Assembly: GCA_020891255.1 (NCBI GenBank)
Contig: BQFW01000002.1
Span: 2,790,001 to 2,854,000 of the forward strand
Length of the DNA stretch: 64,000 nt
DNA from: Entomortierella parvispora E1425
Lineage: Eukaryota; Fungi; Mortierellomycota
Direction: 5' to 3'
Shown piece after piece: positions 1 through 64,000 of this stretch. The translations under genes and the position numbers were made by a program. Numbering within the stretch: position 1 is the stretch's first letter; every line of letters begins with the position of its first letter. Under the pieces are notes generated by a model. That model was not told the DNA's origin, did not search any database, and was given only the letters and a program-made list of their open reading frames with translations.

Positions 1-1395
1 CTTGGACAAACTAACAGTCGATCCCTTTCTCGAGAGGGGTGATGTCGATCGGGGCCAGGATTGATGCTCCCGCGGCGAAGGAGGGCGGTATTGCCCCTGC
101 GGACGATGCTGTGGTTGCTGGAACGTTGTGGGGGGCTGGGGACCCTCAGCCTCTCTTGGCCGTTTTAAGCTAGGCTCAATTTTAGCAATGGGACCCTGGT
201 AATGTTGATAATGAGGATGATGAGGATACGATGGAGAATATACCGCTGCTGCAGAAGAGGGTCGTGGCGGTGGTGGTTGTGAAGGATATGATACTGGCGC
301 TGTCGAGGCTTTTGCGGCTGACGAGGATTCTGCATCCGCTAATTGACCAGATGAGGTGTGCAGTCGCTGCTGTGCCAACTCCTTCTCCCTTGCCGCCTTC
401 CTCTGCTTCTCCTCCTCCTTGAGCTGCTTGGTCTTTGCCTGGTGAAGCTGCTTCTGCCGCTGGAGATCCCACTGCAAGTACTCTTCCTGCCGTCTTAGTT
501 TCTCATCCAGAGCACGCTGCTTCTCGGCTGCCTGGGCCGCCTGGATTTTCTTTCGTTGTTGCCACCGTTCTTTTTGCTCCTTTTCGTGTTGGATAAGCTC
601 TTGCTCTAATTGCTCGCGTGTCCTCGTCTTCTGTGGTACCGGTTGCTGCTGTTTTTGTTGCTGGATATGGGGCTGGGGCGCGATTTGGGGCTGTTGTGAG
701 AGGCGAGGGGGTGGAGGCGATTGCATCTGTGCTCGATGTTCCTGCGGGTACCCAAAATTCTGTTGCGCACGAGGCGGCTCCGAGTTTCTGGGCTCCAACA
801 GTTGACTATTTGGCCTTTGTTGCTGTTGTTGCTGTTGTTGATGCTGTTGTGTGGGTAGGTGCTGTGAGTTGTGTTGTGGGTGCTCTGCATGAGTTGGTCC
901 GAGTGCACGGTGTGCCAGGGGCGCATGTGCATACTGATGTGGCAGAGGCAGAGGCGGTGAAGACATCTCGTCCCGTCGGCGTGCGTGTGGTTGAGAGATA
1001 AGCTGAGATAGGTGAGATTGTGGAGGGGGAGAACAGGGTGCAGGCTCGCCGCGACTGAATTCTCGGGGAAACTCTTGTTGATTGGACTGCAACTGGTGGT
1101 TATGGTAACCTCTCGGTGATGGAGGAGTGTTTTCGACTCGACCATGCTTGGCTGTCTCTTCCCTTGAGCGGGTCCAAGCAGCATCTCGAGTATCGCTATG
1201 GGGGGGAGGAGGAGGATAATATGGAAGATGATGGGAGATCGGGTCTGAGGAAGGGTGCCTTTGGTGGTGATGAGGATGAGAGTGGGGGTAGGAAGGATGG
1301 GAGTGGCGATTATGGGACTGTTGTGGGAGGGGATGCGGATGCGGATGGGTATAGGGCGACTCTGGTGGGTGCCGATATGTCTCCATGGTAGCCAT
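1..1395 (-). CDS. 5' part of a large low-complexity protein (Pro/His/Gln-rich N-terminus, poly-Q, Q/E/K/R coiled coil); continues beyond the window edge
   Basis: ATG at 1395 (MATMETYRHPPESPY...). The frame stays open to position 1 in the parts I read, and it encodes QLEQELIQHEKEQKERWQQRKKIQAAQAAEKQRALDEKLRRQEEY at about 420-610. It is missing from the ORF track because it has no stop inside the window; the 606..1538 ORF is a shadow frame. Confidence 0.7.
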   Translation of the reverse strand, partial: MATMETYRHPPESPYTHPHPHPLPQQSHNRHSHPSYPHSHPHHHQRHPSSDPISHHLPYYPPPPPHSDTRDAAWTRSREETAKHGRVENTPPSPRGYHNHQLQSNQQEFPREFSRGEPAPCSPPPQSHLSQLISQPHARRRDEMSSPPLPLPHQYAHAPLAHRALGPTHAEHPQHNSQHLPTQQHQQQQQQQQRPNSQLLEPRNSEPPRAQQNFGYPQEHRAQMQSPPPPRLSQQPQIAPQPHIQQQKQQQPVPQKTRTREQLEQELIQHEKEQKERWQQRKKIQAAQAAEKQRALDEKLRRQEEYLQWDLQRQKQLHQAKTKQLKEEEKQRKAAREKELAQQRLHTSSGQLADAESSSAAKASTAPVSYPSQPPPPRPSSAAAVYSPSYPHHPHYQHYQGPIAKIEPSLKRPREAEGPQPPTTFQQPQHRPQGQYRPPSPREHQSWPRSTSPLSRKGSTVSLSK

Positions 1396-4348
1396 CCTTG
1401 GACTCTGGATGATGTTGATACAAAAGGGGAACGAAGGTGGGTGAGGGAAGGTAAGAGAGGTGAAAGAGATGAGCGAGTGCGAGAAGATACAAAAGTGGAG
1501 GGAGGAAGCGAGGGATGAGCAACTGAGCAAAGGAACAAACGGCGGATATTAATGGGATGAGAGGAAGGGCCAAGGGTATTAATTATTACGGTGAAGGTTC
1601 GAAGGGCAGGAGGGAAAGTGGAAGAGAAAAGACCGAATGTGAAAAAGAGTTGAAAACGAGTAAGGACAAAGAGCTGGATAAGGCGGAGATTCAGAACTGA
1701 GCGATCACTTGCTGGGTTGTAGGATTGAATAGTGACTGAATGACAGGGGCACAGGCTGTAGAAAACGATAAAATGAAGAAAGAGTGAGCTGCTGAACGCG
1801 TCTTCAGCCCAAGAGAGTCAAAATGGGATGATTTTCTCAGTGAAAAAGGGACATTTTAAAAGAATTGGGTGTTCAAACACACTGAATGGTTTCTCCCGGA
1901 TTGAATTAAAGAGCAGAAAAGGGTATTGAAAGGGAAGATGGTCCCTGCATCTACTCAGCTGCGAGGCCGTCCGTGAGCAAGAAAACTTTTAGTGTCACCG
2001 TCCTGGAAACACAGCACTGCAGCAAACAAACAGCCAGAGCCAAAGGCAAGCAAAAATGAGGACAAAGGCAAGGCGCCCAGGGCACGCACAAAGTGAACAC
2101 AAGAAAATAAAAACAACATCTTACACCCAACCTCACGATCGTTGCTCATGTTTTTTTTCCGACTTTACTTGGTCTTCTTTCTTCCTTTCTGTCTGTCGTC
2201 CGGCTTGCAATGAGGAATATCCGGCGCACGAAGCAAATGTCGATTCTTGATCACCAATTGCTCTTTAAAGTCCAAAGGAGAAAACCTGATCCTCCGTTTC
2301 GTGAGAGTTACAAGGAAGAAAGAATCAGCGTATTTTTTGTCAGGGTAAAGGTCTATTTCATTTTCATACCCGCAAATACCCAGCGGAAAAAAAAAAAAAA
2401 AAAAGGATCAACCATACGAAGGGCTCAAGTAGCTCGTTTCGATCATAGTGACAGCCCACAGGAAGAAAAGGAACCAGACAAGTCCAGAACGATCCAAAAG
2501 AGAAGAGGGTTCAAAAGAGAATCAACAGGGCGAACAGACTCTCGTTTTTAGCGTTTGGTCCTTTGCCGCACATCAAAAACTCTTTTGGTTTGGAAGAGTA
2601 CAAACATTATCGATCTGTTGTTAGAGCCCACTTTTTTTTTGTTGCCGCCGGAGTGTTGATGCATCCGCCTGTCGTCTGTTTGTTGTCTTGACAATCAATC
2701 GCATGTGCAAAGCAAAAATAAAAGTTGATAGAGTGGGGGGAGAAACAAAGACGTGTAATCTCGCCGCCCTTTTTTCATCCTTGTGACAGGATACCTTCTC
2801 CAGTGGCATTGCGCCGCGTTCGGCAAACACACCCGCCCAATTTTTTTATTTGGGTCACAACATCAGCCGCTACTACAAAATGAAAAGTAGACTGAACAGG
2901 CTCAGTATTTCAATACCCTAATGAACTGATGCAGAATGGTCCCATCACAAAGGAAACCTCGACAAAAGGGCTGACAGTTCGGGGTTCTATCCCACCAATA
3001 CTATCTGCAAAGCTGGGTAAGATCTTCCCGCCCTCGTCCATCTTTTGTTTCTCTTTATCTCCTTGATTCTGACTTCTCGCCCTTGTTTTGTCATCATTTG
3101 GCTCTTTGATACAAGCGTGGGATAGACGAAACGTCAAAGTAACGGATTTCATAGGGGGAAGTCGCCAGATAACACACAACATGGGGGCTTGTCAAATGGG
3201 TGAGCATTTTGAGGGCAAAAAAAAAAAAAAGAGCAACAGGTCTGTACGTCCTCAGGCTCGTAATCCAGCTCTGCATGAGAAACTTGACAAAACCATAGAC
3301 CTCCACAGAACTTCCCGCGGAGCTTTTGCCCTTTCTCCCTCCCACCCTCTTTGTGTCCGCCTATGGCTGGGAGGAGATTGGCGACCCTTATGTAGTTTCC
3401 TCTATGTTCCTTTTTGCGCTCTCTTTAGTCCAGCCTCATTTTGCGCCAAATCTGCCGTTTGCCCTGTGGTAGTTTTTCGGAGGTGCTTCCGAGTTCAAAG
3501 AATGCTTTTTTTTAAAGCAACATGAATCTCACCTGGGTACAGGGATACAAAACATAAATGGATGGTGATAGTCCAGGGATGCTCGTGAGGTTCATACTCT
3601 GGTAAAGACCGCACGCGTCCTGCTGAGTTTGAACGGAGACAAAAGAGGGGGGCTGTTGATCACCCACCCTTGCTCCTGCCCTATGTTCCTCCGAAGAATG
3701 GGTACAGTGAGCTCCCTGATTCAACAAAGTATGTACATACTGTAAACGCAACGACTCTTTCAAATGTTGAGCCTTCAAAGCGGTGTTTGGTTGGGCGTGC
3801 AGATGAAAACACTTTTTTTTTTTTTTTTTTTGGAATCCAGTCAGTCCATGGGCTCTCTTTTCTTCCTTCAAGGGCCGTTTTGTTTCTTCTCCATTCTTGG
3901 GCAACTGTCTTTGATCGTCTCTTGATTAGAAATTGTTTGCTTCTTTAATCGAGTTCGCCTGGTTCAAGATTGGTCCCCTCGTTTTTTGATTCTATCAAAA
4001 AAGAAGAGAAAAACCTAGATTTCAACGTCGCAGTCATTATTATTGGATGATGCGGAATGGGAAGACGCGATCTAGGTTGAGAACAAAAAGCACTTCTTTC
4101 AGGGGAAAATGTGCGCGTTCCCCAACTTGTGGTTTGGCCCTTTTTCGAAAACCGAAGTACAGTACATATACAGTTCACCGCTCTGAAAGATACAAGAGCC
4201 ATGCTAGAAAATGAATCCAAATTTCTGTTAAAGGCTGCTTCCCTCAAGGAGCAGTGGGAAGAGTTGAGCACAAGGCCACAGAAGAAACTTGGAGCGACTT
4301 CCCCGAGCCAACCAGCTTCTTGTGCACCTTGTGCTACATTTGATGTCT

Positions 4349-4392
4349 GAGAGAGAGAGAGAGAGAGAGAGAGAGTGTGTGTGTGTGTGTGA
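4349..4392. repeat. Compound microsatellite (GA)n(GT)n
   Basis: Seen directly: about 13 GA units followed by about 8 GT units. Confidence 0.95.
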
Positions 4393-6705
4393 GTAAAATG
4401 AGAGAATGGAGAACACAACCACAAAAAGCCATTGGCTTGTTGACTTGTGTAGGGTCTTCATTGGTGGATCTTCTACCACAACGCCTAAGAAGACGGGGGG
4501 TGAACAAAGCCTACTGGTAGAAAGGTAAAAACCAGTTTATAGAAAAATCTTCTCATGCAACGTTTCTATCAATTTTTTTTTTTTTTTTGGTCATCAATTT
4601 TGGGTGTTGAGCTGCTGATTGCTGTGTGCGAATGCACATGCATCTCGTCTCGTTGGTTTTCAATAAAAGTGCATGAATGCAACACAAATCAACAAACGAA
4701 CCACAGACATCACGCACTCTTTTTTTTTGGTGTGAGTGTGTGTGCTTCTTGACGTTTGGAAACGGCGGGTGATGATAAAAAGAACGTATGGAAGGTCGCG
4801 TCGTACAAGAGTTGGTGAGCTGCAATTGCAAGCTACATGTACTGTACTGCATTGACCTGACCTGTTGCAGGGAGACACGAGCTCAGAACCCGATTCCACC
4901 CTTTGGTTGAGCCCTCTCTTCTTTTCTTGCTTTCTTTCGTTTTTTTTCCTGTGCCCACAAAGGAACTCACATAGAAGATCCTTTCAAGGACTTCTGTGCG
5001 ACAAACTTGCTGTGCTTCAAAACAAAAAGAAAACTATGGGTTCCCCTCGCGCCTGTTCCCATGCCTGCAGCGTGCCATCCGACGTGAGAAAGGGGGTGAC
5101 AGAATGGTCTACTGACAAAGATTTGAAAGGGGGTGATCACATTTGAATACCTTTCTCACTTGTGTTTCTATTTGTTTTTCTGTGGTGTTGTTTCCCGAAG
5201 AGTATTGCTGGGAGTTCTATTTTTTCGTTGTGCTCTGCCCTGCGCCCATTTTCAGTGGGGTGCAGTACATTTTAAAAGGGCATTAGGTACGTGCCAAGGG
5301 TGTACGAGATGCAGGCTACTCTCATGCAAAGCAAAAAAGGGCACGCACAGGAAGAGATGGTACCATTCAGAACATATATGCACCTTCATCGGTACAGTAG
5401 TCTGCCTTGCCCTGACGTGCTCCAATCCAGCAGCATCGAAAACCACACTATTACATTTGAACCGAATAACTCCCTCTTTCTCACGATCTTGTACCCTGTG
5501 TATCTGCGGACAAAATTGGTGCCATGGTAGATGAGAATGGCTCACAAAAGAGCACAAAAAAAAAAAAAACGAAAGCCTGAGCCCTACTTTCAGTCCAGCG
5601 TTAGCAGTCTGCATGAATGTGTTTTCTATGGCAGACCATGTAGTCCTCCTTGAAAGAATCGGGAGGTAATAAATCACTCATCGTTTCGCCGCCTGAGCTT
5701 TTACAAAACCACACGCAGTAACCAAAGGTACGTGACAAGCTTTGCCAAAAATATACAAAGTTGACCTCTGCGCAACAGCCTGAGCTGTTGTTTTGCTGCT
5801 GAGGTACGCAGCAGGTCAGCCTGGATTTCCTAGGGGGCGCACGATGACCAGATAGGAGCTGTTTGAGAACTCAATAGCTACTTTCGATATATTATTGAGA
5901 GCCACCAGGTTATACAAATGAAAAAAAAACCTCTCTCTGGATAATACAACTACTGGAGATGTGCCGTGATAGGACAACGATAGTTTAGCACCGTGCGTAC
6001 CTCTGCCTTTTGCGAAAAAAAACAGATTGGTATCTCGGATTCTCCATCCGCGAGGTCTTCATGAGTCCATTGGACTAACGGATCAACGAAAAGTCGCTCG
6101 TTCTTTTAAGTCGCATCCTAGCGCCTCTTTTTCTATAGGAAGCAAGGTTAACTTGAATCAGCTTCCGGGAAAGAACACGCAGAGCCAGAGATGGCGAGGC
6201 ATATGTCCTTCCGAGGAATGTGGATGTCAACAACAGCAGACGCCAGCCGAGTTTTTTTGAGAGCCAAGTTGCCAAAAGGGGGAAGCACTGACATATACGA
6301 TTGGTAAGGAATCCAGAGCCGACAAATCCATCATCGCTTCAGCAGGGGCTTAATGACTAGCGGTGCCGGAGGGGAGCCAGGAACCAGGATGGCCGCCAAC
6401 CTGTTGCGGATAAACGCTTAGGCAAACTCTCGCATCCCAACAGAAAAAAAGCCCCTGGCAAAAACAGTGAAGTCGCGTCCTTTGGGCGCGTTTCCCACTG
6501 CAATTACGTGAGAGCCCCTTAATACATCGCCTCTTCCTCCACATGCAAATTGCACAGGAACTCAAACCGGTTATTTCTTTGCCGGGGAATTGATGCATCT
6601 CTTCATTGACTCCATTCCTTCTTCTGAGCTCGAGTTCTTCTTTTCTTCTTTCTTATTTTTATATCACAATCCTTCACCATCTCGACTCATTTGCTTCCTA
6701 CCGCC

Positions 6706-7712
6706 ATGTCTGCGATCACGACCCTGAGTCGTCCTGCCCTTGACTTTGTACAGGCGCTCTCGCTCTCGCCGTGGAACGTGGGAGTCCAGATCACAGCCGT
6801 GGCGTTGCCCTGTTTGCTCCTGTCGGAGACCGCGAAGTCTTCCTTGGGTCGATGGATCTTTAAGCCTCTTGCATCCTTTGGTTTCTTGGTCGCAGCCCTG
6901 TCCTACCTCCCTTCCAGTGTCAGCTCTACAACGAGCGCAACATCCTTTGCAACCCTCTCGGATTTGACTAGAGCTTTGACCAGCTCTGGTGTCTTGGGTT
7001 TGGCGAATTCCTACGCGGTCGAGATCAAACACATCGTCATGAATGTGGCTCCTACGCTCTTCAACTCTGCATCTTCTGTGGCCGCTACCTCTGCTGTGGT
7101 TCATACAACATATACCAAGGCCATGATGGGCGCCTTTGTGTTGGGCTGGATCGGAGATGTGCTGTTGATTCCTCATAAGGGATTCTTGCCTGGCTTGGCC
7201 AGTTTCTTGGCAGGACATGCAGCTTTCATGGTTGCGTTCACGTTCCACGGTCAGGATGCAGTGGCGAGACAGAAGGCTCTGGGATTCATTGTAGCCATGG
7301 CTGCGGTCGTGGGACCTTGGTTGTTGCCCAAGATCAAAAACAAGATCATGCGAACTGCTGTAAGTGCATTTTTTACTGCTCGAAAGATATCCCTTGAATT
7401 CTGCGAATTTCTCTCTCACTGATGGAGTGAATCGTTACTATTTGTTCCTTTCCTCGTCTTTAGGTCATTGCATACATGCTTGTAATCAGTGGAATGGTCA
7501 TGACAGCATTTGGAAGCATCAACTGTGGACGTGAGTTCTTGCCAGAGCGTATCTTGGGCGCCTTGTTGTTCTTCTTCTCGGATCTCTTTGTGGCGCGTCA
7601 ACATTTCGTGCACAAGACTGTGCTGAACAAGTGGATTGGACTTCCTCTTTACTATATCGGTCAGATCCTGTTGGCCTCTACCCTCCGTGGTGAGCATGTC
7701 TTGAACCGTTGA
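6706..7712 (+). CDS. YhhN/TMEM86-family lysoplasmalogenase-like multi-pass membrane protein (2 exons)
   Basis: Motifs IFKPLASFGF, GWIGDVLL, GLASFLAGH, IAYMLVISGM, GALLFFFSDLF and LPLYYIGQILLA. Intron 7360-7463 (GTAAGT...TAG) joins RTA|VIAYM in frame. Confidence 0.85.
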
Positions 7713-8289
7713 AACACAGACACGGAAATTGGAATGCCAATAAAGAATGATATACCATTTTAATGATGACCGTTATTTCCAAGAGAAGAGAGAGAGGGGC
7801 AAAAAAAAAAAGAGTTTATGATTTTTTCTGTTTATTGGGGGTTGGGAGAACTTTTGATGTTTAAAAGTCGGAGAAAATGGTGGCAAATAGGGTATATTAC
7901 AGACAGGAGCGAAGGATGAGAAGGAGGTTTGCACAGAAGAGGTCAGTTCTGTTTGCTGGATGATAATAAGTCACCCAGCTAAGCGAGACTCAAGGATGAA
8001 GAAAAGGAAGGGCGGGGATGATGGAGGTATACAATGAAAGTACAATGGGTGATACGTGCTGGGGTGCTGAAACAAAATGGAAAAAGCAGACTTAGGGTCA
8101 CAAGGCTTGAAGAAAAATGAAGCAAGACAAAAAAAGTTGAAGTGCATGTGCTATGCCTGACCATGGAGAGTGGTGGGGGCAAGGGGCGGAGGTGCATGGC
8201 AACTGAGTCCTGTTTGTTTTCGAGAGCAGAAAAAAAAGGCATCTCTTGACAACGAGAACGTCCACGCAGTTGTACCGCAGTCAGTCCCG

Positions 8290-10358
8290 TTAGAACCGAT
8301 CGGGATCCTCAAAGAGTTGCTGAGATTGATAAAGGGTCTGGGAGTCGTAGATATTGCTGGTTTGGATAGCCTGCTGGATTCCAGTGCTGTAGGTACTGCT
8401 TCTGTATGAGTGATGCTTGTTGAGTCCTAATTGCTTGATTGACCAGCGTTGTGAGAGCGACCGCTCAAATTCAGCGAGTTTCCATGACGAGGCAATACCC
8501 TTGAAGATTTTGCTCACAACATCGGCTCGCCACAGCAGTCCATGAGTACCTCCTTCGATGACGCTCAGTGTACATTGGGGAAGTCGTTGTTCCATCCAGT
8601 CCACTGCTTCTTTTGAAATGACGGCATCCTATGATAAATCGATAACAAAAAAAAAGTTTTGTCAGCAAAATGAAGTGAGCATTTTAGAATGCCATATGGA
8701 AATGAAATGGCTCCCATGCATCGCCCAAAGAGACTCTCACTCCTCCCCCTCTTCTTCCTGCCCAGATCATGTGCAGGGCGAGCCACCCTGATTCCTGTCC
8801 CACCACCCAAAAAACGGGAAATGAAAAAAAGGAAGTAAAAAAAACGGCTCAACAATCTGCGTAGTCGTCATCCACATTTCCTGCTCTTCTCACCCTCCCA
8901 ACAGCTCTCGTCGACATGGTCCACGTTTGCCACCCTGTTTCGATCCTGTATTGACTCTCCTCAGGTACGCGCATCGTTCCTGAAATGAGAAAATGAGACA
9001 CATCCTTCTCCTAGCCCGTATCCTGCCGTAGATGTAAACAATGGGATTCACGTCCCACCATCGATCTCCCTGACAAATGTTGAGAACAGAGCATGCATTG
9101 CATAGAGATGTGTCATTTGCCGCCGCCCCGATTAAAAGAAACAAATAATATTGCTGTAGCAATGCATCCTGCAGCCCTCTACCGTCGTGTGGTTTTTTTG
9201 TTGATGTTTGTGCATGTGCCTGCTGCTCGGGATGGCGGGATTGTGAGTCGACTTTACCTTGGTGCCCCAAAAGACATGCACGGGCAGTGTTACGTCCTTG
9301 TAACTGAATCCAAAGGAATGGTAGAGTTCCAAACACACCATCAGGTCATTGTTGGCCCCCTCGAGACTCTCGGCCATGTTATCCTGCAGCATGGCTTTGA
9401 CCAATTTCTCTCGGTCATAATTGAGGATGTTGGGGTCAGACTTGCATGGTGGCTCTTTGGCGGCCACAGATAGGGACTTGTACAATAGACTGGCGGTGCT
9501 CTGGCTCTTAAGCAAGGTGGTGGGCACATGTCGGATCCACTTCATTCGCTTTGCCAAGGTCAAATGCACCCATGGGGACATCAGCCAAACGGTGCCAACG
9601 ATCCTGGATTTGAGTCGAAGTGCGCATGCCATAGCATAGATGGCTCCACATGAATGACCCATGACTGAGAACTTTTGAATGTTGAATCCGTTTGCCATCT
9701 CCTCGACGATCTCTGCCATCCTAAGAGGTGTCCATGACTATAATGCAATAAAAGACGGGAGCGGGAAAAGGCGATCCGAATGAGACAATGGGTCCAGATA
9801 CGAAAAAGGGAAAGGAAGCGTCGCGTCTCCTTCTTTTTTATCCTCCGTTTGAACGCATCACTCACCTCTGGCTGGGTTGTGTGGGACATGCCGACACCCG
9901 GGCGATCGATGCAGTAGATCCGGAGGGAGTGCTTGAATGCCAAGTCCTCGAGAATGATGGAGTAGTAGCGCATGCACCCCAAGCCAAGACTGGGTGCAAC
10001 AGAGAGCAACAGGGGGACAATAGGGGGACGGTTAGCAAGTGACAAAATAGAAAAAGTAGAGCACGTCCCGTCTTATGTCTCCTTGCTGCGTTAGCTCAGG
10101 GACAGGATGGAGCTAAAGCCAGACGAGCAACGGATAGACTGACAAGGTGGAGAATGCATTGACAGACAGGCAAACTTACAAGCAAAAGACAGGGTGTCCG
10201 CAAGGGTGACCCACCTCGGCAAAAGACACGAGGCGGCCCGAAAAGAGTTCATAACGCTGGTTCATGTCGACACAACCTAGTGTGGCCTCGACATCGGCCA
10301 TGGTTGGGATGCTGTCAAAGGACCGGATCGAGGCCGTCTCAGACATTCGCCGGGACAT
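8290..10358 (-). CDS. Alpha/beta-hydrolase fold protein (AB_hydrolase_1-like) with intact Ser-Asp-His triad, 4 exons
   Basis: Exons about 10358-10180, 9989-9866, 9737-9258 and 8628-8290. Motifs VSFAEVG, IDRPGVGMS, nucleophile GHSCG, WGTK|D and GGTHG. Confidence 0.85.
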
Positions 10359-12464
10359 GATGGATGCAAGAGTAAGTGTCGCGTGAATGAGGTAAGGGAA
10401 GAGGGAAGGGAAGGCGAGAGTGGTACAGAGGAAACGAAAGAGGGAAGAAAAGTAGAAAATAAAAAAATAAAAAGGAGCCGCGAATCAGGTCAGAGGGAAT
10501 GGCCGTTGCGACGGACACACAAAAAAAGGGGGGCGAAGGCGGGAATGAGAGAAAGAGAATGCTGTGCAAGGATGCGATGATGGAGAAGGGAGAGAAGAAG
10601 AGGAATGAGATTGTCCTTTTTCGACTGGACTTGTCAGGGAAGACAAATAACGGCCAAGGGTCAAAATAAAAAATAAATAAAAAAAAAAAACGAACTGGAC
10701 GGAGGGAAATAAAGGGTGCCGCCAATTGGTGCGATGCTGGTCACGACAAAACTCTGCTTGACAGACAAAAGGTATTTTTAAAGAGACAAGGAACGTGGGT
10801 AGACCGTGGCGCGAAGTTTAAAGGGAGTGTGTGTCTGTGAACGTAACCAGGGTTGCAGCTGACGATGGGGTAAGAAGAACAGCAGCGAGAATGGGAACAA
10901 GAGCGGTCAAGAGTATTGGCGCAGCAGGTCTGGTGCAGTTGCGGTGCCAAGAAGGGCTGAGTGCTGGAAAGATGAGGAGGTGGGAGAGGGGTATTCTTGG
11001 GTAGCTGCCAGGGTGCACAATGGAAGAAAGACAGGCAGTAATGGCTTGAGAGAAGAATAGAGGAGAAGGTGGAGGTGAAGAGGAGAAAGAAAGTGAAAGA
11101 GGCAATCGAACCCTTCCGTTCCCTGATCGTTTGTTCATCCCCTCATGGGAATGGGGCCCTCCTTCACTCCGCGCCCTCCGTCCTGTTCCCCCGACCATTC
11201 ACTGCTGTCTTCTATGAACGGTTTCGTCCCACTCGACCGTGCTCTCAGCCGTTGTGCGACGGCGCAATGAACTCTTTTCTCTTCTTCCCTTTCCCTCCCC
11301 AACTTCTCTCTGTCCAACCGCAAACACATTCTTTCGCTGCTCAGTCCCTTCCACCCAGATGAGCACAAACAGAGACACACCCCAACCACCGTCACCACCA
11401 CCATCCCGTAATCTGTCCAACATAATCACGCACTCTTGCCGCCTTTCTTCATCATTTCCATCCGCGGAAAGAATAAATACACACCCCTCTCTTCTAAAAA
11501 AAAGGGCTCAATTGACCGTATCTTGCTTCTTGCGCCCTCCTGTCTGTTCGATCCACTGTTCGCTATCAATTGTCCATCTTTTAAACCTTCACTCCCACGC
11601 ACACTCTCTCACTCGCAATTATGGCATGACCTTAAGATCTCTCTTCCTTTTTCACATATACCTCCCCTTGTGTTTGAAAGATATCAGATTGCTCAAAAAG
11701 ATCGATATGCAGGAGGTAGGTCAATTGAGATCATCATCACTCAGCTCCATCTTTCTTTTTTGTTAGTTCTAGGGGCTGGAGTAGAAAGTGCGGGTGCACA
11801 GATGAACATCTTCCCGACTCTGCTGCAGTGCCTGACCTCCCCTCAAGGATTTCAATTATTCAATTGCTAATGACCGGAAACGACGCAATCAACAACATCA
11901 GAGTTCTGAGGAATGTTCGGGCACCTCTGGCTTTTTCAACCCCTGCATGAGGCAAACCCTCCCATAAGCCATTTGTGTTTTTGTGCAACCCTTCATCGCC
12001 CTTTCCTACCCCCTTCAAACAAGGTATTGGGTAACCTAGGGGGGTGTCTGAAGTTTAGAGGATCCGCGGGGTCAATCGTTCCCGCAGCCGAGGAATAAAG
12101 GTTACGTGGCAATGAAGAAGTGGAAGGGGGGTGGATGCAGAGGTTCTAATCCCACCCCCTGTTCCAGGTTCTCAGTCAGCGGGCTGACAACACCATAATC
12201 GGGGCCGAAGTTTGTCCTTGTACATTCTGAAACGTGGACGCATGAGATCTTCATTTGTTCGCGCTTTCATTCGCGTTTGAGCACCATGTCCCTTTTGTTT
12301 TTGTGTATACTTTATTCGACGCTAACCTAGCGAAGCACCACCACAAAGTCGCAAAAGCTGCGATCCATGTGAGCTTGCTGTCTCCGTTCATCTCTCCCGT
12401 TATTTTGCGTGCAAGTCTGCACTCTTTGGTCACAAAATGACTGTGTAAATGGACAGGGGGACTA

Positions 12465-13533
12465 TTAAACGTGGGATCGCCTCGAGCCGCTGAAAAAGGT
12501 CCTGATCACATAAACCTGCAAGGCGGCCATGACCACAATCATGGTCAGTTCCGTGATCGAGAACCAAAAGATTCTGGATTCGGTCGACAAGACGGTGGAA
12601 AAGTTCCTGGTCTCCCTGGTCTTTTGATATTTCTGCATTCGATCAATCCGACCCAGCTCGCCCGTCAATCGGAACAGGGATTCATCCATGGCTTCTGCCT
12701 GGGCCTGGGGTCCAGTGCCTCGCTCCTTTTGGTTGATCTGGGTAGGACGTTTTTCATTCTCCATCGAGATTTCGAAATCGACCACCTTCTCGGCAAAAGT
12801 CGACATGTCGTTGGAGAAGCAAAACGAGTATTCACCAACGTCATTCGCAGTAAAGACATAGTCGCCCTGACGCTCTTTCTCGAGGTTGAGGAGAGGTTTC
12901 TCGTTGGGACCCTTGACCTCGACGTCAATATCGAATGAGCCACCAGATTGGACCTAAAAGAGAAAAAAAAGGTCCGCACAGGTGAGAACAGGCTACACAG
13001 GAGCGGCGTTTTTACAGCTGGCAGTCCCCTCCTCCCCTTTTCGTAGTAACCCAGGCCCAACAAACAACCGGCAAACCGATCGGAGAAGTAGCGTGGGTGC
13101 GGAAGGCCATTTAGCCTTGTTATCGATAGAGTTCATTGTCCGGCACCCGGTCCATGAAGGTCTAATGGAACTGGCCCTTCCCTGCGCCACAGCCGCTGGG
13201 CATTGGATCCAGCAGAAGTAGGAACCGAGATCAGACATGGCTCACCGTTTCCATTGGATCACATGCTGTCATCCAGCACGATATCCTGCAACAGAGTCCT
13301 TTAAAAAAAGAGAAAGAAAGCCAACAAATGACTCCACTTACAGCAAAGTAAAAGGCCAGCTTCTTCTTGGGCTCGTTGGCCCAGGCGTAGAAACACGCCT
13401 TCTCATGCGCAGCCACGTTGTAGGTAAGAGCCGTCGCCTCAACTCGATTGGTTGTCATCATGACGAAGGCTACGACCATGGTCGCCAGAAGAGTGACCAT
13501 GGACCTGGTTCTTGAGATGCATGCAAACGTCAT
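12465..13533 (-). CDS. p24/emp24/gp25L (GOLD-domain) cargo receptor, 2 exons
   Basis: Signal peptide; AHEKACFY; F-A|V-QSGGSFDIDVEVKGP; GEYSFCFSNDMSTFAEKVVDF; RNFSTVLSTESRIFWFS; C-terminal TM and LQVYVIRTFF. Intron 12954-13341. Confidence 0.92.
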
Positions 13534-13548
13534 TGTCGTCCTCCTTGC

Positions 13549-13579
<31 letters not shown>

Positions 13580-14029
13580 GCTGTAGAGAAAATCCTTTGA
13601 TTGAGTCGAGTTCTTGAATGAATCCTGAGAGGTTGATTGATGGTGAAGGCAAAAAGATGATTCTTGAACAAATGACGAGTGCATTGAAACAAAAATGAGA
13701 AACCCCACTCATGCAAGTCATTTCCCAGCCTCGCACCCCTTGCTGCCCCTTTTTTTTCGCTCTGTGCTCCGTTTCCCGTCCCAGAGCCAACAGAACCAAA
13801 CAGACGGTGACGCATCATAGTGTTCCTCCCTCAGCCCCATCCCTTTGAGATGGACGCGTCCAAGGGCACAACATAAACGTCGCGTCTTTGAGGAACAAAA
13901 AGAAAAGACGCGTAGGTGGAAGACCGACTCTCGTTCGCAAAAGTCTTTTATTTACAAAAACGACCATTTGAGGCCACCTTGAACAAACAGGTTTCCCCCT
14001 TTTTTTGTACACAACCCTTCCTTCAGTCT

Positions 14030-15545
14030 CTACGAGGAACGGAAGTTGTAGTCAAGGGCAGGCTTGTTGGACAAGATCTGTTCAATGCTCTCCAACACCT
14101 CGTCCGTCAATTGCTTGGCAATCTGGACCGCCTTTACGTTCTCCTCCACCTGCGAGGGCTTTGAGGCACCAGTGATTACCGAGGAAACATTTTTGTTTCG
14201 CAAGCACCAGGCCAAGGCCAACTGAGAGCGGGTGCAGCCCACTTTCTCGGCAATATCTCCAAGCTTGATAACCTTTGCAATCTTGACACGACCGTCCTCG
14301 CTCTCGAGTCCGTCACGGAGACGCTTCATCACTGGGTTTTCAGTGATGGCCAGGCGACTGTCCGAGGGGATAGTGTCGTTGTACTTGCCAGTCAAGAGTC
14401 CCGAGGCCAGAGGGGACCACGTGGTCGTGCCCATGCCAAAGTTCTTGTACAAGGGGAGGTATTCCTTCTCGACGCGATCGCGATGGAACATGTTGTACTG
14501 GGGTTGCTCCATCTATCAATTTTTAATTTGTCATACAGAAGAAAACAGGAACGTTAGCCTAGTGCGCCACAATAGAGAAAAAGAAATGATGCCATTCGTC
14601 TATCGGGACAAGCGCCATCCATCTTGCTTTCTCTCTTTCAGGTTTATGTTTATCCGGAAAGCCCTCTTGCGTGGGGGCGCGTGTACAACGCGCACGCAAG
14701 TGGAGGAGAGAGGGGAGGACGAATAACGACGAAGAAGCTCTTTCGCTTAAACAAGATTTTTTTTTCCTTCTCACATACCAATGGTCCGATCAGGTTCAGG
14801 CGGCTGGCCACAGCGTGAGCCTCTGTGATCTGCTGAGCGCTCCACTCGGATGTTCCCCAGTAAAACGCTTTGCCCTGGTTAATAACGTGGTTGAAGGCTC
14901 GGACAATCTCCTCCATGGGCGTGTCGGGATCGGGTCGGTGAGCATAGAGCAAATCCACATAATCCAATTGCAAGCGCTTCAGAGATGCATCCGTTCCCTC
15001 GACAATGTGCTTGCGAGACAATCCACGGTCATTAGGTCCCTTGCCTCCCCAGAAGATCTTTGTCGAGATGACGAGATCTGATCGCTTCCAGCCGAATTTG
15101 CGGATGGCCACTCCCATGTCAATCTCGCATTGTCCACCCGAGTAGACCTGTTGAATCGTCGAATAAAGATAGAAAAAAACATGTCAGCGCGAACATGGTT
15201 CTGAAGAAGACCTGATTTCCAGAGGGTCGTGATTATGTCACTTGGTTATCCCTGGCGATGCACCCGATCCCTTTACCTCGGCGGTATCGAAAAAGTTGAT
15301 ACCGAGATCAAAGGCGGTCTTCATACATTGCTGAGCAACCTCAGGGCCGACCTGACCACCTGCGTCATTGTGGAGAAAACGAGAATATTGTTTAGGACAG
15401 CCGTTGCAAGACAGGACGGAACGCGAAAAAAAAAAAAGAAAAAAAAAACTGGAAGCATCATCAAATGTGTACCATAAGTGACCCAGCCGCCGAGGGAAAG
15501 GCAAGAGACCATGAGGCCGCTGTTTCCAAGGTAACGATACTCCAT
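14030..15545 (-). CDS. Aldo-keto reductase, voltage-gated K+ channel beta-subunit (Kv-beta)-like, 4 exons
   Basis: MEYRYLGNSGLMVSCLSLGGW, GINFFDTAEVYSGG, SDLVISTKIFWGG, LDYVDLLYAHRPD, QPQYNMFHR and WSPLASGLLTGKY. Canonical introns 15360-15472, 15148-15276 and 14513-14778. Confidence 0.93.
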
Positions 15546-15717
15546 TTTTGATAGTTTAGAAGGGGGATAGAAGAAGATGGAGAGAAAGTAGAGAGAAAGT
15601 AGAGAAAGAAAGAAGAGTGAAGACGAAGCAAGGAAAGAAAACAGGAAACTCTTTATTGGAGTTGCGATCGATTCTCGCGGGTTTTGAGCAGTCCACGTGA
15701 CGGGTAAATCGTAAGAC

Positions 15718-17534
15718 TCAGAGCCTGGACTCGCGCTGCTTGCGTGCACGTTCTTCGTTTTGCATCTTGACCAAATGCTCCTGCTTGCGCCAATACGCAA
15801 GTGTCCGCGCATCCAAACGCTCTACCGGCTTCTTCTCGACTGTGCATTCTTCCGTGAACGTAATCGCCTCTCTCTTTTGCACGCCAACATCGGAAGGCAA
15901 CAACGAGTTCAGTCCGTGTCTCAATCCATGCTCCCGGCTCGTCTCACCCCAGGCAAAGAGGATCCAGACCTTCATCATCTTTTTGTTCAAGGCCTTCTCC
16001 CCCTCTGTAAACATGTCCAGATACGTGTCTGATCCAAAGACAAACGGTAACTCTGCTGCGTGATGCGCTCCCAGGCCCAAGTTCATATCCTCTACAATCT
16101 GAAGAGGGCGGTCAAAATGAAATCGACTCATTTCTAGAGGTTCCTTTCGAAGTCCCGTTGCGCCTCCACCCATGAGAGCTTGACTTGTAACATGGAGCGG
16201 ATAGAGGAAGACAGAGTCACTCAAGACAACAGCCGAGATCTGGGCTGCCTCGGCGTCTGTCTTGGGAAGACCATAGATGGCTTCGAATTCCTTCTCCATG
16301 CCAGGGGCACAATGTTTGGCAAAGAAGCGAGGCCAACGCTTCAAAGTGCGAGCACCCAGAACTGGCACAAACATGACACCCTCATCTCGGCAATCTCCTA
16401 ACATCACAGACTTGAGGCCAGGGTCATACCGAGAGGGATCGTGCACCCATTCGCGCGTTTCGCCACAGATGAGGACGTTGTCAATTGTTGGCAAAAACAT
16501 GCCGACTTTGCCATTGTCTGCAGCCTTGACGAGGTCTTTGGCAGGGATCTTTTTCAGTCTAGCCAACTTTTCGGCGCCAGAGAGTTCAGTCTTGTCGAGT
16601 CCGAAATGCTTGCACAGATTATTAAAGTATCTCTGACCCTCAATTTCAGCTCGGCCGGCCATCATGGTTGTCACACATCCAGACTGGAGGATAGCACGGT
16701 GGAAAAGTCCATGGTGGGACTTGATGGACATATGGTAGCCGATCGAGGCCGCTCCTGCAGACTCACCAAAGACGGTAATATCCTTCGCATTGCCTCCAAA
16801 AGCCCCAATGTGATCTCGAACCCATTCGAATGCAATCTTTTGATCCAAGAGACCCCAATTGCCGACGCTCTTTTCGTTGTTAGTGCTCGAGAGTCTGGTA
16901 TCTGACTTGACATCCTGAACCAGCTCAGCGGAGGAGAGGAACCCAAAGTAGTTCAGGCGGTAGTTCATGGTGACAACAATAACCGGGCGACCGAGGGCCT
17001 TGATCGAGTGGGCGACCAGATTGGAGGCTTCGTAGAGGTTCATAGCATTGCTTCCGTCCTTGTAGCTACCACCGTGGATCCATACCATAACAGGAATCAG
17101 GGGTTTGTTCTTGGTCTTGTCGAGCTGATCATGAGGACCGAAAATATTGAGGTTGAGGCAGTGTTCTTCATTGTAGACCCTGCTGTAGGCCTCTTCGTCG
17201 TCTTCGTCCACACCGTCCATGCTCATGCTCACGAGCGGATTTTCACTCATCGGTTGGTGACAGACTGGCCTGCAGCAGAAAAGGGAGGGGTCGCAGTTAG
17301 CCTAGGATTGGAGTTAACTTGATCTCACTGAGTACAAAAGACACCAAAGACCTTTTACCCTTGCACGGTTGCATCCCTGACACCGGTCCAGGGTGCAGCT
17401 TTGACAGCTGGGCGCCAGCGCTCAGGAACAATAGCATAAGGAACGTTCAGGAACTTTGCCACGAAGGGCTGGTTCTCGGCTTGCATGCCCTGCAATCTGC
17501 CGAGGTTTGGAATGTTGACTTGTGGACCCGCCAT
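15718..17534 (-). CDS. Type-B carboxylesterase/lipase, predicted active
   Basis: Exon 1 17534-17359 (MAGPQVNIPNLGRLQG...RWRP...RDAT), intron 17270-17358. Motifs WIHGGSY, NYRLNYFGF, NWGLLDQ, FGESAG (catalytic Ser), GDCRDEG (Glu) and GAHHAAELPFVFG (His). Confidence 0.93.
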
Positions 17535-18197
17535 CGTCTGTGACTATGAGAATGGAAGAATGAGTGGAGAGGAAGGAGGGAGTGATGGAAAGAATCAACA
17601 AGTAGGATTCAGCGGAATGGGGGAAGCGGAGGTGAAGAGAGAATCGAGATACTTGGTCGTTTAAAACTGAGTTTTTGGCCACGACGTCCCGGCTGGTGCT
17701 GGCCTTTTTTTTTTTCTTTTTTCACTGAATCCCTTATCCCCAAAGCCAAAACGGGGAGCGAGCCGAGAGGCGCGTGTGGGCGGATGCTCTTTTCGCGTGC
17801 TCTCTTGTTCTTTCTCTTGTTGCCGATCGCTTCCTGTTGTTGCTACCATTGCCACGGTGGCCAAGACTGCAGTGTCTTTCCTTGGATGGACACGTCCAAA
17901 GAGGATGCGGTCCAGGAAGGAAAGAGTCGCAGGATGGAACGTCTTTCGCTTTCCTCCCACACCCCGCCCACCGTCGTCATTGGACGACCATTTAAGGCAT
18001 GTGCCGCACGTTCCTCTTTTTGCTTGTCGTTCTTCTCTTCTCCCGCCAGGTTGACCATTCATTCGCTCATTCCTTCATCCTTTCTCTTCCATCTTTCTTC
18101 TTCTTGCTCATTCTCTTTCATTCTCTGCACACCGCCCACTCCCAAGAAGACAGCGCAACCTATCTCTTGATCGTCTTTATCTCAGATTCCGATATCA
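17535..18197. promoter_or_regulatory. Putative bidirectional promoter shared by the two divergent carboxylesterase paralogs
   Basis: About 660 bp separate the two start codons, with pyrimidine-rich 5'-UTR-like tracts facing each gene. Confidence 0.55.
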
Positions 18198-20339
18198 ATG
18201 ACTGCCTCCCCACCTGCTTACACTGTGGGCGTTGACTCTGTTCCCATATCCATAGCCCTTCCTTCCCCTTCTCAGCCCTCTTCTGAAGCAAAAGACCAAT
18301 CCAGCTTCAAGGGGCCCACAGTCTTGATTCCATCACTTGGTCAACTTCAAGGAAAAGTCGAAACCATAACGGATGACGCCTACCCTGTAGCCTCCTTCCT
18401 AAACGTTCCTTTTGCCACCGTCACTGAGCGATGGCGCCCCGCAGTCAAGCCCACTCCATGGGAAGGCATTCGAGACGCCACCAACTTTGGGTAAGGAGCA
18501 ACCACCATGGCGCACTTTTTTTTTTTCGATTCTCGGAGTCGACAGAAATTAATAATGCCTCACAAAAAAAAAAAAAAAAAAAAAAAAAAATCGTGAAAAA
18601 TCACTCGTCGCTAGGCCAAGCCCTCCACAACAGACCAAGAGCCATCCGTTTGTCAAACTCTTTTCGGGATTAGCAGAGCAGGTCGACTATGACAGGACCC
18701 AAAATGAACGGGACTGTCTCAACTGCAATATTTTCTTACCGAGCGCTCAGGCGCTTCAGCACAGGATCGCGGTCGATCAGGAGGCAGGACCTCAAATCGA
18801 ACAAGATATCGGTCATCCGACCTGTTTGCCGGTCTTGGTTTGGGTTGTCGGTGGTGCACTTAAGACTGGAGCCAATTCGACCCCTCTTTACAATGGAACG
18901 GAATTAGTGAGAACCTCGATCGAACGAGGTACACCCATGATCGTCGTGACTTTGAACTATCGACTCAACCATTTCGGATTTTTGGCATCAAAGCAGTTGG
19001 TCACCGCCACCAAGGAGGCTTATGAACGCGAGGAAGAATCCACAAAGCAATGGTATGGAGAGTCAGTCGGTAATTGGGGATTGCTGGACGTGGCGATGGG
19101 ACTGGAATGGATTCAGGACCATATCGCGGCGTTTGGAGGGAACCCGAAACGCGTCACTGTCATGGGAGAGGCTGCGGGAGCTAGTTTGATATCGTATATG
19201 CTACAGATCCCACAGTTCCATGGATTGTTGGACCGGGCTATCCTTCAGTCTGGAGCGGCTTCGAGTTTGCCAGCTGTGTTTCCAGAGTATGAGGGACAGC
19301 GTTACTTTGATGAACTTTGCCAACAGTTCGACGTAGCATTGGATCAAGGATTATCCCCAGGAGATATATTGGAGAAACTTCGGGGTGTGTCTGAGAAAGA
19401 GTTGGCAGAGTCGATGAATGACTGCAAGACTTTATTTTTTCGACCGACCATTGATGGCGTTGTTGTGAAGAATGATGCTCGATTGAGCGCCCATGATTCG
19501 TCTAGATATGATCCAAAGTTGAATTGGGTGATGATCGGAACCTGTGCTGAGGAAGGTACGTTATTACCAAACTATGAATGCTGCTCCTTGAACTGAGCGT
19601 CCAATCTTTCGTCCATGGTAATTTATACTCTTCGTTGTTTCTTTTAGGAACGGCTCTAAACCCTCAATTGGGAGCCACCACGTTAGACACTTTTGCCAAA
19701 CTGAAAGCCAGGATCTGTGGCGATCGGTCAGCTGAGGCCGAAATATTCGATGAATTGTTTGGGGTCCCTACAACAGATGATGAGGCTTCCACCATCTCGA
19801 GCAGAGTGTTGAGTCATGGCAACTTCAAATATCCAGCACTGCAGGCTAGCGAGGCGATTTTATCCCATCCGATCTGTCAATTGAGTCGTTACCATTTCGA
19901 CCGCAAGACGGACAAGATTGAGGGCATGATCCCGGGTCTTGGTGCTCATCAGGGAGTGGATCTATATTTCATCTTTGGTGATCGTGAGGTGTCGGCTTCG
20001 TTGTTATCCCCGGAAGAGATGGCGTTTGGGAAAAAGGTACAGGAGATCTGGATCGAGTTTACAACCGCTAAATCTCCCGAGGCTTCTTTCTTGATCTCTA
20101 AAGTCAACTATGTGATCCCACTGAGTGATCAAGACAAGGAGCTGCAGCAGGTGGATGAGGATCCAAAGGAGGCTCTCGTCTTTGGACAGGATCTTCAAGT
20201 CCGGGAGGCCGCTGTGGAGAGGATGTCAAGGGACGAGATTGCATTCTGGAAACGATCTCATGCCCATGCAGCTGAACAAGCGAAGCTAGGACGAGGATCC
20301 GAAGTAGGATTTGACTTTTTTCGACCATTAACTTGTTGA
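18198..20339 (+). CDS. Type-B carboxylesterase-like protein lacking the catalytic Ser (GEAAG); probable pseudoenzyme, 3 exons
   Basis: Introns 18491-18614 and 19556-19647 join in frame. Motifs RWRP, RDAT, ERDCLNCNIF, NYRLNHFGF, NWGLLDV, VMGEAAG, GTCAEEG and GAHQGVDL. Confidence 0.9.
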
Positions 20340-20492
20340 ACAGAAAGAAGAGGAGGACAAAAAAAAGATCATTTTTTGAGTTCGCACTTTCGCGTGTGTA
20401 TACGCGAATTTTTTGTTATCGTATTTTTTGGTGGCAACACAAGTTTTGCATGATCATCTCTTTCCTTCATTCCATCACTCACATTGACTCTC

Positions 20493-21798
20493 ATGGAAGA
20501 AAGATCAAAGGCAAGAAGGAAAAGCATGTTCCCTGTGGTGCCCCCTGGGCCGGCCGAAAAGCGACGGGAGTTTCTTGAATACTTCAGTGATCCTCCAAAT
20601 GCTGTCGCCCTGTTGGCCAACGGTTTGAAAGGCAAGAAAACAACCTATCTTGCTCTGCCCCTATCTACGCCTGAAGAGAACTGAGGAGTGGAAAAGAAAA
20701 GGCAGAGAGAAGAGCTTTAGAGGCTAACTGAGATTTGACTCGCCATCTTCAGGAATATCATTGGCCGAAATCGGGCACCGAGATAGCGCTGAGGAGAAGG
20801 CTGAGGGACAAGCTCAAGAGCATGAACAAAGGGAAGGATCGGGAAAAGACGTTCGATTCTCAATGTTGAGGCACCGACGGTATGGAGAGAACCAAGCCTA
20901 CATCCTTGTGGCTGTCCAGTTCCTCATTCGGCAGTTTGAAGAACTCTTGACCAAACCTTGGGAAAGCCAAATGCTGTTCGCCTTGTCGCGAGGAAAGTTC
21001 TTTGAGTCGTTGGCCAAGAAACTGGAGAAGGAGGAGCCTGTCCTTCGGCGTGTGTCGGGCCCTACCCTAAGGTCCATGTTCGAGAGGGTCGTCCAAAAGT
21101 ATGAGGATCTGCAAAACTTCAAACGATCCGAACCAGGCGGTATATTTGCAACAACCATTCTCATGGATAAGGTGGGTCTCATGTATCGGTTGCATCAACA
21201 CTTTGTGAACGCCGGAGTGCAGATGGCCAGCACCGAGGAGTCGGCAGATTCAGAAGAAAAGATGGAAGGACCAGAGCCGTGGATTACTCGTGGGGTCAAT
21301 GCGCATGATCCCGGACCATCGTCTTCGTCTTCGTCTTCAACAGCAATGGCGAAAGCAGCAACACATACGGAGGCCACTGTAACGGCAACATCAACATCAA
21401 CAACCACGCCGATCGCAAATGGCGAACTTGCTCGCGATTCTACTGCACCTGATGATATTCTGGAAGAGGCGTTATCGCAGTTGTCAGATTACCGCAAAAG
21501 TATCGTTCAGGCCCTCTCTGCTTGTATCGCCGATTCGAATACACTGAGCGAGGAACAAAACAACCGTCAGTCAAGGTTATCGGTCAGAGTTGATGCGATT
21601 GAGAAGGCCGTCGAAGCTGGTCGTCAGCCAGCAGCACAAGCAACCGAGCAGCAATGGGCCGTGATTGAGGAGCAGAGTCGGCAGCTCATGGTATTGGGCC
21701 AATCTGTGCAGTTCATGTCGGCTCAGGTCCAAATGCAGAGTGAAGCCATCAACACGATGCAAGCATCCACGATGGAGATCCTTCGACGTCTTCAATAA
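20493..21798 (+). CDS. Uncharacterised protein with a possible Myb/SANT-like (trihelix) region and a C-terminal coiled coil; 2 exons joined by a GC-AG intron
   Basis: Exon 20493-20631, intron 20632-20752 (AG|GCAAG...GCTAAC...TTCAG), then a long ORF to 21798. The central FFESLAKKL...RRVSGPTLRSMFERVVQKY segment resembles SANT-like helices; the C-terminus has a heptad pattern. Confidence 0.6.
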
Positions 21799-21857
21799 AG
21801 CTATTGCTCCTTCTTCACATTTGATGCCGGATTTATTTTTTCTTCCAGATCAAAATC

Positions 21858-23618
21858 TTATCGATAGGTCAGAACGGTGCCCGAGTAATCCGTGCAATCA
21901 TAGATGTTTCGCACCTTGAACGCGAGTCGCTTCTTCATGAACCACTGCCAATGGCTCTTGCTTTCCTCCAAGACCGCAGGACGAGTCGCTGTGCTGACTG
22001 TCACCCGCTCCAGACAGGGCCATTCTCTTTCCATCCACTCAACCTCGGCCTGTCCGATCCGATTCCACAAGAGTCCCTGCAAATGCAACTTTCGTAGCTT
22101 CTTCAAATTTCTCAGCTCATTCAACCGACCATGTACCGGGTTCAATGTGAAATCAAACAACCAGTCGTTCTCGATCTCGAATCCTCTCCAGGGCTGGTAT
22201 CCAAATGTGATCTCTTCTAGTTCTGTCAAGCGTCCAAGCTGCCAGTAAAAAGCTCTGGTCGAGGAGGGATGTGCGCCCAGGACGGGTGCGGCCGATGTCA
22301 ACGCAAATGATTTCAATCCGCGACAAGAGCAATTGGCCGCCAAATCGTCAAACTGGCCTAGATCTTCCCAAATATCCACTTCCTCCTCATAAATATCGAA
22401 ATCCTTGAAATTCAAGACCAGGCCCCTGTCCTTTCCAAGAATGCTAAATGTCCTCAAATTGGGACAAGCTGCCAAAATGATTTGAACATCAAAGCTCGCC
22501 ATCAGCTCTACATTGCGGACAATGAGGGTCTCGAGCACCAGTCGGCTGTCCAGGACAGAGAATTTGATGTCCCGATTCCACTCCATGCATGAAAACTCGA
22601 CCGATCGAATTCTAGGCGCGAGTTGTCGCACGATCGTTTGAAACATGGAGTCGTCGTTTTCATTGGTCTCCCTGCCGTCCATCAGGATGCTGTTCACGGT
22701 TGGGAAAGAGCGTCGGACGATCGGTCCCATGGACTCGAAAGATCTGTCCTCTGACCTAGGGATATACAGCGTTTCCAGAGCTTGGAATCCTCCAGAACCG
22801 TAAAGGGGAACCAAAAACGTGGATGGGTACCGGTCTTTGAATCGGGGCAGCTCAAAAGATTTCAGTTGTCTAGGAAAGAGGCCCTTCCGCTTATGGCCGT
22901 CCAGATCTCTGAGTGTCTGTCCAAAAATAACGTTATCTTCATGGCTGTCTCGCGCCATGTCCACCTCCAGCGAGAACCGGAGAACTTCCAGGTTGGGGAA
23001 CCCAAGCAAAGACGTCAAGAGCCGGAACACGGTCGCCATCGGATACCCCTTGCTGTTGCTGCTTGCCAAGGTGACAGATGTCAGCCTTGGAAGGGTGCTC
23101 AGGACGGCCACAAGTTCATCCGAATGCTTGTGAATAAGACTTGCAGGGAGTCGTACCGTTTCCAAGAACAGGTTCTGTTTCAGCAGCTGGAGCACCTGGT
23201 CCAGTTGATGGCCAGCGAATTGGGTCTCGTCCTTGACCTTGATGTCTCCAGAGTAGACCAGTCGCGTCAATCGGGTGACACAAGGCTGCTCTTCTCCACT
23301 CGAACCCTTGGTCAGCTCCAAGAGCGGATCTGCAGACTTTTCAAGGAGGCGGTCCAGCAACCCTGTACCGGGCGTCTGAAATTCGACTGTTCGCAGAAAG
23401 GAAAGACGACTGTGGTAGAGTCCAGAGCTGGGTACGTCCTGCAGTCCTCGATCTAGCTTGTAGTCTTGCCAGATGGACCGTGCAAAGCATAAATGTATCT
23501 GTTTGCTGATAAGGGAGACACGAACGAGCGAATCGAGGTCCAAGAAGGAGCCAATTATAATGGCGAGCTCAGGCGCGCCAAGGACTTTGTCAACCAAGGA
23601 CATTTGTGATGGAGGCAT
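21858..23618 (-). CDS. F-box-like / RNI-type leucine-rich-repeat protein of the family expanded in Mortierellaceae
   Basis: Single long ORF. N-terminal VLGAPELAIIIGSFLDLDSLVRVSLISKQIH is F-box-like, LxxLxL repeats follow, and the C-terminus reads LNELRNLKKLRKLHLQG...IGQAEVEWMEREWPCL. Confidence 0.75.
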   Translation of the reverse strand: MPPSQMSLVDKVLGAPELAIIIGSFLDLDSLVRVSLISKQIHLCFARSIWQDYKLDRGLQDVPSSGLYHSRLSFLRTVEFQTPGTGLLDRLLEKSADPLLELTKGSSGEEQPCVTRLTRLVYSGDIKVKDETQFAGHQLDQVLQLLKQNLFLETVRLPASLIHKHSDELVAVLSTLPRLTSVTLASSNSKGYPMATVFRLLTSLLGFPNLEVLRFSLEVDMARDSHEDNVIFGQTLRDLDGHKRKGLFPRQLKSFELPRFKDRYPSTFLVPLYGSGGFQALETLYIPRSEDRSFESMGPIVRRSFPTVNSILMDGRETNENDDSMFQTIVRQLAPRIRSVEFSCMEWNRDIKFSVLDSRLVLETLIVRNVELMASFDVQIILAACPNLRTFSILGKDRGLVLNFKDFDIYEEEVDIWEDLGQFDDLAANCSCRGLKSFALTSAAPVLGAHPSSTRAFYWQLGRLTELEEITFGYQPWRGFEIENDWLFDFTLNPVHGRLNELRNLKKLRKLHLQGLLWNRIGQAEVEWMEREWPCLERVTVSTATRPAVLEESKSHWQWFMKKRLAFKVRNIYDCTDYSGTVLTYR

Positions 23619-23779
23619 GTCTGATGGGCGAGTTTCCTGATGAATGTGAAGCAATGTTGAGGCGTGATTCGAATGAGATGGTGGTACAAAGTGGAAGGAG
23701 CGAACAACGCGACAGGTTTGGTGGGCAGAGGGGAAAACGTGCGCCAGGAAAAAAACATTAAGAGCGTGATTTATTGGGG

Positions 23780-25749
23780 CTATTTGGAAGATACGGAGGC
23801 AGTTGGTCCAATGTTCATGTTGGTGCCCTCCATGCCGTCCTCTGAAAAGTGCTGGACCTTGATCACCTCGTGCTGGTAGTGTTTGCCCTCAACGTGACAA
23901 TTGTCCTTGCAGGAATAAACCAGAAGGGTTCCGAAATCAAGAGCATCTGACGCAGAGTGATCGATGGCGAGGTAGTTGAGGAGCTGGGGCATGACCTAGT
24001 ATAAGAAAAACCAGCGTGTACCTGATTAGCGGTGTTGCTGATTTGACGGTCATTCAATGCCAAAACGAGCCGTGTCTTTACCTGGAACTCGAAAGACCTC
24101 TCCTGTCCACAGTCTGGGCAAGGGGGGATCTCGCTAGTCTTGGGAATGCCAATGTCGCTCACGTAGAGTGGCTCTGGGGTGACATCGTACTCCATGCGAG
24201 CGTATCTACGTACAAAACAGAGTATAGGTTAGGTTCCAGAGCCGAGTCTACTATCAGGGATGGTAGGGTATAACCATTCGTCAACTCACCTCAAGACCTG
24301 ATCAGGATAGAGAGCGACGCGCTTCTGGAAGGTCAAGAAGGCGGCATCGATATCTGTCTTTGTGTTCTCGTAAAGCTCATCACCGACGGGAACCAAGGCA
24401 TTCATGGATGCTTCAGCGCTCTCGAGCGATTTGCTTACACCTGTTCCATTCTTCTTGGCCAAAGCGGCCGCTCTCTTTTCCTTCTTGGCCTTCAATGCGG
24501 CCGCCTTTTCCTCCCAGCCCTCTTCAGCCTCCTGCTCATCTCCGGAACTATCGTGGGCCAAGCCTTCATCCAAAGCCTCCTGATCGAATTCCTCAGGTTC
24601 GCTAATAATCTCCAGTTCTGGGAATCTGAACATGCGCTCAATCAGTTTAGAGTCGATGTCGAGCTTGTTGGCGTACTCCTGCTGCTCCTTGTTGAGGGTC
24701 TTTGTCTGGTCATCATGGCTGGCTATTGAGAGCTCGGCCAGGTTGGTATCCAAGTCCATGTTGTGAGAGGGTGGTGGGTTGGTTCCACAGAGCTGCTTGT
24801 GAAGACCCTTTGTCCAGTGAAGAGCCTGGTGTTCTGGGCTGCAGTATGAAAACTTGTGGCACTTGGAGCACACTTTTGGTCCATGCAATCCACAGACAAA
24901 GCACGTCTTGGCTATAAAACGAAATCCATGAAGCGACTGTGTGAGCTCAATGATACGTTGATCCAGATAGCATGACTACGAGTCATGAACATGTCCATAC
25001 CGCGCTTATTGCTCTCCAATGGCACCCATCCTTTGTTTTCCTCCTCGGCGTTGTCTTCTTTCTCAGAAACAGGGGGGTAGTAGGCATTATACTGTCCAAG
25101 TTGACTCCTGACGACCTTGAAGCTATATTAGTTGATCAACAGCATGTGGGGTTAGCAACTTGTGGTGCTAGGCGTGGGTTGATCCAGTCCAATTGAAAGT
25201 CGCTGCCTCCTCCGGTGTAACATACCACCCCTCGAGGGATTTTTTATGACAGGCTCCAGTCTTGCAGCAAAACACGTAGATCGCACGGTGGAACGCTTCC
25301 TCTGGGTGATCCTCTGGTGAGTAAAGCTATCAGAGTTGAAAAGGGCAATGCATTCAGTCATTGTTCCTGATCCTGGATCCCATCGTACAAGACTCTTTTT
25401 TTTTTTTGCCCTTTGTTGTTGCATCGAATCTCACTCACCTGCAGCAAAAATGTCATGGGCTTGGAGCACTGTTCGCAAATAACCTCCTTGGCGTCAAGAA
25501 TATGCTCTGGGTTTAACCAAAGCTAATCGAGTGAGTCGAAACATGCAAACGGGTCGTTAGCACTGGATAAAAAGAGGGGCCAGAGCAAGCCAACAAGTGA
25601 AAAAAAGAAGCTTTGTTCTTTACAGGCAAACCACCAATCTTTGAAACGAATTGCTCGGCGAGCAATGGACCATGTTCCTCCAGATCCACTGGCTCTGCGA
25701 ATCCGAGCATGACCTCGGGAGCGTCTTCTTGATGGTCATTGTCCGCCAT
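23780..25749 (-). CDS. PDCD2: Programmed cell death protein 2 (PDCD2/Tsr4 family, ribosomal protein chaperone) with a MYND zinc finger
   Basis: VMLGFAEP...SKIGGLP|[19 protein letters not shown] finger [27 protein letters not shown]...[33 protein letters not shown] and MPQLL...[10 protein letters not shown]. Multi-exon. Confidence 0.92.
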
Positions 25750-26085
25750 TGTGACTATGTTTGAAGGGAATGCAAAGTGTCAAAGAAAGGAACTGAGAGC
25801 ATGCATGCAAACAGCTTTTTTCTTTTTTTTTGTCCCTCCCTCCACAACCAAAAACATAAAAAAATGTCACGTGCAAAAACGGTCACACAATTTTTCTGAC
25901 GCTCGTCGTGGCACTTCAAAAAGAAGGCATGCATGCATGCGTTTCAACCTGCTTCCTTTCCTTCTCGACAATTTCATCTCTTTCTGCATTTGACTCGGCG
26001 TTCATTCTGCAACCTGGTACATCTATCTACCCATACCCCCTACTCAAAAACACGGCCTTAATAGACAACTTATATACACAGCATC

Positions 26086-27286
26086 ATGGAAGACCCATTC
26101 ATCCTCATCAAAAAGTAACGACTCGTCTCCATTCTCAGCTTTCAAGTGCCGCTTCCACCGCCCCAGCTTGGCTTTTTTTTACGCCCAAAGTTCTCATTGC
26201 TCAACTTTTGCCCTTTCTTTTGCTTACTCAAATTCGCCCTCCATTAGTGATGTACTATCCTCCCTCAGTAATGCCTCAACGCTCTTCGAGAGTTGGAAGC
26301 GTATCCTCCAAACTGTGACCTCAGCCGAGAACGAAGAGTTGATAAAGACAAAAGAAGAACTCTTGCAGATCCTTTCCAACGTGGAGCAAGACCTCGAAGA
26401 TCTCGACGATGCCGTCCGAGCCGTGATTGAAAATCCTCAGAGGTTCAACCTGACAACACGAGAATCCAATGCGCGAAAACAATTTGTGGATCAGACAAGG
26501 CGCAAAGTGCAGGTACCAAAATGAAATGAAAAAATAGGAGCAGGCTAAAAAAAAAAAAAAGATCGAGGCCCCAAAGAAACAAAGGATATTGTTCAAAAAT
26601 GTTGACCCGAGATTTTTTTTGGAATTGGTAGGACATGAAATCAACGTTGGAAAAGCCCGTCAAAATCGGAAACGCACAACTGGATCGACTGGCACTATTG
26701 GAGGACGTTGGAAGTTCAAGTCCAAGGGGTTACCAAAAACCGAGCAGACGGGAGAACATGATGTACAGTAATGCGAAATTTGTCGAGCAGGAAGCCCAAC
26801 AGCAGCAGGTAATGACCCGTCATATATCTTCTTGCCGACTATTTCTATTCTACTCTTTTTTCAGGTACTAATATCAATCTAATATTACCGGAAATAACAA
26901 CGAGTAGATATTGATGCAAGAGCAGGATCAGCAACTGGATGGCGTTATGCACACGGTGTTGAATATGCGAGAGATTGCCACGACCATGAACACCGAATTG
27001 CAGGACCAGTCTCTGTTGTTGGACGATCTGGACGAACATGTGGATCGGACGGCAGGAGGTCTCCAAAAAGCCATGAAGCGGATGAACCGCTTTATTAAGG
27101 ACAACGAAGGTGAGGATATGTGGCGTGTTAGGGCTTCACTGTTATCAAGGAGGTGGAGCAATTGAGGCAGAATATATCTGAAGACTAACATCTTGTATGT
27201 TTTGAATAGAATCAAAATCGAGCTGCTGCATTGGAATCCTTATAATCATCTTGATCGTCCTGTTGATCCTGGTCGTTGTCATGTAA
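26086..27286 (+). CDS. TLG1: Syntaxin-6/Tlg1-type Qc-SNARE
   Basis: MEDPF N-terminus, Habc region (LEDLDDAVRAVIENPQRFNL), SNARE motif MQEQDQQLDGVMHTVLNMREIATTMNTELQDQSLLLDDLDEHVD and a C-terminal TM (SSCCIGILIIILIVLLILVVVM). Four introns. Confidence 0.9.
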
Positions 27287-27392
27287 AATAGAAGGCCAGC
27301 CTGAACCACTTCAATAATAATACCCGCCTCAGGAAGCACCACCATTAACGAGTTGTTTGATTATTATTATTATTATTTTTTTTCACCTTGGC

Positions 27393-28370
27393 CTACATTG
27401 ACGTTTCATGAGGGGTATTCGGCAGTGGATTGTGTTCTAAGTGCAGTTGTGGGTTTCGCTCTAGAGTAGTCAAGTCACTCTCTTGGCTATCCACTATTGC
27501 GTCCACTATTGAAATTGGTGGTGCGGACGCCACGTGGATACGAGTAGACGACGCTGGTTCATTGGGGAGAAGGTCTGCAGATTCCTCAATCTTGTAGGAT
27601 GATTCTTGGAAAATGTCTTCGACCTTGCCCTCTTTGTCAGTCTCTTCGTCCACTTTGTTCCCAGACTCTGACTGGTTCTGAACCTCGATACCTGCTTGCT
27701 CCGTATCGCTACCTTCGTCACCAGGGGCCCGGTGCTGCTGATCGAGATAGCGCTGGTATTCCTGTTGCAGTTGCCGTTGATGCATTTCAAAGAGCAATTG
27801 CTGACTGTATACCACAACCTCTGGGTCGACAGCATCCGGTCGAACGAGTTCAATGGCCGGTTCCAACGTGGTCCTGCCCTCTTCATCCTCACTCGCATCG
27901 AAATCTAGGGTGGAATCATTCTCGACTCTTTTTTCGCGCCTGTCCTGCTGTTTCAACAATTGTCTTTGTTGCTGACCCAGACGTCGACTGATGATCAATT
28001 CTACAGTGACCAGAACGATTTGAAAACAATCCAGGGCCGCAAAGATTCTCTTGGAGGTGTACGGACTCTTGGATCCGACGATGGCGTTCATCATCCAGAG
28101 GGCGATCAATAACAGGTTGCCAAAGAGCCTCAAACGTCTTTTCCAAGGTTTGGAAGAGGAAGCGATCAGTAACGGGTTGGCTCTGCCAAAGAGACTGTAG
28201 ACAAAGATGAGGATGCTGAAAATCTCGGGGAATAGTGAGAAGGGTATAAGGCTGTAGTGGCCATCGTAACTGGGGAGGGTGCTGAGGGTAATGTCGGCAA
28301 TGAGCAGAATGACAGAGACGAAGACGATAAGGTACCACAGCCGCTTGAGTTGAAGAAGGGCTAGAATCAT
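27393..28370 (-). CDS. Uncharacterised protein with about 4 N-terminal TM helices and an acidic/Gln-rich disordered tail
   Basis: 325-aa single-exon ORF with four hydrophobic segments in the first 130 aa, then Q/E-rich low complexity. Confidence 0.7.
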   Translation of the reverse strand: MILALLQLKRLWYLIVFVSVILLIADITLSTLPSYDGHYSLIPFSLFPEIFSILIFVYSLFGRANPLLIASSSKPWKRRLRLFGNLLLIALWMMNAIVGSKSPYTSKRIFAALDCFQIVLVTVELIISRRLGQQQRQLLKQQDRREKRVENDSTLDFDASEDEEGRTTLEPAIELVRPDAVDPEVVVYSQQLLFEMHQRQLQQEYQRYLDQQHRAPGDEGSDTEQAGIEVQNQSESGNKVDEETDKEGKVEDIFQESSYKIEESADLLPNEPASSTRIHVASAPPISIVDAIVDSQESDLTTLERNPQLHLEHNPLPNTPHETSM

Positions 28371-28789
28371 GGTGCGTATTTTTCAATGACCCCGTTGTGG
28401 TGGATGGTGAAGTTGGGGTGGATGAGAGAACGGGGACAGAAGATTGCATGGATGCATTGGAAGTGCAGCAAGAGTTTAGGTTCATGAGCAATGGGTTGCT
28501 CCATGGAGGGTTGCAGTTGCATTGGCAGGCAGTTGGAGCAAAGGGGACTGAGAGCGGCGCGTTTGTGGCCGTCCAATCAACGCGACTCGACTGCGGACAA
28601 ACCGACTGATTTCTCGGGGTGGGGGGATCAGCGCGCAGCGCACAGCGCATATTGCGAACAAGCTCGTGATGGTCGGTCACTCTTCATCTCTTGCTGATGG
28701 CATGGATCAGGTCATCGGGCCCCCTCTCTTTCCTCTTTATTCTTCTCTCTTTTCTCTCTCCTTTACTGCAGAGTATCTGTCAAGACTCC

Positions 28790-30484
28790 ATGTCAGACAC
28801 GCCTGCCCATCCCGCGGCAACCGAGCCAGAGACAGCCGGCGCCGGCGACGAGGACCAGTCTATGCCCCTCATCTCACTGGAATCATATCCCGCATGGGGG
28901 GAGCCCAAGGCGTCTACTCAATCCGTTGGGCACTCTTTTGCTCAAGGGTATCTCCAAGGAACCAGCAGCGACAATTTGCAACAACCTCTGCAGCCCATGG
29001 ACATGGACATCGACTTTACGAGCATATCTTTGCCCTATTCCAACAGCATCCAAGTCTGCAACGAGTGGCACCAATCCTCTGAGTGCCGAGAAGGATTAGC
29101 GGCCCCTTTGACCCCGACCCCCGCTTTTCCCCATCCTGTTCCTTCCCCTCCTCCAAACTCGACTCTGGATACAACTGGAACCAGCCCTGATATCAAAAGT
29201 CAACAATCACCCAGGAGCGTGATCGTGACTTCTGGTATGTCCTACAGGAACGCGCTCGTCAATGGAACAAAGGAATGTCGGGCCGCTGCACTCCAGGCAA
29301 AGGTCCGTCGTATCGTAGATTCGCCGACGCCGCCAACGTGGGAGAGCATGGACTCCCACCCTGCCAAGAAGCACATTCAGCCTGTGGCTCCTCCAGATTT
29401 TGCTGTGGAGCTGCTATTACAAAGCAAAGATTTTCCTGGTGGGTGGAGTCAATCCATGAACGAGACGTCCTTGCTCAGCTCCAAGGCTCGTAAGGATCCC
29501 TCGACCCCACTCAAGGGAGAGCAGCCACACCTAATCGCACGCATGACAGACGACTCCAACGTATCTGACAGCAAGGACACTGCTGCCTCACCGCCCACAC
29601 AGACGCAGACTGCCACAAGTGAGCACATGGGCGACAGGATCTTGGGAAGACATAAACACTCACCCCAGCAGCCACCTGTGGCCGATCCGAAACGACTCAA
29701 GCCAAACAAAAGCCGCCAGACAACCTCAGAGCCACCCGGTATTGAACTTGACCTGGTCAAACAGATCGTTTCCCTCGAGGTATTTGCTTATCTTGTCATC
29801 AGGCGCATTGGCCAGACCCTTCGAGTTGTTTTCCAATCTCTGATTTATGTCTCGACCTCATTCTTCAAGGACCTTCAGTACGATGAAACGTTTGATGAGG
29901 ACATCCGCCTAAGCGAACCAGACAATCCACCCTCGTTTCCAAACAAAGTTCCCCATGGACCATGGCAGAGGACCTTCAAGGCAGACGAGTTTCGAAACAA
30001 TCTCAAGAGGTCCTCTTCGTCCCAGCACTATCGCAGTCGCCATTCTGTCAAATCTGAAGTGTCGGATACAGACTTGAGAGATCTTCCCATGGCGCCGTGG
30101 TGTGGCACAGACTTGGTCAGCCATCCATCGGAATGGCATCGTCAGCCGACTCAGGCTCGAAAAGGTGATGAACGACATGGACCCGTGATGAACATGTCCA
30201 AACATGAACAGTGGCTGAGCACCCGTCGAGTACCACGTCTTCGGAAAAAGGTCAAACGAGAGGATCCGGCTCTCATGGGAGAGGAAACGACCTGGACGAT
30301 CAAGTGGACGGGTGTCCTCCCAGAACGGTCCACGGCCGCCCGATTGACCTGCCTCAAGGAGATGCGCGGTGGCCAAGATATGTGGTCGCCTCCAACGCGA
30401 CCCGAGTTCAGAAGGTTTTCAGAGTTCCCTCCCAGTTCGGATAATCAATCCGATCTCACGATCTTTCTATGCACTCTCTGCTGA
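28790..30484 (+). CDS. Uncharacterised, largely disordered Ser/Pro/Thr-rich protein
   Basis: Open frame of about 560 codons from ATG 28790 (MSDTPAHPAA); no recognisable domain; possible stop-free intron 29780-29869. Confidence 0.6.
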   Translation: MSDTPAHPAATEPETAGAGDEDQSMPLISLESYPAWGEPKASTQSVGHSFAQGYLQGTSSDNLQQPLQPMDMDIDFTSISLPYSNSIQVCNEWHQSSECREGLAAPLTPTPAFPHPVPSPPPNSTLDTTGTSPDIKSQQSPRSVIVTSGMSYRNALVNGTKECRAAALQAKVRRIVDSPTPPTWESMDSHPAKKHIQPVAPPDFAVELLLQSKDFPGGWSQSMNETSLLSSKARKDPSTPLKGEQPHLIARMTDDSNVSDSKDTAASPPTQTQTATSEHMGDRILGRHKHSPQQPPVADPKRLKPNKSRQTTSEPPGIELDLVKQIVSLEVFAYLVIRRIGQTLRVVFQSLIYVSTSFFKDLQYDETFDEDIRLSEPDNPPSFPNKVPHGPWQRTFKADEFRNNLKRSSSSQHYRSRHSVKSEVSDTDLRDLPMAPWCGTDLVSHPSEWHRQPTQARKGDERHGPVMNMSKHEQWLSTRRVPRLRKKVKREDPALMGEETTWTIKWTGVLPERSTAARLTCLKEMRGGQDMWSPPTRPEFRRFSEFPPSSDNQSDLTIFLCTLC

Positions 30485-30651
30485 TCATCATGGCTGAACA
30501 ATAACCAGCATTCTTGCACTCGAGATTGAATTCCTAGAGTTTGAAAACAGGGTGCAAAAATTGAACGGATGTTTGACCTCTTGTTTTTTTTGACCGTGAA
30601 CTCGACAGGATTCTGAAAATGTTGGGTTTATTTTGATATGAAAAAACATAA

Positions 30652-33600
30652 TTAAATGCTTCCAACCTCCACCTGTTCTGAGAAGCTAGGCTCTTGAGAA
30701 GGTGGAAGGGGTGTGGAAGGGAAAGGCGCCAGGGCTCGTCGGGCCGTGTAGATTCGGAGCGCCAAATGAAGACAGCTTCTGTCCACGGCCACGACCTCCC
30801 ATGCAAACTCGATTCCATACATGAGATGAATGCCCTTGACGATCCTCTGGGCAATAGTTTGGTTGATCATGATGAACTTTTCATCCACAGTGCAGGGCAT
30901 GGTTTCTTCGTCCATGTTGTAACATCTCTGCACATAGGCCAGCAGTGACCGAGAGATGGAATCGACAGAGACCACCTTTGATTCTTCAAAGCTCTCCACT
31001 ACAAATCAAATAGCAAGATAGTTGGGTGTTAGAGGCGAGTCCTTGTTGCCGTAGCAAGTTAGAGTAACAAGGATCATCCAGACCATTGCGAACACTTACA
31101 GGCAATCTCAAAAGGCGATGTGTAAGCCATGACATTGTATCGATCATGATGGTGGTACCGGAACTCGAATGTTCCCACAAACCAGGGCAACTTATCCCCC
31201 AAGAACGTCACTTCACCCTGGCACAACTCCACGTCGCCGATCCAAACCACTTCTTCCTCCTTGACTTCTCCATCTCCTTTGCCGGCATGGTTCTCAACTC
31301 CCTCCAATGCCTCTCCCAGTCCAAGATCCTTTCCTACAAAGAGATAGCGACCCTTGGATCCCACGTTCGTGACCTTGTGAGAGTTGTTGCCAGACACTTT
31401 ATAAATACCGATCCAATCCTTGGTACCATGGTTTAATGGAGCAGTCCACTTCACCGTCAGTTTTTCGCCCAATTTGAATGTCGGGAGACCCTTCTCGTTC
31501 AGCTCTGGCGCCTTTCCATCCGTGACAACCTCGAGAGAGTACTGCGACAGGTCATAAACATCCATATGATCCCAAACGCGTCTAATGATTCATTTCAAAA
31601 CATTTCAAAAAGAAAAAAAAAAATCGCCAGTTAGTTGTGACGGAATAAACGAGGCACTTGGACATGACAGCGAGAATGAAATCAAACATACGCCACAAAG
31701 AGTTTCTCTCTCGAGTTCTCCAACATCATCTTTGAGTTGTTCACCATCTCTTGAATACGTGGCGCCACGCTTTGGACCAGTTCTGTCGTGTTTTCCACAA
31801 ATCCCTGAGCCTTATCGGAAACAAATCGAGTCCGCTGAAGCACATCCTGGATCTCGGGGGTGTCCTCGATCTTTCCTCGGATCTTGTCCACCTCTTCCTT
31901 CATCTTCTTGGGCAAGATGGTCGCAGCCTTGACGGTCTTGACCACTCCGGCATCCTTCCGGACCTTGTCGCCATAGATCTTTCGCATGTGAGGAGACTCC
32001 ACGTAGTTCAAGAACAAAAAGTTGGATACTTGAGAAAACATGGCCAGGATAAAGATGGTCCAGCTGTTGCAGATCAAGGTCATACCCCAGAAGGCAGCGT
32101 GACCCATGACCTTTTCAGGGTTGTTGACGAATCTGCACATAAAAAAATGGCCGGGGATGAGTTTTCATTATTAGAGTAGAATAAACATCTGAAAAGGATC
32201 TGCCACTTACCTGTAAATGCCAGTGTAAAATAAACCACTGGACGATTCCTCAATAAAAAAATCGCCATAGAACCATCCAAAGTCACCAAGGACTTCAAAG
32301 ACCGAGACTGATGCCCAAATGTGCAGAGCAATCAGAGCCAGTCCAAGAACATGTCGGAGGAGAACTGTTCCATAGGTCCAATCGTCCGGGATCGAGTACA
32401 TCTTGAAGGCGGCCAAGAAAAAGGTGGCGTAGGTCATGCTGTTGGATAGGTTAAAAATGCTCTTCCAGCTCTGGAACGCATCCTGGACCGTGCCTCCATG
32501 CTTGATAAAGTGCTTGGTATAAAATTTGTTGACACTTTGTTGGCTCAAGACTGCTCCCAACACAAACGAGTGGAATAAGCGCCAGAGCAAAGCCTGCACC
32601 ACAATCATGCCAGTGATAAAGCCAGTTCCCATATTCGAGATCAGCAACGGCACCACGGTCGCGTAAAAGATGATGAGCGCCACAAAGATGTCTGTCGAGC
32701 GAAAGATGTCAAAGTTCTTGAAGACGATCAGATCCCGTCGGAAGTAAGTGCTGTACATATCCTTGGATCCACAAGGCGCCAGTGTGGCTGCGTGGTGCTC
32801 TGAAATGGGGCCGTTTTGTGTCGACAGGGATGTAGATGCAGATGAGGGGTTCAGTGACTTTTCGCTCAAAAGAGCCGTTCGCTTCTTGTGAACCAAGGGC
32901 GGGTTGTACGTCTTGTCAATGTCTAGAAAATAAGAGTATCGTCAGAGAGAGAGGTGAAAGTGATTTTGGTCAATTCAGGGTAGACACATTGGAGGAAGAG
33001 GAAATGAGCACAGAACAAGTACTTACGAGGGTTCTCAACTAGAGTCAAGAAGATAAATTGAGCCGCATGGGCAAAGAGCGAGACAAACAGCACCATGTAG
33101 GAAGCCATCATGAGTGAGATACCATAGTACCCAGCGTATCCTACAGAGTACATGGGGTGTGGCGCCATCTCAAAGACTCCGTCGAAAGTCAGGGACTGCT
33201 CAATGAGGAAGAAGAAATCGCCCCAGTCTAGACGACGGTGCGCGTCGTGGAGGAGATTGAAAGCCAAAATCGATTATTAACAAGATTTTTTTTCATTTCT
33301 CTAAAACGCGTTTTGATTTGAAAGCATGCATTACGCTTGCGCAATAAACGTCGTCGGCCAATCAACTTACACCAAGCAAAGTCCTTGACCACACGATGAG
33401 CGTCCAGCTTGACCCAGATGTTGAAAAAGACCAGAATAAACCCTCCGATCCAACGAAGCATGTTGCTGACGAATCCTGAGCCTTCTGGAATGGTCATCCA
33501 TGAAAGTGCAAAGCACACATAAGACGTAAAGTCGTTCATAAGAATCAGATCCACGAGCTGTCGATAGAGCAGCCAAGTGTTGAACTCGATTGGCACATTC

Positions 33601-34580
33601 TAATGAAAGAGGGTTGCATTAGATACACTTTTTGTGTCCAAAAAAAAGAGGGTCATTATTGGTAACGATGGGGATCTTACATCAAAGTCGTAATCGGCTT
33701 CCATCTTGCAAGACAGCTCGTCCTTCAACCAAGGGTACCAAGAGCCTCCACGTTTCTTGTCAAAGATGCCCTTCTCACGAGCCCAAGCGACCAATCCACG
33801 GCGTTCACTCTGAAGCTTCAAAAGATAGCCCAGTCCTGCATTGTACCCTGCTCTCCAACAGATGAACAGGAACAAGAACAACCACCGCTTCAACGTCGTC
33901 GGTAACGTGAGGAACATCATGATTTGGAATCCCATGACCGTCAGGGTGAGGATATCAAAGGCCGACTTTTTCTTGCTCATGTCAAAGATCTCGCTGACCA
34001 TGTCCTTTGTCACCGGGACGCGGAAGACTATGCAGGCATATCATAAAGAAAACCACAAAGAAGAAATAGAAGGATCGAAAAAGAATGTCAGCAGGGGCGG
34101 AGCAACTGCACAGCCAACATGCACGCCAATTCTCCCACGGCATGGCAGCACAGACAACAAGATAAAAAAATAATAAAAGCATTTGCCCCAACATCAAAGC
34201 AACAACAAACGGTTGCGACACAGACACAGACACAGACACCAACAGATCAGACATCCACTCAACTTACTGGTGCCATTAGGTGTCTTTCCGTAGGCAGTCT
34301 CTTCAGATTCCTTGACTAAACTCTTTTTCTGAGTGTCTGTCAAGCCCTCTCCAGCTGGGAAGCTGGTCATGCTGTCGTGGCTGGCGTTTCTCGTTCGGGG
34401 AGCGGAGGTGTCTGGGCCAGGCAGAGGGAGATGGGCGCTGTCATGTTGATCCACCGAGTCGACGGCCTGGTCGAGACGGGTAGCATCATGATGCTTGTTG
34501 GCACTGGAGGTGCCTTGGATGGCCAAACCCAACGGCGAGTCCTCTGTGCCCGCTTTGCGGTGGCGGAGGTCCGAGTCCAT
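30652..34580 (-). CDS. CHO2: Phosphatidylethanolamine N-methyltransferase Cho2/Pem1, multi-exon
   Basis: [103 protein letters not shown] and [15 protein letters not shown]. Confidence 0.95.
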
Positions 34581-34996
34581 GTTTTATCTTTTGTCGTAAA
34601 GATAGGAAAGATGAAAAGGCAGAAAAAGGGGGTAGCAAGAGATAAGAGAGAGAAAGAGAGCGAAGGTCAGTTGAATGACCCTTCCAGGTGGATGGAGTGT
34701 TGAATGGGGAGTTGAATGAGGAGAAGAAGAAGAAGAAAAGAAAAGAGAAAGGAAGCAGAGAGGCATGGTCGATCGTCCTGTTCAGCCCTCCCTCCACCCG
34801 CGTGAAAAAAAAGGCGCTGAAACACGACCACAGGACAGCAGTGCACCGCGTAGCAGCATATTCCTATTTTATTGCACAACACGGTGCGCAGATCAGACCG
34901 GTGGTGGCTTGGCTCTTTGCCCAATGCATGCATTCACTGCCATCTCCTTCCTCCCAAGCTTCTCATTCCCTCTCCGCACTTACTCATTCAGGAACA

Positions 34997-36082
34997 ATGG
35001 AAGACACAAGGACAGAACCCGTCCCAGCAGGACCTGCATCAGCAGATGTCAAAGAAGCTACCGTCATTGACCGTGAAAAGGTAGGATGCATCTACCTTGA
35101 AACATCCTGCATTTCACTGTGGTTATTCTTTCCTCCCAGCAACCGTGCTGATACCACGCACTCCTTGTCTTTTGATTCAACATAGCTTTGCCCCTTCCTC
35201 TTGAAGATGTATTATTGTCAAGGAGCGCATCATCGGTAAAGGAATAGGCTGCGTTCATGGATCTGGCGCCTGCTGTTTTTCTTTTTGTTTTTTGTCTTCA
35301 GAAAGATAGATGTCACGGAATAACACGATGCAACTAACGCCCTTTTGTTTCGTTTCATTCCTCCTAGTGTCGACATGTTCTCGCCCACCACGACCCCTCC
35401 ACAATCTTCAGAATTACGACTCTACACTTGGAAGAATGCCACCTTGGGCGAGATTGCCTCTTTGGTGAAACAGGCAGTACCGGACCAGGTCGATCGGGCA
35501 GGCCCCGGTGGCGAGATGGTTTTCAGACACATTTATCTGGACACTTCCCGTGGCATCTATGTCGGACGGGATGTCGGCATCATCTTTTTGGACAGACAGG
35601 ACAGAGCCCAGGGCGAATCCTCGACCGTTGACACCCTCACCACGGCCGCTTCGCCCATCTCGCTGGAAGGCGGTCTCTCCACAAAGGATCTTCGGAATCA
35701 AAGCTCACAACGGAATCACCCTCGTCAGACAGCCGCTGGATCTCCTTCTGTCGGCACCGCTATTTCACAACGTTCTGCTTCCACTGGAAAGACCCTCGAG
35801 GCTTTCAATTTTGTCATTGGAGACTATATCGACATTGCGTTCAAATCCAAGAAGGAAAAACAGCAATCTCATAACAGAGGTGGCGGTGGCGCCGGCTCGC
35901 CATACTCTAGAGATTTTGGCCCCGGTGGTCCTGGTGGTCCTGGTGGCCGCCGTCGTCGCGGTCATCAGGACCGTGGCGCCATGAGATCCGACGTGAGACG
36001 TCCTAATGGCCATGGACAGGGCCCATCAGGGCGTTTTGGCGGAGACGAGCCCAGCTGGAAATCTCGTGGCCGTGGACGTTAA
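34997..36082 (+). CDS. SAP18: Sin3-associated polypeptide SAP18 with a Gly/Arg-rich C-terminal tail, 3 exons
   Basis: IDREK|LCPFLLKMYY...HHR, ELRLYTWKNATLGEIASLV and KTLEAFNFVIGDYIDIAF. Confidence 0.9.
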
Positions 36083-36146
36083 GCCCTCTAGAAAATATCC
36101 TCTTTCCTTGAAATAATAATAAAAAATCGGTAGACTGGGATGTTTA

Positions 36147-37590
36147 TTACTTCAGCATAGAGGACGCTCTCTCTGCTGCGATCCTGATGGTATATGTATT
36201 ATCTCGGAAGGCATCCTGAGCGGTAGGTCTTGGGGGGGCGACAGCTTGGCGCCCCAGGGTAAAATGGGAGGGGTCCTTCTCATTGACCTCGATCAACTGA
36301 CCGGAATCCTCGAGTCGAAAGCCCTCAAAAATGGCAAATTGGTTGGGTTGGGGGAGGTGTCGGTCGAGTTGAAAGTACTTGCTGAGAAACTGGTATAACT
36401 TTGGGCTCGGCCGATCGTAGGCAATCTGATTGGGCTTTATCTCTTCGACCTAAAAAGTCAAATAAAGATGCAGGGGATCAATGAGTCAGGGCAGGATAAA
36501 GGGATGAGAGATTCATTGGAATCAATATGCAAAATGGCACACATAGGGCAGGGCGCGGCAGGGCAGGATAGAAGGAAATACCCTTCCCCACGCGACAATA
36601 TTGCATGTCTTATCTGCCTTACCTTGAGCATGTAGTCAAAGAGGAGCTTTCCAAATCCTTGTCGCTGAAAAGACTGGTCGACATAAAAGTCGAGGACGCA
36701 GCAAACATCCTGTTCATGCATCGCTCCATGTTTGTCCTAATCCCCCGAGGATGAAAAAAGAAAATAGGGTGCAGAAGTGTAGGATCAGTAACCACAGCTA
36801 TTTTACCCTCCAATCGTAACAAATCGGCAGAAAACGTAAAATTACCACAATGAACAGCTTTTTTTCGCCAATCTTGAGCATGCCCGCGACATAAACGCCT
36901 TTTTCCTCGCTTCGACTCCTTGTCAAGGTTTTTTCATCAAGCTCCAGGGTCGAAAGAGAGTGCTCCGAGTCGGGTGTGTTGGGTGGCGACTGACGCTGCT
37001 GTTGCTGTTGCTGGTCCTGTCGCTGCTGAAGCCGCCCTTGCGCATGCTTCTGTATCGTCTGTTTTGCAATAACGGATCCAATCTCCAGTTGCTCCAGCCA
37101 TTGATCCTCCCCATTCTCCAGCCCAGTCCTCAGAATGTAAACGCGCTGAGTAGGGTTCTTGGCCAAGCGCAGTCGCTGAGTGATGGAGGTTGGTAACTCT
37201 TGAGCCTATTATCGTATCAGACGCACAAAGAAAAGCAGCAAAAGGTTAGTGTCGAGGATCATGCAAGACACAAAGAGCGAAAAAAAACCACAGAACAGGG
37301 ACACAACATATGAAGGTCTTTCATACTTTGGCAGAAGCTTCGCCCAAGGCATCTACGATCGCGCCTAGTCGTTCCTGATCTGAAAGACCAGCCGAAGACC
37401 CAGAGCTGGACGCTTGCGTGGCCGCAGCAGCAGAGTAGGGCGAGAAGGAGGTGTTAGACAGCCCAATGGACACGGTCGATACATAGGCACGTTGGATCTG
37501 GTGCTGGTGCTCGAGTGCAGCAAAGGTGGCCGCTGGGACCAAGGTGATGGGCAGGGGCAGGATCGGGATCAGGGGAAAGTCAAAGTCCAT
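36147..37590 (-). CDS. ATAT1: Alpha-tubulin N-acetyltransferase (ATAT1/MEC-17), 4 exons
   Basis: IVDALGEASAK|AQELPTSIT, VAGMLKIGEKKLFI, CCVLDFYVDQSFQRQGFGKLLFDYML and QIAYDRPSPKLYQFLSKYF; stop at 36147-36149. Confidence 0.92.
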
Positions 37591-37999
37591 TGGGAATGGT
37601 GTGAATGGATGCTGATGGCAAAGTAGAAAAGACAATGGAGGGCAGATGCGCGTTCACTGCCGAGAATACACCTGGTGATGGTTCAGATAGATTCGCGGCC
37701 GCGGATGCATGAACAATGTGCAGGATGTCAAAAAAGAAAAGCAGGCGGTGGTGGGAAGGGAAAAGAAAGGGAAAGGGGGGAGGGGAGGCAAAGGAAGGAA
37801 GGAGAGGAAGAAGGAAAGAAGATGGAACGGAATGGGAAAGGAGCGACGGGCAGAACAGAGCCGGACGACGAGCTTGCGAGGCGGGAAGTAAGGGGAGGAG
37901 CATTCAATGGTATGCGGCGGAGTTGGCTTTGGCGCGTTGGGCGAAGTGACTTTCTTTCTATTTTTTTTTTTTTTAGTGAAAGGATCTACAGGTCTAGGT

Positions 38000-40900
38000 C
38001 TACTCGGCCATTAAAACTTGAACCACCTTCCCAAGATCACCACCTTCGCGGTCAAAGAGTCCCTCTACCCTTGGGTCACTCCAGCCCCAGGACCTGAGCC
38101 ACGCCAACTTCTTGATTCGGATCTCCTTCTCCTGCACCTTGTACCATCCCTCCTTGACCTGATGTTCCACCACCCGTCTTTGTGCTTCATCGATACGCTT
38201 GACGCCTACAACAAAGCCTCCGCTGATGGGCTTGTGGTCCGAGACCCTACATTCGCAACGCTTGTAGAATAGCTGTCGAACATGTCGACCACGCCAGAGA
38301 ATTCGGTCACACCAAGCTGGTGTGCGATGCTTGGAGGAGGTATCATATGTATCCGTGCCTGGATCGTACTTGTACGTAGGTGCGAATCGGAGCTCACTCT
38401 CATTAAAGACCCGGAGAACAAACTGTGGATTCCTGAGCTTTTGTTGCAAAAGTTGGTCGTGCTGATGCAGATATTCCCAATCCTGAGCCTGGACACGCGA
38501 GACCGCCTCGCTGAACTTGACGTCGATACGGTAGTTGAGATCGCCAGAGAGGAAGCACACCTCATGGTCCATTGCCATTGTTCCATCGCCAAACCAAAAG
38601 ACCTCAGGGTGCACAGTCTCTGACGAGATGACTGGGTTGGGATGGGTGAGCTTTTTGAGCACATTGGCAGCATCAGTGTTGCGCTGTCGGGTATGAGATT
38701 GGCCGGCTGCCAAATGACAGTTGACAAAAGAGATGGACGTGTCGTCAATGATCAAGCGTGTTGCAATTCCACCCTAATGTCGGGAAAATAAAAACTAGCG
38801 TTAGCCTCGTCATTTTGGAGAGTTTCCGTCAGTATCAGCGACATTTTGAGCAGCCCCTCACCTTGTTTCCATGGTAGCCTTTCAGGCCTGTCTTGACCAT
38901 ATCGACATGTGTCCATTCCGAGCGAACGTTGCCCCATTCTTGATCTCGTACAAAGACGCAGCTAAACAGACCGACTAGATTGGAGCATTCGAGAAGCTTA
39001 AAGTTGACTCCCATTGGAGCATAGAGCTCGCGGATCTTGTTGGTCAAGTAAATCTGCCAGCGCTTGTATTGCTTGGAAATAGTCTCGGTTTCCGCACGTT
39101 TGGATCCTTTAAGCAATGATTCTATGGGTGCAGTAATGGGATTAGAAAAGAGTTGGGAGCATGCTACGTCTTTTTCAATAGAATAATATTCGAGAAACTC
39201 ACTGGCAGTCATTTTCTTGCTCTCCAAATCAACAATCTCTTGAAAGCCAACACTGATGATATCGGGAGGTCCTTCCTGGTCCATGCTTGTAAGCCATGAC
39301 TCAAAGAGGCGCCTATCTGATCCGCCACCAACATCCTGTGCTGCGGGCTTAGATGCATCGATATTCCAGGAGCAAATAAGAACTTTGAGATCTCGCCATT
39401 GGCAGTATTCCTTGCTGCGGTCAATCATGCCTTTGGCTATTACGATGAAAAGAGGCGGACAAAAATACCACATTGTCAGCAAAAGAATAGACCCATCAAT
39501 CATTATGTCCATAGGGTTCCATGCAATATCGCAATATCTTACTCAAACGGTCCTTGGCCATGAGTCCGTCCCAGATCTTGATCTCGCCATTCTCGGCACA
39601 ACTTCCGACCTGATGCCGTGATCCAAGGATCAGTCCTTCCTCGTCCAGCTGCAGCATAGCTACGCCAGAGTCCTTGTGGGCCTGCCAGTCTTTCATGACC
39701 ACGGGTATTTCAGGACGGAGATCAAGGACGTAAATCTTTCCTGTTGCGAATCCAGCCCATAGGTACGAACCAACGCCCAGCAACGACATGATCCTGTAGG
39801 CATGTACATTGATTATCCTGATCTTTTCGCGAGTCTCAATCGACCAGATAATGACCTTGCCGTCCTCATGTCCTGAAAAGACCTGACCGCTTCCAGCAAT
39901 AGTGGCAAGGCAGGTCAGAGGACCAATGCCGTAGGGTATATCCATTGTCGAAGGCGGAAGCTTGGGTCGGCCATTATCCGGTCCAACACGAATCACATTG
40001 ATTTTTAGTCCATCCGATGACCAGAGCGTGTCCTGGACAGCAATAGCGCACACTTGCTTTGGTGGAATCGTCAAAGACTGGAGCGGTGACTGGATCGTAG
40101 GTCGACCCAGCATCGTGTCTTCAGCCCAAACAAAGACGGATCCTGTATCATCCACAGTCCAGACTTGACCCTTGCACCGAATAATATGAGAGATACATCC
40201 TCCTTTGTGAGTAGCACGCTTCTTCTCCACGACCTCCCTCGTCCGTGTATCGATGACCTGGAGAGAACCTTCGCTCCATCCTGCCCAAAGGTACTGTCCG
40301 AGCGCTTCTGGTCTTCGACTTTGGGTAAAGAGCAAGGCTGTGGGCTTCATATCCTTCTCATGACCATACGAAGATACGTTCTCGCCCGTAAAAAGAGAGT
40401 AGACTCGAATGTTGGATGTGGCAGTGGCAACCTGCTCGTTGGAAATTGTAAATGTGCGAACTCCGTGCGATTTTTGTCCAATGTCATGAATGCCAATGAC
40501 GTCCGAAAACAAAGGAAGTCGTCTGTTGGAGCGTGAATAATCAGGGAACACGCCATCGGAGGGTGAGGGTCCAGAACCTCCCACTGGCTGTGTCGAATGA
40601 TGGTCAGCATCCATTGCCCCAGCTTGCCCGAGTGATAAGAGCGATACTGGATCCTGGTGTGGCTGGGGTCGTCTTCGGACCGATGGCTTTGGAGGCAGCG
40701 CAGGTGCAACATCCTGATCCGACAAAGATCCGCCCATGGGTCGAACCGGTGTTGATTGAGGAGGAGGCCTTCTGGATGGCAGGGAAGGTGGTGTTGGAGA
40801 GGGCGGGTCCATAAATGTCCTTGCTCTTGTTGGCATAGGCCTAGGGGAGGCATCCACAAAGTTGACAAAGGGGTTCGAAGCAATGGAGGGGTGGAACTCT

Positions 40901-42375
40901 TCGACTTCGTCGTAGTCTTTATCGGAATCGTCGCTCGTCTCGTCCGAGTCGGATTGAGAGTCACTCAACTCCATCTGCGCGAATCCTCGCTCGGTTCCGG
41001 GGCTCGTGGCTGCAGCAAAAGGGGCTGAAGATGCAGAGGTGGAAAAGATGCGCTTCGGGGTATTATGGGGGGAGAGATTATCGTAAGATTGTTGTGGCGC
41101 GGTCAAGTTTCGGAAACGTGTCGAGTTGGCGGCCATCCCCGATTCGCCTGGAGAGGGAAAGAGTGGAGAAGGTCCTCGGGGCTGTTGTTGAGGGGTGGTG
41201 GGCAGAGAAAGTTGGACGCTGGACCGGCGCGGAGGAGGAGGCACGGGCTGTGAGGGCGAAGCAAAGGCGAGACTCTGGGGTGGGGTTGGAGGTACCATGG
41301 AGTGTCGCTGCTGACGCGGGGTCGAAGGCGTTTGTGACGCCAGCGTGGGTGCGGGCATTCCTGACAGAGGAGACCTGGACCGTTGAGGCAAGGCTGGAGC
41401 TGTGCTGGGCGGAGGCAGTGGAGGCGGAGGAGAAGTAGCAGCATTAGCACGCGGACTAGTGGAGAAAGCGCCGACAGAGGCAGAAGGGACAGGTGCCTGA
41501 AGCGCAGGCGAGGCAGGCGCCGCCTGGAGCCGTGCGGTGAGGAGCGAAGATTGATTATGGGCTCTTGGGGGATACGGCGGCGAGGAGGCGGCAATGGCGA
41601 CAGGTGGCGAGGGCGTAGGTTGCGAGGCGATATTGCTCGGATCGCTGAAGGGATTGAGCGCCGGTTCCTGGTCCTGGTGGGTGAGTGAGTCCTGGTCTGC
41701 ATGCTGCACAGGGTTGCTTATGTGATGTTGTTGCTGCTGTTGCATGAGAAGCTGCTGCTTGGCGGCAATCGAGGACGAGGCGGCTGCAGGCGTGAACGTC
41801 GCAGAGCCGGATGGGCGCAGGTGAGAGGGAGAGATTGGAATGGTCTGGCTCCGGAGGTGTGGATGCAGCTGGGCGACTGCAGGCGATGATGAAGTGCTTG
41901 CGTTGGGAGATACAGCGCCTTGGCCTGGTGGTCCCAGTCCTTCGCTATGGGATGGCGGGAACGTTGAAAAGCTGGTCGAGGCAGGGGATGTTGCGGACGA
42001 GGAAGGAGCCGATGAATGTCCGTTATGGCTGTAGGTGGATGCAAAGGCAGGTCTGGGTGCGGGGACAGGTGCTGGTGACGAAGAGGACGCGAAGGAGTTG
42101 ACAGCAGTGGCAGCAATGGCAGCAGCAGCAAGACTGACGGGCTTGCGCGGGGGCACTGGTGATGCCAGCGAGCTTGGCTTGGGGGGAGGCGACGGTGCTG
42201 GAGCACGACCGCCAATGGGAGGAGGAGGGACTAGAGGGACATTATGAACAGGCACTGGCAGTGAAGGTGTGGAAGAAGGCAGGATCACCGTCGAGCGTCG
42301 TGATGGAGGAGGAGGGGGCTTGCTGATGATGGATGAGCTGTTGCTGCTGCTATTGCTGCTGTTGTTGGAGTCCAT
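38000..42375 (-). CDS. Inositol polyphosphate 5-phosphatase with a Pro-rich N-terminus and a WD40-like propeller
   Basis: Catalytic motifs SWNIDASKP, VGFQEIVDL, GNKGGIATR, FVNCHLAAG, FLSGDLNYRI, PTYKYD and RTPAWCDRILW. WD-like segment WTVDDTGSVFVW...FSGHEDGKVIIW. Confidence 0.92.
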
Positions 42376-42429
42376 GAAGGGCGATTAGGTTAAGGACGGG
42401 AAGGGGAAGGAGGGATGCAGCAGACAGAA

Positions 42430-43034
42430 TCAAATTGAGCGCAGATGGGGTCGATGGAGGGATGGAGGGAAGTCAATAATGGAAGGAATGTGATTGGGCT
42501 GGATGAGGTGGAGATGGATGGTGATGGAACAGGAAGAGAGATGGATGCAGACAAAGAAAAGAGATGGATGGATGGAAGGAAAGGATCGAATGGATGGATG
42601 GATGGAAGAGGACCTCTGCTGCTTTATTTGATTGATGAGAGGGAAGGAAGGAAGAAAGAAAAGAAAAGAAAAAGAAAAGAGCGCGTGCATGAATGACATT
42701 GATTGAAGGAAGGTGGCTGCGAACATGTATTCATTGGCGCACACAAGATGCACACACACACACACACACACACAGACACATGCACACCCATGCACACACA
42801 CACATGCACATGCACATACACCCATGCACACAACAACACAGGGACAGACAGACAGACACACACACACCCCCATGCATGCACACTCACATTCACAAAGAAA
42901 TAAAAAAAAAAAAGGAAGTGGCCACACACTCGCACACAAATGCACACACACACAGACAGACAGAATACACACTCACAGACTCACACACCCCTTCTTCTTC
43001 CTCCTTTCCTCCTTCTCTTGTCCTGACCCTGCCC

Positions 43035-43065
<31 letters not shown>

Positions 43066-43320
43066 GCCTGGTTCATTCGTTCGTTCGTTCCTCTCTCTTT
43101 GTTCACTCCCTCGCACTCCACTCTCGATTTAGATAGACCTTGCATCCTCTCTCTTTTCTCTTTCTTTTGTTTCTTAGTTTGCTTGTGCCTTTCCCTTTCC
43201 TCCCTTCCCTTCCCTTTCCCTTGCTTTGCTTTGCTTCCTTTGCCTTGCACCTTCCCTTCCCTTCCCATCCTCTCATCCTCTCTCTTCTCTCATTCTCTTT
43301 TCTCTCTTTTCTCTCTTCTC
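42430..43320. repeat. Microsatellite/low-complexity cluster ((GATG)n, (CA)n, (GACA)n, (TCTG)n, (TTCG)n) in a divergent intergenic region
   Basis: Seen directly, for example (CA)n at about 42751-42773 and (TCTG)n at about 43035-43064. Confidence 0.9.
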
Positions 43321-43329
43321 TCAATCAGG

Positions 43330-46300
43330 ATGGAGGCCGCTTCGTCCTCCTCCAGGCACGCCTCGTCGTCCTTTTATGTGTCCACTTCCTCTTCTTCCTC
43401 TTCTTCCTCTTCCTCACGGACACCTCTCTCTTTTGACCAAGACTTGAATCCATCATCCCCATCCCCATCCTCTTCCTCTTCCTCTTCACCCACATACCCA
43501 TCTCCTGCTCCATCGCCCAGACCCGGTCTCCGCCTTTCTCTCAATATCACCTCGCACTCGTCTTCCTCTGTATCCTCGGTCGTCTCTTCTCCCCGATCCT
43601 TTCCCCCCGCCCACACTCTTGTTCCCACCCGTCCCCGCTCGCCAAACACGTCCCACTCTTCGTCGTCGTCTTCGTACTTTAGCAAAGCCCCCTCGAACAG
43701 TAGTCGGAGCAACTCCACGTCCTCTTCGTCGTCCACCCCCGGTCGTCGTGTCTCCAGAGACCTAATGGACCACGACCAGACCGCGTGCTGTCCCCACTGC
43801 CTTGCTCCGTCAATGTCATCCTTGCCGCTGCAACGGCCAGGCTCTATGGTCTCGACCGGTCTAGTCTCCTCCTTCGCACTGCCCTCCCCAGAAGATACCA
43901 TCGGCACTGCAGATGGACTGGACTGGTCCCGTCCCCTTTCTCACTCACCACGCTCCACCGCTATCAGTAAGACCATCACCGACGGCAAGTCATCATCACC
44001 CAGAGCAGCCCCAGGTTCAGTAATAGCATCACAAGAAACGGTCGCCTTTCTCCTCCAAGCCTTCCAGACACTGGATCCATCGACGCAGCTGAATCTCCTG
44101 AGTGAACTGGTCAACAACCACTGCAGCACCCCCCAGCTCACGTTTCTCTCCAATGTGATTGCACCCAAACTCAAACGGGATTTTCTCAAGGACCTGCCGT
44201 TGGAACTGGCCCACCTCATCCTATCGTTCGTGGACGATCCAAGATCGCTCGCCCGGGTCGGTCAAGTCTCCCGATTCTGGCATCAGTTGGTAGAAACAGA
44301 GGACTGGGTCTGGCGGACACAATGCATTCGAATGTTTGGACCCACGTCGTGCTCGTCGTTGCCTAGCCCCAAGGCCCATTTGGCCCCGCCTCGATCCTAT
44401 CTCTATACAACCAGTCCAACCTCTTTGGATGTGGTCTCCAACACGCTCAAAGCCCTCTCGCGCCGATCCTCGTCTAATAATGCCTCCTCCATCGGCTCCT
44501 CGGCGTCCAACTCTGCAAGCTCCAGTAATGCTTCTTCAACAACAACTTCACCGGCTTGGCGGGCTGCAAAAGAGCTTCCTATTTTGAACGGATCAAGTCG
44601 ACCGGCATCAACAGCATCAACATCAATAGCGACAACTTCAACAGCAGCAACTTTGGGAACGACAATAACCACCACCACGCTGACAACAACCACAGCAGGA
44701 AGGGTGACCGGACCAGGTGCAGGTGGTGCAGGTGTAGCTGTGGCACCAACCTTGTCGAGCTCAAACGCTTCGACCACAACTGTCCTGTCATCCATGTTGC
44801 TTGCAAATCAGGGCTCTCTTGTCTCTCCGTCCTCCTCTGCTCACCCTCTCCCTCCTCCTCAGCCGTCTCGAGGCGTGGTCGCTGCTTCTGGAGCTGGCAT
44901 GGGAATCGGACTCGGGGCAGCAGGATCGGGCTCAGGTGTCGGATTATCTTTTGGCACCATGCCCCTGACCAGCACATTATCAACAACACGCTCGAACAAG
45001 AGACTCTCTAAACATGTGGAATGGTCAGAGTCCTCTGCAAGTGCAGGCAGTAGCAATGGTCCCAGCAGTAGTCATAGCCACAGCGAGACCGTTGGAGCGG
45101 ATATGTTAGTCGAGGCGAACGAGCAAGAAGCACGCTTATTTAGAGGAGAACGGGATCAATTTGGACGAGCAGGAGGGCAAATGGACGGATTAGCGCTAGC
45201 ACTTTCCCCAACACGAACAAACACAACAAAATCACCCGGATCAGGGGTTTCATCGTCCTCCAGTCAACTCGGCGAGCGTGCACGGTCAACAGCGACGGCA
45301 TCAGCTGCAACCTCAGAGAATCGGGCCATGGCGTCAAATGCGCCGCCCACGTCTGGAGGATTGCCAACAACTCCACCACTATCAAACTCTGCAATTGCTC
45401 AATCGCTCTTGTCGCTGTCTACGGCCGGTTCTGCCCTTTTAGCATCCGCCTCCACAACCCCTTTATCCTCGTCATCGTCTCCCGTATCGGCTGAACCTCC
45501 GACATCGTTACAGATTCAAACAGCCTCGGCGACTTCGACCTACAAAGCTTATTTCAAGAGGCGATTTATGATTGACCGGAATTGGATCTCGGGCGACCAC
45601 AGTCTGATCTCGTATACGACCCCAGAATCTGGGGTGGTGACCTCCCTTCAGTTTGACCACCACCATATCGTGGTTGGATGCGACAATTCAAGGATCCAAA
45701 TCTTTGAGACAACAACGGGTCGATTGGTGAGGACGTTGCAGGGACATCTGGGTGGTGTGTGGGCATTGGAATTTATGAAGGGAGTTGTGGACGTGAATGC
45801 ACCCTATCCCTCCTGTGGCCCTGGAGACAAGATTCTGGTGTCTGGTGGATGCGACCGGTAAGTTTCTTTTTCCTTATTTTTGTTCCAAGTTTGCACGAGC
45901 TGCGTCCTTTTTCCCTTTTCTTTTTTTTTTGTTCCCAATGATGTCAGCGGTTACCATTGTTGAACTAAAATTTACCCCATCTCTTTTATTTGCCTTCTTT
46001 TCTCAGAGAGGTTCGCGTTTGGGATATGAACACGGGCGTCTGTCGTCAAGTCATGTCGGGTCACACGGGCACGATCCGTTGTCTAAAGCTCCACAAGTTG
46101 GATCGCGCCACCGCCATGTCGTCATTTGGCTCCTCTTCCACTCACGCTCAGACGAACAGCATGGGAACTCAGTACTTGGCCATCACAGGATCAAGAGATG
46201 CGACCCTTCGAGTCTGGGATATCCAAACAGGCCAATTGAAGCACTTGCTTCAAGGCCATCGCAGTCCCGTACGTTGTATCGAGATCCATGGTGACTTGCT

Positions 46301-47126
46301 GGCCTCGGGATCGTATGATTGCACGGCGCGTGTCTGGAACCTGGTGACGGGCGAGTGTCTCTTGGTCCTGAAGGGTCATTTCCAGCAGATTTACTCGATC
46401 GCCTTTAATGAAGAATACATCATCACAGGATCTTTGGACTCGACTTGTCGACTCTGGTCTCCCCTCACAGGCGCCTGTCTTGCGACGCTTCAAGGACATA
46501 CACAATTGGTCGGACAGCTGCAACTCTCGGGCAACGCGTTGATGACGGGCGGTGGCGATGGATTCATGTATCTTTGGGACCTCAAGACGTTTGAATGTCA
46601 GTACCGAGTCCAGGCCCATGATTTGTCCGTGACCAGTCTTTGTTTTGATTCCAAGAGGATTATCACGGGTGGAAACGATGGTGCAGTCAAGCTGTGGGAT
46701 CGACCGACAGGAAAATTCATTCGACTGTTGACAAAGACCGACGCCGTGATCTGGAGGGTGGCGATCTGTGAGGAACGAATCGTGATCTGTATGAAGAAAA
46801 ATGGTCGCACGGCCATGGAAGTCATGTGCTTTGACTCGGAGGCACCTCTTTTGAACTCGCCTGATTCCTCCTCTTCGACCTTGTCCTTATCCATGTCCTC
46901 GGCTGGATTTGGTGCGGGTGGGGGAACAGTGGTAGTGTCGTCGTCGTCGTCGTCGTCATCTACTTCTTCAACGCCGTCCATGTATTCTTCTGCGACCTCG
47001 TCCATTCACCAAAATCTGCCGCTTCCACCACCATTGCTGCCTTCGCAGGACGACCTCACGGACCCGCTGCCACAGTGGACATTGGACTCGGAAGGCGTTT
47101 CGGCTTTTGACCGTTTAGAGATATAA
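43330..47126 (+). CDS. F-box/WD40 protein (Cdc4/Fbw7/SEL-10-like SCF substrate receptor), 2 exons
   Basis: F-box DFLKDLPLELAHLILSFVDDPRSLARVGQVSRFW; WD40 repeats GHLGGVW, GHTGTIRCL, GSRDATLRVW, GHRSPVRC and GSYDCTARVW. Intron 45858-46006. Confidence 0.92.
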
Positions 47127-47185
47127 ACTCCTCGACTTCACAATCGGCTTTATCAAGGATTTTATATTTTTTTCTAGTCCAACGT

Positions 47186-48675
47186 TCATGTAAATATCCA
47201 AATGATCAAGTAATAAACCAAAAAGAACAAAAAGAAGTGAATGCTCCAGAACTGGATACTGCCGGAAACGTGTTTTAGGCTTCCCATCATAGCCCAGGAA
47301 TAGGATAACTCATTGAGTTTTCTATGCGCCACATCGCTTCCTTTCTCTGCAGCCATTAAATACCACTCCTTTGCCTTTTGGTTGTCTTGGACGACACCAA
47401 GCCCTCTCTGGTACATCTCACCTATGCTGGCCAGTGCTGCACTATCTTCTTGGTCTGCAGCTTTCAAAAGCCACTGCATGGCCTTCTCATAGTCTTTAGG
47501 AGCGCCCTCGCCATTGAGGTACATTAAGCCTATGCTGCGTTGGGCGTGACTGTGTCCGTGATTGGCGGCTTTCAAATACCACTCCATAGCCTTCTGGTAG
47601 TCTTGAGGAATACCATTGCCCCTGTAATACAGATTGCCAACACCGAACTGGGCATATACGTTTCCTTGATCGGCAGCTTTCAAAAACCACTCCATAGCTT
47701 TCTGACCGTCTCGGGGAACGCCATTGCCATTGTTGTAGAAACAGCCAATGCTGCATTGGGCATTGCTGTCCCCTTTCTCTGCGCCCTTCAAGAACCACTC
47801 CATAGCCCTCTGATAATCTTGAGGAGTACCGTCGCCCTTATAGTACATATTGCCAATATTGAAATGGGCACTAGCGCTCCCTCGATCTGCGGCCTTCAGA
47901 AACCACTCCATAGCTTGCTGATAGTCCTGGGGAATCCCTTTGCCACTGAGGTAGAGTACGCCAATGTTGAACTGGGCATTGGTGTTCCCCTGATCCGCGG
48001 CCTTCAGAAACCACTCCATAGCTTTCTGGCGGTCCTGGGGAACACCTTTGCCGCTAAAGTAGAGTTCGCCAATCTTGAACTGGGCATTGACTTCTTCCCT
48101 CTCCGCAGCCTTCAGAAGCCACTCCATCGCTTTCTGATAGTCCTGAGGAACGCCTTTGCCATCGAGGTAGAGCTTGCCAAGGTTGAACTGAGCATCGAGT
48201 ACTCCCTGCTCCGCGGCCTTCAGAAACCACTCGAGGGCGCAATCGTAGCTCTGCGCCACGCCTTTGCCCTCGCGGTACAACACGCCAAGGCTGTTTTGAG
48301 CGGCAGCACTTCCTTGACCGGCAGCCTTCAAAAACCATTCAAAGGCGTCAGCGTACTGTTGCTCGGCACGGTTATTTCCGAGGAGGCGAGTCCTGGTCGG
48401 CGTGATTGAATTTCCTTCGATAATATCGTTCAAGCTGGAGATCGGATTTCATGATGGGGACCATGGGTTATTAGAAAGGCGTAGAGACTAACTGGGGAAA
48501 AAGAAAGGAGAGTAGGAGAGGGAGGCGCAGCTTGAGTTTTTGTGGCCAGTGTCGTTTACCTGAATCCATCATCCTCGTTAGTCAAGTCGCTATAAACAGG
48601 TGGACTCTTCTCGTTCACAGCACTGAAGTTGATCGTTTGGACTCTGTCCGGAATGAAGGCAGGGCGATTAGGCAT
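47186..48675 (-). CDS. Sel1-like repeat (SLR) protein, 9 complete plus 1 partial 36-aa repeat, with a C-terminal hydrophobic tail anchor; 2 exons
   Basis: Repeats AQFNxGxxYxxGxGVPQDYQKAMEWFLKAA. Exon 1 48675-48560 (MPNRPAFIPDRVQTIN...PPVY), intron 48435-48559. Ends IQFWSIHFFLFFLVYYLIIWIFT*. Confidence 0.9.
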
Positions 48676-49174
48676 GGCTTTGTTTCCAACGGAAAAGAGT
48701 CCAGCAGCGGTATATGTCTTTTGTGGAGAGATGGAGACAAGGAGTGGGAAGACTGCGAACGAGAACAGAATAATGATTGCGGCTTCGCCAAACAGTCCTG
48801 GGGTTCCACAAAGTAAATTTCAAGGGACCTGCCCGCCCGCAAGCAAACGAGGCACAGCCCGATTAGAGGGTGATGACATGGGTGGGGTGGATATCAACGT
48901 TGTAATAGCGGCAGTATCCATCATTTGGAAAACAAACGCTGCTAAGACGTGGTGGACTATTCGAACTAGAATGCTGTAGGATGGCTCAACACCTAGCGAA
49001 ATGTCTTTTGAAGCTCATCATATTTCACAGGTTTGCTTTTCAAAGTATGGAAAGTCTGATCCATTGTCAGAGCACCGTCCTTGTGAACTCGATTCAGTTT
49101 GGCGCGCGTTTTATATCTACGTCTTGAGCCATGATTCCCAAAACTCGGCTAGTTGACAGCACAGAGAAAAGTCT

Positions 49175-49296
49175 TCCACCGTGGTACATCACGCCTATGT
49201 TGAAAGGGCTGCTTTTACAGACCATTCCATAGCTTTTTGTTTGTCCTGGGGAAGAGCTTTGTCATCGTGACACGCCATGCCTAGGTTGCTCTGACA
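49175..49296 (-). pseudogene. Degenerate Sel1-repeat fragment
   Basis: Reads CQSNLGMACHDDKALPQDKQKAMEWSVKAA, then frameshifts into FNIGVMYHGG; the DNA resembles repeats of the neighbouring Sel1 gene. Confidence 0.75.
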
Positions 49297-50611
49297 AACA
49301 TTCGCAGATTCCTGGTGCAAAACGAATGTGTACCCGTCACTCCTGCTTCGAGATTACTCTCAAGAATGGCCCTTTGCTCAGCTCCCCCTTCCTCCAATAC
49401 TTGGCTATAAGTGGATACACTGCTCTCGCAGTCGCCTTCCCCCTTTCTACAAAAGCTCTCATTCCAATGGTATGACTGTCTAGTGTCTACTCCATCAAAG
49501 AAGTCTGGCCCACAAAACTTTCACCACCTCCGTTCCATCCATAAGATGATATCTTGGAGTTCGAAGAGACAATGCTGACATTAGCTGATTGGGTGACGGT
49601 CAAAGAAGCTCCCCCATCTCTACGCTCTGCGGGATCAGGCTAGGCGTGGCGTAAGGCAGCGTCCACAAGGGTTTCATGGAGTTGGCCCTGAACCACATGA
49701 ACCACCCCCTTACATTAAACAACGGCATCTGCAACCTTTTCCTCTCAATGGCGGAACCTATCAAGCAACTGAGGGGACTTCATCAAAAGATTCATAGTCG
49801 CTGCCACTGCCGATTTCTCCCTTTGAATGCTTTTAGCATCAGCTCAACGATTATGAGGGATTTAGGGCACGAAGATCTCAGAAGGTCTGTAGATCTAGGG
49901 CTTTACGATCCAGGCAAACGGCCGCTTGGACGCGATGACGAAGCGCACGCATCACCTTTTTTCTGTCCCTTCTCTTTGATTTTTTTTCTGCCCTCACCCT
50001 TTCTCCTCTCTCCCCCCCTTTTCTTTTGTCTCTCCTCTTCCACCTTTTTTTCTGTCCCTCCTCTAAAATTTTTTTTTCTGCTCTTCTTCTGAACCAGATC
50101 CCTTTGAACCCTTCCCTTTTGACGATCCAGAGATGCTTCAACAACCTGCCCTAGTTCTTGGCTTGCCCTTTTTTTTGCATGATCTCCTCTCCTTATTTCT
50201 GTGCTCCTTGTATTTTTTCTCGCCGATGTGAGGAGAGAGAACTATTTACGATTCCATGAGCATGTCAAAACAACTCAACTGGCACCACCTCTACACCATC
50301 TATCCCTTATAAATAAGGCGTCGTATCTTTTGTGTTCCTCACTCAACTTCCAAGATACAAAACCACCTACTTTTTATCGATCCACTCAAGGAAGCTAACA
50401 GCAAACATTGGCGAGAAACTTGGTCATTTTAGGTATTATTGAATGAAATGTCTATTATCGCACTCAAGGAAATGTTGCACATTATGAACTTATGAACATT
50501 GTCTAAGATACTGCTCAATTCTTTCTCTTTCTCTCTCAAAATCATGTACCACACCATTAAAGAACAAGCCCACTCACACTCTACAACCCCCCCCCCCCCA
50601 GTACCTGCAAC

Positions 50612-50953
50612 ATGCGACCGATGTCTTCAAAGTTCCTCTGCCTTCTGGCCTCTGTTTTAGTTCTTTCGACTATTTCTTCTGCACTGGCGGCAGTCTTCCA
50701 GGGTCACACTGATACAATGGATGGATTTTGCCATATAGAAGGATATGGCCCCATCCAAGTGGGCGAAACTTTGAGACTTGTAGGAAAAGGGCCACGGGAT
50801 GCCAGGTGCCTATCAATCACATGCGATAATGGAAGTTACTCGGGAGCGACATGCGGTACTGCAAGTTACCAATATGACAAGACTAAGTGCCACCTCGAAG
50901 ATGTTGAAGGTGAATACCCAGCATGCTGCAAGCAAAACGTAGTATGTAAATAA
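50612..50953 (+). CDS. Small secreted cysteine-rich protein, SVWC (single-domain von Willebrand factor type C)-like
   Basis: Hydrophobic signal peptide ending about ALA-A; mature 8-Cys pattern C-x25-C-x4-C-x9-C-x11-C-x11-CC-x5-C with IQVGE and YPACC; intronless. Confidence 0.75.
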   Translation: MRPMSSKFLCLLASVLVLSTISSALAAVFQGHTDTMDGFCHIEGYGPIQVGETLRLVGKGPRDARCLSITCDNGSYSGATCGTASYQYDKTKCHLEDVEGEYPACCKQNVVCK

Positions 50954-50960
50954 AACTAGC

Positions 50961-51248
50961 TCATATTTTTACCGCGTCAACTGGTGGCAGCAACCACGTC
51001 GGATCTGACCCCTCACTGGACTCAAATGTACTGTATAGTATGACTAAGTTGGTTTGCGCATCGGGGTGTCCTTGACTGGTAGCCTTCAAGAACCACTCCA
51101 TTGCTTTCGGATAATCCTGGGGAACACCTGTGCTAATATCTTCCACTTCGTTGAACAAATCATTATATGCTGGTGGTCCCTTCTCGGAGAAGACATTGAG
51201 GTTGATAGTTTGGACTCTATCCGGAATAAAGGCAGGACGAAGAGGCAT
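50961..51248 (-). CDS. Truncated paralog of the Sel1 gene (conserved leader plus about one repeat); mini-protein or pseudogene
   Basis: MPLRPAFIPDRVQTINLNVFSEKGPPAYNDL is followed directly by GVPQDYPKAMEWFLKATSQGHPDAQTNLVILY. Confidence 0.6.
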   Translation of the reverse strand: MPLRPAFIPDRVQTINLNVFSEKGPPAYNDLFNEVEDISTGVPQDYPKAMEWFLKATSQGHPDAQTNLVILYSTFESSEGSDPTWLLPPVDAVKI

Positions 51249-51550
51249 GAGAGATCCAGTGTTTTTTGTGGAAGAAGGTTGGTAAAAGAGTTGAAAGGGA
51301 GGGGGAGTGGCAGACAGACAGAGAGAGAGAGACTGCACGCCATTGATTGTAGCGAAGATAAAAAAGCCTCCTACTTCGCCTTGTGTCTCAGAGTTCCACA
51401 GAGAAGATTTTCAGGGGTGACAGTGCACAGCCCACTTGGATTAGATCAAACAAAGACGTGTTTTTTATTATTTTTGCATGACTTCGCTCCATATCCTCGT
51501 CTCCATTACCGAAGAACCATGTATTGTTATTTGCATTATCAACACAGTAA

Positions 51551-54500
51551 TCATAAAAGTCCAAGAGTCGCCAAAATCTTTTGGACGCTCTCGTCCGTGT
51601 CGTAAGTAGGATAGCCCGGATCCAAAATACTCTTGAATCCCGGCACCTCCTCCTCCTCTCCTTCCTCTTGCTCGTCTTCATGTCCATCCATTTTCTTTTT
51701 GGACAAATGTGTAGTTTCCAATACATCATCTCTGAGGGTCGTCTGGTCTTCGCTGGTTCTGGCATTGGAGATAGATCCACCTCCTACAGATTGAACACTG
51801 GCCGTCGTTGCCCCTCCAGATTTGGTGGGCGCCCCTGCTCCCCCACCACCCGAGTGAGAGGCGGACGTGCTCGAGTTTGACCCGGACCGTTGCATCGGCG
51901 TCGCCATTCTTTCTCCATCCGCTCCCATGAGCACCGGCTCTGACGGTTTGTTCAATGAAACAACCGAGGACGCCGCAGAAGACACGGCAGAGGGTGGACG
52001 ATAAAATCCCTTGTGAGCCACTGCATCGTTCACGCTCAAGGAGGCAGAGGTTGTGGTACTGTTGCTACTACTGGTTCGGAAGAGGGGATTAGCCGCCGCC
52101 AGGGGATCTACGACAGATTTCTTGATCCGTGCACTGCTCTTCCTGAAAGCTTCGCTCATGGAGGCACTGAGGGGATCCAAGTGCAAAGACAACATCTCGT
52201 TAATGGAGGTTGATCCGCTACCACCATTGGACGCCCCTGAGACACCCTCCTGATGCTGCTGGTTGTGAGCGGCCGAGGCAGCTTCGAGCGCTGCCGTCGC
52301 CGTCAAAAGTGTTCGAGAACCGGATGCTGAACCAGATTGAGAGAACGTGCCCGAAGCCACGGCGTTCGGAACGGGGGATGAGGTCATGGATGACAGAGAC
52401 GAGGTCGAAGAAGACATCGAGGGTGAAGCTGAAGAAACTGCAGAGTTAACAGTTGTGGAAGGCGAAGATGTCGAGGAGACGGCTGTCAAAGGACCTTCCA
52501 CCTCCACTGTGGGTAAGGAAGCATTGGCTTTTGGACCAAGAGGGCCAGCGGTCGTCGTAGTTGTGGCCGTGGTGGCCAAGGCTTTCTGTAATCCTTTGTG
52601 GGCAGATACTACAGCACCTGCAGAGCCTGCCAAGAGGTCGCTGGGTCGTCTCTCGAACGGGGTCGAGATCAGCGGACCGTTAATCGAAAAAGTCGACGAG
52701 CCCAAGTTGACTGCGACCGTTCCGGGCTTTGCAGAGACGGATGTGGCCGTGACTGCCGGTGGCAGTGGTGATCCTACAAGGCCTGTCGCTGGATTGCCAG
52801 CTTTGCGGCAAAGGAGTTGATGGCACTGAATCAGGAGATGGAGCCACTTGACATACCGAATCACCATAGCCTCTAACCGCAGTTCCATCGAAGGTTTAGC
52901 TGGCGTCGGCATTGAATGACCTCCACTTCCACCTCCTGTCACTGATCTTGCTGATGTAGTTGAGAAGTCTGCCGCAGATTTATCGCCAGAGAATGCCGTT
53001 GCGCCTTGCATCTTGCTTTTGATTTTGGTCCGCATCCTAGTGCGCCTCCTCTCTCTTCCAGACGCGTTCGTGGAGCCAGAGCTCGTCGGAGGTGTGCTGT
53101 CTTCATAATCCTTTTGGGTCTTTTCTTGCTCGTGAAGCCTTTCCAGTTTTTCATGACTCATGTCTGTATACTCAGGATCAAGGTCGAACAGGGCTATCAA
53201 CTCTTGAGTTGGATCAAGGTCTAGTTCCTTGTCCAAGTCTCTATCTGGGCCATAGATGATTGAGGACTCGGAAATGATATTTACAATCTGTCGCTCAATG
53301 CCCACTATGAATAGTGAAGAAATAGTGTGTTAGAACGATTGTTAACATACATGGTGTGAGTACAACGAAAACAAGCACTTACAGGATGATTCACTTAGAG
53401 CCCTTTCCACGCGACCGGTCAGCAGTCCGAGAGGTTGTTTTAAATTAATCCCATGGCCCCCAACTCCTCCGCCTTGTCGCATCTTCATTTTTTCAAGTTT
53501 CCGAATTCCTTTTTGGACTCGTCCTCGGAACTGCGCTTCTGCCAGGGCCAGCCTATTCAGACGCGCCTCTCCCAATTGATTGTCAACCGCAGACATGGAC
53601 GATGACGAGGACACTCCACTGTTGTGAATGATATTGCCATTTGATTGATCCTTGTTGTCCTTGGCAGGTCCGACCTTCGTGGCCACAAACTCGATCAACA
53701 ACTCGGCCGCCATCTGAATTGTGCACATCCTGAACCGATGTGCGCCTGATTCCGGTCGTCCACAGAGGATGTCAAATAGGCGGCCAATCAGTTCTTCTCG
53801 GTTCTGGACCACAAACTCGGGTCGAATAATTTTGGTCGATTCTGGGATTGTCTCTAGTTCTGTCGTGATGGTTTCTGGTGCGGGCCGAGGTGGTAGTGGA
53901 GGAGGAACATCCGAGTCCAGCTCGGATTCCTTACGAGAAGTAGCCTTGCTCCTATAATCGTGGTCTTCCTCGTCTGTGGATGGATAGTTATCAATTAAGC
54001 CACGGTCTGCCTTGGATGTACTAACAGGTTTCAGCTCCTGTTCAATCTGCGTGGATTCTTCAGCACCCTTGGACTTTAAAGAGTCATCGCCTGTACTTGG
54101 AAGGAGGGGTGCAAGGATGGATGAGGCTTTGCTGCCTCTACGTCGGTGCGATTTCGACTTTGACTGACGAATCGCCTCTCCATCTGCAGAAAGGTTCCTG
54201 GACAGTGAACCACGTGCTGGGAAGCCACTGGCTGTAGGAAGACTGGTCGACAGAATGGTTTTTGAAGACGAGCTCGGGGGGGACGCATGACGACTTGTCT
54301 CGGATGCCAAGAGTTCCTCTGTCTCTCTAGACTCTTGATCATCTTCTTCCGTCTCAAAAAGGGGGGATTCTGTCCTGGATCTCATCCTTGCCGCCGATCC
54401 TGCTGGTCCAAAGAGACTGCCCGTTATAGAAGTCGGCAAGTTTTGTCCTGGCGATGACAGCCAAGTACTAGTCGAACTGCTACCAAGACTCTGATTACTC

Positions 54501-57288
54501 ACAATTGAGTCTGCGGACCGCTCCCTGGACATGGGCGTTGCACCCAGCACCCCTTTGGATGGTGATGTAGAAGACATCAAGTTGCCCTAAAGAGATCAAA
54601 TGAATAGCCACAAGTCAACCACAATGTCAATTTCGGCAGGACAAAAATAAAAAATATTCGCAGGACAACATTGGTGGGTTCTACATCATACCATAAGAAG
54701 GCGGGTCTTGAGTAGCCTCTGCGGGTATATATCAGTTCCGAGCAACACATCTTGCATGACACCTAAACAACCAAATAGGGCAATCCATGGTATGTTAGGA
54801 CCTCTGGCGTACCTTTCAAATTTCTGGCATGTTTTTCAAATCTCGCTGTGCATCAACACAACATATAAAACAATACAATACCTGGGTTACGTCCTGTGAG
54901 ATAAATTAAGGTAAGTGCAGGTAGGACCAGCCGGTCACTATCGATCATGCTAAGATATTCGAAAATGGCCGTCTTGTATGGATTCTGTTGCTGATTGTCA
55001 CTGGAGTTGAGGTTTTGTGCTGGTGCCAAAGGATGGTGGTGATGGTTGATGCGAGCCTGCGGCGTCGGCGAATGCACTGAGAGAATTGTCGAATCCAATC
55101 CTGGGCTGCTTCCTAACAGTCCAAATGAATAAAATTTGGAAGTCACTGGACTGGATGGTCTGCTGGTGTCTGGTGAGGATGGAGATGGTCCAAGAGAGAG
55201 GGGAGAAGGCCCCTGTCGGGTATTGGGCTGATGTGCCGGTGAATTGTTGGAGTAAAGTTGGTTTGAGAATAGTGTCGAGGTCAAGGCTGAGACAAGTGGC
55301 GCATGCTTCAAGACATGGAACGCGTGCAACATTAGGGATAGGGCCACCAAGGGGACCAGTTTTTGAGACTATGTAAAAGCCCAGACGTTAGTCTTGTATT
55401 CAACTGATCTTTCAGTACCTATAAAAGGTCGCAGATGCCTTACCGACGAGGATGATTTTGTCCCGCTTCCGCTACCAGATCCACTTTTGGTGGCATTCGG
55501 TGGAAGAATGCTGTCCAGATACATGGGTCGTAGCAATCTGTTGAGCAGATGCGATATCAGGATCTTGTTGATCTTTGGGACCTCCAGCTCGATAATATCA
55601 TTCACATAGTAGAAGCAGTCCATATGCTCCGCCAGATAATAGTTCATTCTTGAAAACTCCCCTTCTCTAATTGGTGTGGTTAGGAGACAGGGAACAATAG
55701 TCAAAAGATCAATTTCCAGCACGCGGACCAAATTATTGAGGGATTAAAAGGGTCAATGCAGCGGTTTGTTTACCCTGGATGGAGGAGCATGTCATTGACA
55801 GTGGTTCCATAATTGCCAATGAACCAGACAAGGTTTGAAAAATATGTGGTCGTTGTCCGGTCAAGGATAAACTCCTGCATCTGTTTGTCATCCACACTGT
55901 AGACGTTAAGGGTGATGACACGAACAGCAATCCTGATCATGCTCTCCTCGTGGTTGAAAAACTTGATGGCCTCAGAATACCTATGATCCCAGTTGAGCCG
56001 AATGTCAGTTACAAGTCATTTTCCAATCACGGTTCACTTCCTGCCATGTGCTGGACGTCCTTACAGAGGAAAGTCGTCCAAATGTTCGTTGAAGAAAAAA
56101 TAGATTGTGTCCTTGGAAAGTTTGAAGGACAGGGTCCTGAGAAGATAAATATAATAAGCCAATATCTCATCATTCGAGAAATCGTAGCGCACACCGATGA
56201 CCTGGTTCACATAGTTGTTGGACAGCAAAAAGTCTGGAGAGAGAACAAAGCAATTGTTGGTTAATTTCTACCATTGTAGCAAATCAGTTGATCCTCAAGC
56301 AAGTGTAGCTCATGATGTCATTCAAATCTTACATAATGACTCTTGCGAGCGCACGTTCTCAAACATGATGTTGAGTGTCTGTAGGACCTGTACGATTAGG
56401 GATCCATCCTGCTTGCTCTGCAATATCTTGAGAAAGTGAAAATGGACATTTTGTTCAAAGAAATGCCTACGTTCAAGTCGATAAAAGGGGTGCAAGTGTG
56501 AGTAACACGATAGTAAAAATCGACATGCAGCAGAGCATGCGGTTCTTCCCCTCAAGGGCTTGTTCCTGAACAATGAACCGTAAAAATAAAAAAAAAACAC
56601 AATAGCCGAACACAGGGCAAGCTCCTATTTTCCCTTGTGTACTCACTCGAGAAGAAGGGGATCGTGCTGATCCCCCCAGATCAAGAGCTGGGTCAGCTCT
56701 TTCAGACAGCCGATGATGCTCTCCTCGTTTGCATCCGCTGAAAAGTGCTGAAGCTGTTCACAAAGTGCTCTAAAAGATAACAAAAAAAAAAATCCAATGC
56801 GAGTTAGTCGTTGTGGCTGACGGTGCCGCGGGTCGGAGGGATTGCTGCATGGTGTGTTGCGATGTGGTTCCCCGAAGCAGGTTCAGAGACTGTCTGCTAA
56901 TCAGACAGAAAGTGAGGGATCAACACTTGCACTGCTCCTGCCGCTGCTGGAGGCCCCAGCTCTGCTCTGCCCGCTCCTTGTCTGCACCTTGGTTCCAATG
57001 ACAGGCAGTAAAAAAGAAGTGGCCCGGCAAAGGACAACATGGCTGAAGCTTGGACCCAAGCGGTAAAAAGCATGTTCAAGGGGGGGTCTTCTTTGGCTGA
57101 GTCCTCTCTCCTGGAAAAGAATCCTGCTGTCTGTCCCCACAGTTTTGCTGTATTTCCTGCAAGCGAAGGTCGACTGGGCACAGCTGCATGAGGGCAAAGA
57201 ATGAATGCAATGCACGGCGGTCTGCATACTTTAAATTCTCGAGACTGAAACGATCCGGCTTGGGTTTGTTCCACAGGAGGTTGAACAT
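51551..57288 (-). CDS. CLEC16A: CLEC16A/TT9/Ema (FPL-domain) endolysosomal/autophagy protein, multi-exon
   Basis: RFSLENLK|ALCEQL, LKELTQLLIWGDQHD, FFEQNVHFHFLKIL, VQVLQTLNIMFENV, YYIYLLRTLSFKL, IKFFNHEESMIRIAVRVITLNVY and EHMDCFYYVNDI; long Ser-rich C-terminus. Confidence 0.9.
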
Positions 57289-58180
57289 GCGAAGGGTTGC
57301 CGTGGCGGTGACAATGTCAAAGGGGTCCACGTGTGGAAAGAAGGAGTGAGAGAGAAGGAGAAGGCCGAAGGGATGTCAATTGTTTGAGTTGCCAGGAGAC
57401 GGGGAGTGGATGCAACAGTGAGCGTGACAGCGACAGGCAGAGCGAGAGGAGAGAAAGAGAGAGAGAGAATGGCAAAGAGAGAATGACTCTGCTGACGAGG
57501 ATGAATAAGAATACAGATTGGTAGGATGGGCAGATGCAGCTGAAAAGAAAAAGAAAAGAAAAGAAAAAAGGTCAACGACCGATGGACATGGGGTTGTGTA
57601 TGCCTGCGTGTGTGTGGTAAGAAAAAGAGAGAGAGAAAGGAAGGGGGAAGACCCTCAATTCGATGAATGTGCTCAAAGTGAGGCCGTGCTCTCTGCTCAC
57701 AGACCAAGACCGCGTCGCGTTCATTGTGCGATCGGACGACTTGCGGTCAGACAGACAACCAGGCAGGCTTGGCTTTGCTGTTCGCTCATGCTCTTGCATC
57801 ATCTTGCGTGCGGAAGGAGGTTGACCTCATCGGCCATAGACACCGTCGGTGGCGCCGGAGCGTGGATAGACAGAGACCCCACGCGACCGAACGCGCAGTC
57901 GGATGAGCAGCTTGAACAGGTTGAACATGTTGAACAACCCTACGCAAGCTGGTTCACATAGCAGGCACATGTGATGGATGACTCTGTATGACAGCCGATT
58001 GTCCACGGGGATGCCTTATCAGCACACAGCAAGCAAAAGGTGTGTGTGCAACACTCTGGAATCGCTGTCATGTCGAATGGCTTCTTGGCCTCAGTACCCC
58101 CCAACAGGCAATTCATCCAGAAAACGTCCTGAGGTTTGTGGTGAATCATACCTAGTTTATTGGTCACAACTGCCTTGTAT

Positions 58181-58849
58181 CTACTCTCCAAAGAGTCTCC
58201 GGACACGCTTCAACACGCTGTCCTTCTCTGGATCATAAGGATGGTCCTTTGAGGGAATCTCGAGGATCGTGGGGAACGCCTGGTCATGCTCGTCAATCAA
58301 AGGCCGGATCTCCTCTGCAATCTATGGTTTTTAGACAACAAAAGCGAGCATTAGTAAAGTGAATCTCCTAGAATCTCTACCACGACGAGGACTACGGATC
58401 TAACAACGGATTCGTTGCTTACATGTTGGTTGATCAATATGATGGCAATGTCCTTTCTCTTTGTAAACTCTTGGAAGGCCTCTTCCACGGCCGACAGGGG
58501 AGTTTCTGGGAAAGTGTGGAGAGCAAAACAAGACTCGACCGTGAACATCATATTTTATGGCACACACGAGATCCAGCGTGCCTCAACTGTGTCTACAATC
58601 ACAACTTACTGGCGTCGACAACCAAGAAGTTTTTCTTTTGATGAGTATCAATGTGACCAATACCGGCGAGAAGGAGACCTGTGATAGAGTCCTCGTCGCC
58701 AATGGCCGCCATGAAGGTGCGCTCCTGTAGGATTCAACAACGGTTTAGAGACAGTGGAGATAGGTCAGCTCTTGAGGTGAGTTTCTAGACCTGACTCGAG
58801 TCTGTGCATCCAGGTCCTTGTGCGATGTTCTACGTACTGTTTGCGCCAT
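58181..58849 (-). CDS. VMA7: V-type ATPase subunit F
   Basis: 12-nt first exon (MAQT) spliced to [23 protein letters not shown]; [19 protein letters not shown]; [20 protein letters not shown]. Confidence 0.95.
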
Positions 58850-59448
58850 GGTTCAATTCAAGAGAGATCGGGTTCTCGGTCTCACTACTGATACTATGAG
58901 ACGCAGGTTGGGTAGAGTCTCTTTCGTCCGAGGGGAATATGTCGAGGCGAAAGAGAGAGGGGGGAGTGAAGAGGAAAAGAGGAGACAAGAGTCGACGTGA
59001 TGCTGTCCCCTGACCGCAAGACATGGCACCATCTCAGTGCACCCCATCTTCTCGCGCAACTTGGACCGATCACGTGCAGCACAAACGCACGTCACAATTC
59101 GCACCCCAGCACCAACCCTCACATTTCACACATCGCATGTGGGCGGTCCATGCCGAGACCCAAAAGCGACTCAGAAGGGTGCCAAACGTTGACTTTGTCT
59201 CTGCCTGTCTGTCGTGCACTGCTCCCTTTTGGACCCTCCGATCGCAACGGCACTTCGATCGTCCCTTTCCCTCCCTGTCCGTGCCTTCAATCTCTCGCTC
59301 TCTCTCTCACTGCCTCTCCATCCAACCATCGATCCCACCTCGTCCCTTTTCCTGATTGACGGCCGGGTTTGCTCTCCCCAGTCTCTCATTCCACGTCTCT
59401 TGCTTTTATTTTGCACTTCTTTCTGCACCTTAAAATAATAACCGCGCC

Positions 59449-62400
59449 ATGGACTCCCAGATGGAGCAAGGTACAGCTCACCACCTCCGCCTGCTTGTCC
59501 AGACAAGTTGTCCGTGGCATCGGCTCTTGCGGGAGCTTGGCTGTTTTGAATCATCACCTCTCGGGCACACAACTAACATCTGCCACTGTCTCTCCTGCCT
59601 TTCTCCATGCACTTGCACCTGGACTCGATGATTTCGCAGAGGTAAGAAAGAAGGGGAGGGAAAGGTGGAAGAGAGGACAGAGACGCGACTGCACATGTTT
59701 TTATTTTTTAATTTGTGTCTGCTGGTGCATGCTCTAACGCTGCTGGGGGCTTTGCCCCCCACAACAAAGCGCCTTGCTGCTGGAGGGTTTAAGCACGCAG
59801 TTGCACTCTCAGATCATCCATGGCTACCAGCTGCTGTCGACCTTTGTTCAAACGCACAACCTCCAGTACTCTTTCCCAAAAGATCCCAACTTTCTAATCG
59901 TATTGCTTTGGTTCGATAGCTCTACTTTTTGATTGCACGTTTTTTATCTAAAGGGCCATGCGCAGAGTCTTCAGAGGTGCTTCTCTCAAATATTGAACAG
60001 CATCCTGATTTGCTACCGGTCCGATACAACTGGAAAGGACAAAAGCGACCCTACTCAAGGGAAGAGCTGGTAGGCATATTTGCAGAATGCGTTCTTTTTT
60101 TGTGGTCATGATGAAAACTTCAATATTAACTGCGCAATACACTCCATTCTAGTTGTCATGGTATCATGGTATCAATGCCGATCATTTGCCCCAGTTACTT
60201 TCCAGACTCATTGTTCATACGGATGCTCAGATCCCACCTCTGGTTCCTGGAATGAAGTCCTTGCTATCCACCGGTGGAAATTCTCTTCTTCGTACCCCTC
60301 AAGAAGCCGAAAGGTTACGGAAAAAGCAAGGAGCTACTGGAGGCCATACATTACAAAGGGTCATCTTCAATGGAAAAGGTGCCGGTTGCAGACCGAAAAC
60401 AGGTAACGACCAGGAGACCATCACAATTGTTTGGAGAGAGTGAAAGTGAAAAGACACAAGATCTGTGACCAAGCCAAAATTAACCTTGTATTGCACTTCT
60501 GTACCTAGTGGACTACCTTCGTGCAAAGGAGATCAGACCTCGCGCCGTCCCCACTGTCAGACTACCAGGCTTTATTCCTTCTTTATTTGAAGAGTTGGTG
60601 ATCATGAATGGGCACCGGTTCGCAACCTTCTGCTTGCTTTTTGATAAAACAGGAAACCGCGTCATTACAGGAAGTGACGATTATTTGGTCAAAATCTGGT
60701 GTGCACAGTCTGGATACCTGCTTTTCACGCTACGAGGACACTCTGCGGTCGTAACATTTATGGATTTAAGCACGGACAACTCCATGCTTGTCACCGCCTC
60801 AAATGACGGAATCATTCGCGTTTGGGACCTCAAAACGTCTGCTCCTGTCGCCGTCCTCCCAACAGGTGGCACTGCCCGCACAAGGAAGCCGATCACAACT
60901 GTTTCCTTTTCGCCCTCTCCTATACCCCATATTCGATATTTAATCGCAACCTCACTGGATGGTTATACCTGGGTTTGGAAGTTTGACAAGGATACAAAGA
61001 AATTTCAGTCGCCACCCATCCGCCTGGATTGCAAAACTTTCAACGACTCAAAGCTCAAGTGCTCCACCTGGAACCGTACTGGATCGCAGTTTGCGGTAGC
61101 AGGAACAGATCTTTTTATCCGTGTATTTTCCACCATTCAAGGAGGTCCAGAGGCAATCAAGGCCGGGAAGAGGCGAAAGAGTTATGACAAATCTCGGGCG
61201 GCGGGCTCAGAAGGAAATAGTACTCAGGAAGGTGCAGCTGCATCATCATCAAGTTCGAAAAAGCCAACGCCCAATATTGAAACGCAAAACTGGGGAGATC
61301 CCACCCTTATCGCGCAATTGGATGGACATGCCGGAGTTGTGACCAGTCTTGGATACAGCCGACATGGCAACAGACTTTTGTCCGGCTCTGTGGACGGTTT
61401 TGTTCGGATATGGAAATACGACCCGCAAAGCAAGATGTGGACATCTATGGCCAGTAAGTTTCTGTTGCAGGATCTGCTTCTACTCGAACTCTTGAATGGA
61501 ATATCTACAACTTGAAGTCTGACTTTAATCTTCTTGGTGTCTAGTTGACGTAAGGGACGAACATATCCAAACTGGAGCTACCATTACTGCAGCTAGACAT
61601 ATGCTCCCGTCTCCAGTGGCAACAACCGCCCCAGCCAACCCATTCACTGCGGGACAATCATCGACCACAGAAAATTCACTGGAGGAGGCACACAACACAG
61701 ACTCCGAGATGAATGGATCTACGACTGCCGAGCCTCCCGCTGCAAATGAAGCGTCGGCTGGGGGGTCACGGACTGTACCAAGACCAGAGGATTCGAGGAT
61801 TATCCCCACAATGGCAATTTGGTCGTTAGATGACTCTGCCATCGTGCTGACAACTTCACTGGGAGAAATCAAGATTTTTGACTCGAAAACTGGTGAATGG
61901 GTCCATACTCTCAGGGGCCATCTGCGGGGATCGTCGATCTATGTCGTAGACGTCCATCCAATTGACAGCCGTATTGTGATGACTGCGGGATATGATGGTC
62001 AAGTCATCTTGTGGGATATCATCCAGGGCGTCAAGTTGAAGAGCTGGACTTATCCAGACCACGAGTTTTTAGATGGCCGATTTTCACCGGATGGCCTCAT
62101 GTTTGCAGTGACGGACCAGGAGGGCAAGTGCATACTGTTTGGAGCTGGAAGAAACCCTGACGACTACAAGGATGCACGAATGTTTGTGGAACAGACCTTC
62201 TGGAGTGACTATGCTGGAGTCCGATACGATGCCGACTACAATGTTGTTGACGATGTCACTCAGATTGCCCCTCACCTCATGGACCGGACGCCCATCCTGG
62301 ACACCAATGGCCGTGACTATGCTCGTCAAAAAGGACCACGGTATGGACTTGATCTTCCTGTGGAACCTCCATCAGGTGTTCTGGAGCACGAGGAGGCCTC

Positions 62401-64000
62401 AAAGCTGGAATTACTGGAACAAGAACTCGAGAATCTGGCCGAGCAGACCCTCACAGTCCTGCCCACCACGGACAAGAAGTCGCTTTACAAACGAAGACGT
62501 GAATTCATTCTCGAGGAAGATGAGGATGATGATGACCCGATGACGACAGAGGTCCCGATTGTACCTCTGCCAAACGACTCCAGTGGCGAAGAATATGCAG
62601 GAGGTGCAGCATCTGCCTCGTCTTCGTCTGAAAGTGACGACGAAGACGATAGCGATGTGGTGCCAGGCGACGAAAATATACCCCTGAGATCAATGATCAA
62701 TGACGACGACGATGATGACGACGAGTACTTTTCAGGCGGAGGCGGTGGATCTTCTCGAAAACGGCGAGCCCCCGGGTCAGCTGGCACGCCAAGAAAGAGG
62801 CGCACTGGCGGCAGGACATCTGGACGAACGAGAAAAAGACCACGTATGTTGGATGATGACGATGACGAAGATGACGATGACCTTGATCTGGATGAGGTGG
62901 ACGACTTTAGTGAAGAGAGTGACGACTATGATGCCCCTCGAACACCACGGTCAAAGAAGAGCAATGGTCGTGCGGGCAACAATCGTCTGCCCTCTGGAAG
63001 CAAGAGTCAGAGAAGTGCTCGACCAAAATCGTTTACCAACGACGACTACCCGAGCGACGAAATTCAAGAAGACTCTGACAATGATGAGGCTGAGGATGGT
63101 TACTCTGGAAGTTCCATCGGTGGCTCCAATTCTGCGATCTTGCATTCGGATTCGGCTCCCTCCGTACCGCCATCACCCAAGCGAAAGAAGCAATGGCGCG
63201 GCAATGGTAGGAAGAAGGGCAAGGCGGTATTGCGTGATGAAAAAACAATGGAGCTGCAGCGATGGTTGCCAAGCGATTGGATCAAAACGAATGCCCCCCG
63301 CAAAACGCCATATCATCCTCAGGTAAGATTTACTTTTCGTGAATATCTTCCGTCCTGAGCTTGGGTCGTTTTAATGGCGATACTAATGATTTATATATTA
63401 TGTTTAGATTGGAGACTATGTTGCATACCTTCGCCAAGGTCATAGTCTTTACGTTAAGGAAACACCCCTGCGACAGAAACTGGACCTCAAGGTTGTACCT
63501 TTTACAAAGGACCCGAATCTGCCGTGGGTGACATTCGGTCGAGTCTCACGGATCACATACAATGTTGGCCCTCCGACATGGTGTACCATCACATTGGAGG
63601 AGCAGATCCTCGATTCTGCGTGGGGCTACCCTCCCAACCCTCAATTTTCTCCTTCGCGCAGGCGCTTTGAGATTGAATTCCACGACCTGGGAGACGTTCC
63701 AGACTTTATTATCCTGTATTCCGTTTTCCAGAGTGGAATCAATGCGCAATACTCTGCTGGGGAGCAAATTTGGGCCTCCTTTGATGGAATATCCTACTCT
63801 GGAACCATCACTGCTCAAGTGGTTGACGATCCTTCCCTTCCCGATTCACTCTGGATGGCCTTTGAAGTTGCCTGGTATGTCGACTCTGGCTTTGTGTGTC
63901 AGTGCTCGCTTTTTTATTATTCGGATGTTTACTGAAACAACCTTGCTGTTTTGATTTGTAGGCCAATGGCAGAAACTACCAACCTCTCCCCCTGGGAAAT
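59449..64000 (+). CDS. Bromodomain/WD-repeat protein BRWD/PHIP-like, 5' part; continues beyond the window
   Basis: ELYFLIARFLSKGPC...LLPVRYNWKG, GHRFATFCLLFDKTGNRVITGSDDYLVKIW, TLRGHSAVV, TAGYDGQVILWD, DGRFSPDG, WIKTNAPRKTPYHPQ|IGDYVAYLRQGH and DVPDFIIL. Confidence 0.9.

What the first reader, a model, noticed from the sequence alone, without database searches (positions are those of the whole stretch)
18198..20339. Carboxylesterase pseudoenzyme (Ser to Ala) with a gained N-terminal PPxY motif: candidate ligand receptor or Rsp5/Nedd4 adaptor
Seen: the nucleophile elbow is G-E-A-A-G (GCT at 19171-19173) instead of GESAG, and the oxyanion loop is WVVGGA instead of WIHGGS. The Glu (CAEEG) and His (GAHQG) positions and the full reading frame are retained. 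An extension of about 36 aa, absent from the active paralog, begins MTASPPAY. Known: PPxY binds the WW domains of Rsp5/Nedd4 ligases; catalytically dead members of this fold (neuroligin-type) act as interaction modules; and hydrolase-fold proteins such as GID1 and D14/KAI2 are small-molecule receptors coupled to ubiquitin ligases. Inference: this may be an undescribed fungal lipid/ester sensor linked to ubiquitination.
Basis: partly seen in the sequence, partly recalled or inferred. Interest (0 to 1): 0.8.

Follow-up and report, generated by a model that had tools for sequence, protein, structure and literature searches.

The report
Conserved dead carboxylesterase in a Mortierellaceae fungus
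This is an intact fungal gene for a carboxylesterase-fold protein that has lost two of its three catalytic residues yet has been kept by selection in at least four related soil fungi, so it is a real non-enzymatic relative of an esterase, but the proposed link to ubiquitin ligases through a PPxY motif is not supported.

Summary
The gene has three exons (18198-18490, 18615-19555, 19648-20339) and encodes 641 aa of the type-B carboxylesterase family (Pfam PF00135). Its nucleophile elbow is GEAAG, with the Ala codon GCT at 19171-19173.

The invariant His of 102 family members, which aligns to the His of human AChE's GVPHGYE, is Gln513 here. The retained His512 sits at a variable position. So two of three triad residues are gone (Ser to Ala, His to Gln), and only Glu411 remains.

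Both changes are shared by four orthologs: the window, Gryganskiella cystojenkinii and two metagenomic species. These form one clade nested among active-looking Mortierellaceae esterases. The core is under purifying selection (omega 0.079, CI 0.058-0.105), equal to the active head-to-head neighbour (0.076). It is therefore neither a sequencing error nor a decaying copy.

The N-terminal extension of about 38 aa is conserved in presence, predicted disordered and weakly constrained (omega about 0.5). PPAY is kept in one close species and absent from G. cystojenkinii.

Best reading: a cytosolic, non-hydrolytic binding or regulatory protein. The Rsp5-adaptor idea is unsupported. An earlier scan note (s1-194047, unchecked) reports a similar pseudoenzyme nearby in this genome.

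The parts
18198..18490 (+). Exon 1 (aa 1-98, phase 2 at its end): N-terminal extension plus the first strands of the carboxylesterase domain
   Evidence: ATG is the first start after an in-frame stop. Donor is G|GTAAGG. Pfam COesterase matches aa 41-97. The NCBI model of ortholog P0156 has the same exon structure.
18198..18311 (+). N-terminal extension of about 38 aa (S/P/A-rich), absent from the paralog
   Evidence: The paralog starts MAGPQV at the point matching aa 39. Lead length is 42-45 aa in the three orthologs with known N-termini, against 7-33 aa in the active subfamily. The matching residues 1-33 of the ortholog have pLDDT below 50. Omega is 0.49.
18210..18221 (+). PPAY (aa 5-8)
   Evidence: Present here and in L002/L003/L005. 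Absent from the G. cystojenkinii ortholog. PPxY is rare in the fetched family proteins (9 in 194,164 residues).
18491..18614 (+). Intron 1 (124 nt, GT-AG), containing a poly-A run
   Evidence: The paralog has an intron at the same position.
18615..19555 (+). Exon 2 (941 nt): oxyanion loop, nucleophile elbow and acid loop
   Evidence: Pfam COesterase, E = 9e-48. Exon 2 is also 941 nt in G. cystojenkinii and in the metagenomic species.
18841..18858 (+). Oxyanion loop WVVGGA (aa 174-179)
   Evidence: The four orthologs have W[IV]VGGA. The active subfamily mostly has WIYGGG and the paralog WIHGGS.
19165..19179 (+). Nucleophile elbow GEAAG (aa 282-286); Ala284 = GCT at 19171-19173 replaces the catalytic Ser
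   Evidence: Ser in 100 of 101 other family members and Ala in all four orthologs. The Ala codon is GCT or GCA among orthologs.
19552..19554 (+). Glu411, the retained acid of the triad (the preceding conserved Asp is Glu410 here)
19556..19647 (+). Intron 2 (92 nt, GT-AG)
   Evidence: The position is shared with the orthologs and with M. alpina P0162.
19648..20339 (+). Exon 3, including the stop codon: His loop and C-terminal helices
19947..19952 (+). His512-Gln513; Gln513 (CAG) occupies the catalytic His position
   Evidence: His is invariant (102/102) at this column in the family and Gln in all four orthologs. It aligns to the catalytic His of AChE. The Gln codon is CAG or CAA among orthologs.
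15718..17534 (-). Head-to-head active-looking paralog (exons 17534-17359 and 17269-15718; 575 aa; GESAG, DEG, AHH), 40% identical to the candidate
   Evidence: The arrangement is conserved in L001 and L002. Omega is 0.076.
17535..18197 (.). Shared divergent intergenic region (663 bp) with two conserved blocks at 17751-17770 and 17997-18016
   Evidence: The blocks align across three species and are unique in the window. They are absent from loci where the paralog lacks this neighbour.

Best explanation
The gene encodes a cytosolic protein with the type-B carboxylesterase (cholinesterase-like) fold. It cannot carry out serine-hydrolase catalysis, because the nucleophile Ser is Ala284 and the general-base His is Gln513.

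Shown:
- It arose once, from an active esterase subfamily that expanded in Mortierellaceae.
- It changed quickly on the stem branch of its clade.
- Since then it has been held under purifying selection as strong as that on its active neighbour.
- The former active-site loops are at least as conserved as the rest of the protein.
- The backbone-donating residues of the oxyanion hole are intact (GGA, and Ala285 after the elbow).

Inferred:
- It still binds an ester or lipid-like ligand in the old pocket without hydrolysing it, acting as a binding, buffering or sensing protein.
- Alternatively or additionally, it pairs with an active family member such as the divergently transcribed neighbour, through the dimer interface usual for this fold.
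- The disordered N-terminal extension is a lineage-specific appendage of unknown role.
- Its PPAY is most likely incidental.
For: - Family and fold: Pfam PF00135 matches all three exons. The AF2 model of ortholog P0156 has pLDDT 91 and pTM 0.91. Its best Foldseek matches are AChE, BChE and CES1, with TM to target 0.75-0.84.
- Dead triad: Ser to Ala and His to Gln at columns that are 99-100% conserved in 103 relatives. The His column is anchored to solved enzymes.
- Conservation: four orthologs at 73-89% identity share both changes, with synonymous codon variation at each.
- Selection: core omega is 0.079 (CI 0.058-0.105) at dS 0.88, against 0.076 for the paralog in the same species pair.
- Phylogeny: the dead clade has SH-aLRT 100, a stem of 0.39 substitutions per site and tips of 0.05-0.17. 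It is nested in the active subfamily.
- Fold-level conservation: 94 of 108 family-conserved columns are kept in all four orthologs. The five columns changed in all four include Ser284, His513 and the Asp before the catalytic Glu.
- Active-site loops are 76-90% invariant, against 70% for the core as a whole.
- Localisation: no signal peptide or TM segment (maximum 19-residue Kyte-Doolittle mean 1.28).
- Gene order: the head-to-head arrangement with the paralog and the conserved intergenic blocks occur in three species.
Against: - There is no direct evidence for any ligand or partner.
- No expression data were available.
- Only four orthologs exist in the collections, and only three have an N-terminus.
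- dS is saturated for comparisons with G. cystojenkinii, so omega is reliable only for the closer pairs.
- Higher conservation of the active-site loops could reflect fold stability alone.
- Adjacency to the paralog does not show co-regulation or heterodimerisation.
Confidence: 0.6

Rival explanations
1. The protein is a ligand receptor or adaptor coupled to the Rsp5/Nedd4 ubiquitin ligase through its N-terminal PPAY, which would bind the ligase's WW domains.
For: - PPAY lies at aa 5-8 in a segment predicted to be disordered and accessible.
- It is conserved in one related species, with synonymous changes in the Ala and Tyr codons.
- PPxY is rare in this family.
- The extension is kept at similar length in all three orthologs with known N-termini.
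Against: - The G. cystojenkinii ortholog, which shares the dead site, has no PPxY in its extension or in any frame upstream.
- The extension evolves at omega about 0.49, with a CI reaching 1.0.
- At 58% identity, retention between the two close species is expected about one time in five.
Confidence: 0.1
2. It is still an enzyme with a different chemistry. It would use His512, Glu411 and the intact oxyanion hole, or another nucleophile, for a non-canonical reaction such as direct water activation or a lyase or transferase-type step.
For: - Glu411, His512 and the oxyanion-hole residues are invariant among the orthologs.
- The active-site loops are the best conserved parts of the protein.
- The constraint equals that on the active paralog.
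Against: - Both the nucleophile and the general base are lost together.
- His512 sits at a position that varies freely in active relatives.
- From my own knowledge, no type-B carboxylesterase member with Ala at the elbow has known activity.
Confidence: 0.12
3. It is a structural or regulatory partner only. The pocket is irrelevant, and the protein works through surface interactions, for example as a heterodimer with the neighbouring active esterase, as many pseudoenzymes regulate their active paralogs.
For: - The head-to-head arrangement, with a conserved intergenic region of about 640-660 bp and two conserved blocks, occurs in three species.
- Members of this fold commonly dimerise through a four-helix bundle (PMC5943944).
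- The C-terminal helices are well conserved.
Against: - The adjacency may be only a product of the lineage's history.
- The two proteins are just 40% identical.
- No interaction data exist.
Confidence: 0.15
4. It is a sequencing error, a private mutation or a decaying duplicate (pseudogene).
For: A single-base change could turn a Ser codon (TCN) into GCN.
Against: - Four independent assemblies share Ala and Gln.
- The ORFs are intact and the introns conserved.
- Core omega is 0.079.
Confidence: 0.01

Closest known systems
Type-B carboxylesterase/lipase family (Pfam PF00135; AChE, BChE, CES1, pNB esterase)
   Same: Sequence family and fold. It has the oxyanion-loop GG, the elbow geometry G-E-x-A-G, the acid Glu and the overall domain length.
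   Different: The nucleophile Ser is Ala and the catalytic His is Gln. The first disulfide Cys is lost (GPSPPQ against GPVCHQ). There is no signal peptide. A disordered N-terminal lead of about 38 aa is added.
Non-catalytic cholinesterase-like proteins of animals (neuroligins, gliotactin, neurotactin, glutactin, thyroglobulin ChEL domain)
   Same: The same fold with a non-functional triad, retained under selection for a non-enzymatic role (PMC5943944).
   Different: Those proteins are extracellular or secretory-pathway proteins of animals, most with a membrane anchor or embedded in a larger protein. This one is fungal and apparently cytosolic, and it arose independently inside a Mortierellaceae esterase expansion. 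Neuroligins did appear among the sequence matches, but no closer than active enzymes did.
Active Mortierellaceae subfamily (e.g. P0162 Mortierella alpina, P0002 Linnemannia zychae)
   Same: 45-49% identity. They share intron 2, GPxPPQQT in place of the Cys loop, and Y/V in place of the His of HGG.
   Different: All of them keep Ser, Glu and His, and their N-terminal leads are shorter (7-33 aa).
GID1 and D14/KAI2 alpha/beta-hydrolase receptors of plants
   Same: An alpha/beta-hydrolase fold used for ligand perception. From my own knowledge, GID1 has lost its His.
   Different: They belong to different subfamilies (the HSL/CXE type and the RsbQ-like type). From my own knowledge, they keep Ser, and D14/KAI2 keep the whole triad and hydrolyse their ligand. 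No F-box or ligase link is evident here. This is an analogy only, and it was not tested.

Membership tests
Type-B carboxylesterase family (Pfam PF00135 COesterase) | Significant match to the family profile over the whole domain | tested here: met
   Exon pieces score 35.7, 163.9 and 27.4 bits, each at or above the 27-bit cut-off, and cover profile positions 4-501.
Type-B carboxylesterase family (Pfam PF00135 COesterase) | Cholinesterase-like alpha/beta-hydrolase fold | tested here: met
   The AF2 model of the 75%-identical ortholog has pLDDT 91. Foldseek top hits are AChE, BChE and CES1 at E about 1e-34. The window protein itself was not folded.
Type-B carboxylesterase family (Pfam PF00135 COesterase) | Catalytic triad Ser-Glu-His (active enzyme) | tested here: not met
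   Ala284 and Gln513 replace Ser and His, and Glu411 is kept. The Ser-containing signature, recalled from PROSITE PS00122, matches the paralog but not the candidate.
Non-catalytic cholinesterase-like adhesion/chaperone proteins (neuroligin type) | COesterase fold without a functional triad | tested here: met
Non-catalytic cholinesterase-like adhesion/chaperone proteins (neuroligin type) | Secretory or extracellular topology (signal peptide, membrane anchor or larger secreted precursor) | tested here: not met
   There is no hydrophobic N-terminus and no TM-grade segment (maximum 19-residue Kyte-Doolittle mean 1.28). The first disulfide Cys is lost.
Non-catalytic cholinesterase-like adhesion/chaperone proteins (neuroligin type) | Common descent with the animal clade | tested here: not met
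   It is nested within a Mortierellaceae-specific active esterase clade.
PPxY-bearing Rsp5/Nedd4 adaptors | PPxY motif in an accessible region | tested here: met
   PPAY lies at aa 5-8. The matching region of the ortholog is predicted disordered.
PPxY-bearing Rsp5/Nedd4 adaptors | Motif conserved among orthologs | tested here: not met
   It is present in 2 of the 3 orthologs with a known N-terminus and absent from G. cystojenkinii. The extension has omega of about 0.49.
PPxY-bearing Rsp5/Nedd4 adaptors | Physical binding to WW domains | not testable with these tools
   This needs a pull-down or a peptide-binding assay.
Alpha/beta-hydrolase small-molecule receptors (GID1, D14/KAI2) | Membership of the HSL/CXE or D14/KAI2 subfamily | tested here: not met
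   The best family is COesterase. Abhydrolase_3 scores 21 bits, below its 25-bit cut-off.
Alpha/beta-hydrolase small-molecule receptors (GID1, D14/KAI2) | Ligand-dependent binding to a ubiquitin-ligase component | not testable with these tools
   No data.

The most novel reading that the evidence does not exclude
This would be a previously undescribed class of intracellular fungal pseudo-carboxylesterase. It would keep the old substrate pocket to bind an ester or lipid without hydrolysing it, in an oleaginous fungal lineage. It would act with its divergently transcribed active neighbour as a sensor-enzyme or regulator-enzyme pair. In some species its disordered N-terminal tail, with PPAY, would couple it to turnover by ubiquitination.
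Probability: 0.12. Interest if true: 0.65.

Novelty: new variant of a known kind. Interest (0 to 1): 0.35.

Why it matters
Catalytically dead members of the cholinesterase/carboxylesterase fold are well known in animals, but only as extracellular adhesion or chaperone modules (PMC5943944). This case arose independently and appears to be cytosolic.

It is also datable. There was one loss event on one branch, and an active neighbour under equal constraint serves as an internal control. That makes it a clean system for asking what a hydrolase pocket is kept for once hydrolysis is gone.

The finding is lineage-restricted, and pseudoenzymes are common in large enzyme families, so it is a modest result rather than a surprising one. 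The most eye-catching part of the original claim, the ubiquitin-ligase coupling, is not supported.

Tried and rejected
- Sequencing error, private mutation or pseudogene: rejected by four orthologs and omega 0.079.
- 'His retained': rejected by the family alignment and by alignments to solved enzymes.
- PPxY as a conserved feature: rejected for G. cystojenkinii, including a search of all frames upstream.
- More orthologs:
  - The 1.84-billion-protein representative search gave nothing closer than 51%.
  - Three word-index searches found P0156 and the fragments P0293 and P0294.
  - The metagenome scan returned only a contig already in hand.
  - Exact look-ups showed that the window's own ORFs are not in the collection and that the clusters are singletons.
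- Relic of this gene next to the paralog in M. alpina or E. chlamydospora: none found, so the adjacency is lineage-specific.
- Literature searches for fungal or Mortierella pseudo-carboxylesterases found nothing specific.
- The full spliced window protein could not be given to the search or folding tools by reference. The exon pieces and the ortholog P0156 were used instead.
- ML pairwise dN/dS was unstable for one saturated pair (P0156 against L002) and was ignored.

Full report
**Gene model**

The region holds a three-exon gene on the + strand: 18198-18490, 18615-19555 and 19648-20339. Its GT-AG introns are 124 and 92 nt, and the product is 641 aa. All three exon pieces match Pfam PF00135 (COesterase). 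The NCBI-annotated ortholog has the same exon structure, including an identical 941-nt exon 2.

An active-looking paralog lies head to head on the - strand, 663 bp away (exons 17534-17359 and 17269-15718). It is 575 aa, carries GESAG, DEG and AHH, and is 40% identical to the candidate.

**Check of the observation**

- GEAAG is at aa 282-286, with Ala284 = GCT at 19171-19173, as reported.
- WVVGGA replaces WIHGGS.
- The N-terminal lead is about 38 aa longer than in the paralog and begins MTASPPAY.
- One point is wrong. In an alignment of 103 active-looking relatives, the second residue of 'AHH' is His in all 102 filled rows, while the first residue varies freely.
- HMMER alignments of the ortholog to human AChE (GVPHGYE) and to a bacterial carboxylesterase (GACHAVE) place the catalytic His opposite the Gln of GAHQG.
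- So the protein has lost both Ser (Ala284) and His (Gln513, CAG at 19950-19952). It keeps only Glu411.

**Where it comes from**

- The family is a large expansion in Mortierellaceae of proteins without signal peptides.
- The nearest genome is Gryganskiella cystojenkinii GCA_015852425.1. Its P0156 (638 aa) is 75% identical and lies in the same head-to-head arrangement, followed by the same downstream gene of about 344 aa.
- Two further orthologs come from metagenome and Logan contigs. One is a 643-aa protein on L002/L003/L005 (85% identical over the whole protein). The other is a partial protein on L006 (89%).
- All four have GEAAG, AHQG (one contig has THQG) and W[IV]VGGA. The codons for Ala (GCT/GCA) and Gln (CAG/CAA) differ synonymously among them.
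- In a maximum-likelihood tree the four form one clade (SH-aLRT 100) inside the active subfamily. The stem is 0.39 substitutions per site and the tips are 0.05-0.17. This points to a single loss, followed by fast change and then renewed constraint.

**Selection**

| Comparison (window vs L002) | dS | omega | 95% bootstrap CI |
|---|---|---|---|
| Candidate core, aa 39-641 | 0.88 | 0.079 | 0.058-0.105 |
| Active neighbour (paralog) | 0.70 | 0.076 | not computed |
| Candidate N-terminal extension, aa 1-38 | 0.66 | 0.49 | 0.19-1.0 |

- Comparisons with G. cystojenkinii are saturated at synonymous sites, but dN is only 0.16-0.18.
- Of 108 columns conserved at 85% or more in the family, 94 are kept in all four orthologs.
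- Five columns are changed in all four: Ser284Ala, His513Gln, Asp410Glu (next to the catalytic Glu), Gln257Val (the LDQ motif) and Lys349Ile/Val.
- The four former active-site loops are 76-90% invariant among the orthologs, against 70% for the core.

**Structure and location**

- AlphaFold2 on P0156 with a 68-row alignment gives pLDDT 91.1 and pTM 0.91. Residues 1-33 fall below pLDDT 50.
- Foldseek finds AChE, BChE, CES1 and a bacterial polyurethane esterase.
- The window protein has no signal-peptide-like or TM-grade hydrophobic segment.
- It has lost the first Cys of the family's disulfide loop (GPSPPQ).
- A cytosolic location is therefore likely. This is inferred, not shown.

**The PPxY question**

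- PPAY at aa 5-8 is real, and PPxY is rare in this family.
- It is conserved in the close metagenomic species.
- It is absent from G. cystojenkinii (MATTTSPPPPPGS), and no frame upstream holds one.
- With 58% identity across the extension, survival of the three fixed residues between the two close species is not significant.
- A long disordered lead is conserved in the dead clade (42-45 aa, against 7-33 aa in active relatives). The motif is not.

**Mechanism**

- Shown: a folded carboxylesterase-type protein without nucleophile or general base, kept by selection in several species.
- Inferred: a non-hydrolytic role. The likeliest is ligand binding in the retained pocket, since the oxyanion-hole residues are intact and the pocket loops are the best conserved parts. 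Partnership with an active relative is also possible.
- The shared intergenic region has two blocks conserved across three species, at 17751-17770 and 17997-18016. Each lies about 200 bp upstream of one of the two genes.
- The blocks are missing from M. alpina and E. chlamydospora loci, where the paralog has no such neighbour. This fits common regulation but does not prove it.

**Comparison with known systems**

It belongs to the type-B carboxylesterase family by sequence and fold, but not as an active enzyme. It resembles the non-catalytic cholinesterase-like proteins of animals (PMC5943944) only in principle. Its origin, topology and taxon all differ. GID1 and D14/KAI2 are analogies from other subfamilies. 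I found no paper describing a fungal counterpart.

**Verdict**

It is an independent, apparently intracellular variant of a known kind. The Rsp5/Nedd4 reading is unsupported. Interest is moderate.

Noticed in passing
window 17751-17770 and 17997-18016: Two roughly 20-nt blocks (ACGGGGAGCGAGCCGAGAGG and GCATGTGCCGCACGTTCCTC, the second holding a GTGC-C-GCAC inverted repeat) lie in the divergent intergenic region. They are conserved in the window, G. cystojenkinii and a metagenomic species despite saturated synonymous divergence. They are absent from M. alpina and E. chlamydospora loci. They are candidate promoter elements for the gene pair.
   Followed up: partly
protein P0016 (606 aa): A relative in another clade of the family has GELSG at the elbow and lacks the acid Glu. 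It may be an independent dead member. It is a singleton and was not checked further.
   Followed up: no
about 39.6 kb before the window start (note s1-194047): An earlier first-reader note reports another intact-ORF carboxylesterase pseudoenzyme beside an active paralog in the same genome. It could not be read from this window.
   Followed up: no
window 14030-15117 (-): An aldo/keto reductase gene, split into two ORFs by an intron, lies next to the active paralog. The same order is seen in M. alpina, E. chlamydospora and L002, so the paralog and reductase are the ancestral neighbours, and the dead esterase's adjacency to the paralog is specific to this lineage (how it arose was not determined).
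   Followed up: partly
window 18504-18591: Intron 1 contains a T-run followed by a poly-A run of about 27 nt. Intron 1 of the L002 ortholog has a T-run and only short A-runs at the matching place.
   Followed up: no
window 20761-21798 (+): The downstream 345-aa ORF has no Pfam match, but a syntenic 344-aa gene exists in G. cystojenkinii (L001 13394-14853).
   Followed up: no

Follow-up and report, generated by a model that had tools for sequence, protein, structure and literature searches.

A gene of the fungus Entomortierella parvispora E1425, intact and chromosomally integrated, encodes what is, on the sequence evidence set out below, a new member of the known SVWC family in an unexpected kingdom. 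We regard it as probable that this is a real, single-copy nuclear fungal gene belonging to the arachnid branch of the family, that it was derived from an arachnid by horizontal transfer, and that it has been retained as a secreted binding protein. The gene lies in the stretch of 64,000 nucleotides analysed here (the window), which corresponds to positions 2790001-2854000 of contig C2 in the 38.9-Mb, 20-contig assembly, and it is the sole match in the whole genome both to the Pfam profile and to the family profile.

The complete coding sequence, located from the open reading frame list, the Pfam SVWC match and its being the only match in the genome, occupies positions 50612-50953 on the plus strand and runs from ATG to TAA over 113 codons plus the stop. 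Since the reading frame continues without interruption, the gene is intronless, as the initial annotation had stated. Direct reading of the translation likewise bears out the signal peptide, the mature part of 87 aa and the exact spacing of the eight cysteines that had been described (C-x25-C-x4-C-x9-C-x11-C-x11-CC-x5-C, with Cys at 40, 66, 71, 81, 93, 105, 106 and 112), together with the VGE motif at aa 50-52 and YPACC at aa 102-106. The signal peptide (aa 1-26, 50612-50689, +) combines basic residues R2 and K7 with the hydrophobic core FLCLLASVLVLSTISSALA and alanines at -3 and -1 relative to A27, the predicted cut falling after ALA; its modelled helix covers residues 6-21, and in the alignment it corresponds to the signal peptides of spider proteins. 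It is followed by an N-terminal extension around Cys1 (aa 27-45, 50690-50746, +), which carries the arachnid-type motif G-x-T-D-T-x-x-G-F-C, lies outside the Pfam domain and is modelled with strands at 27-32 and 39-42. The Pfam SVWC profile match itself takes up aa 46-112 (50747-50947, +), equivalent to profile positions 7-66 of 66. Within it, the alignment with spider proteins reveals a six-residue insertion, LRLVGK (aa 54-59, 50771-50788, +), present in the fungal protein only, and this insertion explains the spacing of 25 between the first and second cysteines.

The assignment to SVWC, which the initial annotation had proposed from the cysteine pattern, was confirmed by profile: PF15430 was matched with 30.4 bits and E 4.7e-7, above the curated gathering cut-off of 27 bits, and the same profile scored 30.8 bits in the genome scan. 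No other Pfam family, hydrophobin and CFEM included, was matched even at E<=10, and as SVWC is the sole family matched at that level, a hydrophobin or CFEM fold, which had been named beforehand as the outcome that would overturn the assignment, was rejected. The protein shows the defining layout of the family, being small and of secreted type with a signal peptide, a single domain and no second Pfam domain, and it carries the xPxCC element near the C-terminus, with gaps of 25/4/9/11/8+YPA/5. Compared with the consensus published for housefly SVWCs, C-(18,23)-C-(4)-C-(10,16)-C-(6,23)-C-(8,13)-xPx-CC-(1,5)-C (PMC11515477), two of these gaps fall just outside a range drawn from one species (C1-C2, 25 against 18-23; C3-C4, 9 against 10-16), and, when the six-residue insertion is taken into account, the gaps agree with those of the spider members. 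Judged by HMM score, by the cysteine framework with xPxCC and by the single secreted-type domain, the predicted protein is an SVWC. Structural comparisons point the same way. Its neighbours in the ESM Atlas, by features as well as by shape, are arthropod SVWC clusters, and a search with those clusters left out returned nothing above 0.77 and no fungal cluster. A sequence search of the PDB with the single fungal protein gave no match, and a search with the family profile reached the tick protein CirpT1. The model suggests a four-disulfide, beta-rich SVWC fold, which is supportive and not decisive alone.

The closest relatives of the protein are found in spiders. An exhaustive phmmer search of 1.84 billion representative proteins at a threshold of E<=1e-3 returned 11 matches, all of them spider SVWC/La1-like venom-type proteins, the best with E 8e-12 and 41% identity and the set as a whole spanning 33-45%, and an E of 8e-12 against a collection of that size places the SVWC relationship far beyond chance. 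The matches bear the names venom protein, toxin-like protein 14, SVWC domain-containing protein, liphistoxin, theraphotoxin and Tx-773, and they come from Lampona, Araneus, Argiope, Caerostris, Uloborus, Heteropoda, Liphistius, Selenotholus and Larinioides, genera that span all three suborder-level groups of spiders (Mesothelae, Mygalomorphae and Araneomorphae). Among the same 1.84 billion representatives, none from an insect, crustacean, mollusc, scorpion or fungus came within E<=1e-3. A word-indexed protein search with the fungal protein as sole query gave no match; with the alignment as query it gave 17, all from spiders and none that could serve as an outgroup. An exact-protein look-up for contigs encoding the fungal protein found none on record. 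The kinship first proposed, with a combined SVWC/Vago/La1 group, thus holds for the arachnid branch that comprises La1-like proteins, 'toxin-like protein 14' and the tick 8.9-kDa proteins, and not for insect Vago, to which no kinship is detectable, as no insect protein matches at E<=1e-3. The nearest relatives and the N-terminal TDT-x-x-G-x-C extension are both those of the arachnid La1-like subfamily.

Conservation extends well beyond the cysteines. All 16 columns that are invariant in the 11 spider proteins (the eight Cys plus D34, T35, G38, G51, D63, G74, G100 and P103) are kept by the fungal protein, which also agrees with the spider majority at 31 of the 85 remaining columns; near-invariant spider residues are altered at S36M, Y61P, G80T and V96E. 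A motif before Cys1, G-x-TDT-x-x-G-F/Y-C, is common to the fungal and spider proteins and lies outside the Pfam domain. Over the mature part, fungus-spider identity is 33-46% (median 42%), and identity among representative spider proteins is 33-60% (median 45%), so that the fungal protein stands about as near to the spider proteins as these stand to one another. Phylogenetic analysis of the fungal sequence together with 29 spider proteins gave an unresolved tree, in which the fungal row forms a long branch and which, for want of an outgroup, is unrooted; neither a donor nor an order of events was drawn from it, and the nesting of the fungal protein inside Arachnida therefore rests on the match lists and the shared motifs.

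The genomic setting of the gene is fungal. Its neighbours in the window are F-box/WD40 and Sel1-repeat genes, identified by Pfam, and the adjacent Sel1 protein has its best named matches in Linnemannia, Mortierella, Lobosporangium and Entomortierella; as these neighbouring genes are of Mortierellaceae type, the host is a fungus. On the left, about 1.9 kb from the SVWC gene, lies an intact Sel1-repeat gene with nine repeats and a leader exon (47186-48675, -), and on the right a truncated Sel1 paralogue, consisting of a leader and one repeat, ends 8 bases from the SVWC stop (50961-51338, -); both were recognised from Pfam Sel1 and the repeat families, and repeat analysis added a lone Sel1 repeat remnant at 49207-49268. 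With nine 108-base repeats in the intact gene, a truncated paralogue and a lone remnant, this Sel1-repeat cluster appears to be in flux, and the leaders of the intact and truncated genes are 75% identical (48575-48676 and 51148-51249). A relative, X3, represented by a sample from another study with the same organism label, has 1399 extra bases, about 13 repeats of 108 bases, between 51125 and 51133, to the right of the SVWC gene. A paralogous contig that joins 49253 to 51082 had suggested that a stretch of 1.8 kb was inserted into a Sel1 gene; this idea was rejected, because repeat loss explains the remnant, X3 holding some 13 more of the 108-base repeats. Shortly downstream there are two long Ser/Thr-rich frames (51551-53305, -, and 53342-54580, -), which have no Pfam match and show about 93% nucleotide identity in X3.

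Contigs from two samples bear on the placement of the gene. A short-read contig of 14,880 bases, probably from the source sample, joins the whole SVWC ORF to the downstream genes at a depth of 77, against 75 upstream, so that the check by read coverage over the flanks that the initial annotation had called for came out in favour of a resident gene. A contig of 12,086 bases from X3 is collinear with the window over 48539-53000, with one piece spanning 49925-51007 and an identity of about 88-93% in this region. With the stretch collinear in both, the gene is older than the split of the two strains, which are about 88% identical here.

The region upstream of the gene (49950-50611, +) may act as promoter and 5' leader, a function suggested by the sequence and the repeat family. 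It had been described as AT-rich, and its GC content is indeed 45% against a window mean near 50%; it is better described as pyrimidine-rich, with CT tracts and a run of 13 C. The pyrimidine-rich repeats of this putative promoter lie at 49957-50076, the element TATAAATA at 50308-50315 and the C run at 50587-50599, and the start codon stands in the context caacATG, with A at -3. The repeats consist of a 31-base unit (TTTTTTCTGTCCC...) present three times, some 550-650 bases upstream of the SVWC gene, and this triplicate unit may be either a promoter element or a simple repeat. The 13-C homopolymer lies 12 bases before the start codon, and short-read contigs of the source sample break nearby upstream, at about 50521-50550. 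The composition of the ORF also departs from its surroundings: ten ORFs nearby have a GC3 of 0.48-0.61 and this ORF one of 0.41, and no other in the set has so low a codon adaptation, which might be taken as a mild sign of foreign origin or of low expression. The GC3 of spider SVWC exons ranges from 25% to 82%, a spread so wide that the low GC3 of the fungal gene is uninformative on the donor, and an attempt to infer the donor from composition was rejected for this reason.

Horizontal acquisition from an arachnid, or from a close arthropod not yet sampled, is the most likely origin of the gene to judge from these comparisons, because its sole detectable relatives are spider venom-gland proteins. 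The initial annotation had offered horizontal acquisition and convergence side by side; the former is favoured, and convergence is excluded by an identity of about 40% across the whole mature protein, non-cysteine positions included. It had also called a fungal SVWC unexpected, and this is borne out, as exhaustive protein searches found no fungal relative and a survey of 2024 listed 2869 SVWC genes in 407 species, mostly Arthropoda with a few Mollusca (PMC11515477). In the literature searched, no report of a fungal SVWC was found. Taken with the intron-bearing arrays of spiders as opposed to one intronless copy in the fungus, the confinement of the surveyed genes to arthropods and a few molluscs and the lack of a fungal report make an arthropod-to-fungus direction the economical reading. 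Spiders appear to be the nearest sampled donors, and poorly sampled soil arachnids are a possible source as well. According to this scheme, an arachnid or near-arthropod SVWC gene would have entered the fungal lineage, possibly as a processed copy, and the transfer would have preceded the split of the two strains, between which identity in the SVWC region is now about 88%. As no intron is present, a processed copy comes to mind, and later intron loss would fit as well; neither a poly(A) remnant nor a transposon footprint was seen to mark an insertion in the window sequence or the repeat analysis. The idea of a viral vector was also followed up by two degenerate-pattern scans of viral contigs, which yielded 16 loci, none encoding an SVWC, the best of them lying within an ordinary phage ORF. 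A scan of JGI metagenomes produced a single locus, which proved spurious, being an antisense frame of a bacterial citrate-synthase-like gene.

As to function, the predicted precursor is of secretory type and belongs to a disulfide-rich binding fold class, without catalytic features. Its signal peptide would be cleaved and the protein exported to act outside the hypha, and by analogy with its relatives it would act by binding and not by catalysis. La1-like peptides have no known function (PMC5198561), and the mechanism is for that reason drawn from family analogy. Our best guess at the target is a molecule found in arthropods that either graze on the fungus or serve as its hosts, a role to which both the donor lineage and the insect association to which the genus name Entomortierella refers (PMC11461907) seem to point. 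A captured arachnid SVWC of the venom and immune family might be secreted against arthropods, whose own SVWC signals it could imitate or whose grazing it could deter in the manner of a toxin, a suggestion that we put forward tentatively.

A microbial cell-wall glycan would be our second choice of target. The gene could have the same origin and serve another use, as a microbe-binding lectin or agglutinin directed toward bacteria, whether competitors or Burkholderiaceae-related endobacteria, and not toward animals, which we consider a real possibility and still short of an even chance. There is a precedent in the housefly protein MdSVWC1, which binds peptidoglycan, LPS and glucan and causes Ca2+-dependent agglutination of bacteria and yeast (PMC11515477; reviewed in PMC13115929), and strain E1425 is host to a Mycoavidus endobacterium (PMC8759367). 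However, no insect SVWC is near enough to the fungal protein to score at E<=1e-3, and the nearest solved relative, CirpT1, binds a protein and not a glycan (PMC6955305). We give arthropod-directed and microbe-binding roles each a modest and comparable share of belief and a silent relic a smaller one, with the rest left over.

It is unlikely that the transferred gene has since become a silent or neutral relic, its frame open but neither expressed nor of any use to the fungus. No RNA run with the SVWC gene was found, the low GC3 and codon adaptation described above would suit such a state, and the gene sits in a fast-rearranging Sel1 cluster that includes truncated paralogues. However, a neutral frame of 342 bases would be expected to gain stops or to lose cysteines, and here the intact frame has a favourable start context, a signal peptide and 16 of 16 family-invariant residues kept; moreover, a relative whose surrounding non-coding DNA has diverged by about 12% still has the stretch at this position.

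Vertical inheritance would require that an old opisthokont SVWC domain survived in this fungal lineage, in arthropods and in molluscs and was lost almost everywhere else, and we consider this highly improbable. Folds resembling those of VWC and beta-microseminoprotein occur widely in animals, and fungal annotation often misses small secreted genes, which makes absence from protein databases weak evidence. Nevertheless, an identity between fungus and spider about equal to that among spiders, with the N-terminal extension in common, is unexpected if the lineages parted about a billion years ago, and no insect, crustacean or mollusc SVWC matches at E<=1e-3. Many annotated Mortierellaceae proteomes match the neighbouring Sel1 gene and none matches the SVWC gene, and the phmmer search of 1.84 billion representatives, with no fungal protein among its matches, likewise did not find the family widespread in fungi, in keeping with the unexpectedness first claimed. 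Contamination or a chimeric assembly, in which spider or other arthropod DNA was misjoined into a fungal contig, could be suspected because the nearest relatives are animal proteins and a break in the source sample's short-read contigs falls 60 bases before the ATG, within or close to the poly-C tract, but it is effectively excluded by the 14.9-kb short-read contig that carries the ORF and downstream fungal genes at flank-level depth and by the collinear 12-kb contig that holds the whole region in a separate study's sample, and it is further opposed by the intronless fungal gene as against spider genes of 8-15 kb with two introns, by an identity of merely about 40% to any animal protein, and by the origin of the E1425 DNA from an endobacterium-cured axenic culture grown from spores (PMC8759367).

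With this gene, SVWC, in the literature an arthropod family of innate immunity and venom with a few mollusc members, would gain a wider host range. To our knowledge, well-supported animal-to-fungus gene transfers are few, and the present one would provide a clean test case of transfer from arthropod to fungus, in a genus named for its association with insects. Should the proposed arthropod-directed role prove true, it would be a first instance of a fungus using a secreted-effector gene of animal origin against animals. The host can be cultured, which makes the SVWC protein tractable, and its study could inform on the La1-like venom peptides.

The systems to which the fungal gene can be compared differ in their closeness. 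For arthropod-to-fungus transfer as such, a precedent is offered by the mosquito-like polyubiquitin of Zancudomyces culisetae, likewise an early-diverging, arthropod-associated fungus (PMC5026252); as far as the accessible part of that source describes it, the case concerns another gene, donor and phylum, and an obligate gut symbiont in place of the culturable soil fungus considered here. Insect SVWCs such as Vago and MdSVWC1 belong to the same Pfam family and are likewise of the secreted single-domain type, with known roles in cytokine-like signalling and in pattern recognition through the binding of microbial glycans (PMC13115929, PMC11515477). They differ in that none matches the fungal protein at E<=1e-3 and in that the fungal C1-C2 and C3-C4 gaps fall outside the housefly consensus. 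The tick protein CirpT1 of the '8.9 kDa family' (PDB 6RPT, 6RQJ) resembles the fungal protein by fold and profile only. It is built from an N-terminal Greek-key sheet like that of microseminoprotein and a flat, VWC-like C-terminal part, held by four conserved cystine bridges, and its N-terminal extension adds a strand that matches the fungal extension in kind (PMC6955305). In vertebrate complement C5, CirpT1 attaches to the MG4 domain (PMC6955305), and nothing points to that target for the fungal protein. Scorpion La1 and La1-like proteins are eight-cysteine venom peptides with a single VWC-type domain as well, of 73-100 aa, and the motif ...NCTLVRGRGSYPDCC of the La1-like 'subfamily 2 / SVWC-like' group resembles the fungal ...KCHLEDVEGEYPACC (PMC5198561). 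No match from a scorpion passed E<=1e-3 when the fungal protein was the query.

The closest counterparts are the spider SVWC venom-gland proteins, namely 'toxin-like protein 14', U36-liphistoxin, U19-theraphotoxin, the Lampona venom protein and Heteropoda Tx-773. Their genes span 8-15 kb and have two long introns at conserved positions, after the TDT-x-x-G motif and before Cys4, and tandem arrays place several members on one contig in Caerostris, Araneus and Larinioides. The SVWC genes of Uloborus and Araneus (L003, 6001-20909; L004, 6001-14219 and 19517-20219) share the same two intron positions, although the introns are 1-9 kb long. Another member of the family starts 5 kb downstream in Araneus, and at the locus L003 exon 1 recurs, with 83% identity, 3 kb past the gene. 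The organisation of the arachnid subfamily in three exons with two introns, both carried by Uloborus and Araneus, is thus not shared by the continuous fungal ORF. Like the spider SVWCs, the fungal protein has a length of about 100-115 aa, a signal peptide, an identical eight-cysteine framework and the VGE and G-x-YP-x-CC motifs; unlike them, it is found in a fungal host, is encoded by a single copy and not by tandem arrays, has no introns where they have two long ones, and carries an insertion after VGE.
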